Positions 1 through 32,000 of a stretch of 32,000 nt of DNA are shown in pieces; positions within the stretch are counted from its first letter, which is position 1, and the number at the start of each line of letters is the position of its first letter. Under the pieces are notes generated by a model. It did no database searches, had not been told where the DNA came from, and worked only from the letters and a program-made list of their open reading frames with translations. The position numbers and the translations under genes are program-made. Source of the stretch: Pseudoalteromonas tetraodonis (GTDB taxonomy: Bacteria > Pseudomonadota > Gammaproteobacteria > Enterobacterales > Alteromonadaceae); NCBI RefSeq assembly GCF_002310835.1, contig NZ_CP011042.1:510001-542000 (forward strand), written 5' to 3'.

Positions 1-1
1 C

Positions 2-742
2 GGTAATATGGTGCCACTAGGCTCAGTATTAACGGTAACGCCTACTATTGGTCCTGATCGTGTAATGCATTACAACGGCTACCCTAGTGCAGAGCTTAAT
101 GGCAGCCCAGCGCCTGGTTATAGTTCTGATCAAGCGCAATTGGCGATTGAAGCTGTACTAGCTAAAACATTGCCTACTGGCATTGAATATGAGTGGACTG
201 AGGTAACGTACCAGCAAGTATTAGCAGGTAATACCATGGTGTATGTATTCCCTCTGGTTGTATTGCTGGTGTTTATGGTACTGGCTGCACAGTATGAAAG
301 CTTACGTTTACCACTGGCCATTATTTTAATTGTACCTATGACTATTTTCTCAGCGTTATTAGGGGTGTGGTTTGTAGGTTCAGACAACAACATATTTACC
401 CAAATAGCGTTGATTGTACTGGTCGCATTGGCTTCTAAAAATGCCATCCTTATGGTGGAATTTGCTAAAGATAAGCATGACACTGGGTTATCACACCTTG
501 AGGCGATGTTAGCGGCGTGTCGATTACGTTTACGCCCAATTTTAATGACATCAATTGCGTTTACCGCAGGTGTTATACCGCTTGTATTGGCAACCGGTGC
601 TGGGGCAGAAATGCGTCATGCCATGGGTAATGCGGTGTTCTCGGGTATGATTGGTGTAACTGTGTTTGGACTATTATTTACACCGGTGTTTTATATGCTG
701 GTGGTAAAAAAGCAGCGCGTTGAGGAGCCTTCGCATGACTAA
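2..742 (+). CDS. RND-family efflux permease (AcrB/MexB-like), C-terminal fragment; the 5' end lies outside the window
   Basis: The frame is open from the window edge. The translation shows the last transmembrane bundle typical of HAE1 RND pumps (LASKNAILMVEFA, LRLRPILMTSIAFTAGVIPLVLATGAGAE). Its stop overlaps the start of the next gene by 8 nt. Confidence 0.85.
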   Translation, partial: GNMVPLGSVLTVTPTIGPDRVMHYNGYPSAELNGSPAPGYSSDQAQLAIEAVLAKTLPTGIEYEWTEVTYQQVLAGNTMVYVFPLVVLLVFMVLAAQYESLRLPLAIILIVPMTIFSALLGVWFVGSDNNIFTQIALIVLVALASKNAILMVEFAKDKHDTGLSHLEAMLAACRLRLRPILMTSIAFTAGVIPLVLATGAGAEMRHAMGNAVFSGMIGVTVFGLLFTPVFYMLVVKKQRVEEPSHD

Positions 743-2147
743 ATTTAACTTAAGCGCTCTTAAATTATCGCCATGGTTGAGTTCTGCATTAGCGGTTGCT
801 GTGTTATCAGGTTGTGCGAGTAAAATTGACACAGCCGTTCATCAACAACAGATTAATGAGTTTGTTGCCAAGGCAATATCTGCAGAGCAGTTTATGGGTG
901 AAGATGAGCAAAACTGGTGGCACAAGCTGGGCTCAACGCAGCTAAACCAACTGGTGATCAACGCACTTGCTAATAATTACGACTTACAAACTAGTCAGCT
1001 GGTATTAAAAAGTGCTTTGGCGCGTATTGGCGAGCAACAAGCGCAATACTTACCGCAAGACGGTGTTGCGGTTGGTGCAAAGCGAAGCGGGCTAGGCGAT
1101 ACCAATAGCAGACAATCAAGTGCGAATGTAGCACTTGATTGGCAGCTCGACTTATTTGGTCGAATTACTGCGCTAGTCGATGCCGCGAATTCACAAGCAA
1201 TGAGCCAAGCTGAGCAAGTTAGGTTATTGCAAATTGAAGTGGTGTCGGCTGTGGTTAAAGGCTTTGTGAGTTATCAAGGTAATCTGCAAAAGCAGCAAAT
1301 TATTGAGATGCAAATAGAAGCGCTTGAACAAAGCATTCAAGTGCTACAGGCCCAAGTTGATGAAGGTGTGGCTAATGAGCTCGACTTAAACCGCACTATG
1401 GCGCAACTTAGGCAGCAGCAAGCCTTGGTGCCAGCAATTGAATATGCGAAGTACCGTGACTTATCTACTTTGGCCGTATTAAGCGCGCAAACTACGCAAT
1501 CACTGAGCATTAATGATGAACGTACTATATTAACTAAGGCATTTGCGGTGTCATTGGCAAAACCTAATGATGCAATAGCATTAAGGCCTGATATAAGTCG
1601 TGCTTTATTTGATTTTAGCCAAGCAAATAGCCTGAGTGTGGCAGCCAGCAAAGCTTTATTGCCGGATATTAGCTTAAGCGGCTTTGCAGGCGTGTTAAGT
1701 TTAGGGAGCAACGGTTTTAGTGATACCCAGCAACAATGGCAAGTAGCGCCGCAATTGCAGTGGTCATTATTAAGTTACCCTGCGCTTTTAGCACAACGCG
1801 ATGCGCAGCAGTTTTTAAGCCAAGCGGCGTATACCGATTACCAACAAGTGGTATTAAAAGCGATTAACGAGAGTGAACTTTCATTGCAATACTTGGTCAA
1901 TCAAGCACAGCAATCGCGCTTTGCTGATGAGCGTTATCAATTTGCTAATAATGCATTTTTACAAGCACAAGCAATGTACGAAGAAGGGCAAATTCCTTAC
2001 TTAGAGTTGTTAGATGCGCGTCAGGATGTTTTAATAGCGCAAGAAAATGCCGTTGATTCAACTATTTCATCGCTACTTGCTAAAGTAAATGCCTACCAGT
2101 CATTTAATGGGCGATGGAGTTACGCGTTAAGTAATACTAACAAGTAG
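735..2147 (+). CDS. Efflux outer-membrane factor lipoprotein (NodT/OprM family)
   Basis: Signal peptide with a lipobox (AVLSGC|AS). The length and coiled, Q/A-rich repeats are typical of OMF proteins. GAGGAG lies 7 nt upstream of ATG 735, so the TTG at 720 in the ORF track is probably not the start. The gene is translationally coupled to the RND gene. Confidence 0.8.
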   Translation: MTKFNLSALKLSPWLSSALAVAVLSGCASKIDTAVHQQQINEFVAKAISAEQFMGEDEQNWWHKLGSTQLNQLVINALANNYDLQTSQLVLKSALARIGEQQAQYLPQDGVAVGAKRSGLGDTNSRQSSANVALDWQLDLFGRITALVDAANSQAMSQAEQVRLLQIEVVSAVVKGFVSYQGNLQKQQIIEMQIEALEQSIQVLQAQVDEGVANELDLNRTMAQLRQQQALVPAIEYAKYRDLSTLAVLSAQTTQSLSINDERTILTKAFAVSLAKPNDAIALRPDISRALFDFSQANSLSVAASKALLPDISLSGFAGVLSLGSNGFSDTQQQWQVAPQLQWSLLSYPALLAQRDAQQFLSQAAYTDYQQVVLKAINESELSLQYLVNQAQQSRFADERYQFANNAFLQAQAMYEEGQIPYLELLDARQDVLIAQENAVDSTISSLLAKVNAYQSFNGRWSYALSNTNK

Positions 2148-2155
2148 AGTTTTTG

Positions 2156-3181
2156 ATGCCTAATACTGCAGATACAAACCCAAATACTATTCCTACATTA
2201 ATGCGCTCTATTGTGTTAAATGAGCCCAATGAGGATATTAACTTATCGGATACTCAGTTACCTGTGCCTCAGTGCACAGGTAATGAGCTATTAGTAAAAG
2301 TAGAGTACGTTGGTTTAAACCCGGTGGATGCACAATTTGCCAAGTCTGGCTTTTGTACGTGGCAATACCCGCATGTTTTAGGCTTGGATGCAGTGGGGAC
2401 AGTGGTTAAAGCGGGTAAAGGTATTTTCCCGGGGGTAGGGGAGCGTGTTATGTGGCACGCCAGCGTAGGTGAGCAAGGGGTACTGAGCGAATACGCAAAA
2501 GTGCCTAATTATGCGGTGTCTATTATTCCCAAGCAATTAGCCAGTGACAAAGCTGCAACTTTACCCTGCGCCGGAATGGCGGCATTGATCAGCTTAGATA
2601 AACTATCAGTAACTGAGGGCGATACACTTTTTGTTGAAGGTGGTGCTGGCGCTGTAGGGCAATTTGCTATTCAGTTTGCCAAGCAGCGCGGTGCAGATGT
2701 ATTTACCACCGCCTCTAAGCGCAATCATAAGTTAGTTAAGCAACTCGGCGCCGATGTGGTCTTTGATTACAACGATAAAGCCTTATGTGACAAAATTCGT
2801 CGAGAGTTAGGTCCACAAGGGTTTGACGCTGTTATTGATATTATGGGTGGGGAATCGACCATTCAAAATATCGAACTAATGCGTTTTTGTGGTCGTATTG
2901 CTTGTTTAAATCCACTCCCTAACTTCGAACAGCAGCTAATGTATCGGCGTGCGCCTAATATTAGTATTGTCTCCTTAGGAGGTGCGTGGCTAGCTAACAG
3001 CTTATGTGCGCAGCAGCGGATGAGTTTTATGGGTAATTTGTTGCTTGAAACGGTAGCAAATGGCGAGATAACTCCCCCAGAAGTTTTAGCTGTTGATTTT
3101 AATGCAAACGCTGTTTCGGCTGCACTAAATAACCAGTTAGCAGGTGGTTTTACTGGCAAACAGGTAGTTAAAATAAGTTAG
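2156..3181 (+). CDS. Medium-chain dehydrogenase/reductase, quinone-oxidoreductase-like
   Basis: GroES-like N-terminal region followed by a Rossmann motif (GGAGAVGQFAIQFAKQRGA). The length is about 340 aa. Start taken as ATG 2156. Confidence 0.7.
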   Translation: MPNTADTNPNTIPTLMRSIVLNEPNEDINLSDTQLPVPQCTGNELLVKVEYVGLNPVDAQFAKSGFCTWQYPHVLGLDAVGTVVKAGKGIFPGVGERVMWHASVGEQGVLSEYAKVPNYAVSIIPKQLASDKAATLPCAGMAALISLDKLSVTEGDTLFVEGGAGAVGQFAIQFAKQRGADVFTTASKRNHKLVKQLGADVVFDYNDKALCDKIRRELGPQGFDAVIDIMGGESTIQNIELMRFCGRIACLNPLPNFEQQLMYRRAPNISIVSLGGAWLANSLCAQQRMSFMGNLLLETVANGEITPPEVLAVDFNANAVSAALNNQLAGGFTGKQVVKIS

Positions 3182-3204
3182 ACTCGATTTAATCTCTCGC
3201 TTTT

Positions 3205-3239
3205 AAAAAACGCAGCCTAATTTTAGGCTGCGTTTTTTT
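3205..3239 (+). terminator. Rho-independent terminator
   Basis: aaaaaacgcagcctaa/ttaggctgcgttttttt: a perfect GC-containing stem followed by a T-run. Confidence 0.8.
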
Positions 3240-3452
3240 GTTTCTACTTTATTACCAAATCCGTATTTGCGGCGCCAACAACCAGAATTATTAAATTTTT
3301 AACAAAAAAAATAACAATTCAGCGTACAGATGTAAGCCTTTTATTTCAACAGTTTACGTTCAGGTAAAGAAAATAAATTGCAAAAACTGTTAATTAATTG
3401 AATAGAGTAATTGATCTAAAGCGATTTTTATGACGTAATGTAGGTATTATTT

Positions 3453-3469
3453 ATCTGGTCGGATGAGTT
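3453..3469 (+). promoter_or_regulatory. Candidate FadR operator immediately upstream of fadE
   Basis: ATCTGGTCGGATGAGTT resembles the enterobacterial FadR consensus as I recall it (AnCTGGTCnGAnnTGTT). It sits 4 nt before ATG 3474. Confidence 0.35.
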
Positions 3470-3473
3470 CGTT

Positions 3474-5729
3474 ATGAGTTTACGTACAAAATTAAAAAAA
3501 GTATTACCAAGCATTTCAGTTACTGAGCAAGAAGCGCTAGACGCTGGCGATGTATGGCTAGAAGGGTCTATCTATCGAGGTAAACCAGATTTCAGCGCGC
3601 TACGCGATGTACCTGCGGCTAAATTAACCGCAGACGAGCAAGCGTTCTTAGATGGCCCAGTACAAGAATTACTTGGCATGATTGACGATTCAGTCATTCA
3701 AAATGGTATTCATTTACCAAACGACATTTTAGAGTTTTTGAAAAAAGAGCGTTTCTTCTCGCTGATCATCCCTAAATCGTTTGGCGGTTTAGAGTTCAGC
3801 CCATACGCTAACTCAACAATTGTAGGTACAATTGCTACTAAAAGCTCAGCGGTTGCGGTAACCGTAATGGTACCAAACTCGTTAGGCCCGGGTGAGTTAC
3901 TTCTTCACTTTGGTACAGAGGAGCAACAGGCACACTACTTACCACGTCTTGCAAATGGTACAGACATTCCATGTTTTGCACTAACCAGCCCAGAAGCAGG
4001 CTCTGATGCAGGCGGTATTCCAGATGTAGGTACTGTAACTAAAGGTATGTACAACGGTGAAGAAGTACTCGGCTTAGAAATCACATGGGACAAACGCTAC
4101 ATTACACTCGCGCCAATTGCTACTGTACTTGGTTTAGCGTTTAAAGTGGTTGACCCTGATGGTCTACTAGGTGGTAAAGAAAACCTAGGTATTACCTGTG
4201 CACTTATTCCAAAAGAGCACCCTGGTGTAGAACTTGGTAACCGTCATGATCCTATGGGTATCCGTTTTTACAACGGTACTACACGTGGTAACAAAGTATT
4301 TGTACCAATGGACTTTATTATCGGTGGTCAGAAAAACATCGGTCGCGGTTGGCAAATGCTAGTTAGCTGTTTAGGCGCAGGTCGTGGTATTTCATTACCA
4401 GCATTAGGTGTAAGTACAGCACAAGTTGCATTTAAATCAGCTTCTGAGTACGCAGCAGTGCGTGAACAGTTTGGTTTATCAATTGGTCAATTTGAAGGTA
4501 TTCAAGAAAAGCTAGCTGACATTGCAGGTAAAACATACCTACAAGAAGCAATGCGTGTACTGACAACTGAAGGCTTAGGCATGGGCTTAAAACCATCGGT
4601 AGTGACTGCAATTGCTAAATACCATATGACAGAGCTTGGCCGTGATGTGCTTGACTCAGCAATGGATATTCAAGCGGGTAAAGCGATTCAGAATGGTCCT
4701 CAAAACACGCTTGCTAGTGGTTATGTGGCGCAGCCAATTGCCATTACGGTAGAGGGCGCAAACATTCTGACTCGTAACCTGATGATCTTTGGTCAAGGTG
4801 TTATGCGTTGTCACCCATACTTACAATCTATGGTTGAGTCTATCCACAGCGATGACAAAAACGCAGATGCAGAATTTAATGGTATTTTACGTAAAACAAT
4901 TGGCTACAGTACAGCAAATAGCTTACGTGCATTCCGTTTAGGTGTATTACCGTTTACTGCTGGTGCAAACTCGGCATTACCAGAAGTACGTGACTACGAA
5001 AAAGCAGTGCATAAACTATCAGCTAAATTAGCTGTATATGCTGACTTTTCGTTACTAGTACTTGGCGGTAAATTAAAGCAAGCTGAGATGCTTTCAGCAC
5101 GCTTAGGCGATGTAATGAGCTTCTTATATGCAGCTATGGCATCTATTAAGTATTACGAGCAAAAAGTAGCAAGTAGTGAGCGCGAGCAAGCGGCTCCTTA
5201 CTTCCATTATGCGACTCGTTTTGCATTACAAAGTGCTGAAGAAGCATTGCACAAGTTTTTAGATAACTTCCCTGCAAGTGGTACTCGTAAGTTCATTCGT
5301 TTCATTACCATGAACTACTCAACTAAAATGCCAAAAATCAGCGATGATTTAATTCGTGAATTAGCGAAACAAGCTCAGCTTGATACAGCATTTAAAGCGC
5401 AAATTACCCATTTAGTTAAGCCAATTGAAGGTGATGGTCATCACATCAACGAGCAAGCTTACAAAGCTAAAATGGCGTCACTTGAGTTATTAGCAAAAGT
5501 GAAAAAAGCGCTACGTGCTAAAACCTTTAAGCCGGGTACGCGTTTTTCAATCACACTTGAAAATGCACTTGCTGCAAAAGTAATTAACGACGCTGAATTT
5601 GTTCAGTTAAGTGATTATAACAAAAAGCGTGAAAAAGCGATTCGTGTTGATGAGTTCGACTTCGATATGAACATCCTAGACGACAACGCACAGCCAGTTA
5701 ATCCGCTTAAAAGCGTGGTTAACCAATAA
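3474..5729 (+). CDS. fadE: Large acyl-CoA dehydrogenase (FadE type)
   Basis: 751 aa. It has an acyl-CoA dehydrogenase core (ALTSPEAGSDAG, ITVEGANILTRNL, RCHPY) plus the long C-terminal extension characteristic of FadE-type enzymes. Confidence 0.85.
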   Translation: MSLRTKLKKVLPSISVTEQEALDAGDVWLEGSIYRGKPDFSALRDVPAAKLTADEQAFLDGPVQELLGMIDDSVIQNGIHLPNDILEFLKKERFFSLIIPKSFGGLEFSPYANSTIVGTIATKSSAVAVTVMVPNSLGPGELLLHFGTEEQQAHYLPRLANGTDIPCFALTSPEAGSDAGGIPDVGTVTKGMYNGEEVLGLEITWDKRYITLAPIATVLGLAFKVVDPDGLLGGKENLGITCALIPKEHPGVELGNRHDPMGIRFYNGTTRGNKVFVPMDFIIGGQKNIGRGWQMLVSCLGAGRGISLPALGVSTAQVAFKSASEYAAVREQFGLSIGQFEGIQEKLADIAGKTYLQEAMRVLTTEGLGMGLKPSVVTAIAKYHMTELGRDVLDSAMDIQAGKAIQNGPQNTLASGYVAQPIAITVEGANILTRNLMIFGQGVMRCHPYLQSMVESIHSDDKNADAEFNGILRKTIGYSTANSLRAFRLGVLPFTAGANSALPEVRDYEKAVHKLSAKLAVYADFSLLVLGGKLKQAEMLSARLGDVMSFLYAAMASIKYYEQKVASSEREQAAPYFHYATRFALQSAEEALHKFLDNFPASGTRKFIRFITMNYSTKMPKISDDLIRELAKQAQLDTAFKAQITHLVKPIEGDGHHINEQAYKAKMASLELLAKVKKALRAKTFKPGTRFSITLENALAAKVINDAEFVQLSDYNKKREKAIRVDEFDFDMNILDDNAQPVNPLKSVVNQ

Positions 5730-5743
5730 AATTCAATAATGCA

Positions 5744-5769
5744 AAGCGCCTGCAGTTTAGGCGCTTTTA
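5744..5769 (+). terminator. Rho-independent terminator of fadE; a second hairpin with a T-run follows at about 5790-5827
   Basis: aaagcgcc-tgcagttt-aggcgctttt. The second structure is cctgcttga/tcaagcgggg followed by cttttttat. Confidence 0.7.
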
Positions 5770-6052
5770 TTGATACAAAATTAGTGTGGAGTCCTGCTTG
5801 AGTAACATCAAGCGGGGCTTTTTTATGGGGGTGATTTAAGCTCATAACTAATGACGACTAATTTGATGGTACAGAACATTATTAAACGTTGTTTTAGTGT
5901 ATTTTAACAATGGGTGGTAAATAAGCTACGTAATTACTTGTTTACATTAGAGTTGTTTAGTGGAATTATTGAGCGTATATAATATACGCTGTTTTGAGGG
6001 TTATAACCCCCAAAGTGGTGTTTAATAAGCTGTTATGTTTTAGGGAAAAATT

Positions 6053-6370
6053 ATGATTTATACGACAACGGAAACTGTTCCTGGTAAGGAAATCGAAGCT
6101 GTATTGGGCATAGTTAATGGCAACATGGTTCAGTCTAAACATGTTGGTCGAGATATCATGGCTGGTTTAAAAGGAATAGTGGGCGGCGAACTCAAAGGCT
6201 ATACCGAGATGTTGATGGAAGCTCGAAATGTAGCGTTAGAACGATTAATAGAAGATGCAAAAAAGTTAAATGCCGATGCAATAGTAGGAATACGATTTAC
6301 AACTAGCTCAGTTACTGATGGGGCATCAGAAATATTAGTGTTTGGCACAGCCGTTAAACTTCGAACATAA
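6053..6370 (+). CDS. ybjQ: YbjQ/UPF0145-family protein (tentative cassette 1)
   Basis: 105 aa. It is collinear with the YbjQ family (TTETVPGKEI, IMAGLKGIVGGELKGYTEML, ADAIVGIRF, FGTAVKL). Confidence 0.8.
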   Translation: MIYTTTETVPGKEIEAVLGIVNGNMVQSKHVGRDIMAGLKGIVGGELKGYTEMLMEARNVALERLIEDAKKLNADAIVGIRFTTSSVTDGASEILVFGTAVKLRT

Positions 6371-6468
6371 CAAACAATTTAAGCAGATTCGAAACGCTTG
6401 GCATTTTTGGTGTTTTCTTCCAAAGCCAAGAAATGAGGACGCTTTCCTCTTTTCTGCACTGTATTAAA
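6368..6468 (+). repeat. attC-like site A with a degenerate 3' core
   Basis: It starts TAACAAACAATTTAAGCAG on the ybjQ stop codon. Its 5' half is nearly identical to that of site H (AACAAACACATTAAGCAG...GTTGGC), with an internal cttggc/gccaag stem. The 3' end is unclear: either GTATTAA near 6462 or GTTAAAA at 6517-6523. Confidence 0.45.
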
Positions 6469-6610
6469 AGAACACCCTGACTAAAAGTTTAAAGTTGGCA
6501 ATGTGTTAACTTATTTGTTAAAAAGAAATTAATAAATATATTAGTGGGGCGCTGGCAGAGATATGCGCGATGAGCACACTATAAAATTGTTATGCGCAAA
6601 TGGAGTCTGC

Positions 6611-7315
6611 ATGAGTAAAATAATCAAACTATCAGCATTAGTGCTGATCATATTTATTGCTTTATGGCAGCTGAGTAAGAATGAAAAATTTCAATTTTTT
6701 GGTAACCTTATAGATCGAGTAGAAACAACTGAAAAAGTAGTCGCATTAACTTTTGATGATGGTCCGACTAGACTTAAAACAAAAGAATTTCTCCAAATCC
6801 TAGATGAATCAGAAATTAAAGCTACATTTTACCTAGTCGGCAAAGCTATAGAAGAAAACATTCAAGAAACAAAAAATATCATTGATAAAGGTCATGAAGT
6901 TGGAAACCATTCATATACTCATCAACGAATGGTTTTGAAAAGTTATAACTTTGTTGCAGATGATCTAGAAAAAACTAATGAGTTAATTACAGAGGCAGGT
7001 TATAAAGGTGAAATACATTTTAGACCACCTTATGGTAAAAAATTGTTTTCGCTACCTTATTATCTAAATAATAATAATATAACTACCGTTACGTGGGATG
7101 TGGAGCCTGAAACTTATTTAGATAAAAATGCTAGTGCAAGTGATATATCCGATTACGTTGTCCAAAATACTAAGCCAGGGTCAATTATTCTTTTACATGT
7201 AATGTTTAAATCTAGAGGTAATTCAATGGCTGCGGTACCTTTAATTGTTCAGCAGTTAAAAGATAAAGGTTATCGCTTTGTTACAGTATCTGAATTAATA
7301 GGCAGTAGCGCATAA
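6611..7315 (+). CDS. Polysaccharide deacetylase (NodB homology domain) with an N-terminal membrane anchor (cassette 2)
   Basis: NodB motifs are present (TFDDGP, GHEVGNHSYTH, RPPYG, ILLHV). AAATGGAGT lies 6 nt upstream of ATG 6611. The track start at 6563 has no RBS. Confidence 0.8.
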   Translation: MSKIIKLSALVLIIFIALWQLSKNEKFQFFGNLIDRVETTEKVVALTFDDGPTRLKTKEFLQILDESEIKATFYLVGKAIEENIQETKNIIDKGHEVGNHSYTHQRMVLKSYNFVADDLEKTNELITEAGYKGEIHFRPPYGKKLFSLPYYLNNNNITTVTWDVEPETYLDKNASASDISDYVVQNTKPGSIILLHVMFKSRGNSMAAVPLIVQQLKDKGYRFVTVSELIGSSA

Positions 7316-7412
7316 CAAGGTGCTTAAAAGGACTAAAACAGTTTGCTCGTTTTTTGCAAAGTACCGCAAAAAAGCCAGCCAACCATTTTAGCCTCTTAGC
7401 AAAGCGTTAGGG
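7313..7412 (+). repeat. attC site B
   Basis: TAACAAGGTGCTTAAAAGGACTAAAA pairs, with bulges, to TTTTAGCCTCTTAGCAAAGCGTTAGGG. The TAA of the 5' core is the stop codon. The 3' core is GTTAGGG. Confidence 0.75.
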
Positions 7413-7427
7413 TTACAAGGAGTTTCG

Positions 7428-7798
7428 GTGAAATATATAGCGTTCTTATTTGTTTTTACTTTGGTTGGTTGTGTGTCAACACCACCCAAAGCTATAAATG
7501 AATTTTATAACGGGAAATATCTTCGATAATTCCAATACCTACTGTTAATGCTGCCATTAAAGTAAGCCAATCTTCTTATGTTGAATATAATATTTTGCCC
7601 AATGGCACAAGACAACTTGCACTAGTAGGTGAAGCAGGTTGGAATCGGTTCTATCAACAGCTAATCGAGATAAAACCAACAAACGACAATTCTACATTGG
7701 TACAAGTCTATGAAATCAGCTCGGCTTGGAAAAAACACACGAGTAGAATAGTTGGTTGGCTTAACGGTAAGGAAGCTGAAGGTTGTGGTGTTTGGTAA
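7428..7798 (+). pseudogene. Frameshifted small lipoprotein gene (cassette 3)
   Basis: AAGGAG then GTG 7428 gives VKYIAFLFVFTLVGC|VSTPP (a lipobox) and terminates at 7527-7529. A second frame is open from 7511 to 7798. The two frames overlap by 19 nt around GGGAAA, so a single indel would fuse them into a protein of about 123 aa. Confidence 0.6.
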
Positions 7799-7801
7799 CC
7801 C

Positions 7802-7900
7802 TAACAAGGCAATTATGGGTGGGACGTCTAAAGCTTGGCTGGCGCTCATTCTTCGCTAATTTTAGCCAAGCTTCATACGCTCCATATTGCGGCGTTAGGT
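7802..7900 (+). repeat. attC site C
   Basis: TAACAAGGCAATTATGGGTGGGACG pairs with CGCTCCATATTGCGGCGTTAGGT. The inner stem is aagcttggct/agccaagctt. Confidence 0.8.
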
Positions 7901-7903
7901 GCT

Positions 7904-8344
7904 ATGTCGGTTAAATTTGCTTTGCCTCATTTTTTAGAAGGGATTCAGACGCAGGAAACATATTTAAAGTGGCTGACTCGTAAGGCAGTTGCACACATAA
8001 AAAGAGATCGAAATAGAGGGAACGTAGTCGCAACCACATCAAGTTATAAAGTGGCAATTCATGAAGCGGTTTGTGAATCCGGTGGTTTTGATTTTTACAC
8101 TGGTGAAAAACTAGATTGGACGTTGCTTAGTCAATATAACAACGATGATTCTAAAAAACTCAAACGAGAGTATAAAAAGCGGTTTGCTCTTTTACCTTCT
8201 GTAGATCATGTGGACGACGGACTATCTCATGCAAATTTTAAAATTTGTGGTTGGCGTACAAATGATTGTAAAAACGACTTAAGCCACGAAGAACTCGTCG
8301 ATGTTTGCAAAAAGATCATAAGGCATTATGAAAAACGCACCTAA
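7904..8344 (+). CDS. Hypothetical protein with a possible degenerate HNH/His-Me-finger motif (cassette 4)
   Basis: The track ORF starts at 7835, inside attC C. The first ATG after the GTTAGGT core is 7904. The C-terminal half reads YTGEKL...LPSVDHVDDG...ICGWRTNDCKND, with D-H...N...N spacing like an HNH core but without the Zn cysteines. Confidence 0.5.
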   Translation: MSVKFALPHFLEGIQTQETYLKWLTRKAVAHIKRDRNRGNVVATTSSYKVAIHEAVCESGGFDFYTGEKLDWTLLSQYNNDDSKKLKREYKKRFALLPSVDHVDDGLSHANFKICGWRTNDCKNDLSHEELVDVCKKIIRHYEKRT

Positions 8345-8429
8345 CAAAATAATTATGTGGGACACAAACACGCAGGCTCTGCTTCGCAGTTTAGCCTACG
8401 TGTTTGTGCCCCATATTTAGAAGTTAGCT
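8342..8429 (+). repeat. attC site D
   Basis: TAACAAAATAATTATGTGGGACACAAACACG pairs with CGTGTTTGTGCCCCATATTTAGAAGTTAGCT. The TAA is the stop codon. Confidence 0.8.
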
Positions 8430-8451
8430 ATTCAAGGAAATTTAGCATTCA

Positions 8452-8964
8452 ATGAAAAACTTTATTTTAATCATCTTAGTAAGCTTAATTGCGGGTTGTG
8501 CTGCAAACATTAAGCAATCAGTAAAAACATCGAACATGCAGCAAGGAGCCATACCAAATAGTATATCAGTAGCTATATCCTCATCTAATTCAATCTCTAA
8601 AAGTAGAGATTTAACTAAAAGTATCACTGAACTTAATACATTAATAACTACAGATTACAAAGGTAATTTGATACCAAGCAACTCATCTAATCAGGCTGAT
8701 ATCTCCGTGGAAATAACAATAGAGCATTTTCGTTATGTTTCAGGGTTTGGTCGATTTATGGCTGGTGTAATGGTAGGTGATGCCGAATTGATGCTAAACG
8801 TTAAGCTCGTAGACCTATCCACAAACCAAATAGTTAGTGAATCGCAGCTAGACACTCGTTCAGAGTTTAGTGAAGGAATATTCGGTGCTACAACTTCTAG
8901 ACAGTTAGAAGCTATGTCTAAAAAGATAGTTGATATCATCAATTCAAGTGCAAAGAATAGCTAA
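8452..8964 (+). CDS. Lipoprotein, DUF4410-like (cassette 5)
   Basis: Lipobox LIAGC|A. The central YVSGFGRFMAGVMVGDAEL...VKLVD segment resembles the DUF4410 lipoprotein family as I remember it. Confidence 0.55.
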   Translation: MKNFILIILVSLIAGCAANIKQSVKTSNMQQGAIPNSISVAISSSNSISKSRDLTKSITELNTLITTDYKGNLIPSNSSNQADISVEITIEHFRYVSGFGRFMAGVMVGDAELMLNVKLVDLSTNQIVSESQLDTRSEFSEGIFGATTSRQLEAMSKKIVDIINSSAKNS

Positions 8965-9047
8965 CAAGCAATCAGGCAGGGACAAATGCTAGTTGGCCAA
9001 ACAACGGCCAAAACGCTCCCATGAGCACCTGTTGTAAGGTGTTATAT
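8962..9047 (+). repeat. attC site E with an imperfect 3' core
   Basis: TAACAAGCAATCAGGCAGGGAC pairs with CGCTCCCATGAGCACCTGTTGTAAGGTGTTAT. The 3' half aligns with site C, but the GTT core is interrupted. Confidence 0.6.
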
Positions 9048-9065
9048 GAAATTAGGAGAGAATTT

Positions 9066-9467
9066 ATGTTGAGAAGGATGTCTTTGATATTGCTGGTTTG
9101 TACATTCGGTGCCCATTCAGGTGAGGAGGTACTTTCCATTGATAGAGTTGTACCTAATAGTTTTAATTTAGCCTTTCCAAATGAATCAAACATTCAGCCA
9201 GAGCAGAGTGATTTTAGTGTAAATAATTTTGTATTAATGAGTAATGATTCTGGTGAGCGTTGGGCGGTAGTAACTTTGACTAATATGGCATCAGGTCGAA
9301 GAAGTCTAACTAATAAACACCTAATGGCTATCGTTGCAGACGGGCAACGAATTGCACCATTGGAGTTTTTACAATCATTCAAAGCAGATGAGACACTATC
9401 GTTAACCATCAACTTTGGTGAAAGTAAGTTTCCTTTGCTATCAATCTATTCAAGGTCTGGCAAATAA
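9066..9467 (+). CDS. Secreted hypothetical protein (cassette 6)
   Basis: AGGAGAG lies 5 nt upstream of ATG 9066. Signal peptide MLRRMSLILLVCTFGAHS. No recognisable domain. The track start at 9021 lies inside attC E. Confidence 0.55.
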   Translation: MLRRMSLILLVCTFGAHSGEEVLSIDRVVPNSFNLAFPNESNIQPEQSDFSVNNFVLMSNDSGERWAVVTLTNMASGRRSLTNKHLMAIVADGQRIAPLEFLQSFKADETLSLTINFGESKFPLLSIYSRSGK

Positions 9468-9590
9468 CAAACACATCAAAATGCTCGCAATCTCGCTAGG
9501 ATATCAAAACTACACGGGGATTGAGTTTGGGCTTGGCCAAGTTTAACTAAATCGCCGTTACGTTTTAGCCCTTTATACGGGCTTATTTGC
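9465..9590 (+). repeat. attC-like site F, long, with a decayed 3' core
   Basis: It starts TAACAAACACATC on the stop codon and contains ggcttggccaag and TTTTAGCCctttatacGGGC elements. It ends GGGCTTATTTGC where other sites have GGGCGTTA. Confidence 0.45.
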
Positions 9591-9603
9591 ACAAGGAGGC
9601 AAA

Positions 9604-9990
9604 GTGAATATCAGACATATTTTATTACTCGTTATCATCTTATTTATATCTGGTTGCACCACGTCAGGTCAGCTTTATTATATTGATACTAAAGGTAATG
9701 AGAAACTTGGTTGTGATGTAGAATTTGTAGGTATGCCAAGAGTTGATAAATTTGCTGTTGAATATGCTTTAAGCCTTTGCGCTAAAAGCATTGTCAAAAA
9801 AGGGGGCGTGATTCAGGAAGAACACCTTTTAATGGTTGATACAACCATTCCATTAGCCCCATGTGAAAAGGCTTGGACTCACGAATTAGCTAAGCAACAA
9901 TATCAGGCTAAAAAGTTAACTAAGAAAGAGTATGGCTATATTGTTGCAAATATAGATTTAGGTTTAGCAACGGTCAACAAGTGCACATAA
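9604..9990 (+). CDS. Lipoprotein, unknown function (cassette 7)
   Basis: AAGGAGG then GTG 9604. Lipobox FISGC|TT. Confidence 0.6.
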   Translation: MNIRHILLLVIILFISGCTTSGQLYYIDTKGNEKLGCDVEFVGMPRVDKFAVEYALSLCAKSIVKKGGVIQEEHLLMVDTTIPLAPCEKAWTHELAKQQYQAKKLTKKEYGYIVANIDLGLATVNKCT

Positions 9991-10087
9991 CAGGCGCTTT
10001 GAGCGCGGAACTGCTAACAGTTGACTTAGTTTCGCTTCGTTACACATTTTAGCCAACAATTATCAGCCCATTATCCGGGCTTTAGGT
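9988..10087 (+). repeat. attC-like site G with a mutated 3' core
   Basis: It starts TAACAGGCGC on the stop codon, has an internal ctgctaacagttg / ccaacaattatcag pairing, and ends CCGGGCTTTAGGTT, with TTTAGG in place of GTTAGG. Confidence 0.5.
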
Positions 10088-10118
10088 TTTCATCAAAATA
10101 TGGAGTTTTATTTTAATT

Positions 10119-10508
10119 ATGGAAGAATCAGTTCAAGTCAAAAATAATGAAGATAGTATAGAGAAATCTCGAAGTGTAGAAAAAAATAAAATCCAAAATG
10201 AAACTATTACAACAGAGTTACATTTTGAGTTGTTAAAACAGTATGCATGGCTATCCTCAGCAATAATAGGTGCTGTTGTTATACTTATTCAATTAAAAGT
10301 ACTTACCTTTGGCTCAAAGGTTTATATTCCTTTAGGTTGTTTTTGTTTTTCAATTCTTAACTCTTTAATTGCTCAAGACTATATAGTTGAGTCATTAACA
10401 AAAGGTAAAACTATTTATGATATCTCAAAAAAAGTATATATATTACGCAACTTCTCTATATTTGGTTTAGGGCTTGGCGTAGGATTACTTGCTAATAGCT
10501 TTATTTAG
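10119..10508 (+). CDS. Small membrane protein with a hydrophilic N-terminus and 2-3 TM segments (cassette 8)
   Basis: Hydrophobic stretches (WLSSAIIGAVVILIQL, IPLGCFCFSILNSLI, FSIFGLGLGVGLLA). The start is uncertain because the TGGAG lies 13 nt upstream. Confidence 0.5.
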   Translation: MEESVQVKNNEDSIEKSRSVEKNKIQNETITTELHFELLKQYAWLSSAIIGAVVILIQLKVLTFGSKVYIPLGCFCFSILNSLIAQDYIVESLTKGKTIYDISKKVYILRNFSIFGLGLGVGLLANSFI

Positions 10509-10603
10509 TCAACAAACACATTAAGCAGAATAAAACAGTTGGCTTTTGTTCCTGCGTCTCTAATTTTGCCAACAATTTTATTGCCTCTTTTGGGGCGTTA
10601 AAT
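10507..10603 (+). repeat. attC site H
   Basis: GTCAACAAACACATTAAGCAGAATAAAACAGTTGGC pairs with GCCAACAATTTTATTGCCTCTTTTGGGGCGTTAAAT. The 3' core is GTTAAAT. Confidence 0.7.
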
Positions 10604-10620
10604 ACCTAAATGGAGTTTAG

Positions 10621-10935
10621 ATGAATATTCAAGTTTTTAGACCAAAACAATTTGTGGATATGGCGAGAGACTATAAGTTGTTTGCGGATGACGTAGAAGT
10701 TGCCACTATAAAAAGAGGGGTTACGCAAACAGTAAACATCCCTGATTCAACTAAAAACATTCAAGCGAAAATAGATTGGTGTTCAAGCCAAACTTTTCCT
10801 GTAGCCTCAATTACTGACAAAGGAATTATTATTAAAAATTCTTTTGGTAGTAATATATTCAAATTGCTTTTTTTAACTATTTATTATGTCAGTTTCGGTA
10901 AAAGCAAATACTTATCGGTAACAAACGGTATTTAG
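10621..10935 (+). CDS. Hypothetical 104-aa protein (cassette 9)
   Basis: AAATGGAGT lies 6 nt upstream of ATG 10621. The C-terminus is hydrophobic (IFKLLFLTIYYVSF). No recognisable domain. Confidence 0.5.
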   Translation: MNIQVFRPKQFVDMARDYKLFADDVEVATIKRGVTQTVNIPDSTKNIQAKIDWCSSQTFPVASITDKGIIIKNSFGSNIFKLLFLTIYYVSFGKSKYLSVTNGI

Positions 10936-11029
10936 TAAGAATATTCAAACGAAAAAAAACCGTTGGTTGTTTTCACACTGTTTAATATTTTAGCCAACTA
11001 TTTCAAGTCTGTTTATATTGGCGTTTTAC
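10919..11029 (+). repeat. attC-like site I with a weak 3' core
   Basis: TAACAAACGG lies within the last codons of the ORF. There is an internal cgttggtt / agccaact pairing. It ends TTGGCGTTTTAC. Confidence 0.4.
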
Positions 11030-11044
11030 GAACTAAGGAAAGTT

Positions 11045-12151
11045 ATGATTAAATCAATACTGATAATATTTACATTGTTTTTAGCTAGTCTTGCTACCGC
11101 TGAAGAGTTTACTGATGTGTCTGAGATCACAGAGCGCTTGGAAGATGACATACCAAAGATTTTAGATAAACACAAAGCTCCTGGTGTTGCACTTGCATTT
11201 GTCAATGGAAATAGAGTTCTAGAGTTTCGATCCTATGGTTTTGCCGACGTAGCAGCCAAAACTGAGATTACCCAAAGCACAATGTTTAACGTAGGGTCTA
11301 TTTCTAAGCTGGTTACTGTTTGGGGAGTAATGCAACTTGTAGCTCAAGGCAAAGTCGATTTAGATGCGCCAATAAACCAATACCTCAAACGTTGGCAGAT
11401 CCCTAAGTCTGAGTTTAACGCAAAAAAAGTAACATTGAGAAATATCTTATCTCACACTTCAGGCTTGTCACTTGGCCCATATACAGGCTGGGAGTCTCCA
11501 GAAAAGTTAACATCTATAGTTGACTCACTAAATGGCAATAACAATGGCGCCGGATCTGTTGAACTTATTCATGTGCCCGATACAAAATGGTCTTATTCTG
11601 GTGGTGGGTATTCAGTGGTGCAACTTTTAATTGAAGATGTGTCAGGCATGGCATTTGAAGACTATATGCAGCAATACGTGTTTAAGCCTCTAAATATGAA
11701 GGATTCTACTTTTAACATTACTAAAAAAGTTATCAAAAAGTCGGCAACACCTTACGATAATTCCGGCAAAGTCACGGGCATGGTTTATTTTAATGAGAAA
11801 GCAGCTGCTGGTTTACAGACAACGCCAATAGACTTAGCACGCTTTAATATGGCTGTGTTGCGCAACAACGATGGTGATTATAATGGTTTAGGGTTGCTAC
11901 CAGAAAAATTAATTGATCTGATGATAAAGCCCGCGCCAAACACTAATGGGCGCTGGAGTATGAGCTATGTTGTTGACGCAAAGAATAGCAGTCTTGGCTT
12001 TGCTGGATTTAATCGTGGTTGGGTCTCGCTATCACGCTCTATCACTGACCTTAACTTTGGTTATGTGATTTTAAGTAATAGTAGTATTGGCGCAGTGAAT
12101 AATGACATTGATAGTCTTATCCTTTCTATTGTTAAACAAAGCCATAACTAA
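11045..12151 (+). CDS. Exported serine hydrolase of the beta-lactamase/PBP4* (class C-related) family (cassette 10)
   Basis: AAGGAAAG then ATG 11045. Signal peptide. S-x-x-K nucleophile motif (GSISKLVT), YSGGGY and a typical length of about 370 aa. Confidence 0.75.
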   Translation: MIKSILIIFTLFLASLATAEEFTDVSEITERLEDDIPKILDKHKAPGVALAFVNGNRVLEFRSYGFADVAAKTEITQSTMFNVGSISKLVTVWGVMQLVAQGKVDLDAPINQYLKRWQIPKSEFNAKKVTLRNILSHTSGLSLGPYTGWESPEKLTSIVDSLNGNNNGAGSVELIHVPDTKWSYSGGGYSVVQLLIEDVSGMAFEDYMQQYVFKPLNMKDSTFNITKKVIKKSATPYDNSGKVTGMVYFNEKAAAGLQTTPIDLARFNMAVLRNNDGDYNGLGLLPEKLIDLMIKPAPNTNGRWSMSYVVDAKNSSLGFAGFNRGWVSLSRSITDLNFGYVILSNSSIGAVNNDIDSLILSIVKQSHN

Positions 12152-12262
12152 AATGGATACAACAAAGTATTTCAGCGGGTAAAGCGCTCAATTCGACGAT
12201 AAGTTTGTAGTGGCATAGATAATTTTGCCGCCCATTCAAAAACTAGCATTCGTTTTTTACAT
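12143..12262 (+). repeat. Possible terminal attC remnant J
   Basis: CATAACTAA spans the stop codon, followed by TACAACAAAG and later AATTTTGCCGCCC...CGTTTTTTAC. This resembles the 3' halves of H and I, but the pairing is poor. Confidence 0.3.
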
Positions 12263-12356
12263 ACAGGGTTGTGAAAAAACATACAGAGCTTTTTACTAAG
12301 ACCTTTTATTAAAAACACCGTCTAATGTTAAGCTAACTAAAATTTAGCAACCTAAT

Positions 12357-13325
12357 ATGGCTATGTCTTTTTATCTTCCGTTACTTATCCCGCATTTTCA
12401 ACGTATAGCTATTGGCGAAACCCTAACCTCGCTTTGGAGTGGCTGTGGTCAAATTGTGAAGTGCCAACTTGATGAACAAGCCTGTGTGATTAAAGCGATT
12501 AAAGTACCCGATCATATTAATCACCCTAAAATTAAACAAAGCAGCTTTGCGCTGACTAGGAAGCGTGACTCTTACCACGTTGAATATACGTTTTATCAGC
12601 AATTTAGCCATAAACTGCCCAAGCAAGCGGCAGCTATTGAATGCATTAAAGCAATCAACAAAGGCGATGAATTTGCCTTGGTGTTTAAAGATTTTTCAAA
12701 GCTGGGATACACCCAAGCAACCACCGAGAATATAAAAGCCATATTAAAGTGGTTGGGACAGTTTCATGCCTTTCATTTAAATGCCTTTCATTTAAATACA
12801 AAGTTTGATGGCTTATGGCCGCAAGGAAGCTATTGGCATTTAGATACCCGGCCTGATGAATTTAATAACTTGCCCGAAAAGTCCGATATTAAACAGGCAG
12901 CTACTCAATTAAATAACGCGTTAAAACAATGTGACTACCAAACGTTAATTCATGGTGATGCCAAGCTTGCTAATTTTGCCGCTAATAGCCAAGGGCATAT
13001 ACTCGGTTATGACTTTCAATATGTGGGTGCGGGTGTTGGGGTGGTAGATGTTATGTATTTTATGACCAGTTGTATGGATGATTCTGAGCTTCACAAACAC
13101 GCACAAACTTACCTCGATTATTATTTTAGCCAGTTTAAAAACGCACTCAGTCACTACCAACCAGCAGTGAATGCGGATGACGTTATTGCACAATGGGCTC
13201 ATTTATGGCCGGTGGCGTGGGCAGACTTTTATCGGTTTTTACTTGGGTGGAGCCCCGAGCACAAAAAAATTAACGGCTACATGCAAGCCCAGGTAAATAA
13301 TTGGTTAGCCAGTAACAACTCATAA
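12357..13325 (+). CDS. Kinase-fold phosphotransferase (APH/choline-kinase/EcKinase-like)
   Basis: Catalytic-loop motif HGDAKLANF and a DFG-like YDFQYVG. Length 322 aa. Confidence 0.65.
   Translation: MAMSFYLPLLIPHFQRIAIGETLTSLWSGCGQIVKCQLDEQACVIKAIKVPDHINHPKIKQSSFALTRKRDSYHVEYTFYQQFSHKLPKQAAAIECIKAINKGDEFALVFKDFSKLGYTQATTENIKAILKWLGQFHAFHLNAFHLNTKFDGLWPQGSYWHLDTRPDEFNNLPEKSDIKQAATQLNNALKQCDYQTLIHGDAKLANFAANSQGHILGYDFQYVGAGVGVVDVMYFMTSCMDDSELHKHAQTYLDYYFSQFKNALSHYQPAVNADDVIAQWAHLWPVAWADFYRFLLGWSPEHKKINGYMQAQVNNWLASNNS
12766..12795 (+). repeat. Perfect 15-bp tandem duplication inside the kinase gene
   Basis: atgcctttcatttaa occurs twice back to back (12766-12780 and 12781-12795). It is in frame and gives HAFHLNAFHLN. 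Confidence 0.95.
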
Positions 13326-13393
13326 ACACAAAAAGTTGAACAGTTATGGCTAAATTAAATATTTTGGCACGAACTATGAAATCAGGGCTAAAA

Positions 13394-13440
13394 TTAACAG
13401 TCAAACGGCCTGTTTTAATATAAAATACGTCAAATTTTTT
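13394..13440 (+). promoter_or_regulatory. Candidate upp promoter with a T-tract initially transcribed region
   Basis: TTAACA, a 17-bp spacer, then TAATAT, followed by ACGTCAAATTTTTT. This resembles the E. coli upp leader (CGTCGATTTTTTTT) used for UTP-sensitive start-site selection and reiterative transcription. Confidence 0.4.
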
Positions 13441-13458
13441 ATCACTAGGTTTATTACT

Positions 13459-14091
13459 ATGGCTATTCACGTTATTTCTCACCCCCTTGTTCAACATAAG
13501 TTAGGTTTAATGCGCGCGCATGGAATTAGCACGAAAAGTTTTCGAGAGTTGTGTTCAGAAGTTGGGACATTATTAACTTACGAAGCCACTAAAAACCTAG
13601 AATTAGAAGATAACGAAATTACAGGTTGGGACGGTAATAAACTTAAAGTTGAGCATATTAAAGGTAAAAAAATTACCGTTGTGCCAATTTTACGTGCGGG
13701 CCTTGGGATGATGGACGGCGTAATGCAATTACTCCCAGCAGCTAAAGTGAGTGTAGTGGGGTTAGAGCGTAACGAAGAAACACTTGAGCCAGTACCTTAT
13801 TTTGAAAAGCTAGTAGGTAATATTGATGAGCGTTTGAGCTTAGTGATTGACCCTATGCTGGCTACTGGTGGCTCTATGATCGCCACTATCGATATGCTTA
13901 AAAAAGCGGGCTGTAAAGAAATTAAAGTTATTGTACTGGTTGCTGCGCCTGAGGGCGTTGAAAAAACATTAGCTGCTCACCCAGATGTAGAGATTTTTAC
14001 TGCCTCAGTTGATAGCCACCTTAATGAAAAAGGCTACATTATCCCAGGATTAGGGGATGCAGGTGATAAAATTTTCGGTACGGTTTACTAG
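13459..14091 (+). CDS. upp: Uracil phosphoribosyltransferase
   Basis: Full-length match in style to Upp ([35 protein letters not shown]). Confidence 0.95.
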
Positions 14092-14100
14092 GGTTTAGCA

Positions 14101-15339
14101 GTGCAAAATAATTCTACGTTTTCAATAAAAACCATTTTAACGGGTGCCCAAATGCTATTTGTAGCGTTTGGTGCGCTGGTATTAGTACCTATTTTAACCG
14201 GCCTCGATCCGAGTGTTGCGTTGTTTACCGCAGGTTTAGGTACTTTGTTGTTTCAATTTGTCACTAAAGGCCAAGTGCCTATTTTTTTAGCCTCGTCATT
14301 TGCGTTTATTGCACCCATTATTGCCTCAGTGCAAATGTGGGGCATACCCGCCACTATGGGCGGCTTAATGGCAGCGGGCTTTACTTATATGCTGTTGAGT
14401 TTATTGGTGAAGTTTAAAGGCACAAAAACCTTACATAAAATTTTGCCGCCAATTGTGGTCGGCCCAGTGATTATGGTGATTGGCCTAGCACTCGCGCCAG
14501 CTGCGGTTAATATGGCAATGGGTAAAAGTGGCGATGGTGGTACACAAATTATTGCCTACGACAGTGCCATTATTATTTCTATGTTCTCATTACTAGTAAC
14601 TTTATTGTTTGCCGTGTGGGGCAAAGGAGTATTTAAACTGATCCCAATTTTAGCCGGTGTTGTTGCCGGTTACACGCTTTCGTTATTTATGGGTGTAGTG
14701 CAGTTTGAAACAGTCAGTAATGCACAGTGGTTGGCAGTGCCTAACTTTGTACTGCCAGAGTTTAAATGGCAAGCAATTTTGTTTATGGTGCCGGTGGCAA
14801 TTGCGCCTGCTATTGAACACATTGGTGACATGATGGCAATTAGCCAAGTTACAAAAAAAGACTATTTGAAAAAGCCAGGGCTACATCGCACTTTATTTGG
14901 TGATGGGTTAGCCACGTCTGCTGCATCATTATTTGGCGGCCCACCTAACACCACTTACTCAGAGGTAACCGGTGCGGTAATGCTAACTAAAAACTTTAAC
15001 CCTAAAGTGATGATGTGGACTGCCATTATTGCAATTTGTTTAGCGTTTGTGGCTAAAATGGGCGCGGGTTTGCAAACCATTCCGGTCCCTGTAATGGGCG
15101 GCATAATGATTTTATTATTTGGCTCTATTGCCGTTATTGGCTTAAATACCTTAGTTAAATCGGGCGATGACTTAAGCGAACCACGCAATTTAAGTATTGT
15201 GGCGCTTATTTTAATTTGCGGTATTGGTGGTATGCACATTGGTAGCAGCCAGTTCAGCCTTGAAGGTGTGAGCTTATGCGCTGTTTTAGGCATAGTATTA
15301 AATTTAGTATTCCCAAAAGCACAGAGCAACGAGAATTAA
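14101..15339 (+). CDS. uraA: Uracil permease (NCS2 family)
   Basis: 12-TM NCS2-type sequence (FGATV-like FGALVLVPIL, TYSEVTGAV) lying directly downstream of upp, as in the E. coli upp-uraA operon. GTG start. Confidence 0.9.
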   Translation: MQNNSTFSIKTILTGAQMLFVAFGALVLVPILTGLDPSVALFTAGLGTLLFQFVTKGQVPIFLASSFAFIAPIIASVQMWGIPATMGGLMAAGFTYMLLSLLVKFKGTKTLHKILPPIVVGPVIMVIGLALAPAAVNMAMGKSGDGGTQIIAYDSAIIISMFSLLVTLLFAVWGKGVFKLIPILAGVVAGYTLSLFMGVVQFETVSNAQWLAVPNFVLPEFKWQAILFMVPVAIAPAIEHIGDMMAISQVTKKDYLKKPGLHRTLFGDGLATSAASLFGGPPNTTYSEVTGAVMLTKNFNPKVMMWTAIIAICLAFVAKMGAGLQTIPVPVMGGIMILLFGSIAVIGLNTLVKSGDDLSEPRNLSIVALILICGIGGMHIGSSQFSLEGVSLCAVLGIVLNLVFPKAQSNEN

Positions 15340-15371
15340 ATTTGCACTGTGGTTAAAAATATTGCACCAAA

Positions 15372-15400
15372 AAAGCGCATTTTAAATGCGCTTTTTTTTT
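15372..15400 (+). terminator. Rho-independent terminator of upp-uraA
   Basis: aaagcgcat-tttaa-atgcgcttttttttt. Confidence 0.85.
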
Positions 15401-15503
15401 AACCTACTAAAAAGTAACAATAAATAATATTGGTCTAGTAACTGCATTTCCTTATTCATACCCTATAGTTGAATCAGGGATTGTTATATTGGAGGCCAAT
15501 AGT

Positions 15504-17228
15504 GTGGATATAAATGCTTTTTTAGTAAAACATCAATTGCCGTTGAAATATCAATATATTAGTGAGCAGTATTTTTCTGTGATTGCTCAGGATATTTTAA
15601 CCAGCAAAAAAAATGCGCCTTTATTTGTTGCCATCAACGGCTGCCAAGGCTCAGGAAAAACCACGCTTGGTGACTATTTAGTGACTTGGTTTGAGCAAAA
15701 CACCCACCTAAATTGTGTCGCACTCTCTATTGATGACTTTTATTTATCAACCCAAAAACGTCAGCAGCTAGCACAAGATGTGCATTGTTTATTTGCCACC
15801 CGTGGAGTTCCAGGCACACATGATGTTGCCCTTATGGATAAAACCATTAGTCGCTTGTTAAATAAAGAGGTTAATGTACCGCTGCCACGTTTTGACAAAC
15901 AACAAGATGAACCCGTAGCAAAAAATAAATGGTTAACCAATAGCCAGCCAGTCGATATTGTTATTTTAGAAGGGTGGTGTGTAGCCAGTGAGCCACAGCA
16001 GCCTTTTACCTTAATTGAGCCTATTAATGAGCTAGAAAAATCATACGATCAGCAAGGACTATGGCGCCGCTGTATTAATAGCTGTTTAGCCAATGAGTAT
16101 AAAACCGTATTTAATAAAATTGACTACACAATTATGCTTAAAGCGCCGAGTTTTGACGATGTATTTGCATGGCGACAAGAGCAAGAGCACAAGCTAATCG
16201 CAAAACAAGGCCAAGGCGCAGGTACCATGACCGACGAGCAGCTGCTTTGGTTTATTTCTCACTTTGAGCGTATTACCCGAGAAAATTTAAGTACCCTCAG
16301 TGCCAAAGCAAATGCGTTAATAGAGCTTGATAGTCACCGTGATGTAGTCGCAATGCAGTTAACTAGCGACAATATTGGTCAGCCCATTATTTTTACCGAT
16401 TTAGATGGTACGTTATTAAATCATAGAGACTACAACACCGAAGCGGTCGACACTTTATTACAAGAGCTGCAATACAGCGGTGTGCCGGTGGTATTTAACA
16501 CCAGTAAAACGTTTAGTGAAGTGGTGGCACTGCAACAAGCGCTCAATATTAAACAGCCTTTTATTGTTGAAAATGGCTCGGCTGTCTATATTCCTGAAAA
16601 TTACTTTACCCTCAGACCCATTGGCTGCAGCGAATACCAAGGCTATTGGTGTTATTCATTTGCGGCGCCCATTAGCAATTTATGGGCTGATTTAACACAT
16701 TTAAAAAAAGACTACAGCGACCAATATAGTTTATTCAGTGAGTTATCGTGTGAGCAGGTAATGCACATCACAGGGTTAAACGAGATACAGGCGGCGCAAG
16801 CACAGAATCGTCAATATTCAGATCCGCTCTGCTGGCATGGCGAAGAGCACAAACTTAACGAATTTATAAACGCAATAACAGTGTACGGCTACGACGTTAA
16901 AGTAGGCGGGCGCTTTATCCACATTGGTAAAAATACCGATAAAAGCATGGCGCAGCAATGGCTGGTGAAACAGTTTACTGCGCAGTTTACTAAGCCGCTA
17001 AGCATTATTGCGCTTGGGGATAGTGATAACGATAAGCAAATGCTAGAAGAGGCAGATATTGCCATTATTATTGCCAATCCAGAGAGTAAAAAGCCGGTTA
17101 AATTAACCCATAACAAAGCGCGTTATTCTCAGTTGCCAGCGCCGTTAGGCTGGGTAGAAGAAATCACTGCATTACCTTGTATTAACAGCATTTTACCCAA
17201 TTTTGAGGAGTATAGTTTACATGGCTGA
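15504..17228 (+). CDS. Fusion protein: P-loop D-glycerate 3-kinase-like domain plus HAD-IIB (manno/gluco)syl-3-phosphoglycerate phosphatase domain
   Basis: N-terminal Walker A (NGCQGSGKTTL) and SIDDFY...TRGVPGTHD, typical of GLYK-type glycerate kinases. The C-terminal half has IIFTDLDGTLL, FNTSKT and GDSDNDKQML, typical of the MpgP/GpgP/YedP family. GGAGG lies 8 nt upstream of GTG 15504. The track start TTG 15489 overlaps that RBS. Confidence 0.7.
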   Translation: MDINAFLVKHQLPLKYQYISEQYFSVIAQDILTSKKNAPLFVAINGCQGSGKTTLGDYLVTWFEQNTHLNCVALSIDDFYLSTQKRQQLAQDVHCLFATRGVPGTHDVALMDKTISRLLNKEVNVPLPRFDKQQDEPVAKNKWLTNSQPVDIVILEGWCVASEPQQPFTLIEPINELEKSYDQQGLWRRCINSCLANEYKTVFNKIDYTIMLKAPSFDDVFAWRQEQEHKLIAKQGQGAGTMTDEQLLWFISHFERITRENLSTLSAKANALIELDSHRDVVAMQLTSDNIGQPIIFTDLDGTLLNHRDYNTEAVDTLLQELQYSGVPVVFNTSKTFSEVVALQQALNIKQPFIVENGSAVYIPENYFTLRPIGCSEYQGYWCYSFAAPISNLWADLTHLKKDYSDQYSLFSELSCEQVMHITGLNEIQAAQAQNRQYSDPLCWHGEEHKLNEFINAITVYGYDVKVGGRFIHIGKNTDKSMAQQWLVKQFTAQFTKPLSIIALGDSDNDKQMLEEADIAIIIANPESKKPVKLTHNKARYSQLPAPLGWVEEITALPCINSILPNFEEYSLHG

Positions 17229-18441
17229 TTTTTATCAAAATGGCATCATTACAACGTTACATAATATTGCCAACAGACCCGTAGACGATTTAGAAAAAGA
17301 GTTGCTGAGTTTTAGTAAGCAGCGACCCATGGGGCTTATTTTGCCCTCATTATTTAGTGAGTTAGAAGGCCCCGCGCTACAAAATATTGTTAAAGAGCTG
17401 CAAAAAGTACCTTATTTATCACAAATTACCATAGGCTTAGACAGAGCCGACGAAAGCCAATATCGTTATGCACTGAACTTTTTTAAAGCGCTTGATCAAA
17501 ACCACAAAGTACTTTGGAACGACGGGCCACGCTTACAAGCGCTCGACAAAGAGCTTCAAGCCTTAGGTGTGGCGCCACGCGAGCTCGGTAAAGGGCGTAA
17601 TGTGTGGTATTGCATGGGGTATAAATTAGCCACCGCTGAGGTTGAATCAATCGCCTTGCATGACTGTGATATTTTAACTTATGACCGAGGCTTATTAGCG
17701 CGGTTAATATACCCTGTGGCACACCCTCGATTTAACTATGAGTTTTGTAAAGGCTTTTACCCGCGTACCGCCAATGGAAAAATTAATGGCCGTGTCTCTC
17801 GGCTATTGGTTACTCCGTTATTGCGCTCGTTTAAAACCATTTTAGGCAGCCGTGATTACCTTGAGTACATGGACTCGTTTCGCTACCCATTAGCGGGTGA
17901 GTTTTCGTTTAGGCGCGATGTATTAAACGATATTCGTATTCCTAGCGACTGGGGATTAGAAATTGGCGTATTAAGCGAAATGTACCGTAACTATTCTCAT
18001 AACCGATTATGCCAAGTCGATATTGCCGATAACTACGATCATAAACATCAGGAATTATCGCTCGACGACCAAACCGCTGGCCTTTCTAAAATGTCGATTG
18101 ATATCACCAAAGCACTATTTAGAAAATTAGCAACGCAAGGGGTTACCTTTACCAGCGAAACTATTCGCTCATTAAAAGCCACATATTACCGTATTGGTTT
18201 AGATTTTATTGAAACCTATCATAATGATGCACTAATGAACGGTTTAACCCTGGATATTCACCAAGAAGAAAAAGCCGTTGAAATGTTTGCGCAAAATATC
18301 ATGAATGCCGGTCAGCACTTTTTAGAAAACCCAATGGAAGCACCCTTTGTGCCGAGTTGGAATCGTGTGGCCTCGGCAATGCCAGACGTACTTGAGCGTT
18401 TAAAAGAAGCCGTTGAGCTAGATAACGAACAATACAGTTAA
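17221..18441 (+). CDS. GT-A glycosyltransferase, glucosyl-3-phosphoglycerate / mannosyl-3-phosphoglycerate synthase-like
   Basis: About 406 aa with a DxD motif (LHDCDIL). The size and context match archaeal/Persephonella-type GpgS or MPGS. ATG 17221 overlaps the upstream stop (ATGGCTGA), and GAGGAG lies upstream. Confidence 0.6.
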
Positions 18442-18461
18442 CATCATTAAACGAGGCGCCT

Positions 18462-20240
18462 GTGAATATAGTTAAAGAACTTTTTTTTCAACGAGTTGAA
18501 CAACATTTACATGCTATTTATCAAGATGTTGAATTACCGATAGCAATAAGCGAATTGACTGAAGAATTGATCACCTTAATTTTAGGTGATAACCCACTTC
18601 GCGATCCCACGCCACACACTAACCGCTGGGATGAGCAAGATGTTGTGCTAATTGCCTATGGCGATTCGATAATAAACCATGAAGACAGTGATTTAGCCGT
18701 AGGCACCCCTTTAGAGGCGCCTTTAAAAACCTTGCATCGCTTTATAAAAGAGCAGTGCGATCATCAGCTTAATGCACTGCACATTTTACCCTTTTATCCG
18801 TATAGCTCAGATGAAGGATTTGCGGTAATGAACTATGCACACGTTAATGAAGCGCTGGGTGACTGGCAAGACATTAACGCGATTGCAAAAGATGTAAAAC
18901 TGATGGCGGATTTAGTCATTAATCATTGCTCTAGTCGAAGTATTTGGTTTGAAAACTTTTTAACTGATACACACCCCGGAAAAGATTACTTTAAAACAGC
19001 CAGTTTAACTGACGATTTAAGCCAAGTAGTTCGTCCTCGTACATCGCCACTATTAAATACGGTAACAACAACCAGTGGTGAAAAACATGTATGGTGCACA
19101 TTTAGTCATGATCAAGTGGATTTTGATTTTGAAAATCCCGAGGTGTTAAAAGAGTTTGTCGGCATTATTCGTCATTATTTAGACAACGGTATTCGCTTAT
19201 TTCGCCTTGATGCTGTGGCCTTTTTATGGAAACAACTTAATACCAGTTGTATAAATTTACCGCAAACCCACGAAGTAGTACGTTTATTACGAACGCTGAT
19301 TGAGCATGCCGAGCCAAGTGTGGTGATCATCACCGAGACTAATATTCCCAATCAGGAGAACTTGTCTTACTTTGGTAATGCCAACGAAGCCCATGCAATT
19401 TACAACTTTGCCTTGCCGCCGTTGTTGTTGCATACCTTACTTAGTGGCGATAGTACGGCGCTTAAGCATTGGATGATGAGTATGCCGCCTGCACAAAACG
19501 GCACTGCGTATTTTAATTTTATTGCTTCTCACGATGGCATTGGTTTAAGGCCAATTGAAGGCTTGCTGCAACCCAGTGAGGTTGCTTCATTAGTCAGTAC
19601 CACCATGCAGTTTGGTGGGCGCGTTTCAATGCGTACTAGTCACGATGGCACACATACCCCGTATGAGCTAAATATTGCCTTGTTTGATGCCTTACAAGGG
19701 ACGCATAATGGCGCGGATAAATTTGGCCTTGAGCGCTTTTTATGTGCTCACGCCATTATGTTTGCAATGGAGGGGATCCCAGGGCTGTATATACATAGTT
19801 TACTTGGCACCACTAATGACTATGAACGCTTTGATAATTCGCAGCACAATCGCGCCATTAACCGTCATCGCTGGCAAGAGTCAAAATTATTAGCGGCAAT
19901 TGCAGAAAAATATAGTCATCATCATCAAGTATTCAACGGAGTAAAACAGTTATTAGCAGTGCGTAAAAGGCAAGCGGCATTTCATCCTAATGCAACACAG
20001 TTCACTTTGCATTTAGGAGAGGGGTTATTTGGTTTTTGGCGACAAAGCATTGACCGCCAGCAAAGTATTTTTTGTATTTATAATATCAGCAGTCAGCCAC
20101 AAAGCTTAACCTTGGCCGATTTGAACTTAATAAATACACAGCAATGGTATGAGCTGCTCTCTAAAACAGTGCTGGATGAAGAGCTTAAAACTATGCAATT
20201 AGCACCGTATCAAACACTCTGGTTATCTAATAGAGCATAA
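18462..20240 (+). CDS. GH13_18 sucrose-phosphorylase-family enzyme (candidate glucosylglycerate phosphorylase)
   Basis: Alpha-amylase-family catalytic regions are present ([30 protein letters not shown]). Length 592 aa. GTG start with GAGG 6 nt upstream. Confidence 0.75.
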
Positions 20241-20261
20241 ATAACGACGTTTAAAGTAATC

Positions 20262-20294
20262 AATGTAACTGTAAAGGGGCTTTACAGTTACATT
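20262..20294. terminator. Bidirectional terminator hairpin between convergent genes
   Basis: aatgtaactgtaaag-ggg-ctttacagttacatt: a perfect 15-bp stem. Confidence 0.75.
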
Positions 20295-21372
20295 ACTCAA
20301 GCGCGAGTAGTAAGTTCTCTATAGTAAATTCAACTTTGTCTGGGCGGGTTTTACTAAACTGCGAAAAGTCTATTTCGGCTAGATTATTCGCATTAATTGC
20401 ATTATATAAAGGCTTATTTGTATCGTTGAGTGGCTGAAAAATATCATTAGTGCTGTGAAAAAGTGGCCAACGCTTTAAATCAGTATGGTTATCAAATAAG
20501 TTTATAATTGCATGAGCCCCTAATAAAACATGACCCCCTATCGATATATCAAGCGCGTATGCGTTATTAGGCGCAGAATCCCAGTTAATCCCACCCACAA
20601 AAACCTGCGATTGTTTGTTTAGTTGGGTTAATGCTCTTTTAGCACCAAACGCAATGGCATCATTAGCGCACCAAATAATGTTAATTTCAGGCGCAAGTTG
20701 CATATAGGCCATGGTTTTTATATAGCCTTCTTGCTCAGACCAATTTGCAACCTCTTTAGCGGTTAAGGTTACTTTGGGTGTTTGCGCTAAAAAATCCATT
20801 AACCCTTGGGTACGTAAAGTGGAAGCAGGGGTTGTGTAGTCCCCTAGTAAAGCTAATGTATGAGCTGGCGTTTTTGTTTTATTGGTAAACTTTTTATAAA
20901 GCTGCTGCATCAATGATTTACCTGCAACACGATTATTTGGGGTAATACTGCCGACCACATTGACGCCATTTTTTTGCAATTGCTCGAGAGACGCAGGGGA
21001 AGGGCGATTTAATAAAAAATAAATGGGAACCTTGTTACTGTCTATTTTAGATAGGTATTGGCTGGTGACATTTTTTTCGTTTACTAATATCAGATAATCA
21101 GGCTTATCGTTAATGGCCTGCTGGATCAGCTCTTTCATTAAAATATGATTTCGGTTGGCGTACTTTATAGTTAATGTCACATCTAAATCAGTGGCAGCAT
21201 TTTGCATAATTTTAGAAACATGAAACCAAAAATCACCTGTTTTATTGCTCTCAGCCTCAATGGAATTTGAAAAGCCAGGATTGATGAATATGATCTCTAA
21301 GGCATTAATACTGTAACTACTGAATAGCAGGCAGGTATAAGTTATCAGGCGGTATAATTTAAACAAAGGCAT
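20293..21372 (-). CDS. Periplasmic binding protein, type-1 (sugar-binding/LacI-like fold), orphan
   Basis: N-terminal signal-like segment and a length of about 360 aa. The alternating beta-alpha pattern with VGSITPNN / VGGINWD stretches is typical of PBP1 sugar binders. No ABC permease or ATPase lies adjacent. Confidence 0.5.
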   Translation of the reverse strand: MPLFKLYRLITYTCLLFSSYSINALEIIFINPGFSNSIEAESNKTGDFWFHVSKIMQNAATDLDVTLTIKYANRNHILMKELIQQAINDKPDYLILVNEKNVTSQYLSKIDSNKVPIYFLLNRPSPASLEQLQKNGVNVVGSITPNNRVAGKSLMQQLYKKFTNKTKTPAHTLALLGDYTTPASTLRTQGLMDFLAQTPKVTLTAKEVANWSEQEGYIKTMAYMQLAPEINIIWCANDAIAFGAKRALTQLNKQSQVFVGGINWDSAPNNAYALDISIGGHVLLGAHAIINLFDNHTDLKRWPLFHSTNDIFQPLNDTNKPLYNAINANNLAEIDFSQFSKTRPDKVEFTIENLLLALE

Positions 21373-21507
21373 ATGTTTCTCTATAGATTTTATAAAGCTC
21401 GATTTTTACCTTGCTAACTAGCTCCGTGGTGACATCTAAGCGTTATGCTATATAATACCCCAGTAAGTTTAGCATGTATGCAGCAATTAATTTTTTAGGA
21501 TTTATGA

Positions 21508-21897
21508 ATGAAAGCAGTTTTATTGTTAATAGTATTACTCTTTAGTCAAACAGTTGCCGCTAATGACGTAAGTGATTTAGAAAAGACCATGAAAAATATT
21601 GGGCTGGCTTATAAACAAAGTGTTGAAGCAACCCAGCTGCAAGAATTTAATGGTGCTATCGATCAATTTATTGGATTGATAGAGCAAGGTAAGAAAGCCA
21701 AATTTTATAAAGAAGCTCAGAAGTCGGTGCAAGGGCTCGATAAAGTACTGGTTCAAGCTCAGTTGGCAAAAAAAGTAGCGAATGAGCAGGGACTCGAAGC
21801 TGCAAAAAAACCACTTAAAGCCATCGATAATTTACGCAAAAAATATCATAAATTACATGAGCCTCCAGGCTTTTTTGAATTACTGTTTGGAAAATAA
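21508..21897 (+). CDS. cybC: Soluble cytochrome b562-like protein
   Basis: Signal peptide followed by a four-helix pattern. The axial ligands are in the expected places (Met in LEKTMKNI near the mature N-terminus, His in RKKYHKLH near the C-terminus). Confidence 0.65.
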   Translation: MKAVLLLIVLLFSQTVAANDVSDLEKTMKNIGLAYKQSVEATQLQEFNGAIDQFIGLIEQGKKAKFYKEAQKSVQGLDKVLVQAQLAKKVANEQGLEAAKKPLKAIDNLRKKYHKLHEPPGFFELLFGK

Positions 21898-21906
21898 GGA
21901 TTAGCA

Positions 21907-22293
21907 ATGGAAATTTCAGTTTCAATGTTAGACGGTCAAAAGTTGAGTGCTAAGTTTGGTGAGCATGAAGTAATAAGCGATCAAAGCATCAATGCCGGTG
22001 GTGGGGCAGAGCACCCAGAACCATTTGACTATTTTTTGGTTAGCATGGTTTTGTGCGCTGGTTTTTATGCGCGTAAATTTTGTCAGCAAAGAGAGATCTC
22101 AACCGACGGCATGACGCTGACACAAAATAACGAGAATGTAGATGAAAACGGTAAAAAACGTTTTTCTATTGAAATTGGGTTGCCTGAAGGTTTCCCCGAT
22201 AAATATAAAAAAGCACTTATTGCTGCTGTAAATACATGTACCGTGAAAAAGGTTATTCAGGCAGTGCCTGAGTTTTCTGTTGAAGTAAAGTAA
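21907..22293 (+). CDS. OsmC/Ohr-family protein
   Basis: 128 aa with PEPFDYFLVSMVLC and NTCTVKK segments typical of the OsmC-like fold. Confidence 0.7.
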   Translation: MEISVSMLDGQKLSAKFGEHEVISDQSINAGGGAEHPEPFDYFLVSMVLCAGFYARKFCQQREISTDGMTLTQNNENVDENGKKRFSIEIGLPEGFPDKYKKALIAAVNTCTVKKVIQAVPEFSVEVK

Positions 22294-22305
22294 ATACCCT
22301 TTAAC

Positions 22306-22337
22306 AATAATGCCGAGTAATAAACTCGGCATTATTA
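22306..22337. terminator. Bidirectional terminator between OsmC and rpmJ2
   Basis: aataatgccgagt-aataa-actcggcattatt. Confidence 0.8.
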
Positions 22338-22347
22338 TTTTATCCCA

Positions 22348-22482
22348 CTATTTTTTCTTCATACCCTGTACGGCCTTAAATCTAGGATTATCTTTACATA
22401 TCACGAACACGCGCCCTTTACGCTTTACAATTTGACAACCAGGTCGTTGCTTTGCGCTTTTTAATGAACTTAATACTTTCAT
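22348..22482 (-). CDS. ykgO: Ribosomal protein L36 paralog, type B (Zn-ribbon lost); absent from the ORF track
   Basis: My own translation of the minus strand gives [44 protein letters not shown]. This is nearly collinear with E. coli YkgO. ATG 22482 overlaps the rpmE2 stop (ATGA). Confidence 0.9.
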
Positions 22483-22745
22483 TTGCTTTCCTTTTTAGCC
22501 GAAGATAAGTTTTTAAAACGACGATTAAATTGCGCAACGCGGCCATCAGATGCGAGCGTTTTTTGTTTGCCTGTATAAAATGGGTGTGAGTCAGATGAAA
22601 CATCAATAGGCACATAGGGATATGTATTACCGTCTATTTCGATAGTGCGGTCGGTTTTGATGGTTGAACCTATAATGAAATATGAATCGGCTGCAGTATC
22701 ATGAAAAGCAACCACATGGTAATCAGGGTGAATATTTGGTTTCAT
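22479..22745 (-). CDS. ykgM: Ribosomal protein L31 paralog, type B (no CxxC Zn motif)
   Basis: MKPNIHPDY...HPFYTG matches the L31 signature. The translation contains no cysteines, as expected for type B. Confidence 0.9.
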
Positions 22746-22756
22746 TAAACGCCTTT

Positions 22757-22780
22757 AATGTTATGTGATAGTATATCATT
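22757..22780 (-). promoter_or_regulatory. Candidate Zur box upstream of ykgM-ykgO
   Basis: AATGTTATGTGATAGTATATCATT is an AT-rich near-palindrome resembling the gammaproteobacterial Zur consensus (GAAATGTTATAnTATAACATTTC, from memory). It lies 12 nt upstream of the L31B start. Confidence 0.55.
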
Positions 22781-22997
22781 TAATTTAGCGCATTTAATTT
22801 CCCTTTGCAAATCATTTTAAATAGCTTGAACTTTGGTTAAATTGTCTTTAATGCACCGTAATTGCTGGGTATTTGCACAATCTAGTCAAAAAATAAGCAC
22901 TTAGATCAAAAGTACTGGCTATTAGTATTTAGGCTGCTATAACTAGTTTCAGCAAAAAAAATAATAAAAATTTAAACACGTAGAATAGAGGTAGTTT

Positions 22998-23267
22998 ATG
23001 AGTGACGCTCAAACGAAACAGGACCAAATCGACCAAGGAGTTATGGACACTCTTAGGGAGCGCGATCATAGTGTATTGGCAAAACAAGTTGACTCACTCG
23101 CATGTTCTCATAACGATATCATTGAATTGCTTGCTCATTATTTAGCATTAAGCGAACAAGAAGATGATGAGTTATTTGATGACTGGTTTGACTCTCTTTC
23201 AAAAGAACAACACACCGTGCTAAAAGTATTTGAAGTATATCGCGGACAGTATGAGCACCAAAACTAA
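22998..23267 (+). CDS. Small acidic hypothetical protein
   Basis: 89-aa ORF preceded by AGAGG. The C-terminal half is strongly acidic (SEQEDDELFDDWFD). No recognised family. Confidence 0.5.
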   Translation: MSDAQTKQDQIDQGVMDTLRERDHSVLAKQVDSLACSHNDIIELLAHYLALSEQEDDELFDDWFDSLSKEQHTVLKVFEVYRGQYEHQN

Positions 23268-23544
23268 CTGTTTGTATTAGGCATATTAATTAGTCATTAT
23301 ACTAACACTGGCTATACGATTGTAATTTAATGTTATAAAGGCATTGTTTTTATAGATAAGCGAAATAATTAATTACACTTATTCAATACAATAGTATGTA
23401 CTTTGTCCCTTGATTATTTTTAAACTAACTAATTGATGTTTAAAGCTTTATAATAAGTTAAACTACATTTAGTGTTAAAATAGTAGTTTCGGCTCGTAGT
23501 TGAACTACCATTAATAAGTTGAAATAAGAAAGGGATAATTCAGC

Positions 23545-24351
23545 ATGCAACATTTAAATGAAATACTCAGCAGAAACAACGTCAAAATAATTGGCAAGGG
23601 TAATAAAACCTTGGTGTTGGCTCACGGATTTGGTTGCGACCAAAACATGTGGCGATTTATTATTCCTGCCCTTGAACAACATTTTACTTTAGTGCTGTTT
23701 GATTATGTAGGCTCAGGTAACTCTGATGTGTCTAAATATAATAAACAGCGCTACTCAACCCTTGATGGGTATGCCAAAGACGTACTAGAAATATGTGCCG
23801 CACTTGAACTTACCGATATTACATTTATAGGCCACTCGGTTAGTGGCACCATTGGCGCACTTGCTGCCATTGAGCAACCAGAGCTATTTTCTAAGCTGGT
23901 TATGGTGTGCCCCTCACCGTGCTTTTTAAATTTACCCCCTGATTATTTTGGTGGATTTGAAAAACAAGACCTTCACGAATTACTAAACCTAATGGATAAA
24001 AATTACATTGGTTGGGCAAATTATTTAGCGCCTCTAGTAATGGGCAACTCTCATCCAGATGAATTTATAGCGGAACTATCGGGAAGTTTTTGCTCAACAG
24101 ATCCCCTTATTGCAAAAACCTTTGCAGAAGCCACGTTTTTATCCGACTACCGTTTTATACTTGAACATATAAAACAGCCTACTTTAATTTTACAAAGTGA
24201 AAATGATGCTTTAGCCGCGCCTTCTGTTGGGGAGTTTGTAGCGAATGAAATTTCAAATGCAACACTTAAGGTTATTAGTGCGCATGGCCACTGTATTCAT
24301 ATGACGCACCCAGAAACAGTCAGCCGTTTAATTTTTGATTTTGTGAGTTAG
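23545..24351 (+). CDS. RsbQ/D14/KAI2-type alpha/beta hydrolase
   Basis: VLAHGFGCDQNMW and FDYVGSGNSD are present, with the nucleophile elbow IGHSVSG. Asp is in SENDALA and His in HGHCIHMTHPE. The pattern is collinear with B. subtilis RsbQ and plant D14/KAI2. Confidence 0.75.
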   Translation: MQHLNEILSRNNVKIIGKGNKTLVLAHGFGCDQNMWRFIIPALEQHFTLVLFDYVGSGNSDVSKYNKQRYSTLDGYAKDVLEICAALELTDITFIGHSVSGTIGALAAIEQPELFSKLVMVCPSPCFLNLPPDYFGGFEKQDLHELLNLMDKNYIGWANYLAPLVMGNSHPDEFIAELSGSFCSTDPLIAKTFAEATFLSDYRFILEHIKQPTLILQSENDALAAPSVGEFVANEISNATLKVISAHGHCIHMTHPETVSRLIFDFVS

Positions 24352-24355
24352 CCAC

Positions 24356-25267
24356 ATGTCACTTGATAAAGTAGATGAAAAGCTTGCTGATTATTCCGCA
24401 GATCACTTTTTAAATGGTGCATTAGTGACAAATGCAGATAACATTATTGTTTATGCAAATACTTATTTTCAAAAGGAATTACAGTGGAATTGTAATGAGC
24501 TTATTGGCAAGTCGGTTGATAAAATTATAACTAAATCATCAAAAATATTTTTACAAAGTTATGTGCTTCCTACCTTACTGCATGAAAAAGCGTGTCAAGA
24601 AATGCAGTTAATTATGCTCAGCGCCCAAGGCGAGCGTATGGCCGTTACCGTTAATGCTCAGCTTGATGAAAAGGGCTATATATACTGGAGCTTTTTTAAC
24701 GCGACTCAGCGAGATAAGCTTTACGACGAGCTGATTAAAACACGGGAAAAGTTAGAAGCGCAAACTGAACGCTTACAATCTTTAGCGTCTACCGATGAGT
24801 TAACCAATTTATTAAATAGAAGAGAGATGAATTGCCGCAGCGTGCTGTTACTCGAACAGGCTATGCGATCAAAGCAGTCGGTTGCATTGTTAATTATCGA
24901 TATTGATAATTTTAAAGTCGTTAATGATACCTTTGGGCATTTAGAAGGGGATCGAGTTTTAAAAGAGTTGGGGCAACGTCTTAAACATTTTGGTCGACAA
25001 ACCGACCTTATTTCTCGTTACGGCGGTGAAGAGTTTTTAATTATGGTGCCAGATACAAATAAAGCAGATACTTTGTCATTTTGCCAAAGGCTGCATTTAT
25101 TAATTGCTGAAATTAAAGTAGGTAATCGCCCAGTAACCGCCAGTATTGGGGCAAGTTTGAGTACTGCGAAAACGACGTTTACTGATTTATTTGCCCAAGC
25201 CGATAATGCGGTATATGAAGCCAAAGAGCGCGGAAAAAACAGAACCCAATTATACGATAACCCCTAA
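24356..25267 (+). CDS. PAS-GGDEF diguanylate cyclase
   Basis: N-terminal PAS-like region of about 120 aa, then a coiled linker and a GGDEF domain. The active site is RYGGEEF, and an RQTD I-site sits at the canonical spacing. The gene starts 4 nt after the hydrolase stop. Confidence 0.8.
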   Translation: MSLDKVDEKLADYSADHFLNGALVTNADNIIVYANTYFQKELQWNCNELIGKSVDKIITKSSKIFLQSYVLPTLLHEKACQEMQLIMLSAQGERMAVTVNAQLDEKGYIYWSFFNATQRDKLYDELIKTREKLEAQTERLQSLASTDELTNLLNRREMNCRSVLLLEQAMRSKQSVALLIIDIDNFKVVNDTFGHLEGDRVLKELGQRLKHFGRQTDLISRYGGEEFLIMVPDTNKADTLSFCQRLHLLIAEIKVGNRPVTASIGASLSTAKTTFTDLFAQADNAVYEAKERGKNRTQLYDNP

Positions 25268-25335
25268 CTAAATAGAGGTAAACTCAACAAGGTATTGAGT
25301 TGAGTTTACTCAAAAGATGGCAGTTATAGTTGGTA

Positions 25336-26376
25336 TTATTGCTCTACACAATTATTTTTTGCTAATGGCGATGCCAATACGGTATCGGGGTGCCAAATTC
25401 TATCCCATATTTTAGGTAGGTTGTTTAAGTTGGGTCTTTGACTTATTTTTTCAAAATTACCGACACTGATTGCTGAGCCATCTTTCTGACCGACAACAAA
25501 ATTAAACACATAAGCACACTCCATGCCCATGCGTAAATCAGAGAGAATAACTTTGTCTTGCTGCTCGCGAACGGAATAAAACCCTTTTGTAAACCACTGC
25601 AAGCGTTTAACACCCCATTCATTTTTAATCTCGTTTAGTAAAGAAGGGGTTGTTTGGTATGCATTTAAGGTAACCTCGTTGGGTGTATCAAACACCGATG
25701 CATAGCCTTCATAATATTTCCCATCCGACATCACAACCACCCGCCAAAGTAAAGTAGTAAACGGTGCTGGAGTGCTAATGTATTCATTGACTGTGATGTC
25801 TCTGTTTTGTAGCGCAGTGTTGACTTTATCGTCAATAACAACTTTAAGAATAAGCGAACAACATAAATAGAGAGTACTTACTGTGAGCGTAATTGCGTTA
25901 ATTTTGTAGGCGGTTGGGGCGGTTATTTTTGGTATTAAAGTGCCTATAACCCCTACTAATAGCGGTAACGTGTAGAGGGGATCAATAATAAACATATTTG
26001 AAATTGCAAACGGATGCTCTGTAAGTGGCCACATTAATTGCGTACCGTACACAGTAAGTGCATCCAATAGTGCATGGGTTGATAAACACAAAAACACTAA
26101 CCAAAACCAACGTGTTTTATACGCTTGCATGCCAGTGTGTATTTTTAAAATTAGCCAAACAATCAAAGGGCTAATTAACAAGTGCACAAAAAATGAATGG
26201 CTAAAGCCACGGTGATAAGTAAATGCTTCAACACTGCCGCCATAGGGTAAAAACACATCTAAATCGGGTAAAGTGCCCAAAATAGCGCCCCATAACACCG
26301 CTTTGCGGCCCACTTTGTTACCTAATACTGCGTACCCTACGGCGCTACCTAACGCAACTTGTGTTAAAGAATCCAT
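25336..26376 (-). CDS. Membrane-bound metal-dependent hydrolase, YdjM/YbcI (DUF457) family with a C-terminal extension
   Basis: MDSLTQVALGSAVG...LPDLDVF...HRGFSHS is the DUF457 signature. Multiple TM segments are followed by a soluble C-terminal domain. Confidence 0.7.
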   Translation of the reverse strand: MDSLTQVALGSAVGYAVLGNKVGRKAVLWGAILGTLPDLDVFLPYGGSVEAFTYHRGFSHSFFVHLLISPLIVWLILKIHTGMQAYKTRWFWLVFLCLSTHALLDALTVYGTQLMWPLTEHPFAISNMFIIDPLYTLPLLVGVIGTLIPKITAPTAYKINAITLTVSTLYLCCSLILKVVIDDKVNTALQNRDITVNEYISTPAPFTTLLWRVVVMSDGKYYEGYASVFDTPNEVTLNAYQTTPSLLNEIKNEWGVKRLQWFTKGFYSVREQQDKVILSDLRMGMECAYVFNFVVGQKDGSAISVGNFEKISQRPNLNNLPKIWDRIWHPDTVLASPLAKNNCVEQ

Positions 26377-26489
26377 ACTACCTCATCTAAATAATGCAAC
26401 TGCAATGTTTATACTCAGCTTAATCTTAAAACCGTCAATAATGTAAATTATTTCATTAAGTTGCTCTTTAAACTCAATTTAAAAGTGAT

Positions 26490-27389
26490 TTATAAACTCA
26501 GTCGCGGTTGTATAAAATCTAAAAATGCAACGATACGGGAAGAAACCGCCTCATTTTTGTAATAAACGCCATAAATAGATTCTCGATTATTTGGGCTACT
26601 TACGCTGTGAGGTAAAACTTCTATTAATCGTTTTTTGGCTAAATCTTCTGCAATCATAAATTGTGAGAGAAGTGCTATGCCTTGATCAGCAATACATAAA
26701 TGCCTAATGGTTTCGCCGCTGCTAGCCCTTAAATCAAAGTGCAGCGATTGCTCATGCTTCAAGGGCCATTGATTAAGAGTATTGGGTTCACTGAAACCAA
26801 TTAGGTTATGGTTTTTAAGATCTGAAACTTGCTGTAACGGTGGCGCATTTTTTAAATAATCAGTGCTTGCGACCAATTTTAATTTACTTTGGCCTAATTT
26901 ACGCGCATGCAGGTTTGAATCTTTTAAGTCTCCAATGCGAATAGCTAAATCTGTTTTGCGCTCAAGTAAATCAATAATATTGTCGTGTGAGGTAATATCG
27001 AGCGTGATTTGCGGGTATTGCTTTTTAAACTCATTAACTAGTGGCGCTAGTTGATGCAAAACAAAAGGGCTTGCTGCATCTATACGCAAGTGCCCGCTAG
27101 GTGCTTGCTTTAGTAGCTTTATTGTTTCTTCCCCTAAGAGCAGCGTGTTTAAAGCCTTTCGCGCATATTCTATGTATATATGCCCTTCCTCGGTCAGTTC
27201 TAAGCGCCGAGTTGTTCTGTTTAGTAATGTGCAGTTTAGCCTGCTTTCAAGACGAGATAGTGCTCTTGAAACTTTAGCTACATTTAAATCAAGTAAACTA
27301 GCCGCACCGGAAAAACTGCCACAATCAACAATGGTAATAAACATTTCTAGATCTTCAGTTTTAGCTTGAACAGGCATAAATTCACTCAT
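26490..27389 (-). CDS. LysR-family transcriptional regulator
   Basis: N-terminal wHTH (FITIVDCGSFSGAASLLDLNVAKVSRALSRLESRL) plus a LysR substrate-binding domain. It is divergent from the MFS gene. Confidence 0.9.
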   Translation of the reverse strand: MSEFMPVQAKTEDLEMFITIVDCGSFSGAASLLDLNVAKVSRALSRLESRLNCTLLNRTTRRLELTEEGHIYIEYARKALNTLLLGEETIKLLKQAPSGHLRIDAASPFVLHQLAPLVNEFKKQYPQITLDITSHDNIIDLLERKTDLAIRIGDLKDSNLHARKLGQSKLKLVASTDYLKNAPPLQQVSDLKNHNLIGFSEPNTLNQWPLKHEQSLHFDLRASSGETIRHLCIADQGIALLSQFMIAEDLAKKRLIEVLPHSVSSPNNRESIYGVYYKNEAVSSRIVAFLDFIQPRLSL

Positions 27390-27397
27390 TTATATTT

Positions 27398-27421
27398 GCA
27401 AAATAAACAAAAGTATTTTGC
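27398..27421. promoter_or_regulatory. Inverted repeat in the LysR/MFS divergent intergenic region (candidate LysR operator)
   Basis: GCAAAATA-aacaaaag-TATTTTGC has perfect 8-bp arms. It is followed by the direct repeat gccatttat x2. Confidence 0.4.
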
Positions 27422-27492
27422 CATTTATGCCATTTATTGCAAAGGCATTTTTACTCACACTGTACATCTATTTTAAAAATGAGGATGTAACT

Positions 27493-28665
27493 ATGCCATT
27501 GGCTTTATGGGCGCTTACCTTAAGCGCATTTGCAATTGGAACAACAGAGTTTGTTATAGTGGGTTTAGTGCCAACTATTGCAAACGATTTAGGCGTGAGC
27601 TTACCATCAGCAGGCTTACTAGTGAGCTTATATGCGGTTGGTGTAGCTATTGGCGCACCGGTTCTCACTGCATTAACGGGTCGCTGGAGCCGAAAAGTGG
27701 TACTTATAAGTCTTATGGGCTTATTTGTTATGGGTAACTTATTAGCTTGGCAAGCCCCTAGCTACGAAACGTTAATAATAGCACGCATTTTAACTGGACT
27801 TGCTCACGGTGTATTTTTCTCTATTGGCTCAATGATAGCGACAAGCTTAGTAAGTAAAGATAAAGAGGCTAGCGCCATTGCAATTATGTTTACCGGCCTT
27901 ACGGTAGCGCTAGTAACGGGTGTGCCATTAGGTACTTGGATAGGGCAGCACTTTGGTTGGCGCGCTACATTTTTAGTGGTGTCATCACTTGGTATTATCG
28001 CTTTAATTGGAAGTGCTGTATTAGTACCTAAAAATTTAAAGCAATCAATACCGGCAACCTTTAAAGAGCAACTTCAAGTTGTTACTAAACCTAGATTACT
28101 GCTTGTGTATTTAATGACAATTTTAGGCTATGGCGGCACGTTTACTGCGTTTACTTACTTGGCCCCCATTTTAGAGCAGCAGACTGGATTTGCATCTTCA
28201 ACAATTGGCATAATTATGCTGGTATATGGTGTCTCAGTGGCTGTTGGTAATATATGGGGTGGAAAATTAGCTGACAAGCGAGGCCCGATCAGTGCGCTGA
28301 GCATTATTTTTAGTGCACTTACTGTAATTCTACTGATATTTACTTTTACCATGGAGTCAAAGGTTGCTGCCGTATTAACCATATTAGTTTGGGGGGCATT
28401 TGCATTTGGTAATGTACCTGGTTTGCAGCTTTATGTTGTTAAGCAAGCTCAGCAACATACTCCTAACGCAGTCGATGTTGCATCTGGATTAAATATAGCA
28501 GCATTTAACATTGGCATAGCATTGGGTTCTATTACGGGGGGCCTTGTAGTAGAGCACATGGAACTAAAAGATACCGCATGGATTGGCGCCGTTGTTTCAT
28601 TGCTGGCTTTAATAGTCACCCGGTACAGTGGCAGGCTAGATAAACAAAATGTTCAGGCTAAATAA
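27493..28665 (+). CDS. MFS transporter (12-TM, DHA1/sugar-efflux-like)
   Basis: GAGGA then ATG 27493. Typical MFS TM pattern and loop motif (LTGRWSRK). The track start at 27418 is a TTG inside the operator region. Confidence 0.8.
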   Translation: MPLALWALTLSAFAIGTTEFVIVGLVPTIANDLGVSLPSAGLLVSLYAVGVAIGAPVLTALTGRWSRKVVLISLMGLFVMGNLLAWQAPSYETLIIARILTGLAHGVFFSIGSMIATSLVSKDKEASAIAIMFTGLTVALVTGVPLGTWIGQHFGWRATFLVVSSLGIIALIGSAVLVPKNLKQSIPATFKEQLQVVTKPRLLLVYLMTILGYGGTFTAFTYLAPILEQQTGFASSTIGIIMLVYGVSVAVGNIWGGKLADKRGPISALSIIFSALTVILLIFTFTMESKVAAVLTILVWGAFAFGNVPGLQLYVVKQAQQHTPNAVDVASGLNIAAFNIGIALGSITGGLVVEHMELKDTAWIGAVVSLLALIVTRYSGRLDKQNVQAK

Positions 28666-28812
28666 AGCGAAACTTATGTAGGTTAGTCTTGAAATAAAAA
28701 TGAATGACCTCAGTATTTTCATGAGGTCGAAATTTTAAATCAAAAAGTAATCGGTGTATTTAGTAAACACGACGTTTGAATTTTAAACCAATTATTTAAT
28801 AAGGATAAAGCT

Positions 28813-29628
28813 ATGACACAACGTGTAATTGAAATGCCAGACTTAGGTATGGGTACTTTTCGTTTAGAAGGTAAAACTGCTTATGAATCTGTAAAAATGG
28901 CGTTAGAAGTAGGATTTCGTCATATTGATACCGCGCAAATTTATGGCAACGAAGAGCAAGTCGGCCAAGCCATTAAAGACAGTAATATTCCCAGAGATGA
29001 GTTATTTATTACTACCAAAGTATGGAACAATAAACTCAATAAAAACGACTTTATCGCAAGTGTAGAAAAGTCATTAGAAAAGCTGCAAGTTGACTCGGTT
29101 GATTTATTGCTAGTTCACTGGCCTGCACCATCAAACAATGAGCCTATGAGCGAATACCTGACTGAGCTACTAAAAGCTAAAAAGTTAGGGTTAACCAAAC
29201 ATATAGGTGTATCAAACTTCACTATTGCGAACTTAAAAGAAGCGATGCAAACGTTAGACTCGCGTGAAATATTTACTAACCAAGTAGAAGTGCACCCCTA
29301 TTTAACCAATACCAAACTGCGCGCCTTTTGTGCTCAACATGACATACATGTAACAGCCTATATGCCGTTTGTGGTTGGTAAAGTGTTAAACGATCAAACC
29401 ATTATAGATATTGCTAATAAACACGATGCAACGCCAGCGCAAGTGGTTATTGCATGGGAAAATGCGAACGGCATGACCACAATTCCATCATCGACCAAGC
29501 GTAAAAACTTAGAAGATAACTTTAACGACAAGGTAAAACTTGATGATGAAGATATAGCGCGAATTGATGGCCTTGATTGCAACGACCGCCAAGCAACGCC
29601 TGACTTTGCACCACAGTGGGATCAATAA
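28813..29628 (+). CDS. dkgB: Aldo-keto reductase, 2,5-diketo-D-gluconate reductase B-like
   Basis: GTFRL, HIDTAQIYGNE, LLVHWP, GVSNF and IPSSTKR motifs. Length 271 aa. Confidence 0.75.
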   Translation: MTQRVIEMPDLGMGTFRLEGKTAYESVKMALEVGFRHIDTAQIYGNEEQVGQAIKDSNIPRDELFITTKVWNNKLNKNDFIASVEKSLEKLQVDSVDLLLVHWPAPSNNEPMSEYLTELLKAKKLGLTKHIGVSNFTIANLKEAMQTLDSREIFTNQVEVHPYLTNTKLRAFCAQHDIHVTAYMPFVVGKVLNDQTIIDIANKHDATPAQVVIAWENANGMTTIPSSTKRKNLEDNFNDKVKLDDEDIARIDGLDCNDRQATPDFAPQWDQ

Positions 29629-29649
29629 CCAAAAAGCCAGAACTAAAAC

Positions 29650-29678
29650 AGGTGCAGTTGAGCTGCACCTTTATTTTT
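29650..29678 (+). terminator. Rho-independent terminator
   Basis: aggtgcag-ttgag-ctgcacct followed by ttattttt. Confidence 0.8.
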
Positions 29679-29694
29679 GAAACAAGGAACACCC

Positions 29695-29982
29695 ATGTTA
29701 ACGGTAATTGCTACACTATCGAGTGAAAATAGCGATGCAGAGCCCCTCTTAACCGAGCTCGAAAACTTACAACAGTCCTCGCGCCAAGAAGTAGGCTGCC
29801 TGCGTTACGAACTATCAGTTAAAAACGAGGCTGAGCAAACCACCTATTTAGTGAGTGAGCAATGGGCGTCTAATGAGCACTTTGAAGCCCATAAAAACGC
29901 GCCCCACTTTAAAGCGTTTGGTGATGCAGTCGGTACATTTATTACCTCTACTAATATTGATGTGTATAAAACCATTGGTTAG
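29695..29982 (+). CDS. ABM-domain (antibiotic biosynthesis monooxygenase / YgiN-like) protein
   Basis: 95 aa with a ferredoxin-like pattern (CLRYEL...EQWASNEHFEAHKNAPHFKAF). AAGGA lies 6 nt upstream of ATG 29695. The track start lies inside the upstream terminator. Confidence 0.7.
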   Translation: MLTVIATLSSENSDAEPLLTELENLQQSSRQEVGCLRYELSVKNEAEQTTYLVSEQWASNEHFEAHKNAPHFKAFGDAVGTFITSTNIDVYKTIG

Positions 29983-30006
29983 CAGCACAAAGCTAATGCC
30001 CAAGTA

Positions 30007-30034
30007 GGGGCTGTAACTTACAGCTCCCTTTTTT
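30007..30034 (+). terminator. Rho-independent terminator
   Basis: ggggctgtaa-c-ttacagctccc followed by tttttt. Confidence 0.7.
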
Positions 30035-30476
30035 AATATGATTTCCAAATACTCCCTACAAATATAAGCCATTCTATAAGTATAATGGTGCAACTCACTC
30101 AAATCCTCTGCGTGAAGAACTGTCGCCGGAAGAGTCGAAAGAGCGCTTGAAGTGTTTTTTTGAAGATATTGTTTCGATTACTGGAGATACCTAACAATCT
30201 GGTACTTACTTTAACTACAAAGAGCTTGCACTTTCATGTCTGTGATTTAAGTTTTGCAACGACATTTATTTAAAATTGAAACTAACCTTCTCAAGTTGCA
30301 AGAAATTAAATGTAGAGTTTAATAATAGTAAGTTTTGTAGAACAATTTCAGGATCTTTTTTAGGTTGGGATCATTTAATAAAGTTAATTTATCTCAGGTT
30401 ATTTATTTAACGTTTTTTTTTAAAATTAATTATGTTATAAAGTTTGTGATGGACTATTTTTTAACAAGGGATTGAT

Positions 30477-31061
30477 ATGTCAGAGTTTTTCAGTAATAAC
30501 TGGGTTGTGATCGCAATCGTCGTTGTTTTTGTTGTTATTTTTTATGCATGGTATGTATCAATTATTACTAAACGAAATGCGATGCAAGAGGCTTTTTCTG
30601 GTATAGATGTACAATTGAAAAAGCGAACAGAATTAATTCCTAATATTTTAGCTATCGCTAAAAAGTTTATGAGTCATGAAAAAGAGCTGCTTGAAGAGAT
30701 AACACGTTTACGCAGCAACATATTACAATCAAGTAGTAATAATGATACTGATGAGCGTTTTAAATTAGAGGGACAGTTGCAAAACTCACTATCGGGTTTA
30801 ATGGTTGCTGTGGAAAACTATCCAGAACTTAAGTCAGATAAAACTATGCTTGATGCACAACGTACCTATGCTGACATCGAAGAACATATTTCAGCGGCAA
30901 GACGCAACTTTAATAGTGCAAATCGAGTACTTAGAAATAGTATTCAGGTGTTTCCTGGGAATATTATTGCAAGCATAATAGGTGTTCGAACTGTTGCTTT
31001 CTTTGAGGTCTCAGAGTCTGAACGTCAACCAGTCATTGCCACAGACATATTAGATTCTTAA
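30477..31061 (+). CDS. lemA: LemA-family membrane protein
   Basis: N-terminal TM helix followed by the LemA core (RNAMQEAFSGIDVQLKKRTELIPN, ENYPELKSD, ARRNFNSA). Confidence 0.85.
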   Translation: MSEFFSNNWVVIAIVVVFVVIFYAWYVSIITKRNAMQEAFSGIDVQLKKRTELIPNILAIAKKFMSHEKELLEEITRLRSNILQSSSNNDTDERFKLEGQLQNSLSGLMVAVENYPELKSDKTMLDAQRTYADIEEHISAARRNFNSANRVLRNSIQVFPGNIIASIIGVRTVAFFEVSESERQPVIATDILDS

Positions 31062-31073
31062 TAAGGATTTGAT

Positions 31074-32000
31074 ATGTTGAATAAAATATCAGAATTCACT
31101 GATTATTTTGATGCTTTTAAACTACGCTTTGGGCGAAAAAATAAAGAGCTTAATAACGCTTATGCATCAGATGAGTTAAAAAATACATTTGAAAATGACA
31201 TTAAGCCTCAATTAAAGTCAATTGAGCTAAATCGTGAGTCATTGCATGCAAAATTTATTAAACGTAAGCGTCAGCTAAACTTTGTAATTTTGCCTATCGC
31301 GGCTTTGATTACTATTTTTGCTTTATTTGCAGGTGAAGACGGTAGTTTCTTGTATATAATTCCAGTATCTTTTTGTATCGGAACCGGATGGGCATACAAG
31401 CCAGCGCTTGATTATGTTCGTCATTATAAACTTAAAGTAATGCCAATCCTTGTGAAAATGTATGGCGACTTTACTTATTCACTTAAATCGAATTTACAAG
31501 CAAACGACATCAAAAATTTAGCTATTGCTCCTAATTTTGATTATCTAAAAACTGAAGACTGCGTAACAGGAAAGATAGACGACATTGGATTTGAATTTAC
31601 TGAGTTAACTCTTCATAAAAGAAGTAAAAATGGTAGTAATAGAGTATTTAAAGGGTGTTTAGTCTTACTTACAATGCCTTTTAATTTTAATTCACATACG
31701 CTTGTGAAACATGATCATGGCAAGGTATTAAACTGGCTCACTAAAGATAACAAAGCAACTGAGAAAGTCGCCCTAGAAAACGTCGACTTTGAAAATAAAT
31801 TTGAAGTTTATTCAAATGATCAGGTTTTAGCGCGTTATATTCTAACACCGGTTATGATGGAACAACTGCTGTCGTTATTATACGCCTTTGTTATGAAAGT
31901 TAATGCTACTCAACTTGAATGTGAATTTGTTGGCAATAAAGCCGTATTTTTTATTCGGCATACAGAAAACCTCTTAGAGCCAACTTGGATCGACCAGTCT
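31074..32000 (+). CDS. DUF3137-like membrane protein, 3' end outside the window; absent from the ORF track
   Basis: I translated from ATG 31074, and the frame stays open to the window edge (309 codons). It has a central TM pair (FVILPIAALITIFALF, YIIPVSFCIGTGW). The segment VDFENKFEVYSNDQVLARYILTP resembles the DUF3137 family that commonly follows lemA. Confidence 0.6.
   Translation, partial: MLNKISEFTDYFDAFKLRFGRKNKELNNAYASDELKNTFENDIKPQLKSIELNRESLHAKFIKRKRQLNFVILPIAALITIFALFAGEDGSFLYIIPVSFCIGTGWAYKPALDYVRHYKLKVMPILVKMYGDFTYSLKSNLQANDIKNLAIAPNFDYLKTEDCVTGKIDDIGFEFTELTLHKRSKNGSNRVFKGCLVLLTMPFNFNSHTLVKHDHGKVLNWLTKDNKATEKVALENVDFENKFEVYSNDQVLARYILTPVMMEQLLSLLYAFVMKVNATQLECEFVGNKAVFFIRHTENLLEPTWIDQS

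Follow-up and report, generated by a model that had tools for sequence, protein, structure and literature searches.

The locus between fadE and upp raises the question of how a row of integron-like cassettes came to lie there with no integrase gene beside it. In the whole stretch of DNA that was analysed (32,000 nt, hereafter the window), the row occupies 5866-12258 with its cassettes on the plus strand. The preliminary description, made from the sequence alone, had read it as an integrase-less integron array. This reading was upheld with corrections: intI appears to have been lost in place, attI relics were kept, and only six or seven of the ten proposed sites are credible. [quoted passage not shown] 2016, PMC4889954), so the array is an already known kind of element and does not indicate a new function. 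It is very probably the cassette array of a sedentary chromosomal integron, located in the interval between fadE and an EcKL-type kinase gene of a Pseudoalteromonas chromid (chromosome II), from which the integrase gene was deleted.

Ten co-oriented ORFs were found at 6053-12151, each followed by a spacer of 36-280 bp, in agreement with the roughly ten one-gene modules first described. The upstream neighbour is fadE, as described; the gene directly downstream is not upp but an EcKL/APH-family kinase gene (12357-13325), and upp comes only after it. The array has a GC content of 36.4% and its flanks have 42.6% (upstream) and 41.1% (downstream), so it is more AT-rich than they are, yet the last third of the window also has only 37.3%. 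Conservation of the fadE-upp interval had been set beforehand as a test. Many Pseudoalteromonas species, about 17, had no insertion in the interval, which there measures about 180 bp; others held intI and other cassettes in it, and a 98%-identical strain differed by a precise two-cassette indel. The closest complete genome to the array is SM9913. The features are listed below; bit scores are those of two covariance models, and each model match extends past the crossover.

5828-5874, no strand: 47-bp scar, in place of about 1.1 kb with intI and LexA box in sister genomes
5866-6034, plus: attI relic, type 1, crossover G6032|T6033 (aagctGTTAT)
6033-6404, plus: cassette A, ybjQ at 6053-6370 (Pfam YbjQ_1, E = 1e-38) and most of an attC (from 6366)
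6405-6591, plus: attI relic, type 2, crossover G6589|T6590 (aaattGTTATGC)
6590-7406, plus: cassette B, polysaccharide deacetylase, likely start 6611, stop 7315 (Pfam Polysacc_deac_1, E = 1e-30)
7310-7414: attC_B, model match, 54.8/49.8 bits
7407-7894, plus: cassette C, frameshifted lipoprotein gene, 7428-7529 and 7595-7798
7799-7902: attC_C, model match, 64.9/78.7 bits, MFE z about -4
7895-8423, plus: cassette D, 146-aa protein at 7904-8344, weakly HNH/endonuclease VII-like (PHROG endonuclease VII, E = 9e-4)
8339-8431: attC_D, model match, 55.4/68.1 bits, MFE z -6.4 to -8.3
8424-9041, plus: cassette E, DUF4410 lipoprotein at 8452-8964 (Pfam DUF4410, E = 2e-6)
8959-9049: attC_E, weak model match, 9.2/14.7 bits
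9042-9582, plus: cassette F, 129-aa secreted protein at 9078-9467, read from the sequence
9465-9589: attC_F, degenerate relic reaching past the former crossover, crossover G missing (GGGC-TTATTTG), MFE z -1.2 to -1.9
9583-10081, plus: cassette G, 128-aa lipoprotein at 9604-9990
9985-10089: attC_G, model match, 47.8/53.3 bits, crossover G changed to T (10081), core GGGCTTTAGG
10082-10597, plus: cassette H, 129-aa membrane protein at 10119-10508
10507-10605: attC_H, model match, 50.0/49.4 bits, R' = GTTAAAT
10598-11023, plus: cassette I, 104-aa protein at 10621-10935
10930-11031: attC_I, model match, 40.1/34.1 bits, degenerate cores TAAGAA / GTTTTAC
11024-12258, plus: cassette J, serine hydrolase of beta-lactamase fold at 11045-12151 (Pfam Beta-lactamase, E = 6e-53)
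12160-12258: attC_J, last relic

The attC sites were searched with two purpose-built covariance models, which are not those of IntegronFinder and were trained on attCs near IntI genes of other genomes. For model R1, 11 attCs from intI-linked arrays were used (32 pairs, 16 compensatory), and for model R2, 73 attCs flanking IntI genes. Tuned as they are to the present attC family, both models matched B, C, D, G, H and I at 34-79 bits (E = 2e-6 to 5e-18); the next best match in the window reached 17-19 bits. All six matches lie on the minus strand, as expected from the cassette orientation, at a spacing of 430-1560 bp. No significant match was found outside the array in the 32-kb window, and none in integron-less loci within the 845 kb of related loci searched. 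The covariance check proposed earlier gave six significant sites, on the bottom strand and inside the array only; a CALIN is defined by two or more same-strand attCs at distances below 4 kb. At the sites with any top-strand match reported, the bottom strand scored 40-65 bits and the top strand 11-17 bits. In the six attCs of the window 85.7% of cells pair and 16 of the 32 pairs are compensatory, which was equalled by none of 500 shuffles.

The attC consensus has a 5-bp R box, a 2x2 internal loop and bulges in fixed positions. The full architecture (R''..AAC-L''-loop-L'-R' GTT.., extrahelical bases, unpaired spacer, bottom strand) was present in B, C, D and H, the sites that had been singled out as the best, with 3' cores of GTTAGG, GTTAGC or GTTAAA. 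It is incomplete in G, which lacks the crossover G, and in I, whose cores are degenerate. The GGGAC/AGGAC bulge motif was present as described, and the TAACAA 5' core sharing its TAA with the stop codon was seen at A, B, D, E, F and G, while I reads TAAGAA. The expectation that the repeats fold better than dinucleotide shuffles held for B, C and D (z -3.1 to -8.3) and failed for A, E, F, G, H, I and J (z 0 to -2.2); the MFE z-score alone, passed by B, C and D only, was rejected as a poor attC test. On all three refuting conditions set beforehand, the outcome was judged to favour the integron reading. Four of the ten sites (A, E, F and J) were not significant. Site E is borderline (E = 0.18), with strand and place as expected; J reached 14.7 bits with one model (E = 0.16), and F was matched by neither. 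Credible attCs are limited to six or seven of the ten palindromes. F and J are decayed relics, and A is a partial attC that lacks R' and the rest of its own 3' end and is joined to an attI-like segment.

The cassettes are also found elsewhere as units. Positions 6032-6408 are 91% identical to a cassette in the plasmid array of Vibrio sp. THAF190c, which starts there at the GTT of the preceding attC. attC_B shares 95% identity with an attC of the Shewanella plasmid pXY8M34-1, where an annotated integron integrase lies 4 kb away. The genes are of the kinds common in cassettes: small envelope proteins, hydrolases and unknowns. The J protein scored 81 bits with the NCBIfam class C model, whose cutoff is 415. 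The suggestion of new anti-phage content was not supported, because none of the ten proteins had a PADLOC match at E <= 0.01. Searches of the unknown cassette proteins with PADLOC, PHROGs, NCBIfam and PDB sequences returned nothing except the weak endonuclease VII-like match of D.

Two segments, 5875-6035 and 6420-6591, match intI-adjacent segments of type 1 and type 2, respectively, in more than 20 loci, and the homology stops at GTT. The type-1 relic shows 82-86% identity to the sequence just upstream of type-1 intI in 10 loci, and all alignments diverge right after GTTA. In L008, L009, L089 and nine metagenome loci, the sequence that separates type-2 intI from the first cassette is 71-85% identical to the type-2 relic; nine aligned sequences part right after AAATTGTT. 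In every relative the corresponding segment lies between intI and the first cassette, a position that marks the two as probable attIs. Conserved promoter-like sequences are present in the type-1 attI (TTGTTT-N18-TATAAT at 5941-5969, and TTTACA-N17-AATTAT), and conserved -35/-10-like hexamers in the type-2 attI (6515-6542). Promoter-like matches were not enriched over shuffled sequence in a promoter scan.

The array begins where the sister genomes carry intI. Integron integrases of TIGR02249 stand directly after fadE in L007, L008 and L009 (431-506 bits, cutoff 265), and RefSeq annotates one between fadE and phosphotransferase-upp on pPBSW1 of Bsw20308; in relatives a LexA box lies upstream of intI. 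Homology to L007 and L009 downstream of fadE ends at 5827 and restarts at 5875, leaving the 47-bp scar in the place of the type-1 integrase gene, and the same scar junction was found in the window, L003 and L006. At the other end, homology to the EcKL-proximal flank of L006 and L009 restarts at 12285. The type-2 platform in the window likewise lacks intI and LexA box. That no tyrosine recombinase is visible was confirmed: Pfam scans of the main ORFs gave none, the best tblastn match to six IntI proteins in the 32 kb had E = 0.11, and no intI remnant was seen in six frames. The neighbourhood thus holds no integron integrase, as in a CALIN, and the window does not hold a complete integron (functional intI of TIGR02249 with adjoining attI), while intI is present at the equivalent locus in L007, L009 and L089. 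By these comparisons the array appears to be an integron that lost intI in place and kept its attI relics, not an orphan cluster.

Integrase loss is not confined to this locus. The chromosome I integron was reached through its SDR neighbour, and intI was inspected at the two known platforms. In SM9913 the chromosome I intI is a pseudogene with residues 1-169 only and frameshifts. An intI likewise frameshifted and cut down to residues 1-169 was found in contigs from the samples that hold two near-identical copies of the window array. Within the genus the integrase was lost repeatedly, in at least five different ways, on two chromosomal platforms.

We infer the following order of events. Two integron platforms would have fused head to tail, the first consisting of the type-1 attI and the ybjQ cassette and the second of the type-2 attI and nine cassettes. 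Cassettes would have been captured singly, by an integrase recombining the folded attC bottom strand with attI at G|TT, and removed by attC x attC recombination, one such event probably separating strains. Both integrase genes would then have been lost, each together with its LexA-regulated promoter. Any transcription of the array would start from the promoter-like sequences kept in the attI relics. Mutated crossover bases, a frameshifted gene, an attC without its 3' end and IS insertions in relatives are signs of its decay.

The strains differ in one precise step. In L003, the 98%-identical related strain, exactly 7407-8423 (cassettes C and D) are absent, with the junction in the shared 5-bp GTTAG core. 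Homologous recombination was rejected as the source of this indel because the two attCs have only these 5 bp in common; judged from the sequence, the junction is a signature of integrase-mediated excision. This indel and the start of the ybjQ cassette in the Vibrio array both show cassettes as discrete units bounded at G|TT. Since the lineages share the intI scar, the indel would call for an integrase acting in trans or for a polymorphism of long standing. SM9913 and L196 share one chromosome I intI pseudogene, yet from the attI GTT onward the two arrays are different. The clade therefore does show turnover in the absence of a cis integrase, by trans IntI or homologous replacement.

These differences bear on a somewhat unlikely alternative, that the array is a live satellite whose attCs and two attIs are served in trans by an integron integrase encoded on another replicon, on a plasmid or on an element entering the cell. 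Such mobilisation of CALINs was proposed by Cury et al. (PMC4889954). The indel behind the common scar and the SM9913/L196 difference agree with it, as do the canonical AAC/GTT cores kept in B, C, D and H and the crossover sites of both attIs, which are intact in sequence. On the other hand, the lineage has on chromosome I only an intI pseudogene with frameshifts and a C-terminal deletion, the crossover G is lost in F and G, and C is frameshifted. The array is 99.7-100% identical in at least seven assemblies, except for an IS3-family insertion in gene I in some; in SM9913 this element breaks the gene. A metagenome scan with IntI gave no contig from the JGI sample holding the window contig, a sample possibly outside the coverage of the scan. 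SM9913 was not named in the IntI cluster listings, and P0009 was placed in a different assembly. A particular form of trans service, which we regard as unlikely, is a two-headed capture platform in current use, with each tandem attI serving a different integrase lineage and one array behind. Cassettes could then be inserted or excised by any integron integrase entering the cell or expressed from another replicon, which would explain turnover in lineages with a common intI deletion. The array is instead most likely a stranded, decaying relic. It is presumably frozen now, in essence, because the integrase is absent in cis and pseudogenised at the other known platform of the lineage.

It is very improbable that the array was split by rearrangement from a still complete integron with its integrase elsewhere on the same replicon. 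Separation by rearrangement is a mechanism listed by Cury et al. (PMC4889954), IS elements are common in arrays of relatives (IS110 in L006, IS3 in SM9913, IS91/IS30 in Bsw20308), and a type-1 intI lies at a different locus, by the SDR/mmsB cluster, in P. arctica and strain S3178. However, the head of the array has two attI relics in the right orientation exactly at the intI position of the sister species, only the 47-bp scar separates the fadE terminators from attI, the flanks are ancestral on both sides, and the other platform of the lineage has its own intI pseudogene; a split-off fragment was rejected on the attI relics, flanks and scar. That the palindromes are ordinary intergenic repeats (REP-like, MITEs or terminators) with no integron link is hardly credible: by MFE, seven of the ten spacers are no better folded than their shuffles, terminator-like hairpins show a mild excess (11 against 4.6 +/- 2.7 expected) and Rfam gave no family at gathering thresholds, but the model matches keep to the array and one strand, repeats of this family sit beside integron integrases in dozens of loci, the C+D junction falls within the GTT core, cassette boundaries are common to Vibrio and Shewanella integrons, and dispersed both-strand copies independent of integrases were not found in the window or the integron-less loci searched.

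Loss of intI is one of the CALIN origins listed by Cury et al. (PMC4889954), and no recognizable intI pseudogene lies near 95% of CALINs (PMC4889954). IntegronFinder CALINs of Pseudoalteromonas chromids are already tabulated (PMC7858055, Table S4a). Compared with CALINs at large, the history of this array can be reconstructed: both attIs are kept, intI is gone without a pseudogene, and sister species have intI at the equivalent locus. The array reveals no new mechanism or function. It is a clean case of CALIN birth, with the integrase apparently deleted in place and attI and cassettes left, and repeated integrase loss within one genus should be of use in integron-evolution studies and in benchmarking integron finders.

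Like mobile class 1-3 integrons, the array points to attI x attC insertion and attC x attC excision at G|TT. Unlike them, it has no Tn402/Tn7 context, its attI sequences and integrase lineages are other ones, and it carries no resistance cassettes, because the score of the beta-lactamase-fold protein falls far short of the cutoff for class C. The array resembles the sedentary chromosomal integrons of Vibrionales and Alteromonadales (e.g. the Vibrio cholerae superintegron with its VCR repeats) in its fixed site on a secondary replicon, in a homogeneous attC family of about 100 nt with the layout TAACAA...GGGAC...GCGTTAGG, in the LexA box upstream of intI in its relatives, and in cassettes for small lipoproteins, membrane proteins and unknowns. 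It differs from them in having only ten cassettes, no integrase, several decayed attCs and two different tandem attIs. The IntI proteins of its relatives are 59-66% identical to other IntI matches, including Vibrio, Enterovibrio and Grimontia proteins.

Ten co-oriented ORFs lie between fadE and upp and are designated cassettes A to J in array order; the attC site closing a cassette takes its letter. The features are listed below. AcrB/TolC-type efflux genes and a zinc-type alcohol dehydrogenase (ADH) gene are also present in the window.

3474-5729: FadE-type acyl-CoA dehydrogenase
6053-12151, plus strand: ten co-oriented ORFs (array), 3′ of fadE
Cassette A: YbjQ
Cassette B: CE4 polysaccharide deacetylase
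Cassette C: ORF, 67-aa fragment
Cassette D: 146 aa (longest ORF 169 aa)
Cassette E: DUF4410 lipoprotein
Cassettes F-I: four proteins of 104-129 aa, no family match
Cassette J: serine hydrolase, beta-lactamase fold
12357-13325: EcKL/APH-family kinase, after the array
13459-14091: upp, then uracil permease

The class C model (cutoff 415) gives the serine hydrolase 81 bits. The gene of cassette C is frameshifted, with a lipoprotein signal peptide at 7428-7529 and the remainder at 7595-7798 in another frame. The frameshift lies near GGGAAA at ~7515, and the ORF structure is identical in the near-identical assemblies L001, L002 and L004. The array had been described as more AT-rich than its flanks; this holds against the upstream and downstream sequence (36.4% GC versus 42.6% and 41.1%), but the last third of the window (37.3%) is similar to the array.

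The preliminary description took the spacers for imperfect palindromes and proposed a comparison of their folding with shuffled controls. By free energy alone, B (z = -3.1), C (about -4) and D (-6.4 to -8.3) folded better than dinucleotide shuffles, and the other seven of the ten spacers did not. Because of this result, and because no Rfam family matched the spacers, a window-independent attC covariance model (R1) was built from 11 spacers of arrays adjoining integron integrases in P. arctica, strain S3178, P. fuliginea and P. aliena. Its consensus hairpin has 32 pairs, with compensatory changes in 16 of them; its terminal R box (TAACG/TGTTA) measures 5 bp, the internal loop is 2x2, and the bulges are fixed. 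R1 matched six sites in the window, C (64.9 bits), D (55.4 bits), B (54.8 bits), H (50.0 bits), G (47.8 bits) and I (40.1 bits), with E values from 8e-15 to 3e-8, while the next best match in the whole window reached 16.7 bits. All six were found on the minus strand only; for cassettes on the plus strand this is the bottom strand, the recombinogenic one. Every match starts at the stop codon or just 3′ of it. Over 845 kb of related loci, R1 matches were confined to integron arrays, and the model recovered >70 sites beside IntI genes, in loci from metagenomes and genomes alike, always on the strand predicted by the intI orientation. A second model, trained on the 73 R1-recovered sites flanking IntI genes, found the same six window sites at 34-79 bits, gave the E site only 14.7 bits (E = 0.18) and had no match at F, J or A. 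In an alignment fitted to the model, 85.7% of pair cells are paired in the six window sites, against 70.3 ± 2.1 in shuffles and 35-46% with partners slid; in the same fitted alignment both-side changes occur at 16 of 32 pairs, which none of 500 shuffles equalled. The cassette array noticed earlier is real, six of its spacers being matched by attC models independent of the window.

Canonical cores are present in B, C, D and H (..TAAC.. with GTTAGG, GTTAGG, GTTAGC and GTTAAA, respectively). The crossover G is changed to T at 10081 in the G site (GGGCTTTAGG) and is absent from the F site (GGGC-TTATTTG); the I and J sites have GTTTT in place of GTTRRR. The attC of the ybjQ cassette is truncated at its 3′ end, where about 14 nt, R′ among them, are missing. 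Judged from motif and model, six sites are solid, one marginal and three decayed or truncated.

A FadE scan over species-representative genomes identifies the organism as a Pseudoalteromonas and places the locus on chromosome II (chromid). In about 17 species the site is empty, with the kinase gene within ~180 bp of fadE. A minus-strand gene that follows fadE directly in P. fuliginea, P. aliena and strain FUC4 exceeds the TIGR02249 'integron integrase' cutoff of 265 with 431-506 bits, and plus-strand cassettes lie behind it. In strain Bsw20308, the complete replicon pPBSW1 carries in order fadE, an 'integron integrase' (RefSeq annotation), cassettes with IS elements, a phosphotransferase gene and upp; the integron integrase of this strain has been mentioned before (PMC9229058). 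In a further lineage intI is reduced at the same spot to a 78-aa N-terminal stub. The P. aliena integrase (L008:12600-13749) ends early, 5′ of the catalytic tyrosine motif, and a separate intI 3′-end remnant lies ~130 bp downstream, toward fadE; this integrase is therefore probably inactive too.

In the window, the main ORFs of the 32 kb contain no tyrosine-recombinase domain, and tblastn with six integron integrases gave a best E of only 0.11, in agreement with the initial reading. Together with the attC matches and the relatives with intI at the same locus, this supports the interpretation as a CALIN, an attC cluster without integron-integrase.

Two intI lineages, type 1 and type 2, each have their own attI, and their integrases share only 60-62% identity. 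Window 5875-6035 is 82-86% identical to a segment ~65 bp upstream of type-1 intI at ten independent loci. In the 11-way alignment, conservation extends through AAGCTGTTA and all sequences diverge beyond, a shared divergence point that looks like the attI crossover. In the window this attI1 crossover is G6032|T6033, and ybjQ is the first cassette. The LexA box (CTGTATATATAGACAG) and intI, which lie 5′ of the type-1 segment elsewhere, are missing, and 47 bp (5828-5874) stand where the related locus L007 has ~1.1 kb. A second relic, 3′ of ybjQ at about 6420-6591, matches the type-2 segment between intI and the first cassette in L008 (P. aliena), L009, L089 and nine metagenome loci, its conservation stopping at AAATTGTT. 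Since the attC of ybjQ is fused to this relic, the head of the array reads as attI1, ybjQ, attI2, B to J; both integrase genes are gone. These alignments indicate that intI was lost in place from the integron, whose two attI sites remained.

The P. arctica array (L086:4889-5125) has an internal second LexA box and attI type 1 copy, unaccompanied by an integrase and lying downstream of a region resembling a transposase; the genus thus has more than one case of tandem attI platforms. The deacetylase start chosen by gene callers, ATG 6563, falls within the attI2 relic, and the frame runs over the attI/cassette junction; ATG 6611 lies in the cassette behind a GGAG and is the likelier start.

Traces of recombination are found in relatives. 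Contig AJTK01000033 (GCA_000263075.1; L003) is 97.5-99% identical to the window and lacks exactly 7407-8423 (cassettes C and D). Its flanks overlap by GTTAG, common to the R′ cores of attC_B and attC_D; excision by attC x attC recombination is expected to give this product, and the five-bp overlap is too short for homologous recombination to be the cause. The fadE-upp interval, empty in some species and holding intI and cassettes in others, is thus variable. The ybjQ cassette (6032-6408) has a counterpart of 91% identity in a plasmid array of Vibrio sp. THAF190c, where the cassette's start coincides with the GTT of the attC in front of it. On Shewanella xiamenensis plasmid pXY8M34-1, a GIY-YIG nuclease cassette located 4 kb from a gene annotated as integron integrase has an attC with 95% identity to attC_B. 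In strain RW-H-Ap-1 (L006:13850-15445), an IS110-family element lies within the attC core TAACA^AG and gene B is joined to the rest of attC_E, as if an insertion targeted to attC had led on to an IS-mediated deletion. The related IS1111 family has members known to target attC sites (PMC11187229). A second, partial IS110-family copy lies near the array end (L006:17448-17760).

Chromosome II of Pseudoalteromonas sp. SM9913 (CP001797) matches the window at 99.98% identity, and at least seven further assemblies do so at 99.7-100%; cassette content is invariant, save that gene I carries an IS3-family insertion in some. A second location of type-1 intI is on chromosome I, adjoining an SDR gene at the end of a valine-catabolism cluster. 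The SM9913 locus there (CP001796, L193:6806-7310, beside the SDR/mmsB cluster), found through its SDR protein neighbour, holds an intI pseudogene in which only residues 1-169 can be recognised, distributed over three frames; a deletion has removed the catalytic C-terminal half, and LexA box and attI are intact. The same pseudogene occurs in contigs from environmental samples that hold two near-identical copies of the window array. In L195 and L201, at the same locus, intI is almost wholly deleted internally, with the first ~9 and last ~3 codons left. Of the two platforms inspected, neither has a working integrase in the window's lineage; the metagenome scan gave, as a weak negative, no IntI contig from the sample containing the window contig.

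The deletion scar is common to the window, L003 and L006, despite the C and D difference. SM9913 (L193) and L196 share the chromosome I pseudogene (99.6% identity), and from ~7533 their arrays differ completely over the stretch between the attI GTT and the distal flank. Both differences argue against complete stasis, as far as comparison of these loci goes. A trans-acting integrase could explain them, and so could whole-array replacement by homologous recombination via conserved flanks.

CALINs and their origin by intI loss have been published (PMC4889954), as have IntegronFinder calls on Pseudoalteromonas chromids (PMC7858055 Table S4a); the array is a well-resolved new case of a known kind. 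New or anti-phage content had been suggested for it, but PADLOC defence models matched none of the ten array proteins, and their annotation gives no indication of novelty or defence. In Logan SRR2887564 (L096:7323-11989), the same array has gene I cut by an IS3-family element, after which QatB, QueC-like and TatD genes replace cassette J and the kinase gene; these look like a Qat anti-phage system. Elsewhere in the window, ribosomal protein L36 and L31 genes are adjacent on the minus strand (22348-22745, gene calls of an identical contig). A perfect 34-bp palindrome, AAAAAACGCAGCCTAAAATTAGGCTGCGTTTTTT, at 3203-3238 between ADH and fadE gave weak partial matches to the attC model and looks like a bidirectional terminator.

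Follow-up and report, generated by a model that had tools for sequence, protein, structure and literature searches.

Does a hydrolase gene that directly precedes a PAS-GGDEF gene in Pseudoalteromonas tetraodonis form, with its neighbor, a module that converts a small-molecule signal into cyclic di-GMP (c-di-GMP)? The question was raised by an earlier note on a 32,000-nucleotide stretch of this genome (contig NZ_CP011042.1, positions 510,001 to 542,000), referred to here as the window, in which the pair was read as the sensing logic of Bacillus subtilis RsbQ and RsbP rewired to c-di-GMP. That proposal is supported by the analysis presented below, and it is not new. The note mentioned RsbQ-PAS pairings with other outputs, correctly but with understatement, as a diguanylate cyclase is among the three output classes of the RsbQ-PAS module described by Nadezhdin, Brody and Price in 2011 (PLoS One, PMC3183031). 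The locus is a clean new example of an architecture cataloged at that time and is not a discovery. The note also knew of no functional work on a GGDEF version, and literature searches for a functional study of a GGDEF-type RsbQ-PAS pair likewise found none.

The features of the locus are listed in Table 1. ORF reading gave the coordinates and 4-nt gap that the note had claimed: the two ORFs are co-oriented on the plus strand and separated by TAG-ccac-ATG. The genes are probably cotranscribed, to judge from this spacing only. We infer that the leader is the promoter region of a two-gene operon. A promoter scan returned one sigma-70-like match in it (23511-23539), and promoter-like matches were not enriched relative to shuffled sequences (8 found, 9.3 expected). 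An Rfam search of the leader and the whole window matched no family, so no riboswitch is indicated. The inverted repeat beyond the cyclase gene folds into a modest hairpin (-17.3 kcal/mol, z = -2.06) and is a possible, weak candidate for a bidirectional terminator. The terminator scan 3′ of the cyclase gene found no canonical terminator and missed this hairpin because its plus strand lacks a T-run. Neither gene has a second copy within the window, and a search of a plasmid collection gave no match. As candidates for a third component, the 89-amino-acid (aa) upstream ORF and the other neighbors were rejected, as none is kept with the pair outside Pseudoalteromonas.

Table 1. Features of the hydrolase/PAS-GGDEF locus, in window coordinates
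Feature	Position	Strand	Evidence
AT-rich leader, 277 nt, 5′ of the hydrolase gene; presumed operon promoter region	23268..23544	+	Sequence reading
RsbQ/KAI2/D14-clade alpha/beta hydrolase, 268 aa	23545..24351	+	ORF, Abhydrolase_1, PDB matches
Nucleophile Ser98 codon (GHSVSG), equivalent to RsbQ Ser96	23836..23838	+	Invariant in three-way alignment and in 80/80 related loci
Catalytic Asp221 codon (ENDALA), equivalent to RsbQ Asp219	24205..24207	+	Three-way alignment; 80/80 loci
Catalytic His249 codon (HGHCIHM), equivalent to RsbQ His247	24289..24291	+	Three-way alignment; His in 79/80 loci
PAS-signaling helix-GGDEF diguanylate cyclase, 303 aa	24356..25267	+	ORF, GGDEF domain, AF2 model
RsbP-PAS-class PAS domain, about residues 14-115	24395..24700	+	Alignment with 62 hydrolase-adjacent partners, profile, AF2
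F-alpha helix, residues 60-77, K63-I-F65-L-Q-S-Y69-V-L-P72	24533..24586	+	AF2 model; ortholog conservation
Linker helix, 30 residues (116-145), PAS to GGDEF	24701..24790	+	Single helix in AF2 model
GGDEF catalytic domain, residues 146-299	24791..25252	+	Pfam at residues 144-296
I-site RQTD (R214..D217), RxxD, putative allosteric c-di-GMP product inhibition	24995..25006	+	Motif position
Active-site GGEEF, residues 223-227	25022..25036	+	Invariant, 67/67 orthologs
12-bp inverted repeat between the convergent cyclase and ydjM-like genes	25277..25310	.	RNA fold

The hydrolase matches Pfam Abhydrolase_1 (E = 7e-27) and aligns over its full length with the solved structures 3qvm (E = 1e-111) and RsbQ (1wom; E = 3e-90). 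More distant matches include 50+ chains of KAI2, D14, and HTL (E = 1e-61 to 1e-45 over about 255 residues), and the best alpha/beta hydrolase from outside the clade reaches E = 1e-15. The collinearity with RsbQ, KAI2, and D14 asserted in the note was thus borne out by full-length alignments to solved structures. The three-way alignment with 3qvm, the closest of these (59% identity), and RsbQ (50%) is free of gaps, lid segment included, and the lid region carries 0 or 1 gap across 82 sequences. Our argument on the structure of the hydrolase rests on this gap-free identity to the two crystal structures. By sequence, the protein belongs to the RsbQ/KAI2/D14 (DKR) clade. Assignment to a metabolic lactonase (PcaD, BioH) was rejected, with NCBIfam scores of about 93 bits or less against cut-offs of 207 to 430 bits. 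All motifs named in the note (GHSVSG, ENDALA, HGHCIHM, GGEEF, and RxxD) are present, and the catalytic triad is intact.

A pocket would be expected in this protein. The RsbQ pocket positions F27, Y125, L144, and F197 correspond to F29, F127, L146, and L199, of which two are identical, two are conservative, and all are hydrophobic. As two of the residues are unlike those of RsbQ (Y125 to F127 and F197 to L199), the ligand may differ. In B. subtilis, hydrolysis of butenolides by RsbQ and covalent modification of its His247 by butenolides have been reported, and exogenous butenolides inhibit rather than activate RsbQ signaling (10.1101/2023.12.05.570042). A proteobacterial RsbQ, from Stenotrophomonas, binds and hydrolyzes strigolactone analogs. 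Such binding and hydrolysis of butenolides by B. subtilis RsbQ and a proteobacterial RsbQ, shown since 2011, partly answers the ligand question of the note, short of the native activating ligand. Given the inhibition in B. subtilis, neither the class of ligand nor the sign of regulation is certain for the module.

The note likened the downstream PAS domain to that of RsbP, and the domain indeed falls in a specific RsbP-PAS class. Generic PAS models match it weakly (Pfam, E = 3e-4, under the gathering score), and a PAS-only query of a word-indexed protein database brought up no more than 7 fragments, all nearly identical. A class-specific profile was built from 48 kinase/phosphatase-type (non-GGDEF) partners, with the window protein and its relatives excluded; it scores the window PAS at 83.5 bits (E = 8e-25). 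On this profile a marine proteobacterial subgroup scores 42 to 92 bits versus 150 to 220 bits for the main group, and PAS proteins of the same background that do not adjoin the hydrolase score 32 bits or less, with a single exception in locus L071. Pairwise, the domain is 28% identical to the RsbP PAS (E = 1e-13). The AF2 model contains a full five-strand core (residues 22-25, 30-34, 79-88, 94-103, and 109-115). The domain is N-terminal (about residues 14-115 of 303), as in nearly all of 150 relatives among the matches listed from an exhaustive HMMER search. We assign it to the RsbP-PAS class on profile and alignment scores.

The residues that matter for RsbQ binding are kept. RsbQ binds RsbP-PAS directly, and F55A abolishes binding and signaling in B. 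subtilis (PMC3183031). In the class alignment, F65, Y69, and P72 of the window protein are RsbP F55, Y59, and P62, with K63 at the basic/Q53 position; F65, Y69, P72, and E82 are invariant in 67 orthologs. The four RsbP positions at which Ala gives a null phenotype are all retained: L48 as I58 (conservative), F55 as F65, Y59 as Y69, and E72 as E82. P72 stands at a Pro that is near-invariant in the class. The F-alpha helix is the predicted hydrolase-contact surface. At two of the nine positions probed, the domain differs from the class consensus. Its hPhG motif is FLNG, compared with APCG in RsbP (A-P-C10-G). Its Cys occurs in about 80% of class members, the motif varies among orthologs (P/Q/L and C/S/N), and C10A in RsbP has a mild effect only (PMC3183031); the motif with Cys belongs to the consensus without defining the class. 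Ala96 occupies the position of RsbP Pro86, where P86A strongly weakens signaling and leaves a weak response (PMC3183031). It is a natural minority variant, with partner PAS domains carrying P (81%), A (10%), or G (8%) there. The PAS-to-helix junction reads F-N-A-T-Q-R-D-K-L-Y and has no canonical DIT motif, in line with the class.

These residues bear on how the hydrolase would communicate with the PAS domain. Model 1 of Nadezhdin et al. casts the hydrolase as an enzyme rather than the receptor: it would turn over a precursor and pass the product, or a cofactor-like ligand, into the PAS cavity, and the PAS domain would be the true sensor gating the cyclase. Of 80 homologs, 79 keep the triad strictly, and mutation of the triad is null in B. 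subtilis (PMC3183031), a pattern that a need for turnover would produce; the five-strand PAS core of the AF2 model could hold a ligand. Both hand-off and receptor models were left open in PMC3183031. In the computational model of RsbP-PAS in that study, however, the two probed residues that point into the cavity (Q53, C56) can be replaced by Ala, and the essential F55 and Y59 face outward. In the homologous plant receptors and in RsbQ, hydrolysis leaves a covalent adduct on the His and is accompanied by a conformational change, which fits a receptor (10.1101/2023.12.05.570042). The hydrolase of the Glaciecola pair (L008) has Asn at the catalytic His position, which speaks against catalysis as a requirement in every pair. 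We regard delivery of a product as unlikely and favor a hydrolase that acts as a receptor docked on the outer face of the PAS domain.

The AF2 model of the cyclase (mean pLDDT, 88.5) consists of the PAS domain, a single helix, and the GGDEF domain. A helical or coiled-coil linker of at least 21 residues characterizes the class (PMC3183031), and the helix here spans 30 (residues 116-145). It carries Leu126, Leu133, and Leu140 at seven-residue spacing, and heptad positions are conserved across the RsbP-PAS class (partner alignment). The linker presumably forms a parallel coiled coil in a dimer. The GGDEF domain (Pfam, E = 9e-42) aligns throughout with PadC (5llw) and PleD, and D182, D184, N190, D199, and R221 are invariant in 67 orthologs. 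The I-site lies five residues 5′ of GGEEF, with R214 in 65 and D217 in all 67 of the orthologs. At the level of motifs, the domain looks catalytically competent, as claimed in the note; a degenerate or receptor-only GGDEF was ruled out at the same level by the retention of GGEEF, RxxD, and the core positions.

In a full-length structural comparison, the AF2 model best matched PA0861/RbdA (5xgd; PAS-GGDEF-EAL), the LOV-activated cyclase LadC (8c05), and the phytochrome cyclase PadC (5llw). Their GGDEF domains are 25 to 28% identical to that of the window protein, and the helical linker enters at a DxLT motif. In these proteins the sensor binds its own chromophore or ligand, whereas here sensing is proposed to be split onto a separate hydrolase polypeptide. 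Similarity to 8c05, the fold match of rank 2, also lends something to a reading of opposite sign, in which the hydrolase holds the cyclase inactive and ligand binding or hydrolysis releases it by derepression. In the 8c05 study, the sensor domains reportedly cage the GGDEF dimer in the dark state. Such a sign would suit the finding that exogenous butenolides switch off RsbQ signaling in B. subtilis (10.1101/2023.12.05.570042). Against it, RsbQ is a positive regulator in B. subtilis and is required for RsbP activity (PMC3183031), and we consider derepression rather unlikely.

Conservation of the pairing was assessed in a census of 80 loci, the hydrolase homolog being present in at least 565 species. 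The 79 species genomes that could be assessed come from several phyla; in 73 of them a class PAS protein adjoins the hydrolase, immediately downstream at 71 loci and immediately upstream at 2. Partners were called with a downstream-ORF filter and a profile hidden Markov model, the latter adding 11 whose longest-ORF start overlaps the hydrolase by more than 60 nt. By Pfam matches, the partner outputs are HK (kinase, 39), GGDEF (15), SpoIIE (PPM phosphatase, 3), and STAS (3, of which two, L019 and L031, were individually confirmed). When the search began with the cyclase, 4 of 4 orthologs from other genera lay directly downstream of the hydrolase, and their flanks were unrelated. Shewanella, Colwellia, Paraglaciecola, and Psychromonas carry orthologous cassettes; the flanking genes differ in each, and the Psychromonas pair is the closest genome match (hydrolase, 68% identity; cyclase, 58%). 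No neighbor besides the pair itself is conserved, metabolic genes included. Recurrence of the adjacency in 73 of 79 species genomes places the pairing far beyond chance, and the genes are neighbors well outside this lineage, contrary to one of the outcomes that the note named as refuting its claim.

These data weigh on the possibility that the two genes are independent neighbors, with a metabolic esterase or lactonase sharing an operon with a PAS-GGDEF protein that senses something else (oxygen, redox, or light) alone. Annotation and generic family models give only "alpha/beta hydrolase" and "GGDEF" for the pair, and 3qvm came from structural genomics without an assigned signaling role, both of which leave room for such a reading. 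The pairing nevertheless persists from phylum to phylum, with different output domains and among different flanking genes, and no metabolic genes are coconserved with it. The partner PAS is always of one subclass, absent away from the hydrolase but for the L071 exception, and the residues required for RsbQ binding in B. subtilis are invariant in the cyclase orthologs. Independent function is most improbable, and we continue with the two proteins as a coupled pair.

With the domain identities, the catalytic and interface residues, and the pairing conserved as described, the locus probably encodes a two-gene cytoplasmic small-molecule sensor of the RsbQ-PAS class with c-di-GMP output, operating in five steps. 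First, the RsbQ-like hydrolase would bind, in the pocket beneath its lid, a small, hydrophobic, butenolide-like ester or lactone and would probably hydrolyze it via Ser98-Asp221-His249. Second, the ligand state of the hydrolase would alter its docking on the PAS F-alpha face (F65, Y69) and the start of the linker in a dimeric PAS-helix-GGDEF protein. Third, the altered docking would make the 30-residue coiled-coil linker shift in register or change in rigidity. Fourth, this change would bring the two GGDEF domains to, or take them away from, the antiparallel geometry in which two GTP molecules are condensed to c-di-GMP. Fifth, binding of c-di-GMP at the RxxD I-site would cap the output. For the contact between hydrolase and PAS domain, for the way regulation would run, and for the kind of ligand, the scheme draws on B. 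subtilis RsbQ/RsbP and on sensor-coil-GGDEF structures. An AF2 2:2 model of RsbP/RsbQ places RsbQ at the PAS/linker interface (PMC12143880).

The locus shares with the RsbQ-PAS-GGDEF module of PMC3183031 a hydrolase immediately upstream, an N-terminal PAS domain, a helical linker, a single GGDEF domain, and the F-alpha residues. That study names a Psychromonas PAS-coil-GGDEF example (Psychromonas ingrahamii A1SVT3), whereas the host here is Pseudoalteromonas, a genus absent from its text. The hPhG motif without Pro-Cys and the Ala at the Pro86 equivalent are within-family variation and make no new architecture. With B. subtilis RsbQ/RsbP, the energy-stress branch of sigma-B activation, the pair has in common the triad, lid length, homologous PAS, and essential residues, as well as the PAS, coiled-coil linker, and dimeric effector layout (predicted here). 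The systems differ in output, with a GGDEF cyclase and c-di-GMP here and a PPM phosphatase and sigma-B partner switching there, in the Phe and Leu at two RsbQ pocket positions, and in the host, a Gram-negative marine bacterium. Plant KAI2 and D14 belong to the same hydrolase clade and share the triad, the V-shaped four-helix lid, and the receptor-enzyme logic. They signal through recruitment of MAX2, an F-box protein, and of SMAX1/SMXL repressors that are to be degraded, whereas the partner here is a PAS domain fused to an enzyme; a strigolactone or karrikin as the ligand of the window hydrolase is without support.

The marine subgroup to which the pair belongs comprises Pseudoalteromonas, Colwellia, Shewanella, Psychromonas, and Paraglaciecola. 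Most of its members have Phe for the selectivity-linked RsbQ Tyr125, their PAS domain is divergent, and the window hydrolase has Leu for the pocket-occluding RsbQ Phe197. One reading, which we put forward as distinctly speculative and doubtful, is that this subgroup of marine Alteromonadales perceives a different, ocean-relevant butenolide or lactone cue (e.g., algal or bacterial) and converts it directly into c-di-GMP-controlled surface colonization. If true, the module would amount to a bacterial counterpart of plant KAI2/D14 signaling that runs through a second messenger, and it would offer a way in to the native ligand of the RsbQ/KAI2 receptor-hydrolases as a clade, a long-standing question in bacteria and plants. 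As c-di-GMP synthesis is an enzymatic read-out that should be easy to reconstitute in vitro, the hydrolase/PAS-GGDEF pair could serve as a practical assay for activating ligands. The same pair could be used to test how a single PAS/hydrolase input acts, by way of a coiled-coil linker, on three or four outputs that are unrelated to one another. The value of the locus is that it provides one more well-conserved and experimentally tractable example, in a culturable marine genus, for a question already opened in 2011.

The hydrolase and cyclase genes are co-oriented and separated by 4 nt (TAG-ccac-ATG), as read from the window. The hydrolase motifs named in the earlier note (GHSVSG, ENDALA, and HGHCIHM) were all found in the 268-aa protein, and the cyclase motifs that it gave, GGEEF and RxxD (here RQTD), occupy residues 223-227 and 214-217 of the 303-aa protein. 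Three NCBI assemblies contain the exact cyclase sequence, as do many metagenomes, with an identical neighborhood in every case; its 90%-identity cluster and closest relatives carry the name Pseudoalteromonas. An identical locus also lies on the complete replicon CP152391.1, whose length of 723,540 bp suggests that the cassette is on a small second chromosome. Such a chromosome is typical of Pseudoalteromonas.

Features of the window and of related loci (L numbers are loci among the best 80 hydrolase-related loci, each with its own coordinates)
Feature	Location	Strand	Description
Hydrolase ORF	23545..24351	+	268 aa, ORF reading
PAS-GGDEF ORF	24356..25267	+	303 aa, ORF reading
Leader			AT-rich, 277 nt, 5' of hydrolase gene
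Spacer			Short, 3' of cyclase gene, convergent genes; contains 12-bp hairpin
Hydrolase residue 127	23923-23925		Equivalent of RsbQ Tyr125
Acidic ORF	22998-23267	+	89 aa, directly 5' of leader
L36 and L31 paralogues	22350-22745	-	Adjacent ribosomal protein genes (Pfam labels), outside any ribosomal operon
Alpha-amylase-family gene and divergent neighbor	18462-21372	+ / -	592 aa (+) beside periplasmic-binding-protein-like gene, 359 aa (-)
Vreelandella aquamarina	L007:3230-4966		PAS-GGDEF-EAL upstream of hydrolase (inverted order)
Pseudomonas MAG	L009:3007-4992		PAS-GGDEF-EAL upstream of hydrolase (inverted order)
Glaciecola sp. KUL10	L008:5001-5783		Hydrolase, catalytic His replaced by Asn
Pyrinomonadaceae MAG	L019:2834-3619		PAS-STAS fusion, 262 aa
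Pyrinomonadaceae MAG	L031:5830-6630		PAS-STAS fusion, 267 aa
Oceanospirillaceae MAG	L071:1971-3518	+	Downstream PAS kinase, 108 bits
Oceanospirillaceae MAG	L071:3541-5097	-	Convergent hybrid kinase-receiver, 71 bits

The 89-aa acidic ORF is kept in 6/6 Pseudoalteromonas contigs; it had no match in Pfam and NCBIfam searches, and none was found beside the pair in other genera. The L36 and L31 paralogues are presumably zinc-independent forms expressed under zinc limitation. The amylase-family gene and its neighbor lie upstream of cytochrome b562-like and OsmC-like genes and are unrelated to the hydrolase/cyclase finding.

Pfam places the hydrolase only in the generic alpha/beta-hydrolase fold (Abhydrolase_1, E=7e-27). 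Its top solved-structure match is Oleispira antarctica 3qvm (E=1e-111), a structural-genomics entry with no signaling function assigned, followed by Bacillus subtilis RsbQ (1wom, E=3e-90) and more than 50 KAI2, D14, DAD2, and HTL chains (1e-61 to 1e-45); the best match outside this clade reaches only 1e-15. Identities are 59% to 3qvm and 50% to RsbQ in a gap-free three-way alignment, which gives S98, D221, and H249 as the catalytic triad. Across the 80 related loci, the triad Ser and Asp are invariant, His is present in 79/80, and the lid region has 0 to 1 gap in each sequence. The RsbQ pocket residues singled out in the literature, F27, Y125, L144, and F197, correspond to F, F, L, and L. The metabolic identities PcaD, BioH, and RutD were rejected, with NCBIfam scores far under the model cutoffs.

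The Glaciecola hydrolase with Asn at the catalytic His position, whose PAS-GGDEF partner is intact, may from its sequence be a natural noncatalytic receptor variant, and it bears on whether signaling needs turnover. The Tyr125-equivalent position is Phe in 10/14 GGDEF-linked hydrolases and Tyr in 47/48 kinase- or phosphatase-linked hydrolases of the 80 loci, a pattern confounded with phylogeny because all Phe forms are proteobacterial. The equivalent KAI2 residue has been tied to ligand selectivity in the literature.

In the 303-aa protein, Pfam detects GGDEF (E=9e-42) and only subthreshold generic PAS matches. With 67 orthologues as input, AlphaFold2 gave a model (mean pLDDT, 88.5) in which the PAS core has five strands and a long F-alpha helix (60-77), and a single continuous helix (116-145) leads into the GGDEF fold. 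The full-length structures that it matches best are of the sensor-helix-GGDEF type: PA0861 (PAS-GGDEF-EAL), 8c05 (a LOV-activated cyclase), and 5llw (a phytochrome-activated cyclase). GGEEF and the catalytic-core residues D182, D184, N190, D199, and R221 are invariant among the 67 orthologues, and the I-site residues Arg214 and Asp217 are conserved in 65/67 and 67/67; from these motifs, the protein is predicted to have cyclase activity subject to product inhibition.

The RsbP class has been defined by an adjacent RsbQ homologue and a PAS domain that is N-terminal, lacks the DIT motif, conserves the F-alpha helix, and is joined to a coiled-coil linker (Nadezhdin, Brody and Price 2011, PMC3183031). 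The alignment of the window PAS took in 62 partners encoded next to a hydrolase, two of them Bacillaceae RsbP orthologues that share the B. subtilis numbering. RsbP F55, Y59, P62, and E72 are kept as F65, Y69, P72, and E82, L48 changes conservatively to I58, and Q53, where the class consensus is basic, is K63. Alanine substitution in RsbP is null at L48, F55, Y59, and E72, with F55A specifically breaking RsbQ binding (PMC3183031); all four positions are present here, L48 as Ile. Off consensus are F-L-N-G for A-P-C10-G and A96 for P86, both minority variants; in RsbP, the effect of C10A is mild, and a weak response persists with P86A (PMC3183031). In an independent check, a profile was made that used no partners other than the 48 of kinase or phosphatase type. 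With it, the window PAS reached 83.5 bits (E=8e-25), and PAS proteins without an adjacent hydrolase in the same background of 1,394 ORFs reached ≤32 bits, with one exception in L071. In that locus, one hydrolase is followed by two adjacent proteins that score with the class profile. With the class profile, the marine proteobacterial subgroup is clearly more divergent, scoring 42 to 92 bits versus 150 to 220 bits for the main group. When the PAS and linker were used as query in an exhaustive HMMER search (E≤1e-3), 237 representative clusters were recovered, in which the match is nearly always N-terminal and the proteins are mostly about 300 aa.

The hydrolase alignment was searched against a single genome for each species; at least 565 genomes contain a relative, and the best 80 loci were analyzed, with a profile HMM used to call partners and correct an ORF-start artifact. 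A class PAS protein lies immediately downstream in 71 loci and a class PAS-GGDEF-EAL protein immediately upstream in 2; one locus ends at the hydrolase, so that of the 79 that could be assessed, 73 have the pairing. In an initial set of 68 downstream ORFs, output Pfam matches were histidine kinase (39), GGDEF (15), SpoIIE/PPM (3), and STAS (3). Two STAS partners (L019 and L031) were individually confirmed; this anti-sigma-antagonist-like output is outside the three classes of the 2011 catalogue. From the cyclase side, all 4 orthologues checked (Shewanella, Colwellia, Paraglaciecola, and Psychromonas) have an alpha/beta hydrolase of 268 to 272 aa as the adjacent upstream gene, at a spacing of -20 to +5 nt, and their flanks are unrelated. 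The adjacency that the earlier note proposed to look for outside the Pseudoalteromonas lineage is thus found there from both sides. The two genes might be functionally independent neighbors, a reading strongly disfavored by these comparative data. No other conserved neighbor of the pair was found across relatives; therefore, the unit consists of just these two genes.

The analysis shows what the domains are, which residues are conserved, and that the genes are paired; beyond this, we infer the mechanism from three published lines. B. subtilis RsbQ binds the RsbP PAS directly, with dependence on F-alpha and a requirement for the triad (PMC3183031). RsbQ proteins hydrolyze butenolides, with covalent His modification in B. 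subtilis RsbQ (10.1101/2023.12.05.570042). A coiled-coil linker model covers PAS, PPM, HK, and GGDEF proteins, and an AF2 2:2 RsbP/RsbQ model seats RsbQ at the PAS/linker interface (PMC12143880). Most likely, the F-alpha face would read the ligand state of the hydrolase, and the signal would travel along the 30-residue helix to alter the GGDEF dimer geometry that sets the rate of c-di-GMP synthesis, with the RxxD site providing feedback. Alternatively, the hydrolase could pass its product into the PAS cavity, or could inhibit rather than activate the cyclase.

The earlier note mentioned RsbQ-PAS pairings with other outputs; these are described in PMC3183031, where three output classes are listed, diguanylate cyclase among them, across Gram-positive and Gram-negative bacteria, and a Psychromonas PAS-coil-GGDEF example is named; a 2025 paper in eLife says the same (PMC12143880). 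As that note had supposed, the literature searched yielded no functional work on pairs of the GGDEF type, nor any mention of Pseudoalteromonas together with RsbQ. Given the 2011 description and these searches, the Pseudoalteromonas locus is a further example of a known architecture. It is a solid, well-conserved one that would not surprise a specialist, and it is of modest interest as an assay platform for the RsbQ/KAI2-clade ligand.
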